A stretch of 64,000 nt of DNA from Candidatus Mcinerneyibacteriota bacterium. Its GTDB lineage: Bacteria; Macinerneyibacteriota; Macinerneyibacteria; Macinerneyibacteriales; DSCS01. The position numbers and the translations under genes are program-made. How positions within the stretch are numbered: position 1 is the first letter of the stretch; every line of letters starts with the position of its first letter. The stretch is taken from positions 1,394-65,393 of the forward strand of contig JAFGWL010000001.1 in the NCBI GenBank assembly GCA_016937175.1. Reading direction: 5' to 3'. Shown in pieces: positions 1-64,000 of this stretch. The notes beneath the pieces are model-generated. The model made no database searches and had not been told where the DNA came from. It worked only from the letters and a program-made list of their open reading frames with translations.

Positions 1-523
1 ATGGGGAAGCATAGACTATGACGACCTCATGACATTTGCCGATTTCATGAAAAAAAAGCCTTACATCGATAAAAAACGTATGGGGGTCACCGGCGGAAGC
101 TACGGCGGATACATGACCAACTGGATCATCGGCCATACCCGCCGTTTCAAAGCCGCTGTCACCCAGCGCAGCGTAAGCAACCTCCTGAGCATGTGGGGAT
201 CCAGTGATGTCAACTGGTCTTTCCAGATGGAGTTCGGAGGTAAACCGCCCTGGGAAGATCATGAGAATTTTTGGAAACAGTCTCCTATGAGCACCATAGG
301 AAACGCTGCCACCCCTACCCTGGTCATCCATAGTGAAAACGATCTCCGTTGCGATATAGAGCAAGGGGAGCAGGTCTATGTGGCTTTGAAATACCTGGGG
401 GTCGATACGGAAATGATCCGCTTTCCTGACGAGCCCCACGGCCTGTCCCGGGGTGGCCGGACAGACAGACGCATCCTCCGCCTGAACCATATTCTCCGCT
501 GGTTCGATAAGTATCTTAAATAG
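1..523 (+). CDS. S9 family (prolyl oligopeptidase/acylaminoacyl) peptidase, C-terminal part (5' end outside window)
   Basis: GGSYGG nucleophile motif, IHSENDLRC (Asp) and DEPHGLSR (His) of the catalytic triad. Confidence 0.9.
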   Translation, partial: WGSIDYDDLMTFADFMKKKPYIDKKRMGVTGGSYGGYMTNWIIGHTRRFKAAVTQRSVSNLLSMWGSSDVNWSFQMEFGGKPPWEDHENFWKQSPMSTIGNAATPTLVIHSENDLRCDIEQGEQVYVALKYLGVDTEMIRFPDEPHGLSRGGRTDRRILRLNHILRWFDKYLK

Positions 524-537
524 TCAATAAAAAAGTG

Positions 538-586
538 TGTCAAGGGAGGCTTCCTCCCTTGACATCCCCTTTAAATGGGATACCAT
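538..586 (+). promoter_or_regulatory. 12-bp inverted repeat (likely terminator) overlapping a sigma70-type promoter for pruA
   Basis: TGTCAAGGGAGG-CTT-CCTCCCTTGACA (538-564); TTGACA 559-564, 16 nt, TACCAT 581-586. Confidence 0.55.
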
Positions 587-629
587 GTCTCAACGATATG
601 CACGAATAAACATAACGGAGGTGATGTTA

Positions 630-2276
630 ATGACTCATGCGCTTTTTTCTGTCCCCCTGCCAAAAAACGAACCTGCCCTTGACTATGCCCCGGGTTCTCC
701 CGAGAGGGCAGCTCTTCAGCAAGCTCTGGATGAGATGCTTTCACAAAAATGGGATATCCCTGTGATCATAGGAGGAAAAGAGATCCTGACAGCATCCACT
801 GAACGGCTTGTCCAGCCCCATGATCATCAAAACAGCCTGGGGGTCTTCCATCAGGTGACCGAAAAGGAGATCTTCCTGGCGATAGAGGCTGCCATGAAAG
901 CCCGCAAAGAGTGGGAGAAAGTATCTGCGACCCACCGGGCAGCCATGGCTTTGAAAGCCGCAGAACTACTGACGACCAAATATCGTTATCAGATGAATGC
1001 CGCCACCATGCTGGTACAGGGCAAGAACATCTACCAGGCCGAGATCGACTGCATTGCAGAGATGGCCGATTTTCTCCGCTTCAATGCCTACTACATGACC
1101 CAGATCTACAGTGAACAGCCGCCCTACATCCTGGCCAACGGCTCCATGAACAGGACAGACCACAGGCCACTGGAAGGTTTTGTCTTTGCCGTGACCCCGT
1201 TTAACTTTACGGCCATCGGCGGGAACCTTCCCCTCTCCCCGGCCCTTATGGGCAATACGGTCCTCTGGAAACCAGCCTCGACATCGGTCCTCTCCAACTA
1301 TCTTTTGATGAAGATCTTTCAGGAGGCGGGTTTCCCGGACGGCGTCATTAACTTTATTCCCGGATCCGGTCGTCTTGTGGGAGATATCGTCCTTGAGTCC
1401 CCTGACCTGGCCGGTGTCCATTTTACCGGGTCCACAGGGGTCTTTAACCATATGTGGTCCGTCATCGCAGGAAACATCGGACGATATAAGACCTACCCCC
1501 GCATCGTGGGGGAAACCGGGGGAAAAGACTTTGTCATCGCCCACCCTTCGGCAGATACCCATCAGGTGGCCACAGCCCTGATCAGAGGTGCTTTTGAATA
1601 TCAGGGGCAGAAGTGTTCCGCAGCTTCGCGGGCTTATCTACCCTCTTCTTTGTCCCGTCCCGTCTTCGAAGCCATGGGAGCCATGCTGGACAATATCACC
1701 CCTGAACCGCCCACCAGGATCGGGGCCTTCTTCAATGCCGTCATTGACGAAAAGTCTTACGATTCCATTATGGCTTACATCGATAAAGCCAGGAACTCTG
1801 ATGATGCAGAGATCCTTTTCGGCGGAAAGGGTGACAAAGAAACCGGGTATTTCATCGAGCCCACCGTCATCCTCACCAAAAATGCGCATTTTCTCACTAT
1901 GGAAGAAGAGATCTTCGGGCCTGTCCTTACCGTCTATGTCTATGAGGATAATGACTTTGACAGTGTCCTCGGCCTGTGCGATTCCACATCGCCCTACGGC
2001 CTTACAGGATCCATCTTTGCCCGGGACCGCGACGCAATCGACCGGGCAGAAAAAAGGCTGCGCTATGCAGCCGGTAATTTCTACATCAACGATAAACCTA
2101 CGGGTGCTGTGGTGGGGCAACAGCCCTTCGGTGGATCGAGAGCCTCAGGGACAAACGACAAGGCAGGAAGCAAACTCAATCTTCTGCGCTGGGTCAGCCC
2201 CCGGACCATCAAGGAGACATTCAACCCGCCGCTCTCCCATACCTATCCCTTTATGGATGAGCATCCGCGTTCCTGA
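630..2276 (+). CDS. pruA: 1-pyrroline-5-carboxylate (L-glutamate gamma-semialdehyde) dehydrogenase
   Basis: ALDH motifs TPFNFTAIGGNL, GETGGKDF, EYQGQKCSA, EEIFGP, QQPFGGSRASGTNDKAG; GGAGG RBS before ATG 630. Confidence 0.93.
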   Translation: MTHALFSVPLPKNEPALDYAPGSPERAALQQALDEMLSQKWDIPVIIGGKEILTASTERLVQPHDHQNSLGVFHQVTEKEIFLAIEAAMKARKEWEKVSATHRAAMALKAAELLTTKYRYQMNAATMLVQGKNIYQAEIDCIAEMADFLRFNAYYMTQIYSEQPPYILANGSMNRTDHRPLEGFVFAVTPFNFTAIGGNLPLSPALMGNTVLWKPASTSVLSNYLLMKIFQEAGFPDGVINFIPGSGRLVGDIVLESPDLAGVHFTGSTGVFNHMWSVIAGNIGRYKTYPRIVGETGGKDFVIAHPSADTHQVATALIRGAFEYQGQKCSAASRAYLPSSLSRPVFEAMGAMLDNITPEPPTRIGAFFNAVIDEKSYDSIMAYIDKARNSDDAEILFGGKGDKETGYFIEPTVILTKNAHFLTMEEEIFGPVLTVYVYEDNDFDSVLGLCDSTSPYGLTGSIFARDRDAIDRAEKRLRYAAGNFYINDKPTGAVVGQQPFGGSRASGTNDKAGSKLNLLRWVSPRTIKETFNPPLSHTYPFMDEHPRS

Positions 2277-2769
2277 CCCATTCCTCCGTCAAACCGGGCA
2301 GAAGAGGACTATAGGGGATATCCGGAACCCTCACGATGAGAGCCTTTCCCCGGAGTACAAGGGAACAGAGCCCGGCCATCCTCTGGCCGGGCCCTCTTTT
2401 TATCTCAATTCTTCTGATCAACGATCCGGGCAATTCAAACTTGTTTTGCCCTGGGATCCCCGTAAAAACCGTCACATGATCCCGGTAAAAGTCCGCTTTT
2501 GACATGATATAGCGTTTTTTCAAAACACCAAGGCGGTACCCCGGAAGAAGGAAAAGAGCCCCGAGCAGCAAGACATAGAGGGGGAGAAGCGCCTGAAGAT
2601 GTTTGCTGCGGGCGATCTCCATAAGCGTTCCGGGAGACCCGACTTCCACAGCTGCAATCACGAGTCCCACAGGGACAAGTCCTGCGGGGATGCCTCTCAG
2701 CCAGAGAAGATAGGCGTTAAAGAAGGAACGGACGGAAAAAAGGATCTCTTCCCGGTTTTCAATTTCCAT
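2251..2769 (-). CDS. Hypothetical membrane protein (2 TM plus small soluble domain)
   Basis: Two hydrophobic stretches; overlaps the upstream gene end like an operon member. Confidence 0.55.
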   Translation of the reverse strand: MEIENREEILFSVRSFFNAYLLWLRGIPAGLVPVGLVIAAVEVGSPGTLMEIARSKHLQALLPLYVLLLGALFLLPGYRLGVLKKRYIMSKADFYRDHVTVFTGIPGQNKFELPGSLIRRIEIKRGPGQRMAGLCSLVLRGKALIVRVPDIPYSPLLPGLTEEWVRNADAHP

Positions 2770-4495
2770 AGTTGATTCCCACCATTAAAAAAGCTTCTGT
2801 CGAGGCCCCTTCTCCGGAAAGAGGTTCTCCCAGGTCACCGGGGCGCTGATAACGGCACGTCTCAAAAGTCACCCCCCCTTCCAAAATGATACGGCTTCGG
2901 GGGAGGGTCTTTCCCCCTGCCTGGAAAAAGCCTTTGACTGAAAAGGCGATTCCGCGGGTCTCTTCCCGGACCCCTCCGAGAAAGGCATAGTCTCTGGGGA
3001 CATCTGAGCTGAGAAGATCCGGCCGCTCCACATCTCCCCCTACATTGATGTAATTCAATCCCTCATCGATATAGTTTTCTCCGGAACGAGTGAAAAAGGC
3101 TTCCATTTTCGCATCAAAGACCTCAGACAACCCCCACTCAAGAGAGACCCGGAAATCGTCGCTGTTGGGCCCCAGGGCGCTGCCAAGCAGGCTGCTGTAG
3201 TGGGTATGGTTATCGATGTTATAACGATGGGTATAGACAAGAGGGTTGATCCGGGTATAGGCCAGGGAAACGAGGGAATCCTCCCAGAACAAGGGATAAA
3301 AACGAGATCCCAGAGTATAGGCCGATTTTGTCCTTCTGAAATCCTGAAGCTTTCTGACGCTGAGGTCGTCCAGAAGGATCTCCCCGTATATGATGATACG
3401 GTCGGAGACAGTGATATGTCCGTCAGCCCCCATGATCACGTTATCCCGGTCCCCTTCATAATGCTGTTCGCTCCAGAAAAAATTAAAGGGGATAGCATAG
3501 CCCAGCTGAACTCCCTTATCTGCATAGATCACCCCTTCCTGGAAGGCGATATGATGGCGTCCCCCGAAGTCAAGTTCCAGGCGGTGCGCGGCCAGGTATT
3601 TCCTGCGAAAACGGTCTTTGGGGTCGGCCCCGGGCTCTTGGATCAGGCTCTCTTCCTCCTTCTCTCCGCTCCGGAGGCCGGCTGTGAACGAGACAAGACT
3701 TAAAGGGCCCCAGTCAAAAGTCAGGCGGACATGAGTATAGGATGTGGCATGGCCTGAAAGAAAGAGCCTGTGATCTTCGCCCGGACCCCAGACATTTACT
3801 CCTTTGGCGGCAGCTGCCGAGAAACCTCCGCCCTGAAAAGACAGAATAGCATCGGCGCGGTCGAAATAGAGTTCAGAGGCATCATCATTTAGATTGACCC
3901 AACCCCACCCCCTGTTTTTGACAAAGAAGTCCAGGTAGGAGACCCTCTCTTCCCGCCATTGTCCTGTTTCATCATAATAGGATCTTGTCTCTTCCTGAAG
4001 CAAGTCTCCCAGGTCCCCGTGCATGGTCTCGTCGTTAAAGGACAGACTCATGTCAAAGGCTCCCAGAGAAGCTTTAGCCCGGATCCCGCCCGTGTAGAGA
4101 ATATAATCCAGTTTCGAAGATGTCCCTTCTATCCTCTCACCGGTAATATACCCTCCCCGTCCCTGAAATGTCAGTATAGCTTGCCCCTCCCCGCTTCGCA
4201 CATGGACGATCCCACGGCGCACCCCGTCTTCTTCCGGAGAGAAGATGGCATCCTTGTATCTCTCCAACAACACCCTTTCACGGGATGAAAAAGAGTCTCT
4301 GCAGGACTCCGCCTGCCGGATAAAGAGAGCCGTCCTCTCCCGGCTCCAGGGAAGGGCATACCGGTAAGCCGGCAGATGATATTTTTCGGCAAGGCTTCGG
4401 GCAAAGGCGTAAAAAGGAGAACCGGCCCCTTCCAAACTGCACGCCGTGCTTATAACCAAAAAGATCCCCAGTAAGAGAAACAACGCCCTCTTCAC
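2759..4495 (-). CDS. Capsule assembly Wzi-family outer-membrane protein
   Basis: Signal peptide; YLAAHRLEL, EGVIYA, PFNFFWSEQH..DRDNVIMGADG, YGEILLDD, LGSALGPNSD motifs; GTG overlaps upstream stop. Confidence 0.65.
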   Translation of the reverse strand: MKRALFLLLGIFLVISTACSLEGAGSPFYAFARSLAEKYHLPAYRYALPWSRERTALFIRQAESCRDSFSSRERVLLERYKDAIFSPEEDGVRRGIVHVRSGEGQAILTFQGRGGYITGERIEGTSSKLDYILYTGGIRAKASLGAFDMSLSFNDETMHGDLGDLLQEETRSYYDETGQWREERVSYLDFFVKNRGWGWVNLNDDASELYFDRADAILSFQGGGFSAAAAKGVNVWGPGEDHRLFLSGHATSYTHVRLTFDWGPLSLVSFTAGLRSGEKEEESLIQEPGADPKDRFRRKYLAAHRLELDFGGRHHIAFQEGVIYADKGVQLGYAIPFNFFWSEQHYEGDRDNVIMGADGHITVSDRIIIYGEILLDDLSVRKLQDFRRTKSAYTLGSRFYPLFWEDSLVSLAYTRINPLVYTHRYNIDNHTHYSSLLGSALGPNSDDFRVSLEWGLSEVFDAKMEAFFTRSGENYIDEGLNYINVGGDVERPDLLSSDVPRDYAFLGGVREETRGIAFSVKGFFQAGGKTLPRSRIILEGGVTFETCRYQRPGDLGEPLSGEGASTEAFLMVGINYGN

Positions 4496-5235
4496 TTCTT
4501 CTCCTCCCAACCCTGGCGTTCCAGAAGCTGCTCTTCGGGAACCTCTTTTATAAATCGGGCAGGGTTCCCCGCGACCACGGCCCGGGGGGGGACATCTTTC
4601 AGAACGACGCTTCCGGCTCCCACAAGGGCGTCCCGGCCCAAAGTCACTCCCGGGAGGACAACGGCCCCCGCTCCGATACGGGCCCCCTCTTCCATAGTCA
4701 CGCCTTTAAAGCAGAGAAACCTCTTCTCTGTCCGCCCCACATAATTATCGTTGGATGTCACAACACAAGGCCCGACAAAACAGAAATCCCCTATGGTTGA
4801 ATAGGCGGTGATATAGGCATTCGTCTCTATTTTACAGAATCTCCCGATGCCCGTTTTGTTTTCCACAGCTGCTCCGCGTCCTATGATACTTCCCTTTCCC
4901 ACAGAGACGTGTTCCCGGACCGTGGCGTAATCAGCGATAAGGACTCTTTCTCCGATGACTGCCCCGCGGTAAAGGACCGCGCCGGTCCCGATGAGCACTC
5001 CGTCTCCGACCGTAAGGGGCTCTGTCTCTTCCTCCCCGGTCACCGCGCTGTTGACGCTCTTGAGGGTCTCTTTCCCGAGGTGCGCAAAAGAGTCGATCCG
5101 AACGTTGTCTCCGATGACAGTCCCTGATTCGATGACCACGCAGGCTCCGATAGTACATCCGTGCCCGATACGGACCTCTTTTCCGATCACGCAGCCAGGC
5201 CCGCAAACGGGTTTTTTCCTTCGATTCTGTTTCAT
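4492..5235 (-). CDS. Hexapeptide-repeat sugar N-acetyltransferase (WbpD-like)
   Basis: Many [LIV]GxxxxI hexapeptide repeats, FVGPCVVTSND, VVAGNPARFIK. Confidence 0.85.
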   Translation of the reverse strand: MKQNRRKKPVCGPGCVIGKEVRIGHGCTIGACVVIESGTVIGDNVRIDSFAHLGKETLKSVNSAVTGEEETEPLTVGDGVLIGTGAVLYRGAVIGERVLIADYATVREHVSVGKGSIIGRGAAVENKTGIGRFCKIETNAYITAYSTIGDFCFVGPCVVTSNDNYVGRTEKRFLCFKGVTMEEGARIGAGAVVLPGVTLGRDALVGAGSVVLKDVPPRAVVAGNPARFIKEVPEEQLLERQGWEEKK

Positions 5236-5243
5236 GTCCCTCC

Positions 5244-6521
5244 TTAAAAGATGATCTCCAGGAGAGTCCCGTAGTCGGATTCTCCTGCGCGGATTGTCCC
5301 TCCTGATTCTGTGATGATGTCTTTGACCAGGGAAAGGCCCAAACCGCTACCGTCGGAATGACGAGCTTTATCCCCTCTGTAGAATTTTTCAAAGATACGT
5401 TCCCGCTCTTCGGGAGGGACCCCGTCTCCGTTATCTTCAACCGTCATCCGAAGAGACGTGCCTCTCCGGCTGGCTGATATGTGACATATCTTCTTTTTTT
5501 TCGAATTATAGCGATAGGCATTAGACAGGAGGTTGTCCAGGACCGTCTCCAGTTCCGCTTGTTTCAGGGGGACGGAGAGCTTTTCGGGAACATCCAGGGT
5601 GATCTCCATGAGAGGCCGGTACCTTTTCTGAAACGAGAGGACAACCGGCTTGAGGATAGATTCTCCTTTCCCGAGTTCACCGGCTCGGTCATATCTTTTG
5701 ATCCGATCGATATAGGTATCCATTAGGGAGACCTCTTCAAGCAACTCATCATAGCGTTCTTCTCCCGGCGGGAAGACCCGGTCCTTCATCCCCTCGACGA
5801 TCCCTCTGATAATGGTCAGGGGTGTTTTCATATCATGGGAGAGATTGGTCATAAACGAACGCTTGGCCCTCTCCTGTTCACGGAGTTCGGCCGCCATTTT
5901 TTCCAGCCCTTCTTTGAAAGGGGCCAGCTCTTCATAGGGGATCTGAAGATGAAGGTCGTAATCTCCCCGGGCGAGACGGGAAACTTCCCCGGCGTTTTCA
6001 TGGCTCTGGCGAAGGATCTTTCTTGAGAAACGGACGACGACAAAGAGATAGAGAACACTCAGCAGCAGGACGACGCCTGTCGCAAAGAGCCACAGCTGTC
6101 TCATAAAAGCCGTCTCCACCGGTGTCAAAAAATTCCGGTTCACAAGATAATAATCCAGTGTCCTCCCTGTATCCTTATCCAAAAAAGCGGTCTCATTGAT
6201 CTTTTTCGCCTTCTCCGGATCGAGGCCGGAAGGGTACCGGAGAATGACATTGCCTTCCCGGTCACGCAGGACCATTCCGATATTTCTTCTCCAGGGCTCA
6301 GGCGGGCGATGCATGCGGCCCCGGTTCTCCATGGGCCGGAAAAACCCGTTCTGGGAAAATATCACACGGCTGATCATGGGCAGATCCTGTTTGAAGCGCT
6401 CCAGGACATTATTTTTGTACCTTATATTCATGAAGATCATCATGGCCCCATAGAGGAAAATGATCCCCACAACCGCCGGAAGGACAAAGCGGACAAAAAG
6501 GATCCGTTTCAGCGTTGTCAT
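5244..6521 (-). CDS. Membrane sensor histidine kinase (HAMP-HisKA-HATPase)
   Basis: Two TMs, SHDMKTPL H-box, NLLSNA, EDNGDG, FEKFYRGD, GSGLGLS. Confidence 0.92.
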   Translation of the reverse strand: MTTLKRILFVRFVLPAVVGIIFLYGAMMIFMNIRYKNNVLERFKQDLPMISRVIFSQNGFFRPMENRGRMHRPPEPWRRNIGMVLRDREGNVILRYPSGLDPEKAKKINETAFLDKDTGRTLDYYLVNRNFLTPVETAFMRQLWLFATGVVLLLSVLYLFVVVRFSRKILRQSHENAGEVSRLARGDYDLHLQIPYEELAPFKEGLEKMAAELREQERAKRSFMTNLSHDMKTPLTIIRGIVEGMKDRVFPPGEERYDELLEEVSLMDTYIDRIKRYDRAGELGKGESILKPVVLSFQKRYRPLMEITLDVPEKLSVPLKQAELETVLDNLLSNAYRYNSKKKKICHISASRRGTSLRMTVEDNGDGVPPEERERIFEKFYRGDKARHSDGSGLGLSLVKDIITESGGTIRAGESDYGTLLEIIF

Positions 6522-7204
6522 GGCCCCTCCGTGAATTTGTACCCGGCCCCGTAGACCGTTATCAGAAAAATCGGATGCGACGGGTCTGGTTCGATCTTTT
6601 TGCGTATATTCTTGATGTGCGAGTCTACGGCCCTGTCGAAGGCTTCCTCATCCTCTTTGAACACGAGGTCCAGGATCATCTCCCTCGAAAAGATGCGTCC
6701 CGGATGACTCGCAAGAAGGTAGAGGATCTCAAACTCCCGGGAAGAAAGAAAGACTTTTTTCCCCCTTTTCCGCCAGGTCTGGTCCTGAGGATGGAGTTCT
6801 GCCTCTCCGGCCCTGAGGACTTCCCGGAATGCAGGCTGAGTACTTCTCTTAAGGAGTGCCTTGATCCGGGCCATAAGGACCCGGGGACTGAAGGGTTTTG
6901 TCACATAGTCATCAGCGCCTCTTCCGTATCCATCGAGAATATCCGGCTCAAGGCCCTTGGCCGTGACCATGATCACCGGGACAGCTTTACGTCTTTTGAT
7001 CCACGCCAGGACCTCTTCTCCGCTTTTTTCGGGAAGCATCCGGTCCAGAAGGACGAGGTGGGGATCGAAAAACTCAAATTCCCTGACAGCTTTTTTCCCG
7101 TCTCCGGCAACGCGCACTTCATAACCCTCTTTTTCGGCGTATTGCCGGACAATGGAGGCGATCTTCTCTTCATCTTCCACGATGAGGATCTTTGTCTTTT
7201 CCAT
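6518..7204 (-). CDS. OmpR/PhoB-family response regulator
   Basis: ILIVEDE, LLDRMLP, GADDYVTKPF, winged helix ending TVYGAGYKF. Confidence 0.93.
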   Translation of the reverse strand: MEKTKILIVEDEEKIASIVRQYAEKEGYEVRVAGDGKKAVREFEFFDPHLVLLDRMLPEKSGEEVLAWIKRRKAVPVIMVTAKGLEPDILDGYGRGADDYVTKPFSPRVLMARIKALLKRSTQPAFREVLRAGEAELHPQDQTWRKRGKKVFLSSREFEILYLLASHPGRIFSREMILDLVFKEDEEAFDRAVDSHIKNIRKKIEPDPSHPIFLITVYGAGYKFTEGP

Positions 7205-7487
7205 CTTCCCCTCCTTCCCCCTGCCTGAAGTATACTCCCTTCACCCTATCCTGTCCAAGAGTTTGCCTGAGCCGGGTCAGAAGCTCTCCCCTTCTTCCGG
7301 ATAATTCAAAAAGCCACGCTGACGAATCACAGACCACCGTAAGTCTGCCTTTGACCAGAAAAAGGGGCCGGCAATGCCGGGCGGCCTTGTCTCCGGCCAC
7401 CCGGGCCCAGGCCTCTTCGATTTCGTCAAGATGTTCGGCCTCTCCCGCCTTGATGATCTTCCGGATCACATCAGAGATCGGACGCAT
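7170..7487 (-). CDS. dciA: DUF721/DciA helicase-loading protein
   Basis: W..VAG..A.HCRP...GRL.V.C.SSAW..EL pattern; canonical position after recF. Confidence 0.8.
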   Translation of the reverse strand: MRPISDVIRKIIKAGEAEHLDEIEEAWARVAGDKAARHCRPLFLVKGRLTVVCDSSAWLFELSGRRGELLTRLRQTLGQDRVKGVYFRQGEGGEDGKDKDPHRGR

Positions 7488-8529
7488 GGGTGATCACCCC
7501 TTCCCTGACGTGAAAAGTCCGGCTCCCGGAGCCGAAGGGCTGTTTTCCTTCCACCATGGTGAAAAATACCTGGCTCTCTGTACGAATGATCTCTTCAAGC
7601 AGGCCCTTTCTTCTGGAGTGGTCCAGTTCCTCAAAGATATCATCCATGAGGAGGATCCCTTTTTTGGGCGAACGGCTGTTAAAGAGATCCAGAAGCGTCA
7701 GAAGGAGCGAAAGCACAAAGCTTTTCATCTGTCCCTGTGAGGCGTGAGTTGACATCTCCTTTGCGTTCATAGACAGAGTATAGCGGTCCCTGTGGGGCCC
7801 CACCGTGGTATAGCCGCGCTCTCTGTCCTCTCCTCGTGAGCTGAAAAACTCCTCCTCGTCAAAAGAAGGCACATGGCGGATCCGGGCATCCCGGACAGCC
7901 GGGAAAAGACGCTGAAAGGTAGCCGGAAGGGCTTCATTGATCTCTGTTATGAACTGCGCCCGGGCCCGGGTGACCTCTTCGCCGTAACGGCAGAAGTATT
8001 CATCCCAGATCTCCAGCTCCTTCCGGCTGAACGAGCGGGATTTCAGAAGAGCGTTGCGCTCCTGTAAAACACGGTTAAAGCGAAGCAGAGACTCCCTGTA
8101 GGGGGGATAAAAAAAAAGGATATAAGTGTCGAAAAACCGGCGGACTTCTCCGGAGGAAAAATAAAAGATGTTAAAGACCTCGCGGCTGACGAGAAAGGGA
8201 AAGACCTGCATAAAAAACTCCGAATATCCCAGTTCCTGCTGTTCCATCCCGTATTTGAAGTTTTTCTCCCTGTCGTAGAAGAGAAACCTCTCATGGGCAG
8301 CCCCCGATTCTCGCAGGACGAGACGAAACCAATCCTCTCCCCATTGGATCATATCACGTCCCCGGGCCTTCCGGAAACTTTTGCCGTTGAAAAAGAGGTA
8401 GAGGGCCTCCAGTACATTGCTTTTCCCTGATCCGTTTGGGCCCTCGATGATATTGAAACGGGGAGAGACATCCATCTCCCCCCGTTTGATATTACGGAAT
8501 TGATACAGTTCTAAGCTTTGAAGGCTCAT
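7471..8529 (-). CDS. recF: DNA replication/repair protein RecF
   Basis: FRN, GPNGSGKSN Walker A, GPHRD, ASQGQ signature, LLMDDIFEELD. Confidence 0.93.
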   Translation of the reverse strand: MSLQSLELYQFRNIKRGEMDVSPRFNIIEGPNGSGKSNVLEALYLFFNGKSFRKARGRDMIQWGEDWFRLVLRESGAAHERFLFYDREKNFKYGMEQQELGYSEFFMQVFPFLVSREVFNIFYFSSGEVRRFFDTYILFFYPPYRESLLRFNRVLQERNALLKSRSFSRKELEIWDEYFCRYGEEVTRARAQFITEINEALPATFQRLFPAVRDARIRHVPSFDEEEFFSSRGEDRERGYTTVGPHRDRYTLSMNAKEMSTHASQGQMKSFVLSLLLTLLDLFNSRSPKKGILLMDDIFEELDHSRRKGLLEEIIRTESQVFFTMVEGKQPFGSGSRTFHVREGVITHASDL

Positions 8530-8536
8530 CCCGCCA

Positions 8537-9643
8537 TCAGTCAAGCATGACCAGGGGCATGATGACCCAGAGATAATCCGCACTGTTTTCCGGAGTCATC
8601 AGGACAGCGCTTTCATTGTTATACATGGTCATGACGATATTTTTATCTTCCAGGGTGGAAAGGACGTCTTTTATATATTTATAGTTGAAATCAATACGGA
8701 TCTCCTCATCCTCGTACTGGGCCGCGATGATGTCTTCAGCCAGACCGATATCCGCCATGCGGGCACTGATCTTGAGTTTTCCCTGTCCAAACTGCAGAGA
8801 AGCCCGGCCCGATTCCCGGTTGACGAAGACCGATACCCGCCTCAGGGAGTCAAGGAGACCCAGCCTGGGGACAAGCGCCTTTTTGTTATTGACACTGGGG
8901 ATCACTTTGTCGTATTTAGGATATTTAGCGTCAATAAGCCTGGATACAAGGACGATCTGGTCGATATCAAAACGGATATGCTGTTTGTCGAAGGAGATGA
9001 CCACATCCCCTTCATAATCGATCTTCTGAATCTCATCCAGGACCTTACGGGGAACGACCACACGTGTCCCCTCTTCCACAGAGACCGCTGCCGGCTTTGC
9101 CGATGCCTTGGCCAGAATGTGGGAATCGGTGGCCACAAGGTTCAGGACTCCCTCCTCGTACTCAAAAAGGATCCCTCTGAAGACATACCGGGCCCCGTCC
9201 ACGGCCGTTCCTATAATCGTCCTGGCGATCATCTCTTTCAGTTTTTCAAAGGGGACAGTGAGAGTCGCCGGCTCTTCGGAATGGGGAAACTCAGGATAAT
9301 CATCGGCGGGGATCACCGACATCTCGAACTTCGCACTTCCGGAAGCGATGTAGGCCTTGTCCTCTTCAACCATGACAACGACTGTCTCTTCGGGAGACTC
9401 GGAGATGATCTTGACGAATTTCTCCGCCGGGACCGTGGTCTTTCCCGGAGTCTCGGCATCTACCCCGTTCACACGATAGCGGATACCCACCTCCAGGTCG
9501 GACCCCTCCATGGTCATGGAGCTACCGTCCAGCTGTATCATCATATTCTGCAGGATAGGTTTCATGGATTTTGTGTTGATGATATTTCGAACAATATTCA
9601 TCGGTTTTATGATTTCACTTTTTTTCAACGTGAATTTCATCAT
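8537..9643 (-). CDS. dnaN: DNA polymerase III beta clamp
   Basis: SDLEVGI, VATDSH, SRLIDAKYPKY, IMPL C-terminus; directly downstream of dnaA. Confidence 0.96.
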   Translation of the reverse strand: MMKFTLKKSEIIKPMNIVRNIINTKSMKPILQNMMIQLDGSSMTMEGSDLEVGIRYRVNGVDAETPGKTTVPAEKFVKIISESPEETVVVMVEEDKAYIASGSAKFEMSVIPADDYPEFPHSEEPATLTVPFEKLKEMIARTIIGTAVDGARYVFRGILFEYEEGVLNLVATDSHILAKASAKPAAVSVEEGTRVVVPRKVLDEIQKIDYEGDVVISFDKQHIRFDIDQIVLVSRLIDAKYPKYDKVIPSVNNKKALVPRLGLLDSLRRVSVFVNRESGRASLQFGQGKLKISARMADIGLAEDIIAAQYEDEEIRIDFNYKYIKDVLSTLEDKNIVMTMYNNESAVLMTPENSADYLWVIMPLVMLD

Positions 9644-10965
9644 TTGAAACCTCCGTTATTTAGAAAACTGATCACTTTATCCACTTCATTACGAAAGACG
9701 ATATCCTCTTTCATGCGTCCTTCGATCTTATTGCAGGCGTTTATGACGGCAGCATGGTCTCTTCCTCCGAACGACTGTCCTATAGCCTGCAGGGTATCAT
9801 TTGTAAAGCGCCGGCTCAGATACATGGCGACGAAACGGGGCAGGACGACTTCCTGGTTTCTCCGTTTCCCTTCAAGCATCTTGACCGTCATGTTGAAGTA
9901 GAGAGCCACCTGTTTTTTGATATTCTCCACGGACATATCTTTGAGGTTGTTGTCGAAAAATTCAGAGAGAAGGGCCGTGATATCATTTTTCCCGAGTTTT
10001 TCCATGTTATTGGATATTTTTTTGTAGAATTTTATCCGGCGCAGACAACCTTCCAGCTTCCTGACGTTGCTGGTCACATTCTCTCCTATGAAGAACATCA
10101 GCTCAGGATCGATCTCCACCCCCATGTCTTCGGCCTTTTTCCTGAGGATAGCCACCCGGGTCTCCAACTCCGGTTTTCTGATATCTGTGACAAGACCCCA
10201 TTCAAAGCGTGTGATGAGCCTTTTTTCGATATTGATATCGGCCGGGGGCCTGTCGCTTGTGATGACGATCTGTCTTTTTAATTTATAGAGGTCATTGAAA
10301 GTATGAAAAAACTCCTCCTGGACGGCTTCACTCTTTTCGATGACATGGATATCATCGATAAGGAGGACATCTACGTTTCGATATTTATCCCGGAAGGACT
10401 CCGTGGTCCTGTTCCTGATGGCTTCGATGAGTTCATTCCGGAACTGGTCGGCGGTAACATAAGAACATTTGACATTTTTATCGTATTGAAAGACCTTATT
10501 CCCTATCGCCTGCATCAGATGTGTCTTTCCCAGGCCGGAATCCCCATAGATAAAAAGGGGGTTATAGATAGATTTGCCGTAACTCTGCGCTACAGCCAGT
10601 GCGGCGGAATAGGCCATCTCATTACTGCGTCCGATGATGAAATTTGAAAATGAAAACTCTTTATCAAAATTCAGGACTTGTCCGGAACCCTTCTCGCCCT
10701 GCAAAGGTTCCACCCGACGGTCTACGATATTGAATTGGACATCGACGCTCCCGCCGACTCCTTCACGCAGGATAAAATCCAGCTCTTCGCCGAAAAGGAC
10801 GCGGATCCTGTGAAGAAAAATCTCATCATATGACTCAAAGGAGACGGTCTGCCCCACATGATTGACATGGACAGACTGAAAGAGGTTTTCAAGATTTGCT
10901 CTGTCCATCTTCTCGGACAGACGATCCATGATGTATTCTCTCAGATTATGATCCAATGAAACCAA
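9640..10965 (-). CDS. dnaA: Chromosomal replication initiator DnaA
   Basis: YNPLFIYGDSGLGKTHL, DVLLIDDI, QEEFFHTFN, SNVRKLEG, domain IV GGRDH. Confidence 0.97.
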   Translation of the reverse strand: MVSLDHNLREYIMDRLSEKMDRANLENLFQSVHVNHVGQTVSFESYDEIFLHRIRVLFGEELDFILREGVGGSVDVQFNIVDRRVEPLQGEKGSGQVLNFDKEFSFSNFIIGRSNEMAYSAALAVAQSYGKSIYNPLFIYGDSGLGKTHLMQAIGNKVFQYDKNVKCSYVTADQFRNELIEAIRNRTTESFRDKYRNVDVLLIDDIHVIEKSEAVQEEFFHTFNDLYKLKRQIVITSDRPPADINIEKRLITRFEWGLVTDIRKPELETRVAILRKKAEDMGVEIDPELMFFIGENVTSNVRKLEGCLRRIKFYKKISNNMEKLGKNDITALLSEFFDNNLKDMSVENIKKQVALYFNMTVKMLEGKRRNQEVVLPRFVAMYLSRRFTNDTLQAIGQSFGGRDHAAVINACNKIEGRMKEDIVFRNEVDKVISFLNNGGFK

Positions 10966-11490
10966 CCGAACCTTTCAAAATTTCCCTCCCGGACGACTCT
11001 CTTCAAATTATGATATACGCCCTGCGGGGTTCTGCAAGTCTTTTTTCAGCATAAAATATCTTGTAGTATATCCACAATTTAGAAACACAATTTTTAATTA
11101 CAAACATTGTTAGTACTCCCCTACCCTTTTCTAAAAACAATCTATCTGCCTATATAACAACCACTTAACTATATAAATCAAAAAAAAGGGCTAGAGTCTT
11201 GACACCAAAAACACAAAAAATTCACATTGATAATTTTATCGGCAAAAGATGTAATGTTTTCTTTTTGTGTCCTTTTCTTTTTGTTTTGTGTCTCCTTTGT
11301 TTTCATCTTTTCCTTTTTCCTTTTTCTCTTCCCCGCCCACAAAAAAAGACACATTCATAATTCCTCTAACTTCCTGATCCTCTCTTTCTTTCCTTCTTTT
11401 TTCACAAACACACAGACACTACTACTACTACTTTTTTAAATAAAAGAGTAGATAAAAGAAGAGTAGTAAACGGAACTCAAAAAATACTAT
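10966..11490. other. Replication origin oriC
   Basis: AT-rich non-coding gap upstream of dnaA; near-boxes ATATCCACA (11068-76) and TTTTTCACA (11398-406); (ACT)5 DnaA-trio run 11418-11432 followed by TTTTTAAATAAAA; GC skew flips around here. Confidence 0.85.
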
Positions 11491-11526
11491 TGACATGGGG
11501 GCTTACCTTTGATACCTTTTCGCAAA

Positions 11527-11611
11527 GGAGGAGTGGCTGAGTGGTTGAAAGCGGCGGTCTTGAAAACCGTTGTGCCGCAAGGCACCGTGGGTTCGAATCC
11601 TACCTCCTCCG
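11527..11611 (+). tRNA. tRNA-Ser (anticodon TGA)
   Basis: GGAGGAG/CTCCTCC-type acceptor, CT-TGA-AA loop, long variable arm, GGTTCGAATCC; no encoded CCA. Confidence 0.95.
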
Positions 11612-11625
11612 CTGAACACATAACC

Positions 11626-11720
11626 GGAGAGATGGCCGAGCAGGCTTAAGGCGCACGATTGCTAATCGTGTGAGGTACTAAAGGGTGCCTCCGTGGGTTC
11701 GAATCCCACTCTCTCCGCCA
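11626..11720 (+). tRNA. tRNA-Ser (anticodon GCT)
   Basis: GGAGAGA acceptor, CACGA-TT-GCT-AA-TCGTG, long variable arm, ends GCCA. Confidence 0.95.
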
Positions 11721-11724
11721 TACT

Positions 11725-11811
<87 letters not shown>

Positions 11812-11857
11812 TTGCTGCGGGGGAGTCTCAGGCTTCCCCTTATCCATTTCTCCAATA

Positions 11858-11885
11858 TTGACATCGAATTAAATTTTGTTATCCT
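11858..11885 (+). promoter_or_regulatory. sigma70-type promoter of the glycan cassette
   Basis: TTGACA-16 nt-TATCCT with extended TG, then AGGAGG RBS. Confidence 0.55.
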
Positions 11886-11901
11886 CCATGAGGAGGTCTC
11901 T

Positions 11902-12924
11902 ATGAAGAATTATTGTATTACAGGAGGAGCCGGTTTTATAGGTTCTCACCTGGCAGGGTTTCTCCTGGCCCGGGGAGACCGCGTGACAGTGGTCGATAAT
12001 TTTTGCGATTTTTATCCTCTTTCTTATAAGATCCACAATGTACTAAGAACCCTGAACAGAGAGACAAGTAAAATTGATACCCTTGAAGACCTTATCGAGG
12101 AAACCAGGAAAACGGAGAGCTATTCCCTTATACTGGCTGACATAAGGGATGAGAAGTCCATAGAGAGTCTCTTTAAGAGGGAAAAAATCGATGCCGTGAT
12201 ACATCTTGCAGCCATGGCCGGAGTCCGTCCTTCCCTCGCCGACCCCAGACTATACGAGGATGTCAATATTGCCGGGACACTGAACATACTGGATGTGTGC
12301 CGGAAAGAAGGCATCGGAAAGATAGTGATCGCCTCCTCTTCTTCTGTTTACGGAAACACGAAAGAGGTCCCTTTCCGCGAGGATATGCCCGTAGACAATC
12401 CGATCTCTCCCTATGCAGCCACCAAAAAAGCGACAGAGCTCTTTGCCTCGGTCTATCATAATATCTATCATATGGATATCGCTCTTCTCCGATATTTCAC
12501 CGTGTACGGGCCCGGACAGCGCCCGGACCTGGCGATACATAAATTTACAAGGGCTCTTTTTGAAGAGAAGGAGATACCTTTTTTCGGAGATGGGACGATG
12601 AAAAGGGATTATACCTATATCGATGATATTATACAGGGAACCGTGCTGGCCCTGGAATGGGTGGAAAGGAACAGTAAAGTCTGTGAAGTCATCAATCTTG
12701 GAGAGAGCAGGACAGTCTCCCTCCAGGAGCTTGTGGAACTTCTTGCGCAGAAGACGGGGAAAGAACCCCGGTTACGCAGAGAGCCCCAGCCTCCGGGAGA
12801 TGTCGACTGTACTTATGCTGATCTTAATAAAGCCCGAAAGCTTCTGGGATATGCTCCCGGGATCTCCATAGAAGAGGGGTTGGACAGGTTTGTACGATGG
12901 TGCCGTGACTTTTATCACTATTAA
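11902..12924 (+). CDS. NAD-dependent nucleotide-sugar epimerase (UDP-glucuronate 4-epimerase-like)
   Basis: TGGAGFIG, HLAAMAGVRPS, SSSSVYG, YAATKK, FTVYGPGQRPDLAIHKF. Confidence 0.9.
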   Translation: MKNYCITGGAGFIGSHLAGFLLARGDRVTVVDNFCDFYPLSYKIHNVLRTLNRETSKIDTLEDLIEETRKTESYSLILADIRDEKSIESLFKREKIDAVIHLAAMAGVRPSLADPRLYEDVNIAGTLNILDVCRKEGIGKIVIASSSSVYGNTKEVPFREDMPVDNPISPYAATKKATELFASVYHNIYHMDIALLRYFTVYGPGQRPDLAIHKFTRALFEEKEIPFFGDGTMKRDYTYIDDIIQGTVLALEWVERNSKVCEVINLGESRTVSLQELVELLAQKTGKEPRLRREPQPPGDVDCTYADLNKARKLLGYAPGISIEEGLDRFVRWCRDFYHY

Positions 12925-12936
12925 AAGGAGAAAAAG

Positions 12937-14259
12937 ATGAAAATTGGAGTCGTTGGAACGGGATATGTGGGGTTGGTGACAGGGGTTTGCCTGGCCGACT
13001 TCGGCCTTCCTGTATTATGTATGGATGTGGATAAGAAAAAAATAGAGACAATAGAAGAAGGGCATTCCCCCATATACGAGCCCGGACTCGATGTAATACT
13101 TGAAAAAAATTTAAAGGAAGAGCGTCTTCATGTCACTACCGACATGAAAAGATGCGTCGAAGAGTGTGATGTCATCTTTATCGCCGTAGGGACACCTCCC
13201 AAAGAAGACGGGTCAGCGGACTTGAAGTATGTCCTGGATGTCGCTGAACAGATAGGCCGTTACATGAACAGCTATAAGGTCATCGTCGATAAGTCGACAG
13301 TCCCGGTAGGGACCGGGAAAAGAGTGGAAGAGAGTATCAGAAATGAGTTGAAGAAGAGAGGCGTTGAATTGGACTTTGATGTGGTATCAAATCCTGAATT
13401 CCTCAGAGAGGGAAAGGCCCTGCACGATTTCACCCATCCCGACAGAGTCGTGATAGGAACCAGGACAGAAAGGGCTGCAGAAGTCATGAAGGAGGTCTAC
13501 CGGGTCCTCTATCTGAATAAGACTCCCTTTGTCTTTACTGACATCGAGACAGCGGAGATGATAAAGTATGCTTCCAATGCTTTTCTTGCCGTTAAGATCA
13601 GTTTTATAAACGAGATGGCTCTCCTGGCTGAAGAGGTCGGAGCCAATGTCCAGGATATTGCATCAGCCATGGGAATGGACGGGCGTATATCACCTAAATT
13701 CCTTCACGCCGGGCCGGGATACGGAGGAAGCTGTTTTCCCAAAGATACCAAGGCATTGGTGGATATTGCCCGCAAGGAGGATATAGAGCTTTATGTCGTC
13801 AACGCGGCCATCGAAGCTAATGAACGCCAGAAGATGAAGATGGTGGAAAAAATTGAAAAGAACATGAAAGATTTTAAAGGGAAAGAGATTGCTGTTTTGG
13901 GACTGACCTTTAAACCGGATACCGATGATATGAGAGAAGCCCCTTCTCTGACGATCATTCCCGAACTCATCAAAAGAGGAGCACGGATCAGGGCTTTCTG
14001 TCCCAAGGGATTTAAAGAAGCCGGCTGGCGGCTCGAAGAATGGAAAGAAAAGATCACCTACTGCCGTGATGAATATGAGGCGGTAGAAAATTCCCACGCC
14101 GTGGTCCTGATCACAGAATGGAATCAATTCAGGGGGATGGATCTGGAACGGATGAAAAAGAGTATGAAGGGTGACTTCTTTTTCGACCTGAGAAACGTCT
14201 ACTCGGGTGATGATAAAATCCGCAATTTGTTTAAATATTTTCCTGTCGGCCTGTCCTGA
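12937..14259 (+). CDS. ugd: UDP-glucose 6-dehydrogenase
   Basis: GTGYVG, SNPEFLREG, KYASNAFLA, GYGGSCFPKD, FKPDTDDMREAP. Confidence 0.92.
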   Translation: MKIGVVGTGYVGLVTGVCLADFGLPVLCMDVDKKKIETIEEGHSPIYEPGLDVILEKNLKEERLHVTTDMKRCVEECDVIFIAVGTPPKEDGSADLKYVLDVAEQIGRYMNSYKVIVDKSTVPVGTGKRVEESIRNELKKRGVELDFDVVSNPEFLREGKALHDFTHPDRVVIGTRTERAAEVMKEVYRVLYLNKTPFVFTDIETAEMIKYASNAFLAVKISFINEMALLAEEVGANVQDIASAMGMDGRISPKFLHAGPGYGGSCFPKDTKALVDIARKEDIELYVVNAAIEANERQKMKMVEKIEKNMKDFKGKEIAVLGLTFKPDTDDMREAPSLTIIPELIKRGARIRAFCPKGFKEAGWRLEEWKEKITYCRDEYEAVENSHAVVLITEWNQFRGMDLERMKKSMKGDFFFDLRNVYSGDDKIRNLFKYFPVGLS

Positions 14260-14267
14260 GGAGAGAC

Positions 14268-15362
14268 ATGAAAGTCGTACATCTGGATGCATTCAGAAAA
14301 TACGGGGGCGGGCAGAAGAGATATGTCAATATATCCTCTTACATCGCAGGTCAGGGGCATGAGATGGTCCTGGTCTCTCCCCCAGACGTCAAAGTTCGGG
14401 ACTATTTTCCGGGTCGCCTCTATACGGCTCCATTCTTAGGAGATGCCGATCTAATGACCCTGGTGAAGATCATCTGGGTGGTTCTCAAAGAGAGGGCGGA
14501 CATACTCCATACCCATTCACATCATGACCATTGGATGGGGTCTTTGGTCAAAGCCCTTCTGGGAAAAAGAATCAAACTGATCCACACAAGGCACGTGGAT
14601 TTTGAGGTCAAAAACACTCCTCTGAGCCGATTTATGTATGTCCGTTCGCCTGATTATACCATTACGAGCTGCAGAAGTATCAAAGAGACGATGATCCGGT
14701 CTTTGGGGAAAAGCAAGGGATTTAAAGAAGAGAAATTCGAGCCTATCCTGACATTCAATTACCCTGAACAGTGGGGGACACCTGGAAAAATTAGAAAGGA
14801 GTTCGGGATTTCGCCGGAGGAGAGATGTGTCGCGACCATAACAAGGATTGTAGACAATAAAGGGCATCGTCACCTCCTGAGAGCTATCCCGGAGATCATT
14901 GAAAAAATAGGGACGGTGAAATTCTTTATTGTAGGAGAGGGTCCTTATCTTCCCGTTATCAGAGGGATGGTAAAGGAAATGAAACTGGAACCCTATGTGG
15001 TCTTTACGGGTTTCAGAAAAGATATATGGGATTTCTACGCTGACATGGACCTTTCTGTATTCCCCACAGAAAATGAAGGTATAGCACCCGGTGTGATGGA
15101 ATCTCTCTTCTATTCAGTTCCTGTCATCGCTTCTGACATCGGAGGGATACCTGAGGTCATCACACACGGCTGGAACGGACTTCTTTTCTCCCCGGGGGAT
15201 TCCCATCAGCTGGCCGACACGGTCATTCACCTCTTTACCCACAGGGAAGAGTATGATAGATTAAAAAGAAACTGTGTGACATGGACGGAAGAACGTAAAA
15301 AAGAGGATCCTCCCGGAAAGAAGATGCTGGAGGCTTACAGAAAGGTGACCGGAAAAGGATGA
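14268..15362 (+). CDS. GT4 (GT-B) glycosyltransferase
   Basis: GGGQK N-terminus, KGH, EGIAPGVMES, ASDIGGIPEVI. Confidence 0.88.
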   Translation: MKVVHLDAFRKYGGGQKRYVNISSYIAGQGHEMVLVSPPDVKVRDYFPGRLYTAPFLGDADLMTLVKIIWVVLKERADILHTHSHHDHWMGSLVKALLGKRIKLIHTRHVDFEVKNTPLSRFMYVRSPDYTITSCRSIKETMIRSLGKSKGFKEEKFEPILTFNYPEQWGTPGKIRKEFGISPEERCVATITRIVDNKGHRHLLRAIPEIIEKIGTVKFFIVGEGPYLPVIRGMVKEMKLEPYVVFTGFRKDIWDFYADMDLSVFPTENEGIAPGVMESLFYSVPVIASDIGGIPEVITHGWNGLLFSPGDSHQLADTVIHLFTHREEYDRLKRNCVTWTEERKKEDPPGKKMLEAYRKVTGKG

Positions 15363-16132
15363 AACTTTCGGCTTTGATCTTATCAAAAAACGAAGAGGAT
15401 AATATCACCGAATGTGTGAAGAGTGTCGCCTTTTGTGATGAGATCCTTGTCATAGACTCCGGGTCAGAGGATAAGACGCGTTCTATGGCTGAACAGGAAG
15501 GGGCGCGGGTCATCGTCAATCCCTGGCCGGGCTTTGCCCTGCAGCGGGATTTCGGGATAAAGCAGTGCGCTAATCCCTGGGTCCTTATGGTCGATGCTGA
15601 CGAAAGAGTCACTCCGGCCTTGCAGGAGGAGATCAGAACGCTATTTTCGGAAGGGACTCCGGCCTGCTACGGGTATGAGATCCCCCGAAGGACTTTCGCC
15701 TTCGGACAGGAGATGAGACATATGTGGCCGGGACGGAGCCTGAGGCTGTTTCATAAGGAAAAGGGAAAGATGACCTTAAAACGCCATGTCCATGAAAAGA
15801 TACTCATAGACGGATCCGTGGGACGCCTGAAAGAGCCCATGCTTCACTACTCCTACAGGACGGTGGGAGAATACATAGATAAGATGAATCATTATACAAC
15901 GCTTTTGGCTTTCCAGAAGAGGGAGGAGGATCCCGGTGTTACGGGAAGGAAAGCCTATCGGAGGGCGGTCGGGCGGTTCTGGCACCGATTTCTGGATAAA
16001 TATATCTCAAGAGGAGCCTTCCGGGACGGACGCTTCGGATTCTATCTGGCCCTTTTGACGGGAATACAGGCCATGACCGTGGAATTCAAACTCATGGAGC
16101 TCCTGGAAGAAAAAAGGCAGGGGAAAAAGTGA
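15359..16132 (+). CDS. GT2 (GT-A) glycosyltransferase
   Basis: NEEDNI, VIDSGSEDKT, DADE DxD motif, VHE, HYSY. Confidence 0.9.
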   Translation: MKLSALILSKNEEDNITECVKSVAFCDEILVIDSGSEDKTRSMAEQEGARVIVNPWPGFALQRDFGIKQCANPWVLMVDADERVTPALQEEIRTLFSEGTPACYGYEIPRRTFAFGQEMRHMWPGRSLRLFHKEKGKMTLKRHVHEKILIDGSVGRLKEPMLHYSYRTVGEYIDKMNHYTTLLAFQKREEDPGVTGRKAYRRAVGRFWHRFLDKYISRGAFRDGRFGFYLALLTGIQAMTVEFKLMELLEEKRQGKK

Positions 16133-17442
16133 TCTCGTATAAAGAAGCTTTGAAAAAAAAGATAGAAGAAAAGACCGCTATAGTCGGCGTTGTGGGCCTG
16201 GGCTATGTGGGCCTTCCCCTGGCTGTAGCCGTTGCCGGAAAGGGATTTCAGACTATTGGATTCGACATACAGAAAAAAAGAACTGAGATGGTCAACAGAG
16301 GCGAAAACTATATCGGAGATGTCGATGAAGAGGAGTTACGAAGAAGGATCAGTAAAAAAAAGCTCCGGGCGACCACCGACTATGCGGAGATAGGCAAGTG
16401 TGATGTGATTTGTATTGCCGTCCCTACTCCTCTGGACAAATACAAGCAGCCAGACGAGCGCTATGTCTTGAGGTCTTCAAAGGATATTGCCAGGGCTGCC
16501 CGAAAGGGAGCGTTGGTCATCCTCGAAAGCACCACTTATCCGGGTACTACAGAAGAGGTCGTAGCTCCCATCTTCCGCAAACAGGGATTCACCGTGGGGG
16601 AGGATCTCTATCTGGCCTTTTCCCCGGAGCGTGTAGACCCCGGAAATCCCGTCTATAAGACAGCCAATACCCCGAAGATCGTAGGGGGGATGAGCGATTC
16701 ATGCAGTGAACTCTCCAGCCTCTTCTATACCTCTGTCCTTGATGCCCCTGTGACAACTGTAAGCAGCCCCAAAGTGGCGGAGATGGAGAAGATCCTGGAA
16801 AACACCTTTAGGAACATCAATATCGGACTGGTCAATGAAATGGCGATCCTCTGTGACAAAATGGGCATCGATATCTGGGAGGTCATCCGGGCGGCATCCA
16901 CAAAACCTTACGGATATATGACATTTTATCCCGGGCCCGGCATCGGAGGCCATTGCATTCCCATCGACCCCTTTTATCTGACATGGAAAGCCAGGGAATA
17001 TGACTATCACACCCGTCTCATCGAGACCAGCAGTGAGATCAATAATTATATGCCTGAATTTGTGGTAGAACGGGTGTTCAAAATGTTGAACAGGCATGGC
17101 AAACCTATGAACGGAGCCCGTATCCTGATCCTGGGGACCGCCTACAAAAAGAATATCGGTGACCTGCGGGAAAGCCCTGCTTTGACCATTATCTCGATTC
17201 TGGAAAAAAACGGGGCCTTAATATCGTATAATGACCCCTTTGTCCCCTCTTTCCGGCACCAGGGAAAGATATACGCTTCCGTTGAGCTGACCGAAGATGA
17301 AATCAAAAAAGCAGACCTTCTCCTTCTTATCACAGACCATGACACCTATGACGCCGATTTTCTGATAAGACAAAAGACCCTTCTCTTCGATACAAGAAAC
17401 TTAACCCGGGGCGTGAAGAGCCCTTATGTGGAGAGATTATGA
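16129..17442 (+). CDS. UDP-N-acetylglucosamine 6-dehydrogenase (WbpA/WbpO-like)
   Basis: GLGYVGLP, ESTTYPGTT, SPERVDPGN, GIGGHCIPIDP, DLRESPA. Confidence 0.9.
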   Translation: MISYKEALKKKIEEKTAIVGVVGLGYVGLPLAVAVAGKGFQTIGFDIQKKRTEMVNRGENYIGDVDEEELRRRISKKKLRATTDYAEIGKCDVICIAVPTPLDKYKQPDERYVLRSSKDIARAARKGALVILESTTYPGTTEEVVAPIFRKQGFTVGEDLYLAFSPERVDPGNPVYKTANTPKIVGGMSDSCSELSSLFYTSVLDAPVTTVSSPKVAEMEKILENTFRNINIGLVNEMAILCDKMGIDIWEVIRAASTKPYGYMTFYPGPGIGGHCIPIDPFYLTWKAREYDYHTRLIETSSEINNYMPEFVVERVFKMLNRHGKPMNGARILILGTAYKKNIGDLRESPALTIISILEKNGALISYNDPFVPSFRHQGKIYASVELTEDEIKKADLLLLITDHDTYDADFLIRQKTLLFDTRNLTRGVKSPYVERL

Positions 17443-18270
17443 TCAACCTTATACTCTATTCCATTGTCCAGGCCTTTCATGCCATGAAAGAACGTCTTTT
17501 CTCAAAAAAGAGTTTTTTACAATGGGTTATCCTCACGACTCTTCTCTTTTTTGTCTTTATCGACACACGGGTACCGCTGAGCAAGTTCTCTCTGGGAGCA
17601 TGGACATACTATTCTCTTTGGGCGTTCCTGATCCTCATCGACCGGTTTTTTGAATATCTGTTTATCAGAAAACTCCATAAAAATCCTGATTGCGCCGGAG
17701 AGAACCCTCTTCCCTTCATCCGGCCGGCTCTTTTCATGACAGCACTTGACCTGATCTATCTCAACTTTATGAGATTTATTGGGATGACGGCTCTTCCTTT
17801 TCTCGGACGGATCGCTTCAGGCAGCAGCTGGAGCACGGTCAACAGCTATCTGATGAAAGGACTCTACTATTTTATCATCATCCTCTTTCTTGCAGTCCGC
17901 TGGAATATTTTTATCCTCCTCTACCGGGAAAGGAGAAAATACTTTACCTCGCTGAAAAAAGCCTTCATAATATTGCGGGAAAATTTCGGGACGTATGTCT
18001 TTTTTGGCATCTTCTTCCTTATTATGTGGATTTTCCTCCAGTGGGGAGATAGGACACTGGGAAACTGGATGGGGGCCTCTCTCCTTCTGAAAGGGGAGAA
18101 CGGGTTGCTTTCTGTCATTGCCCATTTCACTGCGGTCAATGCAATACGGCTGGCCATCCTCCTTCCGCTCCATATTTTTTTATACTATTCCCTGATCTAT
18201 CTCTTTTATAATGTGACGGAGTATCCCCGCCAGGAGGATATGCCCTACGTCATGCGGTTCCTGGTATTAA

Positions 18271-18284
<14 letters not shown>
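17439..18284 (+). CDS. Multi-pass membrane protein of unknown function
   Basis: About six hydrophobic segments; translationally coupled to upstream gene; stop lies inside tRNA-Ser(CGA). Confidence 0.7.
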
Positions 18285-18359
<75 letters not shown>

Positions 18360-18374
18360 TTTGACCGGAGGAGT

Positions 18375-19151
18375 ATGTCAATTGTTTTCTTTGATTCCGG
18401 GATGGGGGGGATTACCGTCCTCCGGGAGGCTCTGACGCTTCTCCCTGGACAAGAATTTCTTTATTACGCAGATACAGGCCATGTCCCTTACGGCAAGAGG
18501 ACAGCCGAAGAGGTCCGTTCTTTGGTGATCAGCGCTGTGGAGACCATTGTTAAGCGGGAGCGGCCCCGAGCGCTTGTGGTAGCCTGTAATACTGCAACGA
18601 GTGTGGCTATTGAAAGCCTCAGGAAAGTCAGCCCTTTTCCCGTTATCGGAATGGAACCGGCGGTAAAACCAGCGCTGGAGCACGAAAAAGTCAGCGGAAG
18701 GCGCGTCCTTGTCCTGGCTACTCCCCTGACACTTTCCCAGGAGAAATATTCAGATCTTGTCTCACGCCTGGACAGCGAAGGGCAGGTGGATTCACTTCCG
18801 CTTCCCGGCCTGGTGGACCTGGTGGAACAAGAAGATTTCCGGGGAGAAAAGGCCAGAGCCTATCTGCAAGAGGCTTTTTCTTCTTTGAAGAGAGAAGACT
18901 ACGGCACTATCGTCCTCGGCTGTACCCATTTCCCCTTTTTTAAAAATGAGATCGCTTCTTTTTTTTCTCCCTATGCTGACGTCATCGACGGAAACAAAGG
19001 GACCGTCCTTCATCTGATCCGGTGTCTGGGATCTTCCCCCCGGGCGGAAAGAGAAGCTCACGGCCCGGTTGTCTTCATGTCAAGCGGAGATGTTGAAAAA
19101 GACAAGGGCAAGTTCTTTCGTTTAATGGAGCGCTATCAGGGGAGTCGGTGA
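18375..19151 (+). CDS. murI: Glutamate racemase
   Basis: FDSGMGG, VPYG, VACNTAT, VLGCTHFP. Confidence 0.95.
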   Translation: MSIVFFDSGMGGITVLREALTLLPGQEFLYYADTGHVPYGKRTAEEVRSLVISAVETIVKRERPRALVVACNTATSVAIESLRKVSPFPVIGMEPAVKPALEHEKVSGRRVLVLATPLTLSQEKYSDLVSRLDSEGQVDSLPLPGLVDLVEQEDFRGEKARAYLQEAFSSLKREDYGTIVLGCTHFPFFKNEIASFFSPYADVIDGNKGTVLHLIRCLGSSPRAEREAHGPVVFMSSGDVEKDKGKFFRLMERYQGSR

Positions 19152-19154
19152 AAG

Positions 19155-21512
19155 GTGTTTGCCGAGATCGTCTTTCCCGATATTGAGGGCCGTTCATTTA
19201 CCTACTCTCTGACACCCGAACAGATTCCTGCGGCTCTTCGCGGAGCCCGTGTCCTGGTTCCTTTCCGAAGAGGGATCAAAAGAGGGTATCTTTTGAGCCT
19301 GAAAGAGGACCCGCCTCAAGGGGTTACTGTGCTGAAGGGAATCCTGGAGATCATAACCCCGGTCATCCCGGACAGCCTGTTTCGACTGGCACTCTGGATG
19401 GCGGACTATTATCTGGTCTCATACGGCAGGATGCTCCATACCGTCTATCCGGCGCCGGCCAGAGTAGCACATCATGAAGTCGTTCTCCCCGGCCCTCTCT
19501 TTTCAAAGGCCGTTCCCCGGCTCAAAGAACTCGTGTCCGAAAAAGGCATCAGGCTTGAGAAATTAAAAAAAGAAGGTCTCTGGGATGAGAGTGACATAGA
19601 GACTTTACTGGAGAAGGGGATCATCCGCAGTCAAGTCACCATCCGGGACGGGAAGAGAAAAGAAAGTATCATCGTCTATACAGGCCCTGAAACGTGCCCG
19701 GAGATCCCTGCCAGGGCAGCCCGGCAGCGGGAGATCCTGGACAGAGTCCTTGCTGTGGGCGGATCTCTGCCCTTGAAAGAGTTCGGCCGTTCATCGGCCA
19801 TACGCGCGTTGGAAAAAAAGGGACTTATCACTATCCGGGAGGACACTCTCAACGAAGCAGAGCAAAAACATCTTCCCTTTTCTCCCAACTTGAAGACTCT
19901 GACCGGCGAACAGGAAAAGGCTTATCGGGATATCTTTGAGACTTTAGAGAGAGGGTTTTCCGTTCACCTTATCCACGGGATCACGGGAAGCGGCAAGACA
20001 GAGGTCTATCTTCACCTTATGAAATCGGTTTTGGAAAAGGGAAAAGATGTCCTTTACCTTGTCCCGGAAGTGGCCCTGACTTCTCATCTGACCCACCGCC
20101 TTGAAGCTGCCCTGGGAGAAAGGGTCAATGTCCTGCACAGTTATATGGGGAAAAGAGACCGGTACGAGGCCTGGAACCGCGCGTTCCAATCAGCCGGAGA
20201 GGTCTTCATAGGACCCCGGTCCGCCCTCTTTACGCCCTCTCCGAACCTGGGCCTGATCATCGTGGACGAAGAGCATGAAAGCTCTTTCAAACAGGACGAA
20301 AACCCGCGCTACAATGGGCGGGATGCCGCCGTATACAGGGGAAAAGAGGAAGGTATCCCTGTCCTTCTCGGGAGTGCCACTCCCTCTGTGGAAAGCTACA
20401 CCAATGCCACCTTTCTCAATAAATACAAACTCCATACCTTGAAAGAACGTTATGATACAGCCGTCCTTCCCCGGGTCACCATAGTGGATATGCGTTCGGA
20501 GACATTCGACAGCGGTAAGACGTACCCTTTTTCAAGAGCCATGCTTGATCATCTTCGTAAAAGGAAGGAGAGGGGGGAACAATCGATCCTTTTTATGAAC
20601 AGAAAAGGGTATCATACCGCCCTCATCTGCAGCCGATGCGGAACCCCTCTGGAATGCCCCCACTGCTCTCACCTCCTGACCTATTATAAAGGGCGTCATA
20701 TTCTTCAATGTCACATCTGCTCTTCGCACTTCTCGCGAGATGAGGTCCGATGCCCCCGATGCGGAAACGACACCTTCACGGAAAGTGGAATGGGGACGGA
20801 AAAGGTGGATGAAAGGGTCAAACTGCTTCTGCCGGAGTTTACCGTCATGAGAATCGACGGGAGTACTGTGGGGCGTCATGACACTGCGAAAATATTATTC
20901 AACGATTTTGAAAAAGGAAAGGCCGATATTCTCATAGGGACCCAGATGGTAGCCAAGGGAATTGATTTTGAAAATGTGACATTTGTCGGAATCCTTTCTG
21001 CCGACGCTATGATGAATCTTCCTGATTTCAGGGCTAATGAAAGAACATTTCAGCTGATCAGCCAGGTCTGTGGCCGGTCAGGACGGGGGAAAAAACGGGG
21101 AGAAGCCTTGATCCAGACATGGATGCCGGGCCATTATGTTATACAAAGTGCCCTGAACCATGACTATGAGATGTTTTTCAATTCAGAAATCACTTATCGA
21201 AAAGAGTTGGACTACCCACCATTTACACGACTCTGCCGGGTTATTTTCGAGAATAAAGACAAGGAGGAGCTGGAAAAGGAATGTCTGGAGTTGGAAAAGG
21301 CGCTGAACCGGCTGACAGGATCCTCGGTTACGGCCTTTTTTCAAACCTTTGAAAAGACTCCACGGCGCGCTGATTTCTACAGAGCCTTTCTCCTGTTGAA
21401 ATCCCGGGAGACCGGGGATCTCAGAAGGACAGTACTCCTGATAAAAAAAAGAAGCCGGAAGATGAGATCCCGTTTTCTGGCTGATATGGATCCTGTCTAT
21501 TTAGGGCTTTAG
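19155..21512 (+). CDS. priA: Primosomal protein N'
   Basis: GITGSGKTEVY, DEEHESSFKQ, Zn-binding Cys cluster, GTQMVAKG, QVCGRSGR. Confidence 0.96.
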   Translation: MFAEIVFPDIEGRSFTYSLTPEQIPAALRGARVLVPFRRGIKRGYLLSLKEDPPQGVTVLKGILEIITPVIPDSLFRLALWMADYYLVSYGRMLHTVYPAPARVAHHEVVLPGPLFSKAVPRLKELVSEKGIRLEKLKKEGLWDESDIETLLEKGIIRSQVTIRDGKRKESIIVYTGPETCPEIPARAARQREILDRVLAVGGSLPLKEFGRSSAIRALEKKGLITIREDTLNEAEQKHLPFSPNLKTLTGEQEKAYRDIFETLERGFSVHLIHGITGSGKTEVYLHLMKSVLEKGKDVLYLVPEVALTSHLTHRLEAALGERVNVLHSYMGKRDRYEAWNRAFQSAGEVFIGPRSALFTPSPNLGLIIVDEEHESSFKQDENPRYNGRDAAVYRGKEEGIPVLLGSATPSVESYTNATFLNKYKLHTLKERYDTAVLPRVTIVDMRSETFDSGKTYPFSRAMLDHLRKRKERGEQSILFMNRKGYHTALICSRCGTPLECPHCSHLLTYYKGRHILQCHICSSHFSRDEVRCPRCGNDTFTESGMGTEKVDERVKLLLPEFTVMRIDGSTVGRHDTAKILFNDFEKGKADILIGTQMVAKGIDFENVTFVGILSADAMMNLPDFRANERTFQLISQVCGRSGRGKKRGEALIQTWMPGHYVIQSALNHDYEMFFNSEITYRKELDYPPFTRLCRVIFENKDKEELEKECLELEKALNRLTGSSVTAFFQTFEKTPRRADFYRAFLLLKSRETGDLRRTVLLIKKRSRKMRSRFLADMDPVYLGL

Positions 21513-24500
21513 CTTGCAGCGGAAGATCTGATAGAATTTGTCCACAAGATTATAGTGGCCTTCGTTGTATTCTGTCTCTGTCGTCGGAGACGAAAAGATG
21601 ATGAACCCTTTTCCGAAATCTTCTCTGAAGTTAAAGATGAGGTCGTAATGAATGGGGCCGGTCTTTTCTTTCAGGTAGCGCCAATTCGCCAGAATATGAT
21701 ACCCCGGGTCGAGAGAAGAGATCTCCTCAGGGTCGAAGAGACAGTTTTCCTGGATGTTTTCCGTACTTTCTCCGGAAATCGCGGTAAAGCGGTAGGCATA
21801 ATGAGTATGGGGAACAGCGATGATGAGCCTTTTGATCATCTCTTCAAAAATCAGGGCAGGATTCTCGGACGTGATATCAAAAAACTCAAGAAGATTCCGG
21901 ACCATATTTTCAGAACGGGAAAAATCGTCTGTTATGATGCCGTAGAGAGAGTCTTTTTTGTGGGATTGGGAACGCAACGCTTTGTTCCAGAAAAGAGAGC
22001 GGTTTCTACCCCGGTTTTTGGCTTCAAGAAGAGCAGAGTCGGCCTGATTGATCAGAATGTTGATCCATTCCGAGTCATCCGGGTATATGGCACACCCTAT
22101 GCTGACAGTAATGGGCATATTCTGCAAGATCTTAATCTTTTCAATGGATTGGCGTAATTCTTCAGTCTTTTTTTCCGCGTCCTGCCTGGTCATATTGAAC
22201 AGTACGGCGATGAACTCTTCTCCGCCGTAGCGTCCGATGAGGTCGTTGCGCCGGATCCCCTTTTTCAGCTGAGAAGCGATTTTCCAAAGGACTTCATCGC
22301 CCTTCTGGTGTCCGTAACGGTCATTGACCTTCTTAAAGTGGTCTATATCGATCATGAGAAAGGCGCACTTGTTTTCCGGCCCTTTTTGGTGTCGCAGACG
22401 GGTTTTCAACTCCTTTAAAAAAGCATGACGGGTGAGAAGGTATGTGGTCTTATCCAGAATAATGTCTTCATGAAGCTGGTTATAGAGGATGATCATCTGT
22501 ATCAGTTCGGTATAGGCTTTAATGGCATCGACAGAAGAGGGGGTGATATTGGAAAGGGGAAGTTTCGTGTCGGCGTAGATATAACCCAGATAGATATCGG
22601 AAAAAGAGATACTCTTCATCCTTTTTTCGCGGCGGTAAGAAAGGCTCTTTTTGGTGGGATTGATGAGAGGGATGACAAGAGACGTCAGGGGGGATCCGAA
22701 TGAGTACTCCTTCTTGATGACATAATCCCCATTGATGTAAGAGTTCTGGACCAGGGTCTCGTCGCAAGTCTCCCGGGTGCTGTAGAGTCGGGAGTTGACA
22801 GATTTTACCTCTCCGAAAGAGCCATGGCTGTCATTAAGGGAGATCATGATCCTTTCCACCAGGAGATATTTCCTTAAAAAGAGCAGGATAAGTCGGACAG
22901 AATCTTTAAAGTCGGAAGACCAGAGAGAACGGTTCAGCGCCTGAGCTTTCCGGATATTGTCCTTTGTAAAATCCCGGTAAAGGAATGACTGTACTTTTTT
23001 AACCACAACATCGGTATTCTGTGAAAGGATGTTTTGTGACGAAGGAAGAGAGGAGAAGACGGCAGCGACTTCCCCGGTCGCAGACCGGATATTTTCCAGG
23101 GACATCCACCCCCGGCGAAGGTCCGGAGAAAGGTTGTCATGGACCATCTTCAGAGAAAAGTAGAGAAGAAGGGCGACATTATAAAATTTTACTTTGTTGG
23201 TGCCCGAAAGAGAAAGTAGCTCCCGTGCGATCAGGTCGATATTTTTGAAATCCTTTTTGCGTATAGCAGCCAGCATGCCTTTTTCAAGAAGAGATGCAGC
23301 TTTTTTCTCTTCTTCCTCGACAAGACCCTGGTAAAAAAGCCAATTAAACTCTTTCTCCTGATTTTTGGCATCGGGATAGAGTCTGTTTAGTTTCTCCCAC
23401 AAGGCTTTTTTGTCTCCCTGTCGTCCGAGGCGGTGATAGGCATAGAGGAGATTCAACATCACTTCAAGCGTCTCCTGAATAGGAGCCTGAGCTGAGACAT
23501 TGTCTTTTTCAGCCTCTTGTCGGGAGAGGTAGGACTCCAGGGCGTCTACTTCACGCAGGGTCTTTCCTGTACAAAAGTAATAGTAGGCCTTATCTGTGAG
23601 ATAGAGGCTTTCCCATCGGAGTTTATTAATAAGTTCGGAACGGCGGGAATATTTTCTAAACAACCTCAGAAAGAAAAAAGCCTTCCTCCTTTGTCCTGTA
23701 CGCATATAGAGACGGGCTCCGCTGGAGAGAAAGATAAGATATCCCGGGATACTCTTCTTGTGATTGGGGGCGATAACGGAGCGGGCATAGTCTCTGAAGG
23801 CTTCGAGGGCTTCCTCGAAACGGCCGCAGTCCTGATAGGATTCTACAATGTTGAAAAAAGCCGAATCGGCGAGGGCTGCCGCCTGATGTTTCTTTGCAAT
23901 GGCGATGGTCTCTTTCAGGTCTTCAATGGCCCTTTCATTGTCAAAATAGATATAATACTTTGCTACGACGCGGGAATTTAAAATGGAGATCATCTCTTCA
24001 TAACTCTGCGTCGTCTCTGCCAGAGCATAGGCTTTGTTTAAATACTCCAGAGCCATGGAATAATTACCGTCGGACAGGTATGACTGAGCCATCTGTAAAA
24101 GAGCATGCAGTTTAGCCTTATTCACTTGATAGGGTTCCCCTTTGAGGCGTTTCAAGACCTCCTTTCCCCGTTGTCTGAGAAGGGCATGCTTTTTTGTAAT
24201 GATAAGGAGGTTGAAATAATTCATGATGAAATTGGAGAGCTCTTTTTTGATCCCAAACCGGAGAAGATAGCCATAGACAGCTTCATAAAGGCCAAGAGCA
24301 TGCCTGTCTTTGTATCGCCCGGAATAGATCATTCCTTTGACGTTCAGAAAATAGTAACGGAAATCGGTATTCTTCTCAATTTTGGAAAGAAGAGCTCCTT
24401 TCCGGCACAGGCGCAGAGAAGATTCATACTCATTTAGAAAGAAAAGGAGTTTGCTGTAATTGAGGTAATAACTCAACAGATGGTCATGACGAAGTTTATC

Positions 24501-26615
24501 TGCATCAATGGATTTAAAGATCTCTAAAGCCAACTCATCTTTGTTGGCATAATAGTAGAAGAGGCCCAGGGCTTCACGGCCACGGTAGAAGAGTTCACAG
24601 TGCGGAAGGAGAGGAAGCGTCTCTTCCAGGAGAGATACCGCCTGACGGACTTCAGGCCGGTGGGTTTCGCGTGCATAACGTTTGAGGAAACGGATATTAA
24701 AACGGCAAAAGAGGCGGGGCATCTTTTCTTTGATGTCTTTCATCTTCACCAGTAGAAAAGAGAATGATTCGAGGGAGGCGAAAGAATCGGGGTTATCCAA
24801 AAGAAATGCGATGGTTCTCCGGGCGTAGATTTCCGGAGGCGGGTACTCTTCCAGAAGAAAAGTGACAAAAAGCTGACCCTTGATGCTTAAGACGGGAGTC
24901 TTCCCTCCTGTGACGATCAGAAGATTTTCTTTGACCAGGTTGTGGAACCTCTTCTCAAGATCGGGGATGTCGCTGAAAAGAAGGCGGGCGTCTTCCCAGG
25001 GAATATATTTTTCATAGAAGGCCAAGGTCGAAAGGATGATCCTCTCCTCACAGGAAAGACGGTCTACCCGTTGATGCCACAAATTGTCATAGGAAAAGGA
25101 GAAGGGGTATTCAATGATCCTGTCAGGGTCGAATTGATAGCGGCCCCGGGAATAGGTGACAAGTCCTTCTTCCAGGGCTGCCCGGGAGAGGGTGGCCAGA
25201 AGAGCGCATTTGCCTTTGGTCTTCTGGTACAGGACTTCAAAGAAGGGGACGTAATATCCGTCGAGAGTCCTGGGAAGGAGGAAAATCTGACGTACAGCAT
25301 CCCGGAAGACTTCTTCGGGAAGGGTTTCAAAGGTAAAGGAAGCGATGGCGTTGGAATCCTGAAGGACTCTTTTCCGGAACTCCAGGGGAAAAGTGAGGTC
25401 GAAGAAGATCCAGGTGATGTTGTTCCCTTTAAGCCCGTTCATGAGGTAAAGGAGGAAAGAGGCGATTTCTTCCCGTTTGGATGTTATGTAGGTGACAGAG
25501 ATGGTCAATCTGTATTTATCCGAAAGGGACTGGAGGATCGTGAGTAGACGGTTATAGACGATGAATTTACTGTCCCCCATAAGGACGGAATCATCCCAGG
25601 CCAGGATCTTTTTGATCTCAGGAGCCTCAGGGTCAAGGTATTTGTTTTCCACATCGATATGCTGGAAATCTTTGATCAGGGTGTTCAAAGTGTCCATGAT
25701 CGTGTTGGCCTTGAAACGGATCAAAAAAGGAGTCTCCAGCTGCAGGATCTCAAGGGCTTCATAAAAGACGGGGATGACTTCGCTGTAAATATCTCCCGCC
25801 AGGAAAAGGACCTTATTCCTCTCCTGGGGGATTTTTAGAAACTCACCGACAGGAGCGAAATGTTTCTTTAATCCAAGGGTACTGACTGTATAATAATGAT
25901 CCACATTGGGATGAGCGGGCAGTAGGGGAGAACCGGGGCTGTGGGCATTAAAGATATCGAACAGCTGTTCTAATTCATGGCCCTGTTCAAAATCGGTTGT
26001 CTCCCGTGCTTCTTTAAGAAAGGATGAGAAGGCGGGAAATTTGTCATCAGAGAATTGACTTAATAGATGGATAAGGTCGGCAAAGTCACCTGCACGTTTC
26101 ATCCGGATGAGAGATTCACTCCCTTCCAGGACTTCCGAGATTCCGAAGTCGAGAAATTTGACAGTATGCTCTTCCTGTGTGATGTAGATATTCCTGCTGC
26201 TGATGTCATTATGGAGAAATCCGTTGAAGTGGATGTAATTTAGAGTCGAGAAAAGTTCTCCGACTATGCGAAAGAGTTCCTTTTCATCAAGGACGAAGCG
26301 GAGTCCCTCAAGAAATTCCCATCCATCGATAAGATCCATAGAAAAGAGGTAGTATTGGGAGGGGACCAGATGCCCGTCGACGGACCAGATGGCACTGAAA
26401 TCGTGGACTCCCACGATGTTGGGATGGCGGAGAGACCGCAGGATCTGAAACTCCTGCTTGAAGTATTCCAGGCTCGGGGTCTCCGGCATATCAAAGTTTA
26501 TGATCTTGACGATGACATCGGCGGAGAGAGAAAGGTCCCGGGCTTTGTAAACAATACCCATGGAGCCTTCTCCTATCTTGGAGATGATGGAATACCGATT
26601 ATTGATGAGTTTCAT
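21501..26615 (-). CDS. Multidomain signalling protein: Ser/Thr kinase-like, degenerate NTPase/helical (TPR-like) region, GAF-like segment, GGDEF diguanylate cyclase
   Basis: IGEGSMGIVYKA, HPNIV, HNDISSRN, DFG; MIDIDHFKKVNDRYGHQKGD, RRND I-site, RYGGEEF, AKNRGRN. Confidence 0.85.
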   Translation of the reverse strand: MKLINNRYSIISKIGEGSMGIVYKARDLSLSADVIVKIINFDMPETPSLEYFKQEFQILRSLRHPNIVGVHDFSAIWSVDGHLVPSQYYLFSMDLIDGWEFLEGLRFVLDEKELFRIVGELFSTLNYIHFNGFLHNDISSRNIYITQEEHTVKFLDFGISEVLEGSESLIRMKRAGDFADLIHLLSQFSDDKFPAFSSFLKEARETTDFEQGHELEQLFDIFNAHSPGSPLLPAHPNVDHYYTVSTLGLKKHFAPVGEFLKIPQERNKVLFLAGDIYSEVIPVFYEALEILQLETPFLIRFKANTIMDTLNTLIKDFQHIDVENKYLDPEAPEIKKILAWDDSVLMGDSKFIVYNRLLTILQSLSDKYRLTISVTYITSKREEIASFLLYLMNGLKGNNITWIFFDLTFPLEFRKRVLQDSNAIASFTFETLPEEVFRDAVRQIFLLPRTLDGYYVPFFEVLYQKTKGKCALLATLSRAALEEGLVTYSRGRYQFDPDRIIEYPFSFSYDNLWHQRVDRLSCEERIILSTLAFYEKYIPWEDARLLFSDIPDLEKRFHNLVKENLLIVTGGKTPVLSIKGQLFVTFLLEEYPPPEIYARRTIAFLLDNPDSFASLESFSFLLVKMKDIKEKMPRLFCRFNIRFLKRYARETHRPEVRQAVSLLEETLPLLPHCELFYRGREALGLFYYYANKDELALEIFKSIDADKLRHDHLLSYYLNYSKLLFFLNEYESSLRLCRKGALLSKIEKNTDFRYYFLNVKGMIYSGRYKDRHALGLYEAVYGYLLRFGIKKELSNFIMNYFNLLIITKKHALLRQRGKEVLKRLKGEPYQVNKAKLHALLQMAQSYLSDGNYSMALEYLNKAYALAETTQSYEEMISILNSRVVAKYYIYFDNERAIEDLKETIAIAKKHQAAALADSAFFNIVESYQDCGRFEEALEAFRDYARSVIAPNHKKSIPGYLIFLSSGARLYMRTGQRRKAFFFLRLFRKYSRRSELINKLRWESLYLTDKAYYYFCTGKTLREVDALESYLSRQEAEKDNVSAQAPIQETLEVMLNLLYAYHRLGRQGDKKALWEKLNRLYPDAKNQEKEFNWLFYQGLVEEEEKKAASLLEKGMLAAIRKKDFKNIDLIARELLSLSGTNKVKFYNVALLLYFSLKMVHDNLSPDLRRGWMSLENIRSATGEVAAVFSSLPSSQNILSQNTDVVVKKVQSFLYRDFTKDNIRKAQALNRSLWSSDFKDSVRLILLFLRKYLLVERIMISLNDSHGSFGEVKSVNSRLYSTRETCDETLVQNSYINGDYVIKKEYSFGSPLTSLVIPLINPTKKSLSYRREKRMKSISFSDIYLGYIYADTKLPLSNITPSSVDAIKAYTELIQMIILYNQLHEDIILDKTTYLLTRHAFLKELKTRLRHQKGPENKCAFLMIDIDHFKKVNDRYGHQKGDEVLWKIASQLKKGIRRNDLIGRYGGEEFIAVLFNMTRQDAEKKTEELRQSIEKIKILQNMPITVSIGCAIYPDDSEWINILINQADSALLEAKNRGRNRSLFWNKALRSQSHKKDSLYGIITDDFSRSENMVRNLLEFFDITSENPALIFEEMIKRLIIAVPHTHYAYRFTAISGESTENIQENCLFDPEEISSLDPGYHILANWRYLKEKTGPIHYDLIFNFREDFGKGFIIFSSPTTETEYNEGHYNLVDKFYQIFRCKLKP

Positions 26616-26670
26616 ATACTATAGTATAGACCTTCCCCCAGGTCCGTTCAAGGGGGCACTGCTTTTTATC

Positions 26671-27324
26671 TTACTCCCGTAAAGATTCCGGCAGAAGGAG
26701 GTCATAAGCCTTGTAGTTTTTCCTTAAAAGATTGTGGCCCATTTTATAGATCCCATATGTGATAAACGGTGCCGCGTAGACATCGATGGCATAGTGGATC
26801 TTCATCAGGAGAACCCCTGAAGCTTCGACGAGGGTGGACATGAGAAAAAAGTAACGCAGATATTTAGTCTTGTCCCTTGTGATCAGATAACAGAGAAAAG
26901 GAAAGGCTGTGTGACCGGAGAAGAAAAGATCGTTATAGATGGGGTCCCACGTTTCATGGATGGCATTGGCCGGGTAAGTCAGAGACGTTGTGGGGAGGAT
27001 GATGAATTTGGAAAAATACATGAGCGTGAAGAGCTTGATATAAAACGGCATCCGCTGGGGTTCCCTGGCGAGGACCCAGGCAGTAAAGACTGCAAATAAA
27101 AGGTAGATGTAGTTGGAGGCGATAAAATCAAGATTGACGGAAGGAAGAGCATTAAGCAGCTCATCGTTTACCGGGTTGTAGGGGAGTTGTGCCAGGTACC
27201 CGGCCAGAAGTACGTTAAAATAGTAGAGATAGAACCAGAGAAGGACTCCCAGAGAGAGGAGCAGGTCTCCGGCAAAACGGGGGTTACGCAGAAGGGAAAA
27301 GATCTTTTTTGTCCAGTATTTCAT
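26671..27324 (-). CDS. PAP2-superfamily, sphingomyelin/IPC-synthase-like membrane phosphotransferase
   Basis: DLFFSGHT and HYAIDV motifs, multiple TMs. Confidence 0.75.
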   Translation of the reverse strand: MKYWTKKIFSLLRNPRFAGDLLLSLGVLLWFYLYYFNVLLAGYLAQLPYNPVNDELLNALPSVNLDFIASNYIYLLFAVFTAWVLAREPQRMPFYIKLFTLMYFSKFIILPTTSLTYPANAIHETWDPIYNDLFFSGHTAFPFLCYLITRDKTKYLRYFFLMSTLVEASGVLLMKIHYAIDVYAAPFITYGIYKMGHNLLRKNYKAYDLLLPESLRE

Positions 27325-28193
27325 TCATTTACCTCGATATTGAGCAGGTCCAGGATGCGGGTCAGGTCTTCCTCGGAGTAATATTTGATAGAAAGGGAGC
27401 CTCCTGAGGGGGTATGGGTGATGGAGACCCGTGTTCCGAAATATTCCTGAAGACGGTGTTCCAGGAACTCGATTCCGGGATCCTTCTGGGCAGGGGAGGA
27501 AGACTTGGGGCGGCGGGAGACCTCTTTCTTGGAAGCGGCCATTTTTTCAAGCTCCCGGACACTGAGCCCCTCTTCGGTAACAGCCTTAAGAAGCTTAAGC
27601 CGGATGGAGGAATTTTCAAAAGAGAGGAGGGCCCGGCCGTGGCCGGCGGAGATCTTGTCGTCTTCAATGGCTTTGATGATCTCTGGCTCCAGCTTCAGCA
27701 AGCGTAGGGTGTTGGTGACATAAACCCTGCTCTTAGAGACTACACGGGCCACATCCTGCTGGGTCAATCCGTTTTCCTCTATGAGCCGCTGGTAACCCAG
27801 GGCTTCTTCGATGGGGTTAAGGTCTTCCCGCTGGAGATTTTCGATGAGAGCCATGACAAGCATCTGGCTTTCGTTTGTGATATCCCTGATGATGACGGGG
27901 ATCTTTTTATAGCCCAGGCGGAGCATGGCCCGGAAACGTCTTTCTCCGGAAATGATCTCATAGGAGTCTTTCCCGGACCGGCGCACCGTCACAGGCTGGA
28001 GCAAGCCGTTTTCTTTAATGGAATCGGCCAGGGATTGGATCTCCTCCTCGTGGAAGAGGTTTCGGGGCTGGAACCGGTTGGGTTTGACAGCTTCAGCCGG
28101 AACTTCCACGTAAAGGCTCTCCCCCCCCTCTGAAAAGGGCTCGGAATCGGGGATGAGAGCGCCGAGGCCCTTACCTAACGCTTTCTTTTTCAT
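27321..28193 (-). CDS. parB: Chromosome partitioning protein ParB/Spo0J
   Basis: LGKGLGALIP, PNRFQPR, GLLQPV, GERRFRA, ENLQREDLNPIEEA. Confidence 0.96.
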   Translation of the reverse strand: MKKKALGKGLGALIPDSEPFSEGGESLYVEVPAEAVKPNRFQPRNLFHEEEIQSLADSIKENGLLQPVTVRRSGKDSYEIISGERRFRAMLRLGYKKIPVIIRDITNESQMLVMALIENLQREDLNPIEEALGYQRLIEENGLTQQDVARVVSKSRVYVTNTLRLLKLEPEIIKAIEDDKISAGHGRALLSFENSSIRLKLLKAVTEEGLSVRELEKMAASKKEVSRRPKSSSPAQKDPGIEFLEHRLQEYFGTRVSITHTPSGGSLSIKYYSEEDLTRILDLLNIEVNE

Positions 28194-28947
28194 GATGGAG
28201 TACCTCCTCGACAAATTGCATATATGAAGTCGCGCCGGCTGATTTGATATCGTAGAAAATAATGGGAAGTCCGAACGAGGGTGCTTCACTGAGTTTTACG
28301 TTGCGGGGAATGACTGTATTGTAGACCTTCTCCTTGAAATAGGCCCGGATATCATCAACGACTTGCTGAGCCAGATTGATGCGTTTGTCGAACATGGTCA
28401 GGAGGATCCCCTGGATGTAAAGTTGAGGGTTAAGGTTCTTTTTGATAAGGTTAAACGTATGGACGAGCTGTGCGACTCCTTCCAAAGCATAATATTCGCA
28501 TTGAATGGGGATGATCAGTCCTTGAGAAGCCACCAAAGCGTTGATGGTCAGAAGACCCAGAGAGGGCGGAGAATCGATGATAATATAATCATAGTCTTCT
28601 TTCAGGGGCTCCAGGATATTTTTCAGCTGCATCTCACGGGCCATGACACCGACAAGCTCCACCTGAGCGCCGCTCAGATCAGCATGTGAAGGAAGCAGGT
28701 CCAAATTTTTGATCCCTGTCTTCATAATAACATTTTCTACCGCCTCATGCTTGATCAGGACATCGTAGATGGAGACGGCGATGCTCTCCTTGTTGATTCC
28801 GATACCGCTGACGGCATTGGCCTGTGGGTCAACATCGACCAGCAGGACGGATTTCCCGTATACGGCCAGACAGGCGGCCATATTCACCGCTGTGGTCGTT
28901 TTTCCCACGCCGCCCTTTTGATTGACTATTGAAATGACACGTCCCAT
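28171..28947 (-). CDS. parA: Chromosome partitioning ATPase ParA/Soj
   Basis: NQKGGVGKTTT, DVDPQAN, DSPPSLG, QCEYYALEG, IPRNVKLSEAPSFG. Confidence 0.96.
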   Translation of the reverse strand: MGRVISIVNQKGGVGKTTTAVNMAACLAVYGKSVLLVDVDPQANAVSGIGINKESIAVSIYDVLIKHEAVENVIMKTGIKNLDLLPSHADLSGAQVELVGVMAREMQLKNILEPLKEDYDYIIIDSPPSLGLLTINALVASQGLIIPIQCEYYALEGVAQLVHTFNLIKKNLNPQLYIQGILLTMFDKRINLAQQVVDDIRAYFKEKVYNTVIPRNVKLSEAPSFGLPIIFYDIKSAGATSYMQFVEEVLHHEKESVR

Positions 28948-28971
28948 AAATCACCACCTGAAAATAAACTA

Positions 28972-28987
28972 TGTTTCACGTGAAACC
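28972..28987. promoter_or_regulatory. parS site (1 mismatch)
   Basis: TGTTTCACGTGAAACC between parA promoter and RBS. Confidence 0.88.
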
Positions 28988-29046
28988 CCGCGAAATGTAT
29001 GATAACACCCTTTAAAAAGGGGCGCAATGTAAAAGTCTGAAGAAGA

Positions 29047-29062
29047 TGTTTCACGTGAAACA
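29047..29062. promoter_or_regulatory. parS site (perfect)
   Basis: TGTTTCACGTGAAACA palindrome. Confidence 0.93.
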
Positions 29063-29068
29063 GTTAAG

Positions 29069-29091
29069 GGGGGGCGGGAAGCCCGCCCCCC
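29069..29091 (-). terminator. GC-rich hairpin after thrS
   Basis: GGGGGGCGGG-AAG-CCCGCCCCCC directly after thrS stop. Confidence 0.7.
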
Positions 29092-29094
29092 TGG

Positions 29095-31011
29095 TCAACG
29101 TTTAAGTCGGATATCGTCTAGGACGAGGCGGGTGAAGTCATCGAGAGTGAAAGATCCCAGGTCTTCTCCCGTGCGGGATCTGACAGAGACAGTCTTCTCT
29201 TCTTCTTCTTTGTCTCCTATAATGAGCATGTAGGGGACTTTCTCGGTGACCTGGGCGTCACGGATCTTTTTCCCCACTTTTTCGTTTCTGGAGTCGATAT
29301 CGGCATAGACCCCTGAATTTGAGAGCGCATCTTTTATCCGGCCGGCGTAATCAAGGTGGCGGTCGGCAATGGGGAGGATCTTGGCGTGAACGGGGAGAAG
29401 CCATGCGGGAAAGGCGCCTGCATAGTGCTCTATGAGAACCCCGAAAAACCGTTCCAGGGAACCCATGAGCGCCCGGTGGATCATAATAGGGCGATGAGGC
29501 TCTCCGTCATCTCCGATGTAGTGGATGTCAAATCGCTGAGGAAGATTGAAGTCTACCTGGATCGTGGTACATTGCCAGCTTCTGTTCAGGGAGTCGCGGA
29601 TCTTGATATCGATCTTGGGGCCGTAAAAGACTCCTTCGCCGGGATCGACGGTATAGTCCAGCCCGGTATCTTTCAAAGCTTCTTCCAGGGCGCGTGTGGC
29701 AATATCCCACTGTTCAAGCTCGCCTACATACTTTTCAGGGCGAGTGGAGAGGTAGACATCGAATTTTTCAAAACCGAAGACATGGAGGACTCTCTTTGTA
29801 AAAGCGATAAGGTCCATGATCTCCTGGTGCAGCTGGTCGGGACGGCAGAAGATGTGAGCATCATCCTGAGTAAAACCCCGGACGCGCATGAGGCCGTGCA
29901 GTACCCCGGAGCGTTCGTAGCGGTAGACCGTTCCGAATTCCGCAGTCTTTACAGGGAGGTCGCGATAACTCCGTGTCTCGTTTTTAAAGATAAGGACATG
30001 GAAGGGGCAGTTCATGGGTTTGAGAAGATACTCTTCCTCGTCGATAGTGATGGGTGAAAACATGTTTTCCCGGTAGAAGTTCCAATGCCCCGATGTCTTC
30101 CAGAGGTCGGACTTTGAGATGTGGGGTGTGTTGACGATGGAATAGCCGGCGCGGATGAGTTCATCGATGAGGTAGTCTTCGAGTTTTCTGCGGATAAAGG
30201 CGCCCTTGGGAAGCCAATAGACGAGTCCGGGGCCGAAATCGGGTTCTATATGGAACAAGCCCATCTGTTTTCCCAGTTTTCTGTGGTCTCTCATCCTGGC
30301 CTCTTCCATAGCCCTGATGTGGTCGTCAAGGGCTTCTCCGGAGAAGAAAGCTGTACCGTAGATCCTTTGCAGCATCTTGTTTTTCTCATCTCCCCGCCAA
30401 TATGCTCCTGCTACAGAGAGGAGCCTGAAATGTTTTACACGCCCCGTTGCAGGAAGATGAGGGCCGCGGCAGAGGTCTGAAAAATCCCCTTGTTCGTAGA
30501 GTGAAATGGGTTCTTCGGGGGGAATGTCCCGTAGAAGTTCTTCTTTATAGGGTTCCTTTTTTTCGTGGAAATAATCCTGGGCCTCCCGGGCAGAGAGGGT
30601 CCTTCGCGTAATAGGGATGTTCTCTTTGATTATATTCCGCATTTCCTTTTCTATGGTGGCCAGATCCTCATCGGAAAAGGTATGGTCAAGGTCGAAGTCA
30701 TAATAAAAGCCGTTGTCGATAGCCGGGCCGATGGCCACGGCAACAGGAGAAAAAAGCCTTTTAACGGCCTGAGCCATGATATGAGCCGTGGTGTGACGCA
30801 GGACTTCCAGGGCCTCGGGATCTTTTTCTGTGACGATCCGTAAGGAGGTGTCCCGGGTAAGAGCTGTGGATAAGTCGACCATTTTACCGTCGGATACACC
30901 GCACACGGCTATCTTGGCCAGGCTGCGGCTGATCTGTCCCGCTGCATCGAGGACGGTGGCCCCGTTTTCGACTTCAAGGATGCCTCCGTCGGGAAGTGTT
31001 AGTTTGATCAT
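29095..31011 (-). CDS. thrS: Threonine--tRNA ligase
   Basis: TGS domain, RHTTAH, DLCRGPH, RDHRKLG, KPMNCPFH, FYGPKID, HRALMGSLERF. Confidence 0.97.
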   Translation of the reverse strand: MIKLTLPDGGILEVENGATVLDAAGQISRSLAKIAVCGVSDGKMVDLSTALTRDTSLRIVTEKDPEALEVLRHTTAHIMAQAVKRLFSPVAVAIGPAIDNGFYYDFDLDHTFSDEDLATIEKEMRNIIKENIPITRRTLSAREAQDYFHEKKEPYKEELLRDIPPEEPISLYEQGDFSDLCRGPHLPATGRVKHFRLLSVAGAYWRGDEKNKMLQRIYGTAFFSGEALDDHIRAMEEARMRDHRKLGKQMGLFHIEPDFGPGLVYWLPKGAFIRRKLEDYLIDELIRAGYSIVNTPHISKSDLWKTSGHWNFYRENMFSPITIDEEEYLLKPMNCPFHVLIFKNETRSYRDLPVKTAEFGTVYRYERSGVLHGLMRVRGFTQDDAHIFCRPDQLHQEIMDLIAFTKRVLHVFGFEKFDVYLSTRPEKYVGELEQWDIATRALEEALKDTGLDYTVDPGEGVFYGPKIDIKIRDSLNRSWQCTTIQVDFNLPQRFDIHYIGDDGEPHRPIMIHRALMGSLERFFGVLIEHYAGAFPAWLLPVHAKILPIADRHLDYAGRIKDALSNSGVYADIDSRNEKVGKKIRDAQVTEKVPYMLIIGDKEEEEKTVSVRSRTGEDLGSFTLDDFTRLVLDDIRLKR

Positions 31012-31028
31012 AATTAGCTCCTTTCAAT

Positions 31029-32009
31029 TCATGGATAGACGAGGTCCTGCAGGCGGACTTCCACGATGAAGGCCTGCTGCTTTTTATCCTGGAAACTGTG
31101 CCGGTAGATATAGAGGCTGCCGTCGTTGTAGTAACCGTATCCCAGGGGGTAGCGGATTTTCGCGTAGGGGGCCTTGTCGTTGAGTCGGATGAGTTCCAAT
31201 GTCCCTCCTCCGTTGACACTCCAATAGGTGACAAACAGGTAGGGGCCAACCTGCCCCAGGTCATAGACGACCCCGTTTTTCTGGATAGAGTTCTTTTTAT
31301 AAGAAGCCGTAATGGGTTCTGATGTTTCAAACGTCTTTGTCCGGCGTCCTTTGATTTGATAAAGGGTGGAGTCATATTGAAAAGTATAAAGGAGGTTCCC
31401 TTCAGTATCACGGCCAAAAAGGATATTGCCGGGAATCGGCGGCGAAGAAGTAAAGGCCACTTCGCCCGGACTGCCCAAATGTGTGCAACGCAAGAGCGAA
31501 AAGTCACCGTCAATGGTGGAGCCGAAGACCCAGAGGTCCTTGCCCAGTATAAAAAGATTCAAAATCTGGCGGATACCCGGAACATAGGAGGTCCCTTCGT
31601 AATGGAAAGAGTCCTCTTTGAATTGAAATCTGGTGATGCGGTTTCCCTGATCGGCGAACCAGAAAGCAGAACCGCTGGTCGTAAAAAGAGAGAGCCGGGA
31701 TAATTGTCCCTCTTCCTGTCCCCGGATAAAATAGTAATATTGCTTTTGAGACATGTTCTCTTTGTCGAAAAAGATCAGGGCGTTCTGATCGGGGGATACG
31801 AAGATATGGTGTCCCTGAAACAGCCCTTTGTATTCGAGTTTGGGATGATCCTCACCGGAAGGGAGGGGGTGGATGGATAAAAAGGGCGTGATATCCGGTT
31901 GGTAGATCGCTCCCTTTTTTCCTCCCCCGAAAAGGTGAGGGGGAAAAGAGAAAAGGAAGAAAACGATTAGGAGAGCAAAACAAGTCTTATTCTTCGACGG
32001 AGATGTCAT
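31029..32009 (-). CDS. Exported hypothetical protein, beta-rich (possible propeller)
   Basis: N-terminal hydrophobic signal; fills the gap between lrp and thrS. Confidence 0.55.
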   Translation of the reverse strand: MTSPSKNKTCFALLIVFFLFSFPPHLFGGGKKGAIYQPDITPFLSIHPLPSGEDHPKLEYKGLFQGHHIFVSPDQNALIFFDKENMSQKQYYYFIRGQEEGQLSRLSLFTTSGSAFWFADQGNRITRFQFKEDSFHYEGTSYVPGIRQILNLFILGKDLWVFGSTIDGDFSLLRCTHLGSPGEVAFTSSPPIPGNILFGRDTEGNLLYTFQYDSTLYQIKGRRTKTFETSEPITASYKKNSIQKNGVVYDLGQVGPYLFVTYWSVNGGGTLELIRLNDKAPYAKIRYPLGYGYYNDGSLYIYRHSFQDKKQQAFIVEVRLQDLVYP

Positions 32010-32451
32010 AACCCATATCCTCCTCTGTGGATAGAACGATAAAGGTCTCCACATTGCGGATAGACGGAATGATAAAAGAGATCCTTTTCATGAGAAACTC
32101 TTCGAGTGCTGTGATCGAGTCCATGGAGACATTAAGGATGAAATCGTATTTGCCTGTGGTAAAGTAATAGGACCGTATCTCTTTGCAGGAAATAATGGCG
32201 TCTCTGATCTTGTCCAAAGACTCCATGTTTTTTCGGTCGATGGTGATAGCCATAATAGCCGTGATCTTCTTCCCCAGTTTTTCCGGGTCGAGGATCGCTT
32301 TATACCCTTTGATAAAACCATTGTTTTCAAGCTTTTTGATCCGCTCCAGAACGGCGGGGGTAGAAAGGCCGATACGTTCGGCGATGGCTTTGTTGGTGAT
32401 GCGCCCGTTGAGTTGCAGGATATTCAGGATCTGTCTGTCGATTCGGTCCAT
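31987..32451 (-). CDS. Lrp/AsnC transcriptional regulator
   Basis: MDRIDRQIL..LQ.NGR, IGLS, RIKKLE, TGKYD. Confidence 0.92.
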   Translation of the reverse strand: MDRIDRQILNILQLNGRITNKAIAERIGLSTPAVLERIKKLENNGFIKGYKAILDPEKLGKKITAIMAITIDRKNMESLDKIRDAIISCKEIRSYYFTTGKYDFILNVSMDSITALEEFLMKRISFIIPSIRNVETFIVLSTEEDMGYDISVEE

Positions 32452-32466
32452 AGAAAACCTCCCGGT

Positions 32467-33585
32467 TTAACCTAATGTGTTGAAAAACGTACGGATAGCC
32501 TCGATAACGGCTTCCGTCTCTTCCCCTGTCATGTCGGGAAAGATAGGGAGGGCCAGGATCGACCGGGCTGTTTGCTCTGCTACAGGAAAGTCACCCTCGC
32601 TGTACCCCAGGAAAGAAAAACACTCCTGAAGATGAAGCGGAAGAGGGTAATAGATCGCATTGCCGATTTCTTTTTCATCCAGATAACTCTTTAAATCATC
32701 ACGATATGACGTTATAAGAGAGTAAACATAATATACTGGATCGCATTCAGGCTTAATCACAGGTAAACGTATTTCCTGAATGTTATTCAGGCCTGTATTA
32801 TAGGAAGATGCAATTGCAGCACGAGCCTGTATATCCTCGTCGATGGTCTGGAGTTTAACGCGGAGGACTGCGGCCTGCAGGGTGTCGAGACGGCTGTTAT
32901 ATCCGACTTCGCTATGAAAATAACGCCGGGATTCCCCGTGGCGACGCAAAGACCGTAAACGCTGTGCCAGTTCTTCCGAATGTGTGACGGCCATCCCTGC
33001 ATCACCATAAGCCCCCAGGGTTTTAGTGGGATAGAAGGAAAAGATCCCGATGTCTCCCAGGGTCCCGGCTTTCCGGCTCCGGTAGGACATGCCGAAGGCT
33101 TCGGCTGCGTCTTCCAGCAGAGCCAACCCGTTTTGCTCGGCCAAAGAGAGAAGAGGTCCCATTTCGGCAGTCTGGGTAAAGAGGTGAACGGGAAGGATTG
33201 CCTTTGTCTTGGGAGAGATCTTCTCCGCAGCACGGACGGGATCAAGATTAAAAGTCTCTGGGTCGATATCTGCGAAGACAGGGACTGCTCCCAGGCGTGT
33301 AATGGCGCTGACAGAAGCAAAAAAGGTAAAGGGGGAGGTGATCACTTCATCCCCCGGGCCGACTCCCAACGCATGGAGTCCCAGGAGAAGGGCATCAGAT
33401 CCGCTGGCCAGGCCTACAGCATAAGGGACGTCAAGGTAGGCCTCGACCTCTTCTTCAAGAGCTGAGACATCGCGCCCCAGAATATAATCACCACGGAGGA
33501 GGACCTCTTCCATAGCTTTATCAAAAAGGCCTTTTTTTCTTTGGTATTCACGGACACCGGTAAAAAAGGGAACAGCCATAGTCAT
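32467..33585 (-). CDS. DegT/DnrJ/EryC1 sugar aminotransferase (WbpE-like)
   Basis: SGSDAL, EDAAEAFG, FSFYPTKTLGAYGDAG, GYNSRLDTLQAA. Confidence 0.9.
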   Translation of the reverse strand: MTMAVPFFTGVREYQRKKGLFDKAMEEVLLRGDYILGRDVSALEEEVEAYLDVPYAVGLASGSDALLLGLHALGVGPGDEVITSPFTFFASVSAITRLGAVPVFADIDPETFNLDPVRAAEKISPKTKAILPVHLFTQTAEMGPLLSLAEQNGLALLEDAAEAFGMSYRSRKAGTLGDIGIFSFYPTKTLGAYGDAGMAVTHSEELAQRLRSLRRHGESRRYFHSEVGYNSRLDTLQAAVLRVKLQTIDEDIQARAAIASSYNTGLNNIQEIRLPVIKPECDPVYYVYSLITSYRDDLKSYLDEKEIGNAIYYPLPLHLQECFSFLGYSEGDFPVAEQTARSILALPIFPDMTGEETEAVIEAIRTFFNTLG

Positions 33586-33593
33586 CCTTTCTT

Positions 33594-34637
33594 TTAACGG
33601 GGGTAGTTCAGGGGGAGGCTTATCATGCGGTTTTCCATATTGCTCTGGTAGATGGCCAGTATCAGTTCCAGGCTTTTTTTGCCTGACCGTCCGTCTGTAG
33701 AAGGCGCTGCCTCTCCGTTCAGGACTTGGAGGACGTTTTTATAGTATTGAAGATGTCCGAATCCGTAGACATTGGGCGGGGTGTAGTTGGATTCGCAGAT
33801 GGCCTTGTCTTCAGGTTGTGAATCGGCGAATTCCCATTTTTCTACATTGTTCAAGGCCATTCCCCCGATCCGGACCGTCCCCTTCTCTCCGATAACGGTG
33901 AGAGACCCTTCCAGGTTGTTTGGATAGGTCAGCATAGTGACCTGGATGACACCCATGGCTCCACTGCGAAATCTCAGAAGAGCTGCTCCAGTGTCTTCGG
34001 CTTCTATCTTCCGGGCTAATGTGGCCGTCTGTCCCATGACGCTTTCTACAGGCCCCCCGATCCATTGGATGAGGTCCACGTAGTGGCTGGCCTGGTTCAT
34101 AAAGCAGCCGCCGTCGAACTCCCATGTGCCCCGCCAGGGAGCCATATCGTAGTAATCCTGAGGACGGGTCCAGAAGACGGTTGTGTTAAGGAAGTAGATC
34201 TTTCCGAACCGGCCTTCATCCACGGCCTTTTTCAGCCCGGCGACGCCGGGATTGAGACGGTTTTGCTTCACTACGAAGAGATGGACGCCATGATGGTCGC
34301 AAGTCCGGATAAGAGCTTCGGCATCCTCGAGCCGGACGGCCATAGGTTTCTCGCTGAGAACATGAATCCCTCTTTTGGCTGCTTCTATTCCCATAGCCGG
34401 ATGGAGGCCTGAAGGGGTGCAGATGCTGACCAGGTCCATGGGGACTTTATCAAGCATCTCCCTGTAATCTTTATAAAAAGGGACCCCGAAAGCTTGCGCT
34501 GCATTACTTGCCCTCTCTTCGACGATATCGCAGACAGCTGTCAGCTGGACAGCGTCTCCCAGGTTTTTCAAGGTTTCAAAATGATTTTTACTGATCCGGC
34601 CACAGCCGATTAGTCCGATCTTGATGGTCATGGTCAT
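33594..34637 (-). CDS. Gfo/Idh/MocA oxidoreductase (WbpB-like UDP-GlcNAcA 3-dehydrogenase)
   Basis: GCGRIS, CTPSGLH, EKPMA, VKQNRLN, WRGTW..DGG..MNQASHYVD. Confidence 0.85.
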   Translation of the reverse strand: MTMTIKIGLIGCGRISKNHFETLKNLGDAVQLTAVCDIVEERASNAAQAFGVPFYKDYREMLDKVPMDLVSICTPSGLHPAMGIEAAKRGIHVLSEKPMAVRLEDAEALIRTCDHHGVHLFVVKQNRLNPGVAGLKKAVDEGRFGKIYFLNTTVFWTRPQDYYDMAPWRGTWEFDGGCFMNQASHYVDLIQWIGGPVESVMGQTATLARKIEAEDTGAALLRFRSGAMGVIQVTMLTYPNNLEGSLTVIGEKGTVRIGGMALNNVEKWEFADSQPEDKAICESNYTPPNVYGFGHLQYYKNVLQVLNGEAAPSTDGRSGKKSLELILAIYQSNMENRMISLPLNYPR

Positions 34638-34726
34638 CCTCCTTAGTTGAACTATAATAGGATTATCACATTTTGCAAGGGAAAGTTAATATGATTAGGA
34701 ATGCAGGTGCAGTTTCCTAATAAATA

Positions 34727-35467
34727 TCAGTTGTTTTGGAGCTTCTCCGGATGAGCAGTGCGTTTCTTCAAGGCAAGGAAGACCTGGTTGAGATACGACC
34801 ATTCCCGAAGGGAGAGGGGCCATTTCTGAATGGTATTCCGTAAAAGAGTCCTGTTTTTATCGGCGGTGATCTCCTTTTGGAAAAGATGGGAAGAGATCAG
34901 GGAAAAAAGGTTTTCAAAGAGTTCTTCTTTTTTGAGGGCATCTGCCCCGTTCTTTTTTGAGGAAGGAGCCGCAGAAGAGGGAGATGTCAGCGGGGAAAGG
35001 GAGAAGGCCGTGAGAAGAACGGCATGGGCAAGGTTCAGGGAAGGGTAAGCCGGGGACGTAGGAATAGAGACGGTCGCCGAGATATAGCGTAGCTCCTCAT
35101 TGTTGAGCCCGTTTGTCTCATTTCCGAAAAGAAGTCCGGCACGTGTCTCCGGAGCTTCGTTCAGAGAAGAGGCAAGTTCTGGCAGCGAGATTTGCGGATA
35201 CTCTTTCCGGGGACGCGCAGTGAGAGCATAGATATGGTCTACTTCAGCAGCAAACTCTTCAAGGGAGCGGCCTGTAATGAGCCGGTGAAGGGCATTTTTT
35301 GTCCCGGCAGCCATCTTTCCGACAATCTCTTCATCATAATGGAGAGGATCGATGACCCAGAGGCGGCGGAATCCCATATTAGAGAGCGCGCGGAAGGATG
35401 AGCCGATATTTCCCGAGTCAAAAGTCCGTATCAGGGCAAATTGGATCCGGTCAGATCGCATGGTCAT
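34727..35467 (-). CDS. TrmJ/TrmH-family SPOUT RNA methyltransferase
   Basis: GNIGS..RA..NMG, FGNETNGLNNEEL, IPT...YPSLNLAHAV. Confidence 0.85.
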   Translation of the reverse strand: MTMRSDRIQFALIRTFDSGNIGSSFRALSNMGFRRLWVIDPLHYDEEIVGKMAAGTKNALHRLITGRSLEEFAAEVDHIYALTARPRKEYPQISLPELASSLNEAPETRAGLLFGNETNGLNNEELRYISATVSIPTSPAYPSLNLAHAVLLTAFSLSPLTSPSSAAPSSKKNGADALKKEELFENLFSLISSHLFQKEITADKNRTLLRNTIQKWPLSLREWSYLNQVFLALKKRTAHPEKLQNN

Positions 35468-36386
35468 AAAAATCCTTTCCGTCTGTAAAAACTGTTTTTG
35501 TCTCATGAAGGTAGCGGGTCAGGAACTTGAGCAGAGAAATAAGGCCCTTGCCTAAAACGAAAGGGGCCAGAAGGAGAAGGAAGATGAGAAAAGAGGTCTT
35601 TTGAAAAGTGACTTTGTGAAAAGCAGCTTTGAAAAGGAGGGCGGTGAAACCTGCTGCGGCCCCGGCAAAGAGGGTTGTCCCGACTGTCAAAAGAAACGGT
35701 ATGTGGAAACGTGCCGGCAGGGTCCCGTAGAGGATTTCTCCTGATACTCCGTCCAGAATGAATAGATAGCGTTGGCTCTGAAAGGAGTATTCGGTCACGT
35801 GGAGGGGGTAAAAAAGGAGGGTTGTGTGAAAGTCAAGTCCCGAGCGGAAAAGAGTCTCGTCTGTATCACGGGAAAGGGCCATAAGAGTCTGGTCGGCCCG
35901 GGGGAAAGGCAGGGTGGGAAGAATGATCCGCCCCTCCGCCGGAGGGGTGAGAGAGAAGGGTTTAAGAGACCCGAATCCGTAGAGAGATCTCCCGGAGTCG
36001 ATCTTCAAGTTCTCCGGACAAGGAAAGGACGCCGGCCGGGCAGCAGGCAGCACCAAAGAAAGAGGGGAGAGATCCAGCCTCTTCTTCTCCCCGGTAAGCA
36101 AAAGGCGGGCCAGGATCCCCTCTAACTGATAAAAGGGTACATAGTAGAGTTCATGAGAAAGAAAAGAGGAGGGGGATATCCGCTCCCTGAGAAAGGAAGA
36201 TATCTTTCGTGCGGCTATCTCAGATGTCAATTTATTGTGAAACCAGATTTCCGGGACCTCTTCCGGATGAGAGGCACGGATGGGCGTTCCGCAATAGGGG
36301 CATTCGATCTTTTTATTCCATTGATATTCTGACAGTTCGAGGTCTGCGCTGCAGCGGGGACAGCGGATAATATCGATCTGAAGCAA
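35451..36386 (-). CDS. Zinc-ribbon membrane protein, unknown function
   Basis: CPRC-x15-CPYC, YVPFY, DGVSG, two C-terminal TMs; AAGGAGGT RBS before TTG. Confidence 0.7.
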   Translation of the reverse strand: MLQIDIIRCPRCSADLELSEYQWNKKIECPYCGTPIRASHPEEVPEIWFHNKLTSEIAARKISSFLRERISPSSFLSHELYYVPFYQLEGILARLLLTGEKKRLDLSPLSLVLPAARPASFPCPENLKIDSGRSLYGFGSLKPFSLTPPAEGRIILPTLPFPRADQTLMALSRDTDETLFRSGLDFHTTLLFYPLHVTEYSFQSQRYLFILDGVSGEILYGTLPARFHIPFLLTVGTTLFAGAAAGFTALLFKAAFHKVTFQKTSFLIFLLLLAPFVLGKGLISLLKFLTRYLHETKTVFTDGKDFYDHAI

Positions 36387-36387
36387 C

Positions 36388-37053
36388 TTAACCTCCTTTA
36401 AGGAGCGCCATCCCAAAGAAAAAAAGAGCGGCAAGAGAGAGCAGCAGGAGAAGAGGAGACTTCATGAGAAAAAAGACTGCTGCAAAGGACGTTAGGATGA
36501 GAAAGAGCAAGACGATACGGTTTTGGCGGACCCGCAGGCGGGAAAGATGATCGGGGAGATCCGCGGTGTAAAGTCCTCCTGTGACGTTGTCGATAAGCAT
36601 CCTGACGGGATGTCCTTCCAGGTTTTCCGTGAAGAGGGTGAAGGGAATAAGAAAAAGGGAATGGGGTGATTGCGGTCCTTCAAAATGGAGAGAGGGGGCT
36701 TCGCCGGGTTCCAGGGGGATGACCCGGTCAGCCCGCGGGACATATCCTTTAAGTTCCAAAAAGGATTCTTCTCCGCACGGAGCCCATGCTCCTTCAGGGG
36801 TCTTCATAAAAGGGATGTTCAGCGTTGACTGGGAGGTGATCGTGAAATCATCCATGGGCAGACCGCGGCCCCTCAAGGCTCCGATCAATGTTTGTTTCGC
36901 CCGAAGCGGAGAAAGTGCGGAAGGTATCTGGAAAAAAAGCAGGGCATCTCCGGGTGTCGGATAGAGGGTATTGTGGCACCAGGGACAGGAGACGGCGGTA
37001 TGATAACGGGTGATCGTGACCGGTGCGCCGCATGCTGGACAGGCTCGTTCCAT
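36388..37053 (-). CDS. Zinc-ribbon membrane protein (paralogue-like of neighbour)
   Basis: CPAC-x14-CPWC, IPF, DNVTGG, two C-terminal TMs. Confidence 0.7.
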   Translation of the reverse strand: MERACPACGAPVTITRYHTAVSCPWCHNTLYPTPGDALLFFQIPSALSPLRAKQTLIGALRGRGLPMDDFTITSQSTLNIPFMKTPEGAWAPCGEESFLELKGYVPRADRVIPLEPGEAPSLHFEGPQSPHSLFLIPFTLFTENLEGHPVRMLIDNVTGGLYTADLPDHLSRLRVRQNRIVLLFLILTSFAAVFFLMKSPLLLLLSLAALFFFGMALLKGG

Positions 37054-37054
37054 C

Positions 37055-39028
37055 TTATTTATTCAGTTTTTTGACATTTTTGTTGTCACTCTGGCTGATC
37101 CGACGTGAAAAATCCTGGAAAAAGTCGGGTGCTGACTGCTTTAACTGTTCCATGAGAAACTCTTTGAGGCGAAGCACGTGGTCCTCCTTGAAGAGAGTGA
37201 CAGGGTGATCCCATTCCAGGAAAGAAAAGAGTTTTACGGACAGGTCAGGATGAGTCTTGGCTGCAAAGACTGTTTCCCGGATGACTTCTTCGCAGAAGGG
37301 AGCAAAAGAGCTGTTTTTATAAAGATCCTTCATACTGTCAAAGAGGAGCTGCATCCCCTTTTGGTCAGCCACAGCGGAGATCCCGGGGATCATGGCTGTC
37401 TTGGTATCTGGGAGAGGTTCTTTCCGGATAAGAGCTAGCAGAAGGTTGAAAGCCTGGGGGTGACGGATATTCTTCAGGGCCAGGGACAACTCTTCCCGGA
37501 CCCGGGGGTCTTTATGCTCGGTGAGGGGGGCAAAGGCTGAGAGGTCATTGAACGTCCCGATCTCCCCCATGATCTTGATCCCGTTCCTGACGACGTACCA
37601 TCGGTTGTCACGAAGCATGCGTTTCAGGAAGGGGACTGCTTTGTCACCGCTTTTGACCAGAATATTGATGATGTTCCGGCGCATATCCTTGTCCTTCTCA
37701 TCCATCAGGGAAGTGAGGAGCGGAGTGATGGCCAGTTCGTCGCATTGGAGGAGAAGGGTCTCCACCTGGAAGCGGTCCGGGCTTTTCATCAGTTTTTTGA
37801 GTAGTCCTATGAGTTCAGTCACCACATGAAAAAAATCTTTTTTGCTGAAATGGTCCATGAGCTTCGATTCGATGACAGCAGGGATCCAGGATTTAAGAGA
37901 AGTGAGGTCTTCAAGGGAAACGGCCCGTTTCATGGAAAGGAAGGTCAGCTCGGAGAGAAGGGAAAAACATTGAGGGGTGCATTCCTCCTGATGAGCAGAG
38001 ATATATCCGAGGATCACGGAGAAGATGCGGGCGTAACGGGCAAATCCCTCTGAAGGAAGATCCCGGCAGAGGGAAAGGGCTTCTTCCAGAAGGCGGTGTT
38101 TGACCTCTATCCGGATATCGCCGATATTGTATTCAAAAAGCCAGTTAAAGTGCTGGAGGACATCCTCTTTTTTTGAGTCCACGGTATCCTTATAGAGGGC
38201 GAATAGATCGAGGTGCTCCAGGGTGTCGAGGGGAAGGGCCGCCAGAGTCCCGAAACGTCGGGCCCTTTCATAGGAGTTGAGACGGTTAAAAGGGACAAGC
38301 CCGTATTTTTCTTCCAGATCCTTTTCCATCATCCGGTTGTCAAGAATAGCGGCGATATCTTCCTCGTCTAATTCTACTGTGATGAGACGTTCAGGCTCAG
38401 AGGCCGGAGCTGCCGTCTCCTCCTCTGCTTTTTTTTCCGTCGTTTGGGATCCGAAAGAACCGCCCAATCCCACAAAATGGCCGGTTCCTTCTGTGGCGAG
38501 AAGCTCTCTGCCCGGGAATGCAGCCGGATTGATGGCCTGTGATGACGGGGTTCCTGCACCTCCGGGTCCTCCCGGGCCTGTCCCTCCCCCTGGTCCTGTT
38601 CCCGATCCGCCTCCACCCACCCGAGGCTGATAGAAGATGATCTTGGCGTGATCTACATTGTAGGAGGTCAGGGCCCGGTCGACGTCAGCGAGGTCTTGCC
38701 CCCGGGAATCCGAAAGGATCTGGATGAAAGCCTCGTATTCCTTAAGAGTGATTCCCTTGAGCAGAGCGATTCCGGAATAGCTTCGTTCGGAGAAAAATTT
38801 AAAGAGGAACTCGGTGACGTGAGGGTTTGAGCGGATGAGTTCTGAGTTGACGAAGGCCGCTTCTCCGCTCATGGTCAAGATCAGGCGGTCTTTCTGCTGA
38901 AAGATCTTGTCAGCAAAAGAAAAATTCCTTTCGATGGCTTTTTTTGTTTCTGGATGAGAAAAAGTATAATAAAGGCCGTTCTGGAGAGCTGTTCCCAGGG
39001 AAATGATAAAAAACTTATATTCGTTCAC
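37055..39028 (-). CDS. HEAT-repeat protein with Gly-rich linker
   Basis: LRDNRWYVVRNGI..MGEIG, HKDPRVREE HEAT motifs; GGGGSGTGPGGGTGPGGPGG segment. Confidence 0.75.
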   Translation of the reverse strand: MNEYKFFIISLGTALQNGLYYTFSHPETKKAIERNFSFADKIFQQKDRLILTMSGEAAFVNSELIRSNPHVTEFLFKFFSERSYSGIALLKGITLKEYEAFIQILSDSRGQDLADVDRALTSYNVDHAKIIFYQPRVGGGGSGTGPGGGTGPGGPGGAGTPSSQAINPAAFPGRELLATEGTGHFVGLGGSFGSQTTEKKAEEETAAPASEPERLITVELDEEDIAAILDNRMMEKDLEEKYGLVPFNRLNSYERARRFGTLAALPLDTLEHLDLFALYKDTVDSKKEDVLQHFNWLFEYNIGDIRIEVKHRLLEEALSLCRDLPSEGFARYARIFSVILGYISAHQEECTPQCFSLLSELTFLSMKRAVSLEDLTSLKSWIPAVIESKLMDHFSKKDFFHVVTELIGLLKKLMKSPDRFQVETLLLQCDELAITPLLTSLMDEKDKDMRRNIINILVKSGDKAVPFLKRMLRDNRWYVVRNGIKIMGEIGTFNDLSAFAPLTEHKDPRVREELSLALKNIRHPQAFNLLLALIRKEPLPDTKTAMIPGISAVADQKGMQLLFDSMKDLYKNSSFAPFCEEVIRETVFAAKTHPDLSVKLFSFLEWDHPVTLFKEDHVLRLKEFLMEQLKQSAPDFFQDFSRRISQSDNKNVKKLNK

Positions 39029-39037
39029 AATCGCTCC

Positions 39038-40432
39038 TCATATTTCGATTACTTTCATCATATTTGTGGTTCCTTTGACTCCAAGAGGGACCCCCGCGGT
39101 GATGACAAAGATATCTCCCGGGTGGGCGATCCCTTCATGGACCAGGATCTTTCTGGCTTCCTCGATCATTTCATCGGTATTGTCATAAAAACAGGTTGTG
39201 ATGGTAGAGGTCCCGAAGACCCCTGCCAGCTTTTTTGAGACATGTGAATTCGGCGTAAAGGAGATAATGGGGATGGGAGGCCTGAATTTTGCAACGCGGA
39301 GGGCTGTGGTTCCCGATGAGGTAAAGCAGATGATTGCCTTGGCCTGGAGGGAGACGGCGGCTTCGATGGAGGCGTAGCTGATGGCATCGCTGATGTTCAT
39401 CTTATCCATAGGGATCTTATCTTTCATGGTCTTGTAGTCGATATCAGCCTCTGTGGTGACAGCCACCTCTATCAGTGTCCGGACGGCTTCAAGCGGATAA
39501 CGTCCTGCAGCAGTCTCTCCGGTCAGCATAAGGGCATCTACCGAATCGTAGATCGCGGTAGCGATATCGGTGACCTCGGCACGGGTCGCGCGTGGGTGTT
39601 CCCGCATGGATTCCAGCATCTGCGTAGCGATGATCACCGGCTTTCCTTTTTTCCGCGCTGCAGCGATGATATTCTTCTGTATGACGGGTATCGCTGTCAG
39701 GGGCATCTGGACTCCGAGGTCGCCACGCGCCACGAGGATCATGTCGGCGGCCTCTGTGATAGCATCGATGTTCTGAGCGGCCATGGGGTGTTCGATCTTG
39801 GCGATGAGGGAGACATGATCCGGGATCATAGCCCGGATCGCTTTAATTTCCTTGTCGCTTTTGATCATGGATGCAGCGATGAGATCCAGCCCCTCCTCAA
39901 GGGAAAAAGCGATATCTCCTTTGTCTTTGTCTGTAAGAAGGGGGAAAGGGATATCGACCCCGGGGAAATGAGCGCTTTTCCCGGGAAGGACGGTTCCCGG
40001 ATTAAGGGCTTTGAGGCGGGCCCGGTCGGAAAAGACCTCGGTGATCTCAAGCTCAACATTTCCGTCATCGATCAAAACCCGTACCCCGGGCTTCAACAAA
40101 TCTTCCAGATGACTCACGCCGGTCAGGCTGAATTCACCGTCAGAAGAGGGATCTCCTTTAAAGCGGAGCACAAGAAGTTCATTTTTGCTGAAAGAGAGGG
40201 GTCCCGGACAGGATGTCCGTAATTCGGCGCCCTTGAGGTCGGCCATGATCGGCATCTCAGGGGATAGGTCTTTGATCTTTCTGATCAGCTTGCGGTAGGT
40301 GGCATAATCGCCGTGGGAGAAATTGATCCGGAAAAGGTCTGTCCCCATGTTGATAAGTTCTCGGAGGATCGACTCGTCATAGGACGCCGGACCCAGCGAG
40401 ACTATGATCTTGGTCTTTCTTTTCGAAAACAT
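39038..40432 (-). CDS. pyk: Pyruvate kinase
   Basis: RKTKII..LGPA, RINFSHG, IAKIE, VARGDLG, ATQMLESM, PRATRAE, GTTNMMKV. Confidence 0.96.
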   Translation of the reverse strand: MFSKRKTKIIVSLGPASYDESILRELINMGTDLFRINFSHGDYATYRKLIRKIKDLSPEMPIMADLKGAELRTSCPGPLSFSKNELLVLRFKGDPSSDGEFSLTGVSHLEDLLKPGVRVLIDDGNVELEITEVFSDRARLKALNPGTVLPGKSAHFPGVDIPFPLLTDKDKGDIAFSLEEGLDLIAASMIKSDKEIKAIRAMIPDHVSLIAKIEHPMAAQNIDAITEAADMILVARGDLGVQMPLTAIPVIQKNIIAAARKKGKPVIIATQMLESMREHPRATRAEVTDIATAIYDSVDALMLTGETAAGRYPLEAVRTLIEVAVTTEADIDYKTMKDKIPMDKMNISDAISYASIEAAVSLQAKAIICFTSSGTTALRVAKFRPPIPIISFTPNSHVSKKLAGVFGTSTITTCFYDNTDEMIEEARKILVHEGIAHPGDIFVITAGVPLGVKGTTNMMKVIEI

Positions 40433-40491
40433 AGGCCTCCTCATCAGCTTAATGTTTACTATATCTTATGTGGAGCCAAAATTCAAGGGCA

Positions 40492-41283
40492 TTAAAAGAA
40501 AGCACGGTACGTGATAGTGACATTCCGGGCGATCTTATTATACTCTTCCCCGATCATGACTCCGTCCTCTGGATCGGTGTTAAAGTTTCCGAAGAGGTTG
40601 ATCAGGTGAAAATCAATGATCAATTCGGGGACAAAGGTCCAGCGGGCTCCCAGGTTAAAATATCCCTTACCGTCACCCAGGCAGGTCTCTCCGTTGTCGT
40701 TCAGCCCCAGATCCCATTCAGCCAGAAGCGAAAGCTCTTCGTTAAGCTTTTTTTCTCCTCCGAAAAAGATATTGATGCCGTCTTTTTCTTCAAGGTCGGT
40801 TGCTTCGGTAGTGTAGTTGACCCCGCCGTGAAGGACCATTCCTCCGAAGAGATTCATCTCTTTGCTGGCCACAGCATGGAACCCGCGGGATTTGATCAGA
40901 TAGCGTTCCAATCCATCTATATATTTACCCCATCCGATGGAAGAGTAACCCACAGAGAGAGCCGGCATGGCGTATCGCTCCTCAAAAAGGTTATATTTTA
41001 TAAGGAACTCGACTCTGGGATACCAGTCGATCTCTTCATTCCCGATGACATTCTCTCCTCCGTAGGAGACACCCAGCATAAGCCGGTTTGTCAGGGAGAC
41101 AGCTGCGTGAGTGCGGAAAGGAGACATTTCAATATGCATCTCATACTGTCCCTTCTGGCCGGTATAAGCCGAGGGAAAGAGAAGGATGTCTGTCCCTGAA
41201 GGCGTATGAAGAGGCGTAAAAGATTGTGCTCCCGCAGAAAAGACAAGAGCGAAAAGAAGAAGAAGAAGAGTTACAGAACGCAT
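40492..41283 (-). CDS. Exported protein, probable outer-membrane beta-barrel (YjbH-like)
   Basis: Signal peptide, PSAYT N-motif, amphipathic beta strands, terminal Phe. Confidence 0.55.
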   Translation of the reverse strand: MRSVTLLLLLFALVFSAGAQSFTPLHTPSGTDILLFPSAYTGQKGQYEMHIEMSPFRTHAAVSLTNRLMLGVSYGGENVIGNEEIDWYPRVEFLIKYNLFEERYAMPALSVGYSSIGWGKYIDGLERYLIKSRGFHAVASKEMNLFGGMVLHGGVNYTTEATDLEEKDGINIFFGGEKKLNEELSLLAEWDLGLNDNGETCLGDGKGYFNLGARWTFVPELIIDFHLINLFGNFNTDPEDGVMIGEEYNKIARNVTITYRAFF

Positions 41284-41292
41284 AGGTACCTC

Positions 41293-44200
41293 CTATTTTT
41301 TCAGTTCTATATGGTAACGTTCCCGGCCGATGAGCCGGCGCAGGCTGGTTAAAAAAGCTTCTTCAAGAGAAACGGTATACTGGGAATCGCTGCGTATAAT
41401 GATCTCCCGGTCATCATGAAAGACGTGAAAAAGGACGGGAGAGGGCCCGGGAAACTCGAGAAAAAGATTGAGAAGCTTTTCGGAAAGGCCACGAGCGGTT
41501 TCCTGCGACTGGAGATGCAGGTGGAGGACTTTCGTCCTGCTTTCATAGAGCTCCTCCCGGGACTGGATTTCATCGATACGTATTTTCAAAGATTTTTTTT
41601 CCGTGTTGTCTTCAGAGTCCGTCTCAAACTCGTCGATGATGATGCGGCCGGTGATAAAAAGAAGTTTTTCCTCTTCGAACAGGCCGGCATACTTTTCGGC
41701 TGTTCCGTTAAAGGCTATGAAGGGGATCTCGGCGGTCATGTCTTCGAAGGTGCCGGTCACATATTTTTTCCCCTCTTTAGAAAGGCGCCGGGATATGGCA
41801 CTGAAGATCCCTCCCAGGGTGAAGGACCGGGAGTTGAGCTCGGAAACCGGGAGCTGAAAAAGTGTGCGGACATCGGTGTCGCTCAGCCGGGCGATAAGGC
41901 CGGTATAATCTTCAAGCATGTGGCCGCTGAAATAGACTCCCAATGCCTCTTTTTCATGTCTGTATTTATCCCAATTTCTCCACTCTTCCATCTCAGGAAG
42001 ATGGATCTCATCGACTTCATCGGATTCCTCAAAAAGGGAGACCAGGCCCCTGGCTTTATTCTCCTGGATCTTTCTGCCCACCTCCATAAGATGGTCAAGT
42101 TCCACCCAGAGGGTTCTCCGGTTGCTCCCCAGGGAATCGAGGGCTCCGCTGTAAATAAGGTATTCCAAAACCTTTCTGTTGACCTGCCGGTAATCGATGC
42201 GTTTGAAAAAATCGGATACAGACTGAAAAGGGCCGTTCTTCTGCCTCTCTTCCACAATAGACTCGATGGCGGCCCGGCCGACATTTTTTATGGATCCCAA
42301 GGCGTAACGGATAGAGTCGCCTTCGGGAGTAAAGTCTGCAAAACCGGTATTGATATCCGGGGGAAGGACCTGGATCCCCAGTTCACGGCACTCTTTAATC
42401 CCGAGGTCGATCCGTTCGGCGTTTCCGGAATCATTGGTGAGCTGGGCAGCCAGATACTCCTGAGGGTAATGGGCTTTGAGGTAAGCGGTCTGAAAAGCCA
42501 CATAGGCGTAACAGGCCGAATGGGATTTGTTGAAGCCATACTCGCCGAAACGTTCGATATAGCTCCAGAGCTCTTCCACGGTTTTGGGGTCGTGTCCCTT
42601 TTTGACTGCTCCCTGGATGAATTTTTTCCCCATCTCTTCTATGAGGGCCTGTTTCTTTTTAGCCATGGCTTTACGGAGGCTGTCGGCTTCCCCCATGGTA
42701 AATCCGGCGATGAGATTGGAGAGCCGCATGACCTGTTCCTGATAGACGATGACTCCATAGGTCTCGTCCAGGACTTCAGCCATGGGTTCAAAAAGGTAAC
42801 GGACTTGTTCACGGCCGTTTTTACGCATGATATAGGTGTCGATATTGCTCATAGGCCCGGGACGGTAAAGGGCGTTCATGGCGATGAGGTCTTCCAGACG
42901 TTCTGGTTTTAGCTTTTTCAGGTATTCCCGCATGCCTGAACTTTCAAATTGGAAGATCCCGAAGGTCTTTCCCTCTCCCAGCATCTGGAAGACAGCGCGG
43001 TCATCCAGGTCTAACTTATTGATATCCACGTCGATTCCCCGGGTCTCTTTGATCCGGCGGACAGCATCAGCGATGATGGACAAGTTCTTGAGTCCCAAAA
43101 AGTCGATTTTTAGAAGGCCTATCCGGTCGGCATCCACCATATCGAACTGTGTGGTAATATTGTCGTCTTTATCCTTATAAAGGGGGACGATGTTTTCCAG
43201 GGCGTCCCGGGCGATGACCACTCCTGCAGCATGTTTGGAGACGTGCCGCGAAAGCCCTTCCAGACGGACGGCGATGGCGTATACTTTCTGATATTCATCA
43301 TCTTCTTCGATAAGTTTTTTGAGGTCCTGGTCGTTTCGGACAGAATCCTCCAGGCTCCTTGCCTGAAGGGGGATCATTTTGGCCAGCTTATCGATCTTGG
43401 AGAGGTTGACATTGAGGACGCGCCCCACATCGCGGATGACCGCCCGTGCTTTCATCGTCCCGAAAGTCGCAATCTGGCAGACCTTTTCCTTTCCATATTT
43501 TTCTGTCACATAGTCGATGACTTCCTGACGTCCCACGTCGGCAATATCTACATCGATATCCGGCATGCTGACCCGCTCAGGGTTAAGGAAGCGCTCAAAG
43601 AGGAGATCATACTTCAGAGGATCCAGGCCGGTGATCCCGAGAGTATAGGAGATGATGCTGCCTGCGGCGGAGCCTCGACCGGGGCCCACGGGGATATCGT
43701 GGTCTTTGGCGTATTGGATGAAGTCCCGGACAATGAGAAAGTAGCTGGAGTAGCCCATATCGCGGATAATGCCCAGCTCGTAATCGAGCCTTTTCTGGAT
43801 CTCGGGTGTGATGACGGGGTAACGGGCCCGGGCGCCTTCATAACAGAGCTCCTTCAAGTAGGTATCAGGGTCATGTCCTTCGGGGACTTCAAAATGAGGG
43901 AAATGGGTGTTGCCGTCGTGGTCGAGCTCGTCTTCAAGCGCGTAGTGGCACATGTCACTGATATAAAGTGTGTTGGAAAGAGCTTCGGGGATATAGGAAA
44001 AGAGGGTTGACATCTCCTCATAATCTTTCAAATAAAAAGCGTTCCGGGGGAAAGAGAGCCGCTCCTCTTTGGGGTCATCGAAGGTCTTCTTCGTCTGGAG
44101 GCAGAGGAGGGCGTCATGGGCCTCGTAATCCTCTTTTAAAAGATAATGTGTGTCATTGGTGGCGGCCACAGGGATATCCAGGCGGGTAGCCAGTGAGATG

Positions 44201-44760
44201 AGTTCGGGCAGGACCTCCTTTTCTTCAGGGATCCCATGGTCCTGGAGCTCTATGAAAAAGCCGTCTTGGAAGAGTTCTTTGTAAAAGGAAGCCCGGGCCT
44301 CGGCCCCTGCCCGGTCTCCGGCAAGAAGCCTCTGGGGGATCTCTCCCTGGAGACAGGCGGACATGGCCAGGAGGCCTGATGCATGGTCTCTCAGAAGTTC
44401 ATGGTCAATCCGCGGTTTATAATAGAACCCCTCGATGTATGAGCGGGAGACCATTTTAATAAGGTTTTTATATCCTTCTTTTGACTTGACCAGAAGGATG
44501 AGGTGATAGTGTTTGCTTCGGTCCCGGGACTTTCTCTTTTCGGTGATATAGACTTCGCAGCCGAGGATAGGCTTAATGCCTTTTTTTTTCATGGCATCTA
44601 CGAATTTGACAGCTCCGAAAAGATTGCCGTGGTCTGTCAGGGCAAATGAGTACATACCCAGCTCCTGCAAACGGTCAGCGAGCTGGTCGAATTTCATCGC
44701 TCCGTCTAAAAGGCTGAATTCCGAATGGTTATGAAGGTGGACAAAGGGGGTCTGAGCCAT
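41293..44760 (-). CDS. dnaE: DNA polymerase III alpha subunit
   Basis: FVHLHNHSEFSLLDG, GPGRGSAAGS, RVSMPDIDVD, KIDFLGL, FQFESSGM, YGFNKSH. Confidence 0.97.
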   Translation of the reverse strand: MAQTPFVHLHNHSEFSLLDGAMKFDQLADRLQELGMYSFALTDHGNLFGAVKFVDAMKKKGIKPILGCEVYITEKRKSRDRSKHYHLILLVKSKEGYKNLIKMVSRSYIEGFYYKPRIDHELLRDHASGLLAMSACLQGEIPQRLLAGDRAGAEARASFYKELFQDGFFIELQDHGIPEEKEVLPELISLATRLDIPVAATNDTHYLLKEDYEAHDALLCLQTKKTFDDPKEERLSFPRNAFYLKDYEEMSTLFSYIPEALSNTLYISDMCHYALEDELDHDGNTHFPHFEVPEGHDPDTYLKELCYEGARARYPVITPEIQKRLDYELGIIRDMGYSSYFLIVRDFIQYAKDHDIPVGPGRGSAAGSIISYTLGITGLDPLKYDLLFERFLNPERVSMPDIDVDIADVGRQEVIDYVTEKYGKEKVCQIATFGTMKARAVIRDVGRVLNVNLSKIDKLAKMIPLQARSLEDSVRNDQDLKKLIEEDDEYQKVYAIAVRLEGLSRHVSKHAAGVVIARDALENIVPLYKDKDDNITTQFDMVDADRIGLLKIDFLGLKNLSIIADAVRRIKETRGIDVDINKLDLDDRAVFQMLGEGKTFGIFQFESSGMREYLKKLKPERLEDLIAMNALYRPGPMSNIDTYIMRKNGREQVRYLFEPMAEVLDETYGVIVYQEQVMRLSNLIAGFTMGEADSLRKAMAKKKQALIEEMGKKFIQGAVKKGHDPKTVEELWSYIERFGEYGFNKSHSACYAYVAFQTAYLKAHYPQEYLAAQLTNDSGNAERIDLGIKECRELGIQVLPPDINTGFADFTPEGDSIRYALGSIKNVGRAAIESIVEERQKNGPFQSVSDFFKRIDYRQVNRKVLEYLIYSGALDSLGSNRRTLWVELDHLMEVGRKIQENKARGLVSLFEESDEVDEIHLPEMEEWRNWDKYRHEKEALGVYFSGHMLEDYTGLIARLSDTDVRTLFQLPVSELNSRSFTLGGIFSAISRRLSKEGKKYVTGTFEDMTAEIPFIAFNGTAEKYAGLFEEEKLLFITGRIIIDEFETDSEDNTEKKSLKIRIDEIQSREELYESRTKVLHLHLQSQETARGLSEKLLNLFLEFPGPSPVLFHVFHDDREIIIRSDSQYTVSLEEAFLTSLRRLIGRERYHIELKK

Positions 44761-44772
44761 ATAAAGAAGAGA

Positions 44773-46314
44773 TCACTCCCATTCGATAGTCGCGGGGGGT
44801 TTGGAGCTGATATCATAGACGACACGGTTTACGCCGCGGACTTCGTTGATGATCCTGTTAGAAATACGGCCAAGGAGGTCATAGGGGACTTTAGCCCAGT
44901 CAGCTGTCATCCCGTCCAGGGACTCCACCATGCGGACAGCTATGGTGTTTTCATAGGTGCGTTCGTCTCCCATGACTCCCACGGAGCGAACCGGAAGAAG
45001 GACGCAGAAAGCCTGCCAGATCTTGTCATATTGATCGGCGGCCCTGATCTCGTCGATGGCAATGGCGTCGGCTTCTCTGAGGACCTGAAGACGTTCGTCA
45101 GTGATCTCGCCGATGACCCGGATCCCGAGGCCGGGCCCGGGAAAGGGATGGCGGTTAACCATCTCGTCGGGGAGTCCCAGCTCCCGTCCCAACTCCCTGA
45201 CTTCATCTTTAAAGAGCTCTCTCAGCGGCTCTATGAGCTTTAAATCCATCTTTTCAGGCAACCCCCCTACATTGTGGTGGGATTTAATCGTAGCAGAAGG
45301 CCCTTTAAAGGAGACACTTTCAATGACATCGGGGTAGAGAGTTCCCTGAGCCAGGAATTCGGCTCCGGGAATGGAGCGGGCTTCGCGCTCAAAGATCTCC
45401 ACAAAGATGCGCCCGATGATCTTGCGCTTTTGTTCAGGATCGGTGACTCCCTCCAGCCCGGCAAGAAAATCATGTGAGGCATCGATAAAGCGGAGGTTCA
45501 TGGAAAAAGCGTCCCGGAAGGTGGTGATGACCTGATCGGCTTCGTTTTTACGCAAAAGCCCGTTATTGACAAAGATCGGGACCAGCTGGCCTCCCACGGC
45601 TTTGTGGAGGAGAAGGGCCACCACAGAAGAGTCTACACCACCGCTCAACCCGAGGATGATAGTCTTGTCTCCGACTTGTTTGCGGACATCACGGATAGTG
45701 TTTTCGATGAAGACACCCATGGTCCAGTCTGGACTCAGATGGGCCACCGAAAAGAGAAAATTTCTTAAAAATTGTTTTCCGTAGACCGAATGGATGACTT
45801 CAGGATGAAACTGGACCCCGTAAAGGGGACGGTCTGTATGACGCATCACAGCAAATTCGGTATTGTCAGTCCGGGCGATCTCCATAAATCCTTCAGGGAG
45901 GCTTTTGACTTTATCGCCATGGCTCATCCAAACGGTGCTGTCATCGGGCAGCCCTCTCAGGATCGGGTCATCGGGGTGGGTGATCCGGAGCCGGGCAGAT
46001 CCGAACTCTCTTTTATCTCCCTGGACGACTTCTCCTCCCATGGCGTCGGCCATGAGCTGCATGCCGTAACAGATCCCGAGAATAGGAATCTGCAGAGAAA
46101 AGATACCGCTGTCGCAACGAGGCCCCTCATTGATCACGGAGGAGGGGCTTCCGGATAGAATAACAGCCACGGGGTCCATGGCTTTGATCTGTTCCAGGGG
46201 GAGATTGAATGGATGAATCTCGCAATATACATGTTCTTCCCGGATGCGCCGGGCGATGAGTTGGGTATATTGGGAACCGAAGTCCAATATAAGCAAAGGT
46301 AGACGTGCAGACAT
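44773..46314 (-). CDS. guaA: GMP synthase (glutamine-hydrolysing)
   Basis: [54 protein letters not shown]. Confidence 0.97.
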
Positions 46315-46344
46315 GAAATCCTCCCTCTGTTTAACCGAAAAAAC

Positions 46345-46382
46345 TGTGTTTTCAGTATATCAGCGGGGAGGGGGTCTGGCAA
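46345..46382 (-). promoter_or_regulatory. guaA promoter with downstream GAAAACACA motif
   Basis: TTGCCA-17 nt-TATACT-GAAAACACA on the - strand. Confidence 0.7.
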
Positions 46383-46400
46383 CAGATTTCAGGGAGGGGA

Positions 46401-46431
46401 AAAAGAAAAAGGGGGGAGGGATCCTCCCCCC
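46401..46431 (-). terminator. Intrinsic terminator after glutaredoxin
   Basis: GGGGGGAGG-GAT-CCTCCCCCC stem with T-tract on the - strand. Confidence 0.75.
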
Positions 46432-46437
46432 GGGGGA

Positions 46438-46668
46438 TCAGAGGCCTAAGGCTTTGTCGATCTCAGGTTTGTTAAATCCGATGATGATCTTGCCGTTGAT
46501 ATCTACAACGGGAACACCCATCTGGCCTGACTTACGCACCATCTCCTGGGCTTTAGCCTGGTCTCTGGAGACATCGAAATCGGTATAAGCGATCTTCTTC
46601 TGTTCCAGGTAGCTTTTCACCATTTTGCAATAGGTGCAGGTCGGAGTGGAATAGATTGTAATATTCAT
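46438..46668 (-). CDS. Glutaredoxin-like (NrdH/YruB) protein
   Basis: YSTPTCTYC, GQMGVPV, IIGFN. Confidence 0.9.
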   Translation of the reverse strand: MNITIYSTPTCTYCKMVKSYLEQKKIAYTDFDVSRDQAKAQEMVRKSGQMGVPVVDINGKIIIGFNKPEIDKALGL

Positions 46669-46955
46669 TGAGAGACCTCCTTTGTTAAGAGAGAGATAAA
46701 TTGTCTGACATCATCATCCAGGATGGCATAACACATGGATACTCCTTCACGACTACAGCGGATCATCCCGAGCCGGCGCATGATGGAGAGATGTTGTGAA
46801 ACCGCCGGCTGGCTCACACGATACTTTTCCATGATCCTTTTCAAGTCATAGGAGCCGTGATAGAGATCCAAAAGGATCTCAAGCCGGACAGGATGTCCCA
46901 TGGCTTTCAGTTTTTCGGCCCACAAATGAAGTTTATCCATATTCTTTGCTTCCAT
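46665..46955 (-). CDS. ArsR/SmtB transcriptional regulator
   Basis: KAMGHPVRLEIL, SQPAVSQHL, REG..MCY. Confidence 0.9.
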   Translation of the reverse strand: MEAKNMDKLHLWAEKLKAMGHPVRLEILLDLYHGSYDLKRIMEKYRVSQPAVSQHLSIMRRLGMIRCSREGVSMCYAILDDDVRQFISLLTKEVSQ

Positions 46956-46961
46956 GAGTTA

Positions 46962-46989
46962 AGTATATAAGAATATTCTTATATGTCAA
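46962..46989 (-). promoter_or_regulatory. ArsR promoter/operator
   Basis: Perfect 20-bp palindrome ATATAAGAATATTCTTATAT (46965-46984) filling the spacer of TTGACA-16 nt-TATACT. Confidence 0.8.
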
Positions 46990-47020
46990 GAGAAAAAATC
47001 CCTTTCCTTGCCCCTTTTTT

Positions 47021-49483
47021 CTAATTCCATACGTCTGTGGTGATCTTGATGGTACTGGCCAGCTGATAAAGGATGGTCGTCCAATCCTTCAGGTGCTCCA
47101 CAAATGAGATCCTGGGTTCAGCCGGAGGGACGATCACGGTGTCGCCGGGGAAGATCAGCGCATTGAGAAACTTATCTCTGAAAAGGGTGGCCACACGCGA
47201 CTCATCGTCGATGAAGTAGGGAGAGATGATCCTTCCGTTGGCTTTAATGACGAAAGCGCGTGAGAGGTCTCCTCTGGGGGTAGCTCCCCCGGTCATCCGG
47301 ATGTAATCTTTGACACGGTTCTGCCCGGCATGGTAAACGAAGGTCCCCGGGCTGTTGACTTCGCCCATCACTGTGACGGCATCGGGGTTCCGGGGGACAA
47401 AAAGGGTATCCCCGTCTCTGACAGGGATATTGTAAGAAGAGCGGGAAAAGGCGTCAAGGTCTTTACCGAGGTCTATGATCAGGCGTCCGGTGACCTGAGC
47501 GTTTTTCATCTCTTCGAGCCTTTTTTTGTAAAGGGGGAGAAGTGCGGCTGAGCGGCTCTCCTGGCGGGATTCCATGGCCGTGATAGTGCTTTCCATGGTC
47601 CGGACTAATTCCTCAAGGTGTTGTTTTTGGATCTCTTTGACCGATTCCCGGGTGAAGACAGCTCCACGGATATAAGCTTCGCCGGTGAAACCGCCGGCCC
47701 GTCTGAGAATATCGGCCAGGTTTTCCCCCTCTCTGGCGTAGTAGACTCCGGGATAGGCCACCTCTCCTGAAAGGGTTATGGCACGGTTCTCTTCAAAGTC
47801 GGCCAGCCGGCGGACAAAGATCTTGTCAAAGGGGTTCAGATAAAAATTCACGGCAGGGTCGTTGGGGCGGCCCAGAACATCCGATAGAGCAAAGACTGAG
47901 ACGTCGATCTTCTCGACCCGGTTATCAGAGACTTTGAGGGTCACATATTCAGCCTCTTTGAGATTTGCCGTGTTGGTGAGTCCCTGAGCCAGATGGATCA
48001 AGTCCACCACTGTCATGCCGGGGATGTATTGAAAAGAGCCCGGTTGACGGACTTCTCCAAGGATAAAGACAGGGGGCCGGTCCTGCATCTCCTTTTTACT
48101 GTAGAGGGTAATGATATCTTCCGGCTGGAGAAGGAGGTCGGCTTCAGCAGCTTCTTCAAACAAAGCTTTCTGCAGATTGACTGGAAGGATGCGGGTGGTG
48201 TTTTCCGGATATACTCTGCGAGTGACCGTGGCATACTCCATATAGGTCTCGGGAAGCAGAAGGTCTGTCCGGACGAGGTCGGAAAAGGTCATGCCTTCTG
48301 TCCACTGGAACTTACGCGGGGTGGAGACATACCCTTCCAGAGAGACGGCATTCAGGTCTTCCCGGGTCATGGGTATGGGATAGATCCTGAGAATATCCCC
48401 GTCTCGGGGGGAAAGAGTCCCCAGGTTGTCCCGGTTAAGAGTGGTGAGAATGCGGCCTTTGTCTTTTTCAAAGGACTCAAGAGAGATATTGACTCCGTAG
48501 GCTGAAGCGGTCATCCCGCCTGCCAGGGTGATGATATCACTCCAGGATTCCCCCTCTTTGACTTCGTAAAGGGCGGGACGGCGGACATTCCCCGCTACAG
48601 CGACCAGCGGCCCCATAGGGGCGATATGGATGATATCCCCGTCCATGAGATAGGTGTCGTCTGAAGAGTCTCCGTTTAACAGAAAATCATAAAGGTCGAT
48701 GGTTTTGACCAGGCGTCCCCCGCGGTTCAGCCGGATAGAACGAAGGGAGCCTGTAGGAGAGGGGCCTCCCGATGAAAAGACCGCATTGATCACAGAAGCC
48801 AGTCCCGAAAGAGTATAAGAGCCTGGAGCTGCTGCATCACCCGTGACGAAGATGCGGACAGTCTTGACCTCGGTCAGGGCGATCTCAAAATCGGTTCCTG
48901 TGGAGATGCTCTCCCTGAGACGTGCTTTGAGCCCTCCCAGAGTAAGCCCGGCTACTGACATGCGGCCGAAATGGGAAGAGGAGATATTTCCGTTTGTATT
49001 GACCGTGACCTCGAGGTCGGTCATGGTGGTTCCCCAGATAGTGATCCTGAGACGATCCCCCGGGCCCAGGATATAATTGTCATTGACGGGAGCATTGGTC
49101 ACAGGGGCGTAGGTAGAGGGGGCGTCAAAAAAACGGCGGCCAAACAGGGTCAGAGATGAAATATCGAGGGGGTAGTCGTATCCTGATTCATTGAAATAGT
49201 ATCGCTGAAAGAAGGGGGGCTGTTCGGGAGATGGGGAGGACGGCGGTTCCTGCCCATCTTCCGGAGTCCTGTCTTTCTGGCCGGGAAAAGATCGGGCCTT
49301 GAAGGGGGCTTCCTGAGTCTCATAGGAGTCGAGAGCCTGTGAGAGCTGTTCCATCTCTTCGGGGGTAAAGGACTCTCCCCGGAGATACTTCTGGATGAGG
49401 GCTTCCTGGCCGGCGGGGCTCAGGGCGGAAACAGAAACTGAGAAGATCAAAGCCAGCAGGAAAAGAAGTACAAAGCGTCTCAT
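47021..49483 (-). CDS. Polysaccharide export protein with SLBB repeats (Wza/KpsD-like)
   Basis: Y.LGPGD.L.I..WG Poly_export motif, repeated V.GEV..PG and AGG SLBB units, signal peptide. Confidence 0.88.
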   Translation of the reverse strand: MRRFVLLFLLALIFSVSVSALSPAGQEALIQKYLRGESFTPEEMEQLSQALDSYETQEAPFKARSFPGQKDRTPEDGQEPPSSPSPEQPPFFQRYYFNESGYDYPLDISSLTLFGRRFFDAPSTYAPVTNAPVNDNYILGPGDRLRITIWGTTMTDLEVTVNTNGNISSSHFGRMSVAGLTLGGLKARLRESISTGTDFEIALTEVKTVRIFVTGDAAAPGSYTLSGLASVINAVFSSGGPSPTGSLRSIRLNRGGRLVKTIDLYDFLLNGDSSDDTYLMDGDIIHIAPMGPLVAVAGNVRRPALYEVKEGESWSDIITLAGGMTASAYGVNISLESFEKDKGRILTTLNRDNLGTLSPRDGDILRIYPIPMTREDLNAVSLEGYVSTPRKFQWTEGMTFSDLVRTDLLLPETYMEYATVTRRVYPENTTRILPVNLQKALFEEAAEADLLLQPEDIITLYSKKEMQDRPPVFILGEVRQPGSFQYIPGMTVVDLIHLAQGLTNTANLKEAEYVTLKVSDNRVEKIDVSVFALSDVLGRPNDPAVNFYLNPFDKIFVRRLADFEENRAITLSGEVAYPGVYYAREGENLADILRRAGGFTGEAYIRGAVFTRESVKEIQKQHLEELVRTMESTITAMESRQESRSAALLPLYKKRLEEMKNAQVTGRLIIDLGKDLDAFSRSSYNIPVRDGDTLFVPRNPDAVTVMGEVNSPGTFVYHAGQNRVKDYIRMTGGATPRGDLSRAFVIKANGRIISPYFIDDESRVATLFRDKFLNALIFPGDTVIVPPAEPRISFVEHLKDWTTILYQLASTIKITTDVWN

Positions 49484-49495
49484 GAGAAGCCTCCT

Positions 49496-50368
49496 TTAAG
49501 CATCTTTTTTAAAGCGCAAGGCCTTGCGGATAGCCTCCAGATAGGGAGCGGCCTCAGGGTCTCGTTTCAGCCGGGACAGATACTCGGCGGCAAAGGCAGC
49601 CAGGGCTCCGGAGAAAAGTCCCAGAAAAAGGGCCATGACCATAATGAGTTTGCGGCGGGGCCGGATCCTGATATCAGGAACGAATGGGCTTTGAACAACC
49701 CTGTAGAGAGTATTCTGGTTGGTCCGGGCCAGGATGATCTTTTTGGTCTCGACAGCCCAGATAGAGGAGAGTTCTGACCTGAGCAGCGGGTCATTGGTCG
49801 CCTTCATCTCAGCTTTCAGTCGGGCGATAAACCGTCGGCTGTTTTCAGATTCCTTCATGATGATGAATTCGTTCAGGGATGTGAGGAGTTTATTCAGGAT
49901 GAGATAGGAGAGTTCGGGGTTGATGGTCTCCACGGCGATACTCAATGTCCCGTTGATGGTATCTTCCTTTATCATAATAAGCTGCCGGAGTGTTTCCAGG
50001 GTCCTGGTCACAGAGTCTTCTTTTTTCCCCAGAAGTCCGCAGATGTCATGAGCATCGTTAAAGTAGAAGAGGAAATCGGCGCTGTGCAGCGTACGCTTCA
50101 CGTTTTTGAGGTTTTCCCCGGTCAGAGAGGTGATGTCAGCTCCCACCATATAGGCCAGGTTGGTGAAGCGGCTCAGGGAAGATGCCAGGGGATTTTCATC
50201 GGTAGGAGCGATCAAGGCAGAAGCCCGGAAGGCTTTGGGAGAAAAGAGGGCGATGAGAAGCCCGAGGAGAAGGAACAGAGAGACCGCTTTTAAAACCAGC
50301 CCCTTGCGGCGGGCCAGGATCAGAAGGATCTCCCAGAGGGAGATCTCACCAGGACGGTCCGTTGTCAT
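49496..50368 (-). CDS. Wzz-type chain-length determinant/polysaccharide co-polymerase
   Basis: EISLWEI N-terminus plus TM, C-terminal P.VP....RPRRKLI.V..L..G TM. Confidence 0.85.
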   Translation of the reverse strand: MTTDRPGEISLWEILLILARRKGLVLKAVSLFLLLGLLIALFSPKAFRASALIAPTDENPLASSLSRFTNLAYMVGADITSLTGENLKNVKRTLHSADFLFYFNDAHDICGLLGKKEDSVTRTLETLRQLIMIKEDTINGTLSIAVETINPELSYLILNKLLTSLNEFIIMKESENSRRFIARLKAEMKATNDPLLRSELSSIWAVETKKIILARTNQNTLYRVVQSPFVPDIRIRPRRKLIMVMALFLGLFSGALAAFAAEYLSRLKRDPEAAPYLEAIRKALRFKKDA

Positions 50369-50841
50369 AACCGGCCTCCGATGATCAGAAGATTAGCGAC
50401 GACCATGTCAGGGGTCTCTTCGAAATCATTTACGGCCAGGGCCGCATATTTTAGGATGCTTTTCAGATAGGCAAGGGGCCTTCGGGCCTGGAGTGTCCCG
50501 TTTGAAAGAGTGAAGCGCAGCTGACCCTTATAAAAGACCTTTACATGGCTTTTTTTAAGAGAAAAGTCGTTTCCGATAAGGGACTGCTGTTCAAAACGAA
50601 GGACCTCATTGGACCAGCGGTGGGTGATGCGTGTCCCTTCCGGCTCCTCTCTCTCGCTCTTTACGCCGTAATAGTTGGTAAAATGGCCGACCGCATCCAG
50701 AACCGCAGCGATCCGGGCCTCTTCAGGGGAAAAGTGTCCGGGTTCGAAACAGGCCCCCTTCAGAAGAAGTATCTGAGGCGAAGCCGGAGGGGGCTCAGGG
50801 GAAACGGGATTAAAGATGACGGCGGATAAAATCAACAGCAT
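50365..50841 (-). CDS. Hypothetical exported protein
   Basis: Fills gap between purQ and wzz with overlaps; hydrophobic N-terminus. Confidence 0.5.
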   Translation of the reverse strand: MLLILSAVIFNPVSPEPPPASPQILLLKGACFEPGHFSPEEARIAAVLDAVGHFTNYYGVKSEREEPEGTRITHRWSNEVLRFEQQSLIGNDFSLKKSHVKVFYKGQLRFTLSNGTLQARRPLAYLKSILKYAALAVNDFEETPDMVVANLLIIGGRL

Positions 50842-51619
50842 TGATAAAAATCGCAAGTCCTTCTCCTTTCCCGGGGATTTCCCCGATTCTGGCACGGGTC
50901 AAAGCCAACGGATGGGTCCAGGGCAGAATATGAGCCTCAGGGTGGGGCATAAGCCCGAAGATCCGCCCTGTAGTGTCGCACAGGCCGGCCAGGCCGCCGG
51001 CGGTCCCGTTGGGGTTATAGGGGAACTCTTCTGTGGGGTTTCCATCGGGCCCTGTATAGTGCAGGACATCCTGTCCGTTCTTTTTGATCTCCTGAAATAC
51101 GGCTTCATCACGAAAGAGGATGCGTCCTTCTCCGTGACGGGCCGGAAGATAGAGGCGGTCGATTCCGCGGGTGTAGATACAGGGAGAGTCGGGATTGACT
51201 TTCAGGCTCACCCAGCCGTCATAAAAGTGGCCACAGATATTTTCTGTGATGGTCGCTGTCTGTGAGAAGATGACTCCTTCTGTTGCGGGGAGTAGCCCCA
51301 GCTTCATAAGGATCTGAAAGCCGTTGCACACGCCGAGGATAAGCCCGCCCTCCCGGACGAATGAGCTGAAAGGCTGCGAGAGGGTATGTTTTAACCTGGC
51401 AGCGAAGGCGCGTCCGGCGGCTATATGGTCGCCATAGGAAAATCCGCCGATGAGCATGAGAAGATGGGCTTGGCCCAGTTTCTCCGGGGCGGTGATAAGG
51501 TCATTGAGGTGTATCAGTTCCACGGTCCCGGCTCCTGCCATGCGGAAAGCGGCAGCACTCTCTTCCTGGCAGTTGAGGCCGTATCCGGTGATGATAAGGA
51601 TGTGAGGTCTAGCAGCCAT
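50810..51619 (-). CDS. purQ: FGAM synthase glutaminase subunit
   Basis: GYGLNC, GGFSYGD, GVCNGFQ, HGEG, NPNG, GLMPHPE. Confidence 0.94.
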   Translation of the reverse strand: MAARPHILIITGYGLNCQEESAAAFRMAGAGTVELIHLNDLITAPEKLGQAHLLMLIGGFSYGDHIAAGRAFAARLKHTLSQPFSSFVREGGLILGVCNGFQILMKLGLLPATEGVIFSQTATITENICGHFYDGWVSLKVNPDSPCIYTRGIDRLYLPARHGEGRILFRDEAVFQEIKKNGQDVLHYTGPDGNPTEEFPYNPNGTAGGLAGLCDTTGRIFGLMPHPEAHILPWTHPLALTRARIGEIPGKGEGLAIFINAVDFIRRHL

Positions 51620-54578
51620 GATTGCTCCTTTGGTAAGCCTCTTTGAGCTGATCACGGCCCAGAGAGAGCCACAGCCGGCCCTGGTTGAAAAGACGAAGAT
51701 CGGCGTGAGAAGTGACCCGCCCTATGCGAGATAAGGGAAGCCCCCGCATCATGTCTTCAACGTCTGCCGCTTGTTCGGGGGACAGGGTCATGAAGATCCT
51801 GCCGCCGCTTTCTGAAAAGAGCACTTCTTCCGGGGTAAGGGGCTCACCGGTAAGGAATTGGTCCAGGTGGACGTCCAATCCGAAAGAGCCGGCCAGAAGC
51901 TGAAGAGCCAGGGAAAGAGCGGCTCCGCCCCTGGAAGGTGTATGGGCCGACTGGACCAGAGCGGCATCGAGGGCGCGGTGATAGGCTTCATAAAGAGGAA
52001 GAAATCCTTCCCGGGGGGGAACGGGTACCTTTCCGCCTTTTTTCTTCAGATAACGGAAGGCGGCCGACCCGCCGAAATCCCGGTTTGTCCGGCCCAGACA
52101 GTAGAGGATATCTCCCTCGCTGACCGGTGCGGGAGTCACGGCTTTACGGTAGTCGGGCATCCTGGCGATGACGGAGAAGAGGAGGGTGTAGGGGATGGAA
52201 ATCTTTTTGCCTTCGAGAAAAGCATCGTTTTTCATCGAGTCTTTTCCTGATATGCACGGCGCACCGTAAAGCGGTGCGAAATGGGCCAGGGCACGGCAAG
52301 ATTCCACCAGGGCTCCCAGTTTCTCTTTTCCGTCAGGATTGGTCTCCGGGTGATAGACGGGGTCGGGCCAGCAGAAGTTATCCAGTCCCGCCATATGGGC
52401 CGGGTCGGCCCCTGTGGTGATGGCTTTGCGGACGGCTTCGTCGATGATGGCCCCTGTCCCTGCGTAAGGGTTCAGTTCACAATACCAGGGATTGACCCCT
52501 TCTGAGAGGACGATAGCGTCGAAATTTTCATAATCGGCTCCGGTGACAGAAGCATCGCTGTGAACGTCTCCCCGGATGCCTGTAAAAGGCTTGAGGACAG
52601 AGAGGCCCTTTACTTCATGGTCATAGGCGCGGTAAAGGCGCTCCCTGGATGAGAGCTCTTCGGTGGAGAGCAGTCCCAGAAAGAGGTCTTCGACATTAAG
52701 GGCCTCCAGGCCGGAAGGGTCCTCTCCCTGCGGAGGGGCGATTGCTTCCAGTTCCATCTGGGGAAGTCCGTTATGGAGGAATTCCATATCAAGATAACAG
52801 ACCGGATGGCTCCCGTGAACAGCGTGGAAAAAGCCGGTAGTGGTGAAATGTCCCAGGACTGTACACAGGACATCCCTTTTCCGGGCCAGGTCCATAAAAG
52901 CGTCCAGTTTGTCAGGCGGGACAGCCAGGGTCATCCGCTCCTGGGCCTCTGAGATGAGGATCTCCCAGGGCTGAAGCCCATGGTATTTCAAAGGGGCCCG
53001 GGCCAGGTCCAGCCAGGCTCCGCCTGTCTCGCGGGCCATCTCGCCCACAGATGAGGCCAGCCCGCCGGCCCCGTTGTCGGTGATGGAGCGGTAAAGGCCT
53101 CTGTCGCGGGCTTCTATGAGAAAGTCTGTCATTTTTTTCTGGGTGAGAGGGTCTCCGATCTGGACGGCCTGGACAGGGGAGGTCTCGTCCAGCTGCCGGG
53201 AGGAAAAGGTGGCCCCATGGATGCCGTCCTTGCCTATTCGCCCCCCTGCCATGACGATGAGGTCTCCCGGGAAGATCTTTTTTACTGCGCCATCTTCGCC
53301 GTGAAGTTGCCGGGGGAGAAGGCCTACAGTCCCGCAATAGACCAGCGGCTTTCCCAGATAACGCTCATCGAAGAGTTCCCAGCCCCGCCCGTATGGGATC
53401 CCGCTCTGGTTCCCGCCGTCGATGACGCCCTTGTGGACCCCTTCACGGATCCTTTGGGGGGGGAGGAGCCCTTTGGGAAGGGGGCCGTCATATTCAGGAG
53501 AAGCGAAACAGTATCCCCAGACGTTGATGTGGGGAACGGCTCCCTTTCCCGTCCCCAGGATGTCACGGTTGACACCGACGATCCCGGTCATGGCTCCTCC
53601 GTAGGGATCGAGGGCAGAGGGCGAGTTGTGGGTCTCCACTTTATAGCAGATATGATATTTATCATTGAAAGAGAGGACTCCGGCATTGTCTTCGAAGACG
53701 GAGACGATATGCTTACACTTCTTCATAGCTCTTTTTGTGGGTTCCTTGATCATGGTCTTATAGAGAGAATCGATCCGGTGTGTCTCTCCGGAAACTTCCT
53801 GATAAGTGATCAGGGAAGCGAAGATCTTATGTTTACAATGTTCGCTCCATGTCTGGGCAAGCATCTCGATCTCAGCGTCCAGGGGGGCTTCGCTGAAGCC
53901 GGCTTTTTGTCTTGTGGCCCGGACATCGCTTCGGTTGAAAAAGTCGCGGATCACGGCCAGTTCCCTTTTGTCGAGAGCCAGGTGGCGGGCTTCGTCAAGA
54001 GCGGCAAGTGCTTCATCATCCATCCCTGAGACAGGGATCTCCTCAACGCGGATATGATCACGGGCTGTGATGACGGGGATGGAAAAAGCAGAGGACTTCT
54101 GCCATCGGGGGCGCGTAAAGACTTCCACCTCTTCTATAAGGCGGTTGGCAAGGATTCTGTATCCCCACTCTTTTGCCTTTTCCTCATCGGGGAGGTCTTT
54201 TTCTTCCAGATCGAAAAGGTAGAGAAAAGAAGTGTAGACTTCCCCCGACTCAAAAGAACGGCCCAGAATCGCCGAAGCCATCTCAAGAGCTGTTTTTCCT
54301 TCGTTGTCCGTGACCCCGGGAAGGAAGCTGACCCGGTAGACAAGGGAAGGGGTATCCGTCTCATGGGTGATGACAGCTTCTTCTGTTACAGGATCCACAA
54401 ATTCGTTGACGAGGGGTTCCCACTCAGTGTCTGAAAGGGGAAGGTCGAAAGCGTAGAGTCTGCGGACCCGGACATTCCGGGGAAGGAAAGGGGCTTGCCG
54501 CTTAAAGGACTGCAGCACCCTGTCGCCTTTGAAATCTTGCTGTCCCTGTTTCAGCTTTATCTCAAGAAACCGTGTCAT
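51609..54578 (-). CDS. purL: FGAM synthase synthetase subunit (PurS-like N-terminal extension)
   Basis: LPGVTDNEG, QTWSEHCKHKIF, KVETHNSPS, DNGAGG, SEAQERM, DNFCWPDP, SGKDSMKN. Confidence 0.94.
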   Translation of the reverse strand: MTRFLEIKLKQGQQDFKGDRVLQSFKRQAPFLPRNVRVRRLYAFDLPLSDTEWEPLVNEFVDPVTEEAVITHETDTPSLVYRVSFLPGVTDNEGKTALEMASAILGRSFESGEVYTSFLYLFDLEEKDLPDEEKAKEWGYRILANRLIEEVEVFTRPRWQKSSAFSIPVITARDHIRVEEIPVSGMDDEALAALDEARHLALDKRELAVIRDFFNRSDVRATRQKAGFSEAPLDAEIEMLAQTWSEHCKHKIFASLITYQEVSGETHRIDSLYKTMIKEPTKRAMKKCKHIVSVFEDNAGVLSFNDKYHICYKVETHNSPSALDPYGGAMTGIVGVNRDILGTGKGAVPHINVWGYCFASPEYDGPLPKGLLPPQRIREGVHKGVIDGGNQSGIPYGRGWELFDERYLGKPLVYCGTVGLLPRQLHGEDGAVKKIFPGDLIVMAGGRIGKDGIHGATFSSRQLDETSPVQAVQIGDPLTQKKMTDFLIEARDRGLYRSITDNGAGGLASSVGEMARETGGAWLDLARAPLKYHGLQPWEILISEAQERMTLAVPPDKLDAFMDLARKRDVLCTVLGHFTTTGFFHAVHGSHPVCYLDMEFLHNGLPQMELEAIAPPQGEDPSGLEALNVEDLFLGLLSTEELSSRERLYRAYDHEVKGLSVLKPFTGIRGDVHSDASVTGADYENFDAIVLSEGVNPWYCELNPYAGTGAIIDEAVRKAITTGADPAHMAGLDNFCWPDPVYHPETNPDGKEKLGALVESCRALAHFAPLYGAPCISGKDSMKNDAFLEGKKISIPYTLLFSVIARMPDYRKAVTPAPVSEGDILYCLGRTNRDFGGSAAFRYLKKKGGKVPVPPREGFLPLYEAYHRALDAALVQSAHTPSRGGAALSLALQLLAGSFGLDVHLDQFLTGEPLTPEEVLFSESGGRIFMTLSPEQAADVEDMMRGLPLSRIGRVTSHADLRLFNQGRLWLSLGRDQLKEAYQRSNHGC

Positions 54579-54604
54579 GGTACGCTCCTTTGAAAAAATA
54601 AAAA

Positions 54605-54641
54605 TGTGTTTTCAGTATAAAGGGGGGCGGGTAAAAGTCAA
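54605..54641 (-). promoter_or_regulatory. purL promoter with downstream GAAAACACA motif
   Basis: TTGACT-16 nt-TATACT-GAAAACACA on the - strand. Confidence 0.7.
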
Positions 54642-54645
54642 GGTT

Positions 54646-55032
54646 TTATGGCAAGTCTGTTTCGGAGACTATGCGTATCCCGGAGGAGCTGTCATCGGCA
54701 AAAAGGGCTCGTTTGTCAGGGAGGGGGATATAGATCCTGTAGCTCTCCCCGTCGGAAATATAGACCAGAGGATATCCCCTGAGAAGGGGCGGGTAGGAAA
54801 ACGATCCCCCCGACTCCAGCTGGGAGGGGAGAAACCGTTGGTCATTGGCCGGATAGCGCCCGAAACGTGCGTAGAATTCTTCAAGGCCCTGACGGACCTG
54901 CTCCAGGGCCTCCCGGAAGAGGCCCTCACGAGCGGTCCGGCTCTCTGCTTTGAAGGAGGGGAGGGCATAAAAGAGAAGAAGGGTCCCCACGATGAGAGTG
55001 ACAAGCAGGTCGCTTAGCGTGAAGAGGCGCAT
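54646..55032 (-). CDS. Pilin/pseudopilin-like protein
   Basis: FTL.DLLV..hydrophobic helix, ALEQV..GLEEFY..FGRYP GspG/pilin-like core; downstream of pilD. Confidence 0.55.
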   Translation of the reverse strand: MRLFTLSDLLVTLIVGTLLLFYALPSFKAESRTAREGLFREALEQVRQGLEEFYARFGRYPANDQRFLPSQLESGGSFSYPPLLRGYPLVYISDGESYRIYIPLPDKRALFADDSSSGIRIVSETDLP

Positions 55033-55035
55033 GGA

Positions 55036-55800
55036 TCACCCTACAGGGGGAAAGAGTCCCATATACCAGGCCAGGAGGAGATCTCCCCAGAAATAAGCGA
55101 TTAAAGCTCCCAGGGATAGGAAGGGGCCGAAGGGAAGCATGGTCTCCCGGACGTTTTTACGCGTGATAAAGGCATAGAGATAACCGATAAGAGCCGCGCT
55201 CAGGGCTGCTGTGAGCAGCAGGATGATCCCGTTCTTCCATCCGATGAAGAAAGCCAGAAAAGCCGTGTAGTAGATGTCTCCCCCGCCCATGGCCTCTTTT
55301 TTATAGAAGGCCTTTCCCAGAAAAGCGATAAGCCACATGAGGGCGAAGAAGAGAAGGAAGGAGAGGATGCGTTCACCGATGATCCCCTGTCTGATATTAT
55401 AAAAAACTCGCCAGAGAAAGGCAGGGACAAGGACTTCCCAGGGAATGATCATATGAGTGAAATCGATCCATGTGACGATAAAGAGGGTGGAAAGAAGGAG
55501 GATCAGGTCAACCGCTGAAAGGGTGAGCCCTCCGTAAAGGTAGCCGGCCAGGAAGATAAGCCCGCCGGAAAGCTCCACCAGGGGATAACGCAGGGCGATG
55601 GGTGCCTTGCAGGCTTCACACCGGCCCCTGAGGAAAAGATAGGAGAGAAGGGGGATGTTGCCGTACCAGGCGATGGGGGTGCTGCAGGCTGGACAGCGAG
55701 ACCCGGGGCGCACGATGGAGAGGTCCCGGGGGACGCGGTAGATGACCACATTAAAGAAGGATCCGAAAAAAAGGCCGACGAAGAAAAAAAGAAACGCCAT
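55036..55800 (-). CDS. pilD: Prepilin peptidase/N-methyltransferase
   Basis: GSFFNVVIYRVP, SRCPAC, RGRCEAC, YPLVE, MGGGD, PFGPFL. Confidence 0.95.
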   Translation of the reverse strand: MAFLFFFVGLFFGSFFNVVIYRVPRDLSIVRPGSRCPACSTPIAWYGNIPLLSYLFLRGRCEACKAPIALRYPLVELSGGLIFLAGYLYGGLTLSAVDLILLLSTLFIVTWIDFTHMIIPWEVLVPAFLWRVFYNIRQGIIGERILSFLLFFALMWLIAFLGKAFYKKEAMGGGDIYYTAFLAFFIGWKNGIILLLTAALSAALIGYLYAFITRKNVRETMLPFGPFLSLGALIAYFWGDLLLAWYMGLFPPVG

Positions 55801-55822
55801 GTCTGCTCCCTTCGTAATGATC

Positions 55823-55855
55823 AAAAAAAAGCCCGCCCGCGGAAGCGGACGGGCT
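55823..55855 (-). terminator. Intrinsic terminator after major pilin
   Basis: AGCCCGTCCGC-TTCC-GCGGGCGGGCT plus T8 on the - strand. Confidence 0.85.
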
Positions 55856-55881
55856 CTCAACACCTCGGCTCAGACGAGCTC

Positions 55882-56304
55882 TCAGAGAGCGCTCATGGTG
55901 ATGCCGGTGGGGACAGACGTCACAACGGACGCTGTCTTGCCCACATCGATGATCACGGCATACTTGTCGCCCTTGACGCCCTTGATCTTGCCGACCAGGG
56001 TGTAAGCGCCGTCACCGTCGCCGTCAAAGCCCACTTCGGTCAGGTTGCCGGACATATCAGTCCACTCGAAATAGTTGGCGGAAATAGTCTGCAGCATGGC
56101 CAGTGTCTCGGGATAGTCACCCGGGAAGTCCATGGATGCATAGGATTCCATGGCCTGGATGAGGGACTGCATAGTAGCTACAGCAGCCCTTTCGGCAGCT
56201 TTCTCACGCACACGGGTGAAGTTCGGGATCGCGATAGCGGCCAGAATACCGATGATGGCGATGACGATCATGAGCTCGATGAGCGTAAAACCTTTCTTAT
56301 TCAT
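55882..56304 (-). CDS. pilA: Type IV pilin (likely major pilin)
   Basis: MNKKG|FTLIELMIVIAIIGILAAIAIPNF class III signal; own sigma54 promoter and terminator. Confidence 0.9.
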   Translation of the reverse strand: MNKKGFTLIELMIVIAIIGILAAIAIPNFTRVREKAAERAAVATMQSLIQAMESYASMDFPGDYPETLAMLQTISANYFEWTDMSGNLTEVGFDGDGDGAYTLVGKIKGVKGDKYAVIIDVGKTASVVTSVPTGITMSAL

Positions 56305-56338
56305 AAAACACCTCCCTTTCTTTGCTTACATATATTTA

Positions 56339-56354
56339 AGCAAGCAGTGTGCCA
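56339..56354 (-). promoter_or_regulatory. sigma54 (-24/-12) promoter of pilA
   Basis: TGGCAC-ACTGC-TTGCT exact consensus about 35 nt upstream of the start. Confidence 0.85.
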
Positions 56355-56476
56355 GAAACCGATTTTCCGGCAACTTCCACGATAACAGCAAATTAAAAAT
56401 CACCCCGGGCTGCTTTTCCCTTTTATAGTGTTACCGGATAACCCGTTTCCCGGATATAGTGTCTCCATAGGTTACA

Positions 56477-56899
56477 CTATAATTCCTTCCAGCTGGCGAT
56501 GACAGGCTCTGTGGTGACGAATCTGGGGCTTTTCATGGTGTCTGTGTAGAGAGCCCAGGTGTCTTTGTTGATGGCCCGGACCTTGGCGGCGATGGTGTAG
56601 CTTCCGGTGGCCGTCCCCTCAAACCCCAGCATCTCAACCGTCTCGCTTACCCGTTCGATCTCCAGATAGGGGATGATGACATCGATGAGTTCATCCACAT
56701 CCTGGGGATAGGAGAACTCCAGTTCCGCCGAGGCGTAGGCTTCCAGCGCCTTGAGGACCGCTTTCAGGGTAGCGGCTGTGGCGTGGATGGCACTCTTTTC
56801 CCGGACCCGGTTGAAGTTGGGGATGGCGATGGCCGATAATATGGCGATGATGGCGATAATGATCATAAGCTCAATAAGCGTGAAGCCGCTTTTTTTCAT
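56477..56899 (-). CDS. Second type IV pilin (paralogue)
   Basis: MKKSG|FTLIELMIIIAIIAILSAIAIPNF; similar length and core to adjacent pilin. Confidence 0.88.
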   Translation of the reverse strand: MKKSGFTLIELMIIIAIIAILSAIAIPNFNRVREKSAIHATAATLKAVLKALEAYASAELEFSYPQDVDELIDVIIPYLEIERVSETVEMLGFEGTATGSYTIAAKVRAINKDTWALYTDTMKSPRFVTTEPVIASWKEL

Positions 56900-57059
56900 A
56901 CACAACTCCTTTGTTTCTAAAATGATACTATAAGTGTAGCCGAAAATAAGCGCTTTTCAACAGAAAAGAGAGAGTTTTCGGAATATTTTTTCTTTTAACC
57001 GATAAGAAGAAGGCTATAATGGAAAGGGTGGAAAAGTAAAGTCGTATGGGAGGTGGATT

Positions 57060-57833
57060 ATGGAAGGATTGAAGGGGAAGGTGGTCTTCATCACAGGGGC
57101 CAGCGCCGGGATCGGCCGGGCTTGTGCTGCTCTTTTTGCCCGTGAGGGAAGCGATCTAATCCTGGCCGCCCGGCGGAGAGAGCGTCTTGTCTCTCTCAGG
57201 GAGGAGCTGGAGGGAGAGTACGGGGCCAATGTCCTTACTGTGGAGCTTGATGTCCGCGACCGGGAGGCTTGTGCAAAAGCCGTAGACGGGCTGGGAGAAG
57301 AGTGGCGGGCCATCGATATCCTGGTCAACAATGCAGGGCTCTCCCGGGGGATGGAGAAACTTCATGAAGGAGATATGGACGACTGGGAGGAGATGATCGA
57401 TACCAACATCAAGGGGCTCCTCACCATGACCCGCCTTGTGGTCCCCCTTATGGCCCAACGACGCAGAGGGCATATCATCAACATCGGCTCTATCGCGGGA
57501 CACGAAGTCTATCCCGGGGGCAATGTCTATTGTGCCACCAAGCATGCCGTCCATGCACTGAGTAAGGGACTGCGTATCGATCTGGTGGATACTCCTCTCC
57601 GGGTGACTGAGATCTCTCCCGGTATGGTGGAGACGGAGTTTTCCGTGGTCCGTTTTCACGGAAATACAGATAAGGCCGCCCATGTCTATAAGGGGCTGAC
57701 TCCTCTGACGGGGGAGGATATCGCCCGCTGTGTGGTCTGGGCAGCTTCCCAGCCGCCCCATGTCCAGATCAACGAGATCGTCGTGATGCCTGTTTCCCAG
57801 GCGACGGCGACCATCGCCCACAGGAGGAATTAA
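57060..57833 (+). CDS. SDR family oxidoreductase (YdfG-like)
   Basis: TGASAGIG, LVNNAG, NIGSIAG, YCATK, PGMVETEFS. Confidence 0.92.
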   Translation: MEGLKGKVVFITGASAGIGRACAALFAREGSDLILAARRRERLVSLREELEGEYGANVLTVELDVRDREACAKAVDGLGEEWRAIDILVNNAGLSRGMEKLHEGDMDDWEEMIDTNIKGLLTMTRLVVPLMAQRRRGHIINIGSIAGHEVYPGGNVYCATKHAVHALSKGLRIDLVDTPLRVTEISPGMVETEFSVVRFHGNTDKAAHVYKGLTPLTGEDIARCVVWAASQPPHVQINEIVVMPVSQATATIAHRRN

Positions 57834-58405
57834 GTGGGGTAGCCCTGGCACTTGCCCTTCTGCAGGCGGTTTCGGCCCTGATCCTTCCGGGCCCCCAGCC
57901 GCTCCAGGAGCATGACTACTGCGGAGAAGCGGCGTTGGTCTATCTGCTTGCCGTGGAGGGACGCTTCTACAGCCAGGAGGAGATCCATGACGATCTTCTG
58001 GGGCTTAAAGGGATCCCACGCGGGGCCTACAGCCGGGAGATCACTGAGGCGCTTGAACAAAAAGGGTATCGTTTGAAAGGGGCTGAAGTGTATAAGGAAG
58101 AAGGTCCGCGGGCCTTGACGGACGAAGAGGCCCGCTCTTTGGGAGAAACCTTCCGCAGGGCTCTGGATAAAGGCCATCCGGTGTTCATCGGGTGGTATCC
58201 CTGGATTGACCGGCAGAACGGCAAAAGAGGCCATTTCAGTGTCCTGGGCGGATATGACAGAGAGGACTTCTTTATCTATGACCCCCGGTACGGGGAGGCT
58301 GTTTTAGTGATCTCGCAGAAAACCCTGGCGGATCATCTTCTGCTTCCCACCCTGGACCGTACAGCCTGGGGGATCTTCTATTTTTATGTGGAGCAGGCGC
58401 CATGA
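57833..58405 (+). CDS. C39-like (papain-fold) cysteine peptidase domain protein; start uncertain
   Basis: In-frame upstream extension gives a hydrophobic leader plus QEHDYCGEAAL; downstream GHFSVLGGYD and IYDP. Confidence 0.6.
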   Translation, partial: SGVALALALLQAVSALILPGPQPLQEHDYCGEAALVYLLAVEGRFYSQEEIHDDLLGLKGIPRGAYSREITEALEQKGYRLKGAEVYKEEGPRALTDEEARSLGETFRRALDKGHPVFIGWYPWIDRQNGKRGHFSVLGGYDREDFFIYDPRYGEAVLVISQKTLADHLLLPTLDRTAWGIFYFYVEQAP

Positions 58406-59322
58406 TCATCTTCTTTTTCGTCGACGGGCTGGGTATCGGGAAAAGAGACGAGTCCAACCCCCTCTATATAGGAGACTTTCCCTTTTTCGACAGGATCTTC
58501 CGTAAACATACATCCTATGTGGATGCGGTGATGAATGTGCCCGGGCTACCCCAGAGCGCCACAGGACAGACATCGATCTTTACCGGTTATAATGCCGCCC
58601 GGCTCCTGGGATGTCACAAGGAAGGGTTCCCCGGGGGACGTCTTTCCGGCCTTATCAAAAAGGAATCCCTTTTTAAGAAGCTTCAGGACCACGGTTACCG
58701 GCCTACTTTTGCCAATGCCTATCTCATCGATGATATGGAAGCTTTGAGCCGCCAGCGGTTTCTCTCGGTGACAAGCCTTATGGCCATGACCACAGAAAAG
58801 AGTGTCCGAGGGTTGAAAAAGCTTTCCAAAGGAGAGGCGGTCTTCCACGATATCACCAATATCTCCCTTGTGGACGGGTCTGTCCCAAGCCCCCAGCAGG
58901 AAGCCCTCCTGGAGCGCTTCGGCAATATCGTCGACCATTCCCTTCTGAAAGAGGTACCCCTCATCGACCCCCGGAAGGCGGCTAAGAACCTCTATGCCAT
59001 TGCCCGGAACTACCATGTCACCCTCTTTGAATACTTTCTTACTGACCGGGCGGGGCATGAGGGGGATATGGAACGGTCCCTGGAGATCCTGAAGCGTTTG
59101 GAGGTCTTTACAGAAGCCCTTCTGGGGATGATGAACCTCAACCGCCAGACTTTTATCCTCACTTCTGACCATGGGAATATAGAGGACCTCTCTGTCCCGA
59201 CACATACCTATAATCCGGTCCCGTTTACTGTAGCCGGCCGGGGGGAGCGTTATCTGAAAGGGATCTCATCCCTTTATGAGATCACCCCGTCTATCATGGA
59301 AAATATCCATTATCTCTTATAG
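58402..59322 (+). CDS. Alkaline-phosphatase-superfamily metalloenzyme (iPGM-like)
   Basis: FVDGLG, PQSATGQT, TDRAGH, TSDHGNIED, HT.NPVP. Confidence 0.82.
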   Translation: MIIFFFVDGLGIGKRDESNPLYIGDFPFFDRIFRKHTSYVDAVMNVPGLPQSATGQTSIFTGYNAARLLGCHKEGFPGGRLSGLIKKESLFKKLQDHGYRPTFANAYLIDDMEALSRQRFLSVTSLMAMTTEKSVRGLKKLSKGEAVFHDITNISLVDGSVPSPQQEALLERFGNIVDHSLLKEVPLIDPRKAAKNLYAIARNYHVTLFEYFLTDRAGHEGDMERSLEILKRLEVFTEALLGMMNLNRQTFILTSDHGNIEDLSVPTHTYNPVPFTVAGRGERYLKGISSLYEITPSIMENIHYLL

Positions 59323-59333
59323 AGTCTTTTTTC

Positions 59334-59361
59334 TTGACTTCTCACCCCGGTTTGGTATGAT
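59334..59361 (+). promoter_or_regulatory. sigma70 promoter of infC operon
   Basis: TTGACT-16 nt-TATGAT with extended TG. Confidence 0.7.
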
Positions 59362-59367
59362 GAGAGC

Positions 59368-59470
59368 ACATAAAAGCGGGAACGCCTGTTCCTCACCGTA
59401 TCGGCCCGAAAGGCGCTGACCGGTAAAGAAGAAGATTTCGGACAGGCGGGTTGTTTATACCCGCTTTTTT
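59368..59470 (+). ncRNA. L20 leader-like cis-regulatory RNA/attenuator
   Basis: CGCCTGTTCC pairs with GGACAGGCG; terminator GCGGGT..ACCCGC-T6; alternative pairing AAAAGCGGG/CCCGCTTTT; upstream of infC-rpmI-rplT. Confidence 0.7.
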
Positions 59471-59488
59471 AATTTAAGGAGGTGTGTT

Positions 59489-60022
59489 ATCGCTAAGGTA
59501 TCGGGCAGACGAAATGAAAAAGAGGATGCCGTACGGATCAATGGAGCAATCAGGGCACGGGAAGTCCGTGTCGTCGGGCCGGAAGGAGAACAGATCGGGG
59601 TCATGGGATCCCGTGAAGCTTTGTCTTTGGCTGAGGAGAAGGGGCTGGACCTTGTGGAAGTGGCTCCCAACGCCAGGCCTCCTGTGGTCCGGATCATGGA
59701 TTACGGCAAGTTCCGGTATGAGCAGACAAAAAAGCAAAAAAAGAACAAAAAGAATGTCATCCAGGTCAAGGAGATCCAGTTCCGCCCTAAAACGGACATC
59801 CATGATTATAATTTCAAAGTCCGTCATATCCGGGAGTTTCTGGAAAAGGGCCACCGCGTCAAGGTAGGGGTCTATTTCCGGGGGCGGGAGATGGCTTATC
59901 TCGACAAAGGCCGGGAGATCCTGGCTCAGGTCATGCAGGAGCTGGAAGAAGTGGCCAAGATCGAGAAGGACATAGACCAGGCCGGGCATTTGATGTTTTT
60001 AATCGTATCACCGAAGAAATAG
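59489..60022 (+). CDS. infC: Translation initiation factor IF-3 (ATC start)
   Basis: AAGGAGGT RBS then ATC in frame: [44 protein letters not shown]. Confidence 0.93.
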
Positions 60023-60038
60023 AAAGGATGTGTCGAAA

Positions 60039-60239
60039 ATGCCTAAGATCAAAACACGAAGAGCCGCCGCAAAGCGGTTTCGGGTAACAGGAAGCGGAAA
60101 AGTTGTCCGTAATAAGGCTTATAAAAGCCACATACTGACAAAGAAGAGCGCCAAAAGGAAGAAAAACCTTCGTCAAAGCACTCTGGTGGATAAAAGCGAT
60201 TACAAGAGGGTCAAGGATATGATCCCTTACAAATTCTGA
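60039..60239 (+). CDS. rpmI: 50S ribosomal protein L35
   Basis: MPKIKT.RAAAKRF.VTGSGK, HILTKK. Confidence 0.96.
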
Positions 60240-60254
60240 CAGGAGGAGACAAAG

Positions 60255-60611
60255 ATGAGAGCAACAAGCGGAGTCGCAAGACGAAAAAGGAAAAACCGTA
60301 TCTTCCGTGCGGTAAAAGGCTATTGGGGTGCAAAAAGCAAACTTTACAGGATGGCTGTGAATGCTCACCGTCGTGCCATGCAATATGCCTATGTAGGGCG
60401 AAAACAGAAAAAAAGAGATTTTCGCAAACTGTGGATCGCCCGGATCAATGCCGCCTGCCGCATGAACGATATGAAATACTCCGAGTTCATCCATGGCCTC
60501 AAGATCGCCAATGTGGAATTGAACCGTAAGATGCTTGCGGAGATCGCCGCAACCGACGAACAGGGATTCAAAGCCCTGGTGGAAGTGGCCAAAAACGGTT
60601 TGAATGGATAA
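60255..60611 (+). CDS. rplT: 50S ribosomal protein L20
   Basis: [34 protein letters not shown]. Confidence 0.97.
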
Positions 60612-61059
60612 GTTTATTGCCCGGAACAAAAAAGCCCGCCATGAGTACCACATCCTGGAGACCATCGAGGCGGGCATTGTTCTCACCGGGACGGAGGTCA
60701 AATCCTGCCGTGCCGGGAAGTTAAGTATCAAGGAGAGCTACGCCCGTTTCATCAAGGGGGAGCTCTATCTGGTCAATGCCCACATCGCTCCCTACGAGAC
60801 GGGTTCACTCTTCAATCACGAGGAGACACGGACACGCAAACTCCTGCTGTCCCGGCAGGAGATCAGAAAACTTTTGGGGAAAGTGAATGAAGAGGGCCTT
60901 ACCCTGATCCCGTTAGCGGCCTATTTTAATCAGAGAAATGTCCTGAAGATCGAACTGGCCCTGGCCCGGGGCAAAAAGATCTATGACAAAAGAGAAGATA
61001 TCAAAAAGAGGGATATGCACAGGGAGGCCATGCGTGAGTTGAAAAGGAACCGGGGATGA
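60604..61059 (+). CDS. smpB: SsrA-binding protein
   Basis: [39 protein letters not shown]. Confidence 0.96.
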
Positions 61060-62240
61060 AAAGGGGCCTTTTTCTTACTTTATTTCTTCTTTTGGCGGCC
61101 CAGCTGGCTGTCACCCTGTCTGTCAGGAGATGGGCTGCTGCTCATCAGGGCACCGGCCTTCTCATCTATCTTGAGTTTTCACAGGATCCGGGGCTTCTTC
61201 GACCCTATGTGACCTCATCGGGAGCTGTGCTTCTTCTGAATGAAAAAGTGGATCCTTTCAGCGTCTCCGGTGATGTGACCCTCACCGGGCGGGGGATGAT
61301 CCTGGATATCGCGACCTCTCTCACAGTCTACGGATATCGGCTTACCCAGAAGGGGAGGCTGTTGAATCTCGAACTCTATACCACGCCTTTCCTGGCTGAC
61401 GCAGATAAGCTTCTTCCCCCCTTTCAGAGGGAGAAAAAAGAGGACAAAGAGGCCGCTTCAGCAGAGCCGCCGAAGACTCTGATCATACAGAAGGAGAGTC
61501 TGCCTCCTACAGACCCGGCGGACCACCGGGAAAAAAAGGAGAAGTGGGTCATCGTCATAGACCCCGGCCATGGGGGGCACTCTTCCGGGGCTGTGGGGCC
61601 CACCGGATATAAGGAGAAAGACCTGGTCCTGGCCGTCTCCAAAGAGGTCAAAAAAATATTGGATCAAGAGAGCCGGATCTCCGTGGTGATGACTCGCGAG
61701 ACAGATGTCTTCAAGGGGCTGGGCGAGAGGACTGCCCTGGCCAATAAGATCAAAGCCGACCTTTTCGTGAGTATCCATGCCAATGCTGTCTGGGGGAAAG
61801 CGCGCCGGAAAGTGGCCCGGGGTGTCGAGACATATTTTTTGGGAGAGGCCCAGACAGACGAAGACCGTGCCCTGGCCATCAAAGAGAACGAAGATATAAA
61901 ATATGAGTCGGAATACGGCGATGCAGCTATCCTGGAACTTATCCTCTCCGACCTGACGCAAACTCTCTATCAGAAAGAGAGCCATAACCTTGCCGCTCTC
62001 ATCCAAGGCAGGCTGATCAGGTCAACCGGATGGACAGACCGGGGCGTCAAACAGAATAACTATTATGTCCTCCGACTTTGCTATATGCCTGCAGTCCTCG
62101 TGGAGATCGGCTTTATCTCTCATCCGGAGGAGGAGCGGCTTTTGAAGAACAAGGAGCGACAGCGGGAGATCGCCCGGGAGATCGCTGAAGGAATAAAAGA
62201 GTATATCAGAAAGCACGATACCCTTTATGCCGAAGAGTAA
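61056..62240 (+). CDS. N-acetylmuramoyl-L-alanine amidase (Amidase_3, AmiA/AmiC-like)
   Basis: Signal peptide, IDPGHGG, EKD, FVSIHAN, GVETY, A.KEN inhibitory helix, [15 protein letters not shown]. Confidence 0.92.
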
Positions 62241-63282
62241 GCTGAGTGTCCGGCGTTTGACACCGGAAGATTATAAGAAAGCAGGGGACGGGATTCCCCA
62301 CCACTTTCTCCAGTCTGCCGAGTGGGGCCTTTTCAAGTCACGCCACGGATGGGAGCCTCAATATTGGGGGTTGTACAGAGAGAAGTCCTGTGCGGGCCTT
62401 GCCCTTGTCCTCCGGCGTTCTCTTCCCCGGGGGTATGTCTTTGCTTATATTCCCAAAGGGCCGACCTTTGCCGGAGGAGAAGAGGAGTTTTCCGAAGCCG
62501 CCGGCTTGCTGGCAGAGGCTGTGAGGGCTCATGCCGGGAAAAAGCTTCTCTTTATCCGGATGGAGCCGCACCTTCTTAGGACAGAACCCCTTGAGCGGAC
62601 CTTCCGCCGGAAAGGCTGGGTGCCTGCGCCTTACGATGTCCAATACCGCTTTACCAGACGGATCCGGATCACAGACTTGGAGAGCCTGTGGGCCTCCTTC
62701 ACCTCGAAACAGCGCAATAAGATCAGAACAGCGGAGCGTAAAGGGGTTGAAATAAAGCGGCTTTCTGATAAGAAAGAGCTCAAAGCCTGGTACGAGATCT
62801 ATTGTGAGACAGCGCGAAGAAACAGGATCTTCATCCATCCGTTCTCTTATTATGAAGATTTTTTCGAGTCCTTTCACTCTGCGGGTTTTCTCTCTTTCTG
62901 GGCGGCCTTTTTCAATGACCATATGATGGCCGGGGCTTTTATCATCCATTATCCGGGCGAATCCATCTACATGTATTCGGGGTCCTCGGATTTTGAGCGG
63001 CAGAGAAGACCCAATGAGGCGATCCAATGGGCGGCCCTCCGGGAGGCTGCCGAAAGAGGGGCGCAGGAATACGACTTGTGGGGAGTGGCCCCTCCGGGCG
63101 AAAAAAGTCATCCCTGGAATGGATTAAGCGAATTTAAATCGGGATTCGGCGGCCGTGTCCAGGAGTTTGCCGGCTGCTGGGACCTTCCTGTGCGGAGAGG
63201 CCTTTACAGGCTTTTCCTTTTTGCAGAGAAAATGCGAAGATTTGCTCTGTTGATGAAAAAAAAGAGAGGCGGGGCCGGGTGA
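62227..63282 (+). CDS. FemAB/FemX-family aminoacyl-tRNA-dependent peptidoglycan transferase
   Basis: HFLQS.EWG.FK..GW, YIPKGP, RNKIR.AER.GV, YMYSGS, YDLWG, FKSGFGG. Confidence 0.88.
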   Translation: MPKSKLSVRRLTPEDYKKAGDGIPHHFLQSAEWGLFKSRHGWEPQYWGLYREKSCAGLALVLRRSLPRGYVFAYIPKGPTFAGGEEEFSEAAGLLAEAVRAHAGKKLLFIRMEPHLLRTEPLERTFRRKGWVPAPYDVQYRFTRRIRITDLESLWASFTSKQRNKIRTAERKGVEIKRLSDKKELKAWYEIYCETARRNRIFIHPFSYYEDFFESFHSAGFLSFWAAFFNDHMMAGAFIIHYPGESIYMYSGSSDFERQRRPNEAIQWAALREAAERGAQEYDLWGVAPPGEKSHPWNGLSEFKSGFGGRVQEFAGCWDLPVRRGLYRLFLFAEKMRRFALLMKKKRGGAG

Positions 63283-64000
63283 AGACCTATCTAGCTCCCA
63301 TGGCAGGATATACAGACAGGGCTTTCCGTGACCTCTGCCGTGCTGAAGGGGCCCATGTCCCCTTTACGGAGATGGTCAATGCACGTCAGCTCCTGGCCGT
63401 CCCCGAAAAAGCCAAAGAACTTCTTCAGATCGAGGGGGAGCCTTCCCCTGTGGCGGTACAACTTTTCGGCCATGATCCCGAGACTCTCAGCCGGGCGGCT
63501 GAAGTCCTTCAGGGATGGGATGTGGATCACATCGATTTGAACTGCGGATGTCCCGCCCGGAAAGTCGTCAAAAACGGAGCAGGGGTCGCCCTGCTAAAAG
63601 ACCTGCCGAGGCTTCGCCGTATTGTCCGGCTCATGCGCGCTACTATTACAGAAGCGGTTTTCAGCATCAAGATCCGGGCCGGATGGGACCTGGATTCCCT
63701 TGTCTATCGGGAAGCGGGAAGGATCGCCCAGGAAGAAGGGGCTGACCTTATCTTTTTCCACGCCAGGACACGCAGCCAGGGGTTTTCCGGGAAAGCCTGG
63801 TGGCCCTGGATCAAAGAGCTGAAAGAGAATCTCTCAATTCCAGTGGTAGGCAACGGGGATATCCGATCCTGGGAGGAAGCTTGGGAGAGAAAAGAGGCAA
63901 GCGGCTGTGACGGGATCATGATCGGACGGGGATCCATCGGAAGACCCCGCCTTTTTCGCGAGATCATGATCCGGGAGACGCTGCCCCTCACCCGGGATGA
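63279..64000 (+). CDS. tRNA-dihydrouridine synthase (DusB-like), 3' end outside window
   Basis: GTG start: KTYLAPMAGYTD.AFR, FTEMV, DLNCGCP, KIRAGW, HART, GNGDI, MIGRG; absent from ORF track because it has no stop in the window. Confidence 0.92.
   Translation, partial: MKTYLAPMAGYTDRAFRDLCRAEGAHVPFTEMVNARQLLAVPEKAKELLQIEGEPSPVAVQLFGHDPETLSRAAEVLQGWDVDHIDLNCGCPARKVVKNGAGVALLKDLPRLRRIVRLMRATITEAVFSIKIRAGWDLDSLVYREAGRIAQEEGADLIFFHARTRSQGFSGKAWWPWIKELKENLSIPVVGNGDIRSWEEAWERKEASGCDGIMIGRGSIGRPRLFREIMIRETLPLTRD

Follow-up and report, generated by a model that had tools for sequence, protein, structure and literature searches.

The origin oriC of Escherichia coli carries arrays of low-affinity DnaA sites beside its consensus boxes, including R2 TTATACACA and 2-bp-spaced arrays. 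The E. coli DnaA box consensus is quoted as TTWTNCACA (PMC5043019). Six residues are reported to make base-specific contacts with the box, namely R399, P423, D433, H434, T435 and H439 (PMC2533591; PMC7561715); the recognition helix reads TnCACA, while Arg399 reads the TTA third in the minor groove (PMC5742627). Basal unwinding system (BUS) origins, which were defined in Bacillus subtilis and are predicted in 85% of 2070 origins, have at least three DnaA-trios at most 16 bp from a box, together with two boxes in tandem, of which the upstream one lies closer to the consensus (PMC8287927). Among the Epsilonproteobacteria, the boxes of one species are degenerate over their first three positions and are effectively 6-mers (PMC5043019). 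Thermotoga maritima DnaA has a 12-mer box (PMC10316083) unrelated to TTATCCACA, and its contact residues all differ except one arginine (PMC7561715).

In the window (the whole 64,000-nt stretch of DNA that was analysed), the ORF at 9640-10965 on the minus strand (441 aa, with a TTG start in the ORF list) is identified as dnaA by its matches to both PF00308 Bac_DnaA (6.6e-62, residues 101-261) and PF08299 Bac_DnaA_C (7.5e-25, residues 346-414). It is followed on the same strand by dnaN (8537-9643) and recF (7471-8583). The region from dnaA to a cluster of three tRNA-Ser genes (10966-11526) has a GC content of 33%, where the genome has 51%. GC skew is negative to about 10-12 kb and positive beyond, so both marks of a replication start, a skew switch and linkage to dnaA, are present. 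Genes run in the order recF-dnaN-dnaA, origin, tRNAs, with divergent orientation, with the tRNA-Ser genes (tga, gct and gga; 11527-11812, plus strand) as the origin boundary and TTGACA upstream of them at 11492-11497. Given that a sigma-70 scan of 10900-11560 returned no promoter, the promoters of dnaA and of the tRNAs are assigned from conserved blocks only. The densest ACACA/TGTGT cores of the genome also lie in this origin, with 6 per 300 bp; other contigs reach no more than 4.

An earlier note on this DNA had proposed that a rewired recognition helix reads a non-canonical box, RRRRACACA, in which the TTAT half is swapped for purines. We consider it more probable (about 0.6) that 10966-11526 is a conventional DnaA-dependent origin of the BUS type, with degenerate boxes whose 5' part has drifted and with no RRRRACACA code. 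The architecture is directly visible. Box B TTTTTCACA (11398-11406, plus strand), recognized by alignment of relatives, and box A AAACACACA (11406-11414, plus strand) stand in tandem with base 11406 in common, and are orthologous to TTATCTACA and ATATCCACA in family f2 of the order. They are followed by a 4-nt spacer (TGTC in dnaA sense) and four TAG trios (11415-11430, minus strand; CTA x4 on the plus strand at 11419-11430). The trios are separated from box A by 4 nt and from box B by 12 nt, so at least three of them fall within 16 bp of a box. An AT-rich stretch (11431-11475), the presumed unwinding element, adjoins the trios. Box B is the one match to TTWTNCACA in the origin and had been omitted from the earlier note, which listed instead the near-match ACAAACACA (11404-11412); this does stand just before the CTA repeats, yet it is shifted by 2 nt relative to the box slots that are conserved.

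In comparison with BUS origins, the window shares the preferred 3'-GAT-5' trios (TAG x4), the 4-nt spacer, the tandem boxes, the AT-rich neighbour, the position next to dnaA, and the closer approach of the upstream tandem box to the consensus (PMC8287927). It differs in that TTTTTCACA and AAACACACA, the boxes beside the trios, resemble TTATCCACA poorly and have one base in common.

Further boxes are spread over the rest of the origin. A promoter-proximal, box-like ATATCCACA (11068-11076, plus strand), found by sequence scan, is one mismatch from TTATCCACA and is the nearest approach to it; as the earlier note had stated, no perfect TTATCCACA occurs in 10966-11526, unlike in E. coli oriC. Its slot reads TGT[TG]GATAT across the order, but TATAGATAT in both congeners. 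Boxes F TGTGAATTT (11218-11226), G TGTGTTTTT (11207-11215) and H TGTCAAGAC (11196-11204) form a phased direct triplet on the minus (dnaA-sense) strand, with starts 11 bp apart. The AAATTCACA at 11218-11226, also omitted from the earlier note, is the ortholog of the order's best-conserved box. Inverted boxes AAGGACACA (11266-11274) and GGAGACACA (11287-11295) lie 21 bp apart on the minus strand, and their core GACACAAA is kept in three genomes of the genus. On the plus strand, CCGCCCACA (11333-11341) and AAAGACACA (11345-11353) have starts 12 bp apart, and the 17-nt block TGTGTCTTTTTTTGTGG at this pair is identical in G001. The spacing of 9-mer starts by 11 bp and the presence of one better site at the end of an array (F, then G and H) resemble E. 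coli oriC, and ACACA at positions 5-9 is permitted by the E. coli consensus TTWTNCACA (PMC5043019).

The conservation of this layout was assessed on eleven origins of the order. The ten genomes of the order are all metagenome-assembled, and the order's next relatives are labelled "same domain" only. Ten of the origins reach the trios; that of G002 is truncated and partly poly(A), its contig ends before the trios, and it was placed by the box itself. A metagenome scan with the 10-protein alignment returned 80 loci, one of which (L037) comes from the order, with 60% identity, similarity to family f2, and an origin nearly identical to that of G009. In all ten trio-reaching origins a 4-nt gap separates the last TAG from an 8-nt box, and a 9-nt box comes next, as in TGTC TGTGTGTT TGTGAAAAA of G000 and GTGG TGTGGATA TGTAGATAA of f2. 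The TAG/CAG runs have equal positions in these ten, and the position of the AT-rich stretch is likewise conserved. The F-G-H triplet occurs in 11/11 origins; wherever the sequence extends as far as the trios (ten origins), 192-203 bp lie between the two. Between G000 and G001, CACA cores are identical at 39/42 positions, against a background of 175/264. Box positions 1-5, conserved at 40/47, also exceed that background, so the 5' half of the boxes cannot vary at will, which speaks against the conventional reading. So do T-runs that follow TGTGT on an otherwise purine-rich strand (e.g., TGTGTCTTTTTTT, kept in G001), since strand composition alone does not account for them.

According to the preferred reading of a conventional BUS-type origin, DnaA would bind the double-stranded boxes, and the tandem pair TTTTTCACA and AAACACACA would place an oligomer of ATP-DnaA on the dnaA-sense strand at its four TAG trios, leading to opening of the adjacent AT-rich stretch. 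The remaining boxes, presumably of weak affinity and phased at 11, 12 and 21 bp, may build up the DnaA oligomer. The boxes themselves would be degenerate forms of TTATNCACA in which the helix-read CACA is kept and the 5' part has drifted, in the window's genus probably into A/purine tracts extending through the entire origin; the substitutions in domain IV would be natural variants at the level of the lineage.

These substitutions are as the earlier note had described them, with L438I in addition. Domain IV (helix-turn-helix; residues 346-414, 9724-9930, minus strand) matches E. coli chain 1j1v_A at 9.3e-18, and residue 1 of that chain, on which the E. coli residue numbers rest, we take to be 374. 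The ungapped alignment pairs KRRNQEVVLPRF with KRRSRSVARPRQ, TLQ with SLP and, by codon reading, the recognition-helix motif RDHAAVINA (residues 402-410, equivalent to R432-A440; 9736-9762) with RDHTTVLHA. The changes are thus Q408F (F378, 9832-9834), P423Q (Q393, 9787-9789), T435A, T436A, L438I and H439N, while KRR (residues 367-369, equivalent to 397-399; 9859-9867), including Arg399, and D433/H434 are kept. Three of the six reported base-contact residues are therefore replaced (P423Q, T435A, H439N), a point against the conventional reading, and three retained (R399, D433, H434). F408 and N439 are order-wide, and A435/A436 are common to both genera of the window's family. Neither A435 nor A436 is present in any of 83 parsed DnaA loci from beyond the order, which bears out that the helix is unusual; N439 is less exclusive, with seven of these loci carrying it.

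Replaced base-contact residues likewise accompany a different box in Thermotoga maritima (PMC10316083; PMC7561715), although the window, unlike that species, keeps D433, H434, R399 and the CACA core. In the Epsilonproteobacteria too, Arg399 is kept while helix 5 differs between lineages at 435 and 438-439, and the boxes have a short conserved core, variable positions 1-3, and T/A instead of C at position 5 (PMC5043019). The core is [A/T]CACA in the window versus TTCAC there, and the residues are A435/A436/N439 versus S435, S438 and K439 (PMC5043019). Non-canonical origin boxes are indeed present in the window, as the earlier note held. Box variants particular to a lineage are already known from Epsilonproteobacteria (PMC5043019).

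Box composition was compared between the window's genus (g1), a sister genus of the same family (f1) with an identical DHAAVINA helix (g2), and two other families (f2 and f3). An anchor-free EM search on the g1 origins converged on polypyrimidine low complexity; g1 composition is accordingly taken from CACA-anchored counts, and anchor-free EM from g2+f3 and from f2 only. In g2+f3, positions 6-9 carry 1.0-1.3 bits and positions 1-5 only 0.2-0.5 bits. The f2 motif is TTATC[AC]ACA, with T2, T4 and C5 carrying 0.8-1.1 bits. C is found at position 5 in 3/70 sites of f1/f3 versus 6/8 of f2, and CACA sites in the box region number 33-54 per kb in f1/f3 versus 10.7 per kb in f2. The reduction of box information from TTATC-N-ACA (f2) to CACA (f1/f3) coincides with the change from S435/S436/K423 to A435/[AG]436/Q423. 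This family-level shift is real: origins with A435/[AG]436 keep CACA, avoid C5 and hold little information in the 5' half, whereas the family with S435/S436 keeps TTATC-N-ACA.

Coincident changes of residues and boxes between f2 and f1/f3 are what a real change of specificity predicts. Such a change would mean that the DnaA of f1/f3 (A435, A/G436, Q423, N439) has lost the read-out of positions 1-5, especially T4/C5, that it reads a 4-5-bp [A/T]CACA core with C5 disfavoured, and that the origins compensate by 3-5 times more sites, helically phased. The information profiles, the site densities, the rarity of C5 and the absence of A435 and A436 from the 83 outside loci all agree with this, and Epsilonproteobacterial DnaA, which varies at 435 and 438-439 and has a TTCAC core, offers a precedent (PMC5043019). 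Nevertheless, we hold it to be possible rather than likely. The change is a single event on one branch, so the correlation lacks replication; the f2 origins have 17-21% GC, which alone favours boxes rich in TTAT and poor in CACA; and in g2, 17/20 sites still have T at position 2 and the best-conserved slot reads TTATTCACA.

A distant lineage also counts against it. A435 and N439 accompany perfect TTATCCACA boxes in an Azotimanducaceae MAG (L124; H408, K423, A435, N439), which has two of them about 250 bp upstream of dnaA. In agreement with the conventional reading, substituted domains stand beside canonical boxes elsewhere too: an Acholeplasmataceae MAG (L036; F408, N423, S435, S436, N439) has two perfect and three one-mismatch TTATCCACA sites in the roughly 400 bp upstream of dnaA, and f2 itself (F408, K423, S435, S436, N439) has TGTGGATAA boxes. 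Changes at contact residues 423, 435 and 439 thus adjoin canonical TTATCCACA clusters in several lineages, which cautions against reading new box codes from helix sequence alone. A search for A436 gave, among the matches listed and parsed, three true DnaA, one of them from the order; the two outside it (L179 and L200) come from the 80 listed of 114 matched stretches, with 50 peptides parsed. No TTATCCACA-like sites were found near dnaA of L179 and L200, the dnaA start of L200 being mis-set; these loci thus give no informative independent counterpart to A436/G436, which counts against the conventional reading.

The RRRRACACA code of the earlier note, in which the helix with F408, Q423, A435, A436 and N439 would read a purine 5' half and RRRRACACA would be its cognate 9-mer, starts from a count that was confirmed. 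All five sites are where it had placed them (11081, 11207 and 11345 on the plus strand, 11266 and 11287 on the minus strand), within 273 bp. For a motif defined post hoc from the origin itself, five matches in 561 bp compare with 0.10 expected, and 0/2000 local dinucleotide shuffles reach five; the genome rate (176 in 1,879,816 bp) predicts 0.05 per 561-bp origin, and no other 561-bp stretch of the genome exceeds two. The whole window holds nine against 5.96 expected, 5/9 of them in those 273 bp. The genus retains four of these five slots, and G directly precedes ACACA at 3/5 sites. The bare ACACA core is itself enriched in the origin (7 vs 0.93 expected, 0/2000 shuffles). ACACA has a genome-wide observed/expected ratio of 0.72, sixth lowest among 512 5-mers, which is too weak to support genomic avoidance. 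Sites within one mismatch of TTATCCACA number 30 in the window vs 10.3; we treated this excess as compositional, the perfect 9-mer occurring 36 times in the genome vs 27.3 under an order-4 Markov model.

What makes this code very improbable is its distribution among relatives. Although the ACACA core is conserved in relatives sharing the helix, RRRR is not: purines fill positions 1-4 in 9/23 CACA sites of g1, 0/20 of g2, 2/27 of f3 and 0/8 of f2, whereas at least three of four matches to TTAT are found in 5/23, 11/20, 9/27 and 7/8, respectively. The purine-swap code is therefore unsupported: an altered-specificity pair implies a box change that coincides phylogenetically with a contact-residue change, and here the changes in DnaA and those in the boxes map to different points of the tree. 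Similar substitutions, moreover, adjoin perfect TTATCCACA clusters in independent lineages, and the helix reads TnCACA and not positions 1-3, the reader of TTA, Arg399, being retained (PMC5742627). In g1, A occurs at 15, 11 and 15 of 23 sites at box positions 1-3 and at 14, 17 and 12 of 23 at the three bases 3' of CACA; since both sides are alike in A-richness, the purine flank is context and not a half-site. The trio-proximal and best-conserved slots read TTTTTCACA and AAATTCACA instead of RRRR, and site 11081 (AGAAACACA, 11081-11089, plus strand) is absent from both congeners, which have AGAAACTCA and AGAAAAATG there. Of the proposed co-evolved code, the retained CACA half stands, but the swap of TTAT for purines does not.

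It is scarcely credible that another origin-binding protein, a nucleoid or regulatory factor, occupies GACACA in purine tracts while DnaA uses a few near-canonical sites only, because, although GACAC/GTGTC is enriched in G000 (5 vs 0.3) and the purine tracts are confined to the genus, the equivalent slots of other families are recognisable DnaA boxes (TTATTCACA, CTATCAACA, TGTGGATAA), intervals of 11, 12 and 21 bp are those of DnaA arrays, and no candidate protein was identified.

As a conventional BUS-type origin, the region represents a standard origin, well preserved, from a lineage that is rare and uncultured, and it extends the architecture of trios plus tandem boxes to that lineage. The determinants of DnaA-box specificity are left open for Epsilonproteobacteria in the account of that group (PMC5043019). 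If the family shift is driven by the protein, the three families would lend themselves, as a compact set, to comparative study of these determinants, and would contain a closely related natural pair of initiators for mapping the roles of 423, 435 and 436 in the length and specificity of the box.

The 561-bp non-coding stretch at 10966-11526 lies between dnaA (9640-10965, minus strand) and three plus-strand tRNA-Ser genes after 11526, with dnaN (8537-9643) and recF (7471-8583), both on the minus strand, on the other side of dnaA. The dnaA product presents a DnaA ATPase domain and a C-terminal DNA-binding domain, GC skew switches from negative to positive, going left to right, at about 10-12 kb, and the stretch has 33% GC, versus 51% for the 1.88-Mb genome. 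Position and surroundings mark it as a chromosomal origin, an assignment that is sound. Elsewhere in this genome the DnaA ATPase domain has two further weak matches (G000:C38:42708-43349 and G000:C2:5632-6099, 25-27% identity), whose open frames of 768 and 360 aa are conserved across the order; they probably encode other AAA+ proteins.

Ungapped alignment to domain IV of E. coli DnaA (chain of entry 1j1v) bears out each DnaA substitution named in the earlier note: PRQ becomes PRF, SLP becomes TLQ, and the recognition helix reads DHAAVINA, with KRR and DH unchanged. When the base-specific contacts listed in two sources (R399, P423, D433, H434, T435, and H439; PMC2533591, PMC7561715) are set against this alignment, three of the six residues are replaced. 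The order has only ten genomes in the collection: the window's genus g1 (G000-G002, G000 being the window's genome) and sister genus g2 (G003, G004), which form family f1, and families f3 (G006, G008) and f2 (G005, G007, G009). One f2-type metagenome contig provided an eleventh origin, and the nearest relatives beyond the order are labelled "same domain" only. Domain IV reads PRF..TLQ..RDHAAVIN[AG] in g1 and g2, PRF..TLQ..RDHAGVINA in f3, PRF..TLK..RDHSSVINA in f2, and mostly PRQ..RDH[ST]TV[IM]HA in outgroups; hence F408 and N439 are order-wide, and A435 with A/G436 is common to f1 and f3. The f2 DnaA (loci L008-L010 and L037) ends ..YLNK before a TGA, four residues shorter than in f1, and the search flag "1 TGA inside" on f2 dnaA is merely this stop codon.

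The sequence features reported in the earlier note are real. All five RRRRACACA sites (R = purine) were found, at 11081, 11207, 11266-11274, 11287-11295, and 11345, and no perfect TTATCCACA exists in 10966-11526, as had been stated. Five sites compare with 0.05 expected from the genome-wide rate and 0.10 from local dinucleotide shuffles (0 of 2000 attain five), with at most two per 561-bp stretch elsewhere in the genome; this clustering far exceeds chance, although the figures are flattering because the motif was picked after sight of the origin. The bare ACACA core occurs seven times versus 0.93 expected (0 of 2000 shuffles), and the origin is the genome's densest ACACA/TGTGT cluster. Across the genome, only five of the 512 5-mers are more under-represented than ACACA/TGTGT (1291 observed versus 1787 expected, a ratio of 0.72), and TTATCCACA is close to expectation (36 versus 27.3).

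NNNNNCACA sites on either strand were all counted over the first 250 bp beyond the DnaA-trios (TAG/CAG repeats), including overlapping registers in CA runs, with a partial 200 bp for G002 and the f2 metagenome contig omitted as a near-duplicate. Purines fill positions 1-4 of the box in 9 of 23 sites in g1, 0 of 20 in g2, 2 of 27 in f3, and 0 of 8 in f2, and at least three of four TTAT matches are present in 5, 11, 9, and 7 of these sites, respectively. Given that g2 also has T at position 2 in 17 of its 20 sites, a genus with an identical recognition helix uses no purine 5' halves. In g1, A-richness is similar on either side of CACA (14, 17, and 12 of 23 in the three following bases; 15, 11, and 15 of 23 at positions 1-3). 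The RRRRACACA code that the earlier note matched to the rewired helix is not supported.

The g1 origins are full of purine/A tracts, the dnaA-sense strand being 68% purine, and an EM motif search on them found tracts only. An example is GAAAAAGGAAAAAGGAAAAG (within 11230-11400); in G002 (locus L003) the tracts become poly(A) runs of 20-40 nt on a contig that stops 498 bp upstream of dnaA. Bending, a spacer role, or an assembly artefact are candidate explanations. Four of the five RRRRACACA slots are kept in all three g1 genomes, where the [A/G]CACA core is unbroken and the purines ahead of it vary, and the 11081 site is gone in both congeners. Identity between G000 and G001 is 40/47 at box positions 1-5, 39/42 in cores, an intermediate 20/26 in the 3' flank, and 175/264 in the background; variation in the 5' halves of g1 boxes is constrained.

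Across the order the origins share one conventional architecture. In dnaA orientation, origins reaching that far present a tRNA-Ser gene (except in f3, which lacks it upstream) and an AT-rich stretch; three to five trios come next, then a 4-nt spacer and two boxes, of 8 and 9 nt in that order. The spacer and tandem boxes read TGTC TGTGTGTT TGTGAAAAA in G000, TGTG TGTGAATA TGTTAATAA in g2, and GTGG TGTGGATA TGTAGATAA in f2. Next come additional boxes, some direct and two or three inverted, and after them a direct-box triplet with 10-11 bp from start to start, located 192-203 bp beyond the trios in 10 of 10 origins reaching them. The remaining origin, that of G002, has the same triplet with a second step of 9 bp, placed by the box itself since the contig stops short of the trios. 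The triplet is TGTGAATTTTT TGTGTTTTTGG TGTCAAG in G000, TGTGAATAATA TGTGTCTAATA TGTAAAAAT in g2, and TGTGGATAACT TGTTAATTAA TGTTTAAT in f2. This architecture shows the features used to search for basal unwinding system origins in PMC8287927: trios of the 3'-GAT-5' type, three or more of them no further than 16 bp from a box, and tandem boxes of which the upstream one departs less from consensus. The trio-proximal box B, TTTTTCACA (11398-11406), is the sole origin site fitting the relaxed consensus TTWTNCACA; the near-match ACAAACACA of the earlier note is 2 nt off the register of the conserved slots. AAAAACACA (11207) is the weak middle member of the triplet, led by AAATTCACA (11218-11226), which was absent from the earlier list and whose counterpart is TTATTCACA in g2 and TTATCCACA in f2.

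Nearer dnaA, a conserved GATAT-N8-GATAT/A element (TTGTGGATATACTACAAGATATT in the window, at 11045-11076 on the dnaA-sense strand; TTGTTGATATTTATGAAGATATT in g2; same place in loci L004-L010) lies directly upstream of a conserved block, AAAAAGACTTGC..TATATCATAAT, and may act in DnaA autoregulation or belong to the dnaA promoter. On the plus strand, antisense to dnaA, a terminator-like hairpin with a T run after it (11023-11036) overlaps a conserved block, CTTGCAGAAC..GCAGGGCG, in the presumed promoter region; the hairpin's inverted repeat is kept in G001. In G008 (locus L006), a promoter-like block (..CTTGCG..CCTGTAATATGA..) occurs twice in tandem in the last ~200 bp upstream of dnaA, which places the trios 544 bp from dnaA instead of about 450 bp.

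So far as can be judged from co-occurrence, the DnaA substitutions are not incompatible with a canonical box. The f2 proteins (F408, K423, S435, S436, N439) occur with TGTGGATAA at conserved slots, and EM without an anchor gives the f2 boxes the consensus TTATC[A/C]ACA. In an Acholeplasmataceae MAG (L036/L123) with PRF..RDHSSVINA in its DnaA, the roughly 400 bp upstream of dnaA hold two perfect copies of TTATCCACA and three with one mismatch. A targeted pattern search returned five genomes of the order and one Azotimanducaceae MAG (L124, G041:C5:221774-225814) with RDHATVINA (A435, N439); in the latter, two perfect TTATCCACA separated by 4 bp (13 bp from start to start) lie about 250 bp upstream of dnaA. 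The two MAGs are unrelated, and carry N439 with F408 and with A435, respectively. Among 83 parsed DnaA loci outside the order (101 fetched, 18 unparsed), position 439 is H in 72, N in 7, Y in 3, and F in 1; position 435 is S in 49, T in 32, and G in 2; and position 436 is T in 80 and S in 3. By these counts N439 recurs as a variant and T is a minority residue at position 435; both A435 and A436 are rare. According to PMC5742627, helix 434-451 reads TnCACA and Arg399, unchanged here, reads 5'-TTA in the minor groove, and on that account helix substitutions would not be expected to re-specify box positions 1-3.

The box's informative half does change within the order. In f2 boxes, conservation is strong at T2, T4, and C5, and position 6 is variable; in g2 and f3, CACA holds 1.0-1.3 bits per position and positions 1-5 only 0.2-0.5 bits. 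C occupies position 5 in 6 of 8 f2 sites versus 3 of 70 in f1 and f3, where the density of CACA sites is three to five times that of f2. The change coincides with S435/S436/K423 becoming A435/[AG]436/Q423, as a genuine family-level relaxation of DnaA specificity would have it. This coincidence is a correlation without replication, given that it involves one branch and f2 origins are much richer in AT (17-21% GC). We consider such relaxation rather unlikely. TTAT is lost further in g1, with no matching change in the recognition helix. The sole nearby protein difference noticed for g1 is a less basic loop after Arg399 (KRRNQEVVLPR; KRRNKEIV[HM]PR in g2/f3, KRRK[RK]EFVIPR in f2, KRRSRSVARPR in E. 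coli), whose link to g1 box drift is speculation.

The best reading, to which we assign a probability of roughly 60%, is that of a standard origin of the trio type, its boxes degenerate around a CACA core, in a lineage with tolerated DnaA variants at contact positions. The case matches the pattern in Epsilonproteobacteria where, according to PMC5043019, lineage-specific boxes (TTCAC core, T at position 5, one species degenerate at the first three positions) accompany helix-5 variation at 435 and 438-439; short weak boxes are cited there for Caulobacter, Mycobacterium, and E. coli. A limited full-text literature search turned up neither these DnaA substitutions nor this lineage. The Azotimanducaceae and Acholeplasmataceae MAGs offer natural controls for claims of specificity based on helix residues, and the family-level relaxation of specificity is the part that merits binding work.
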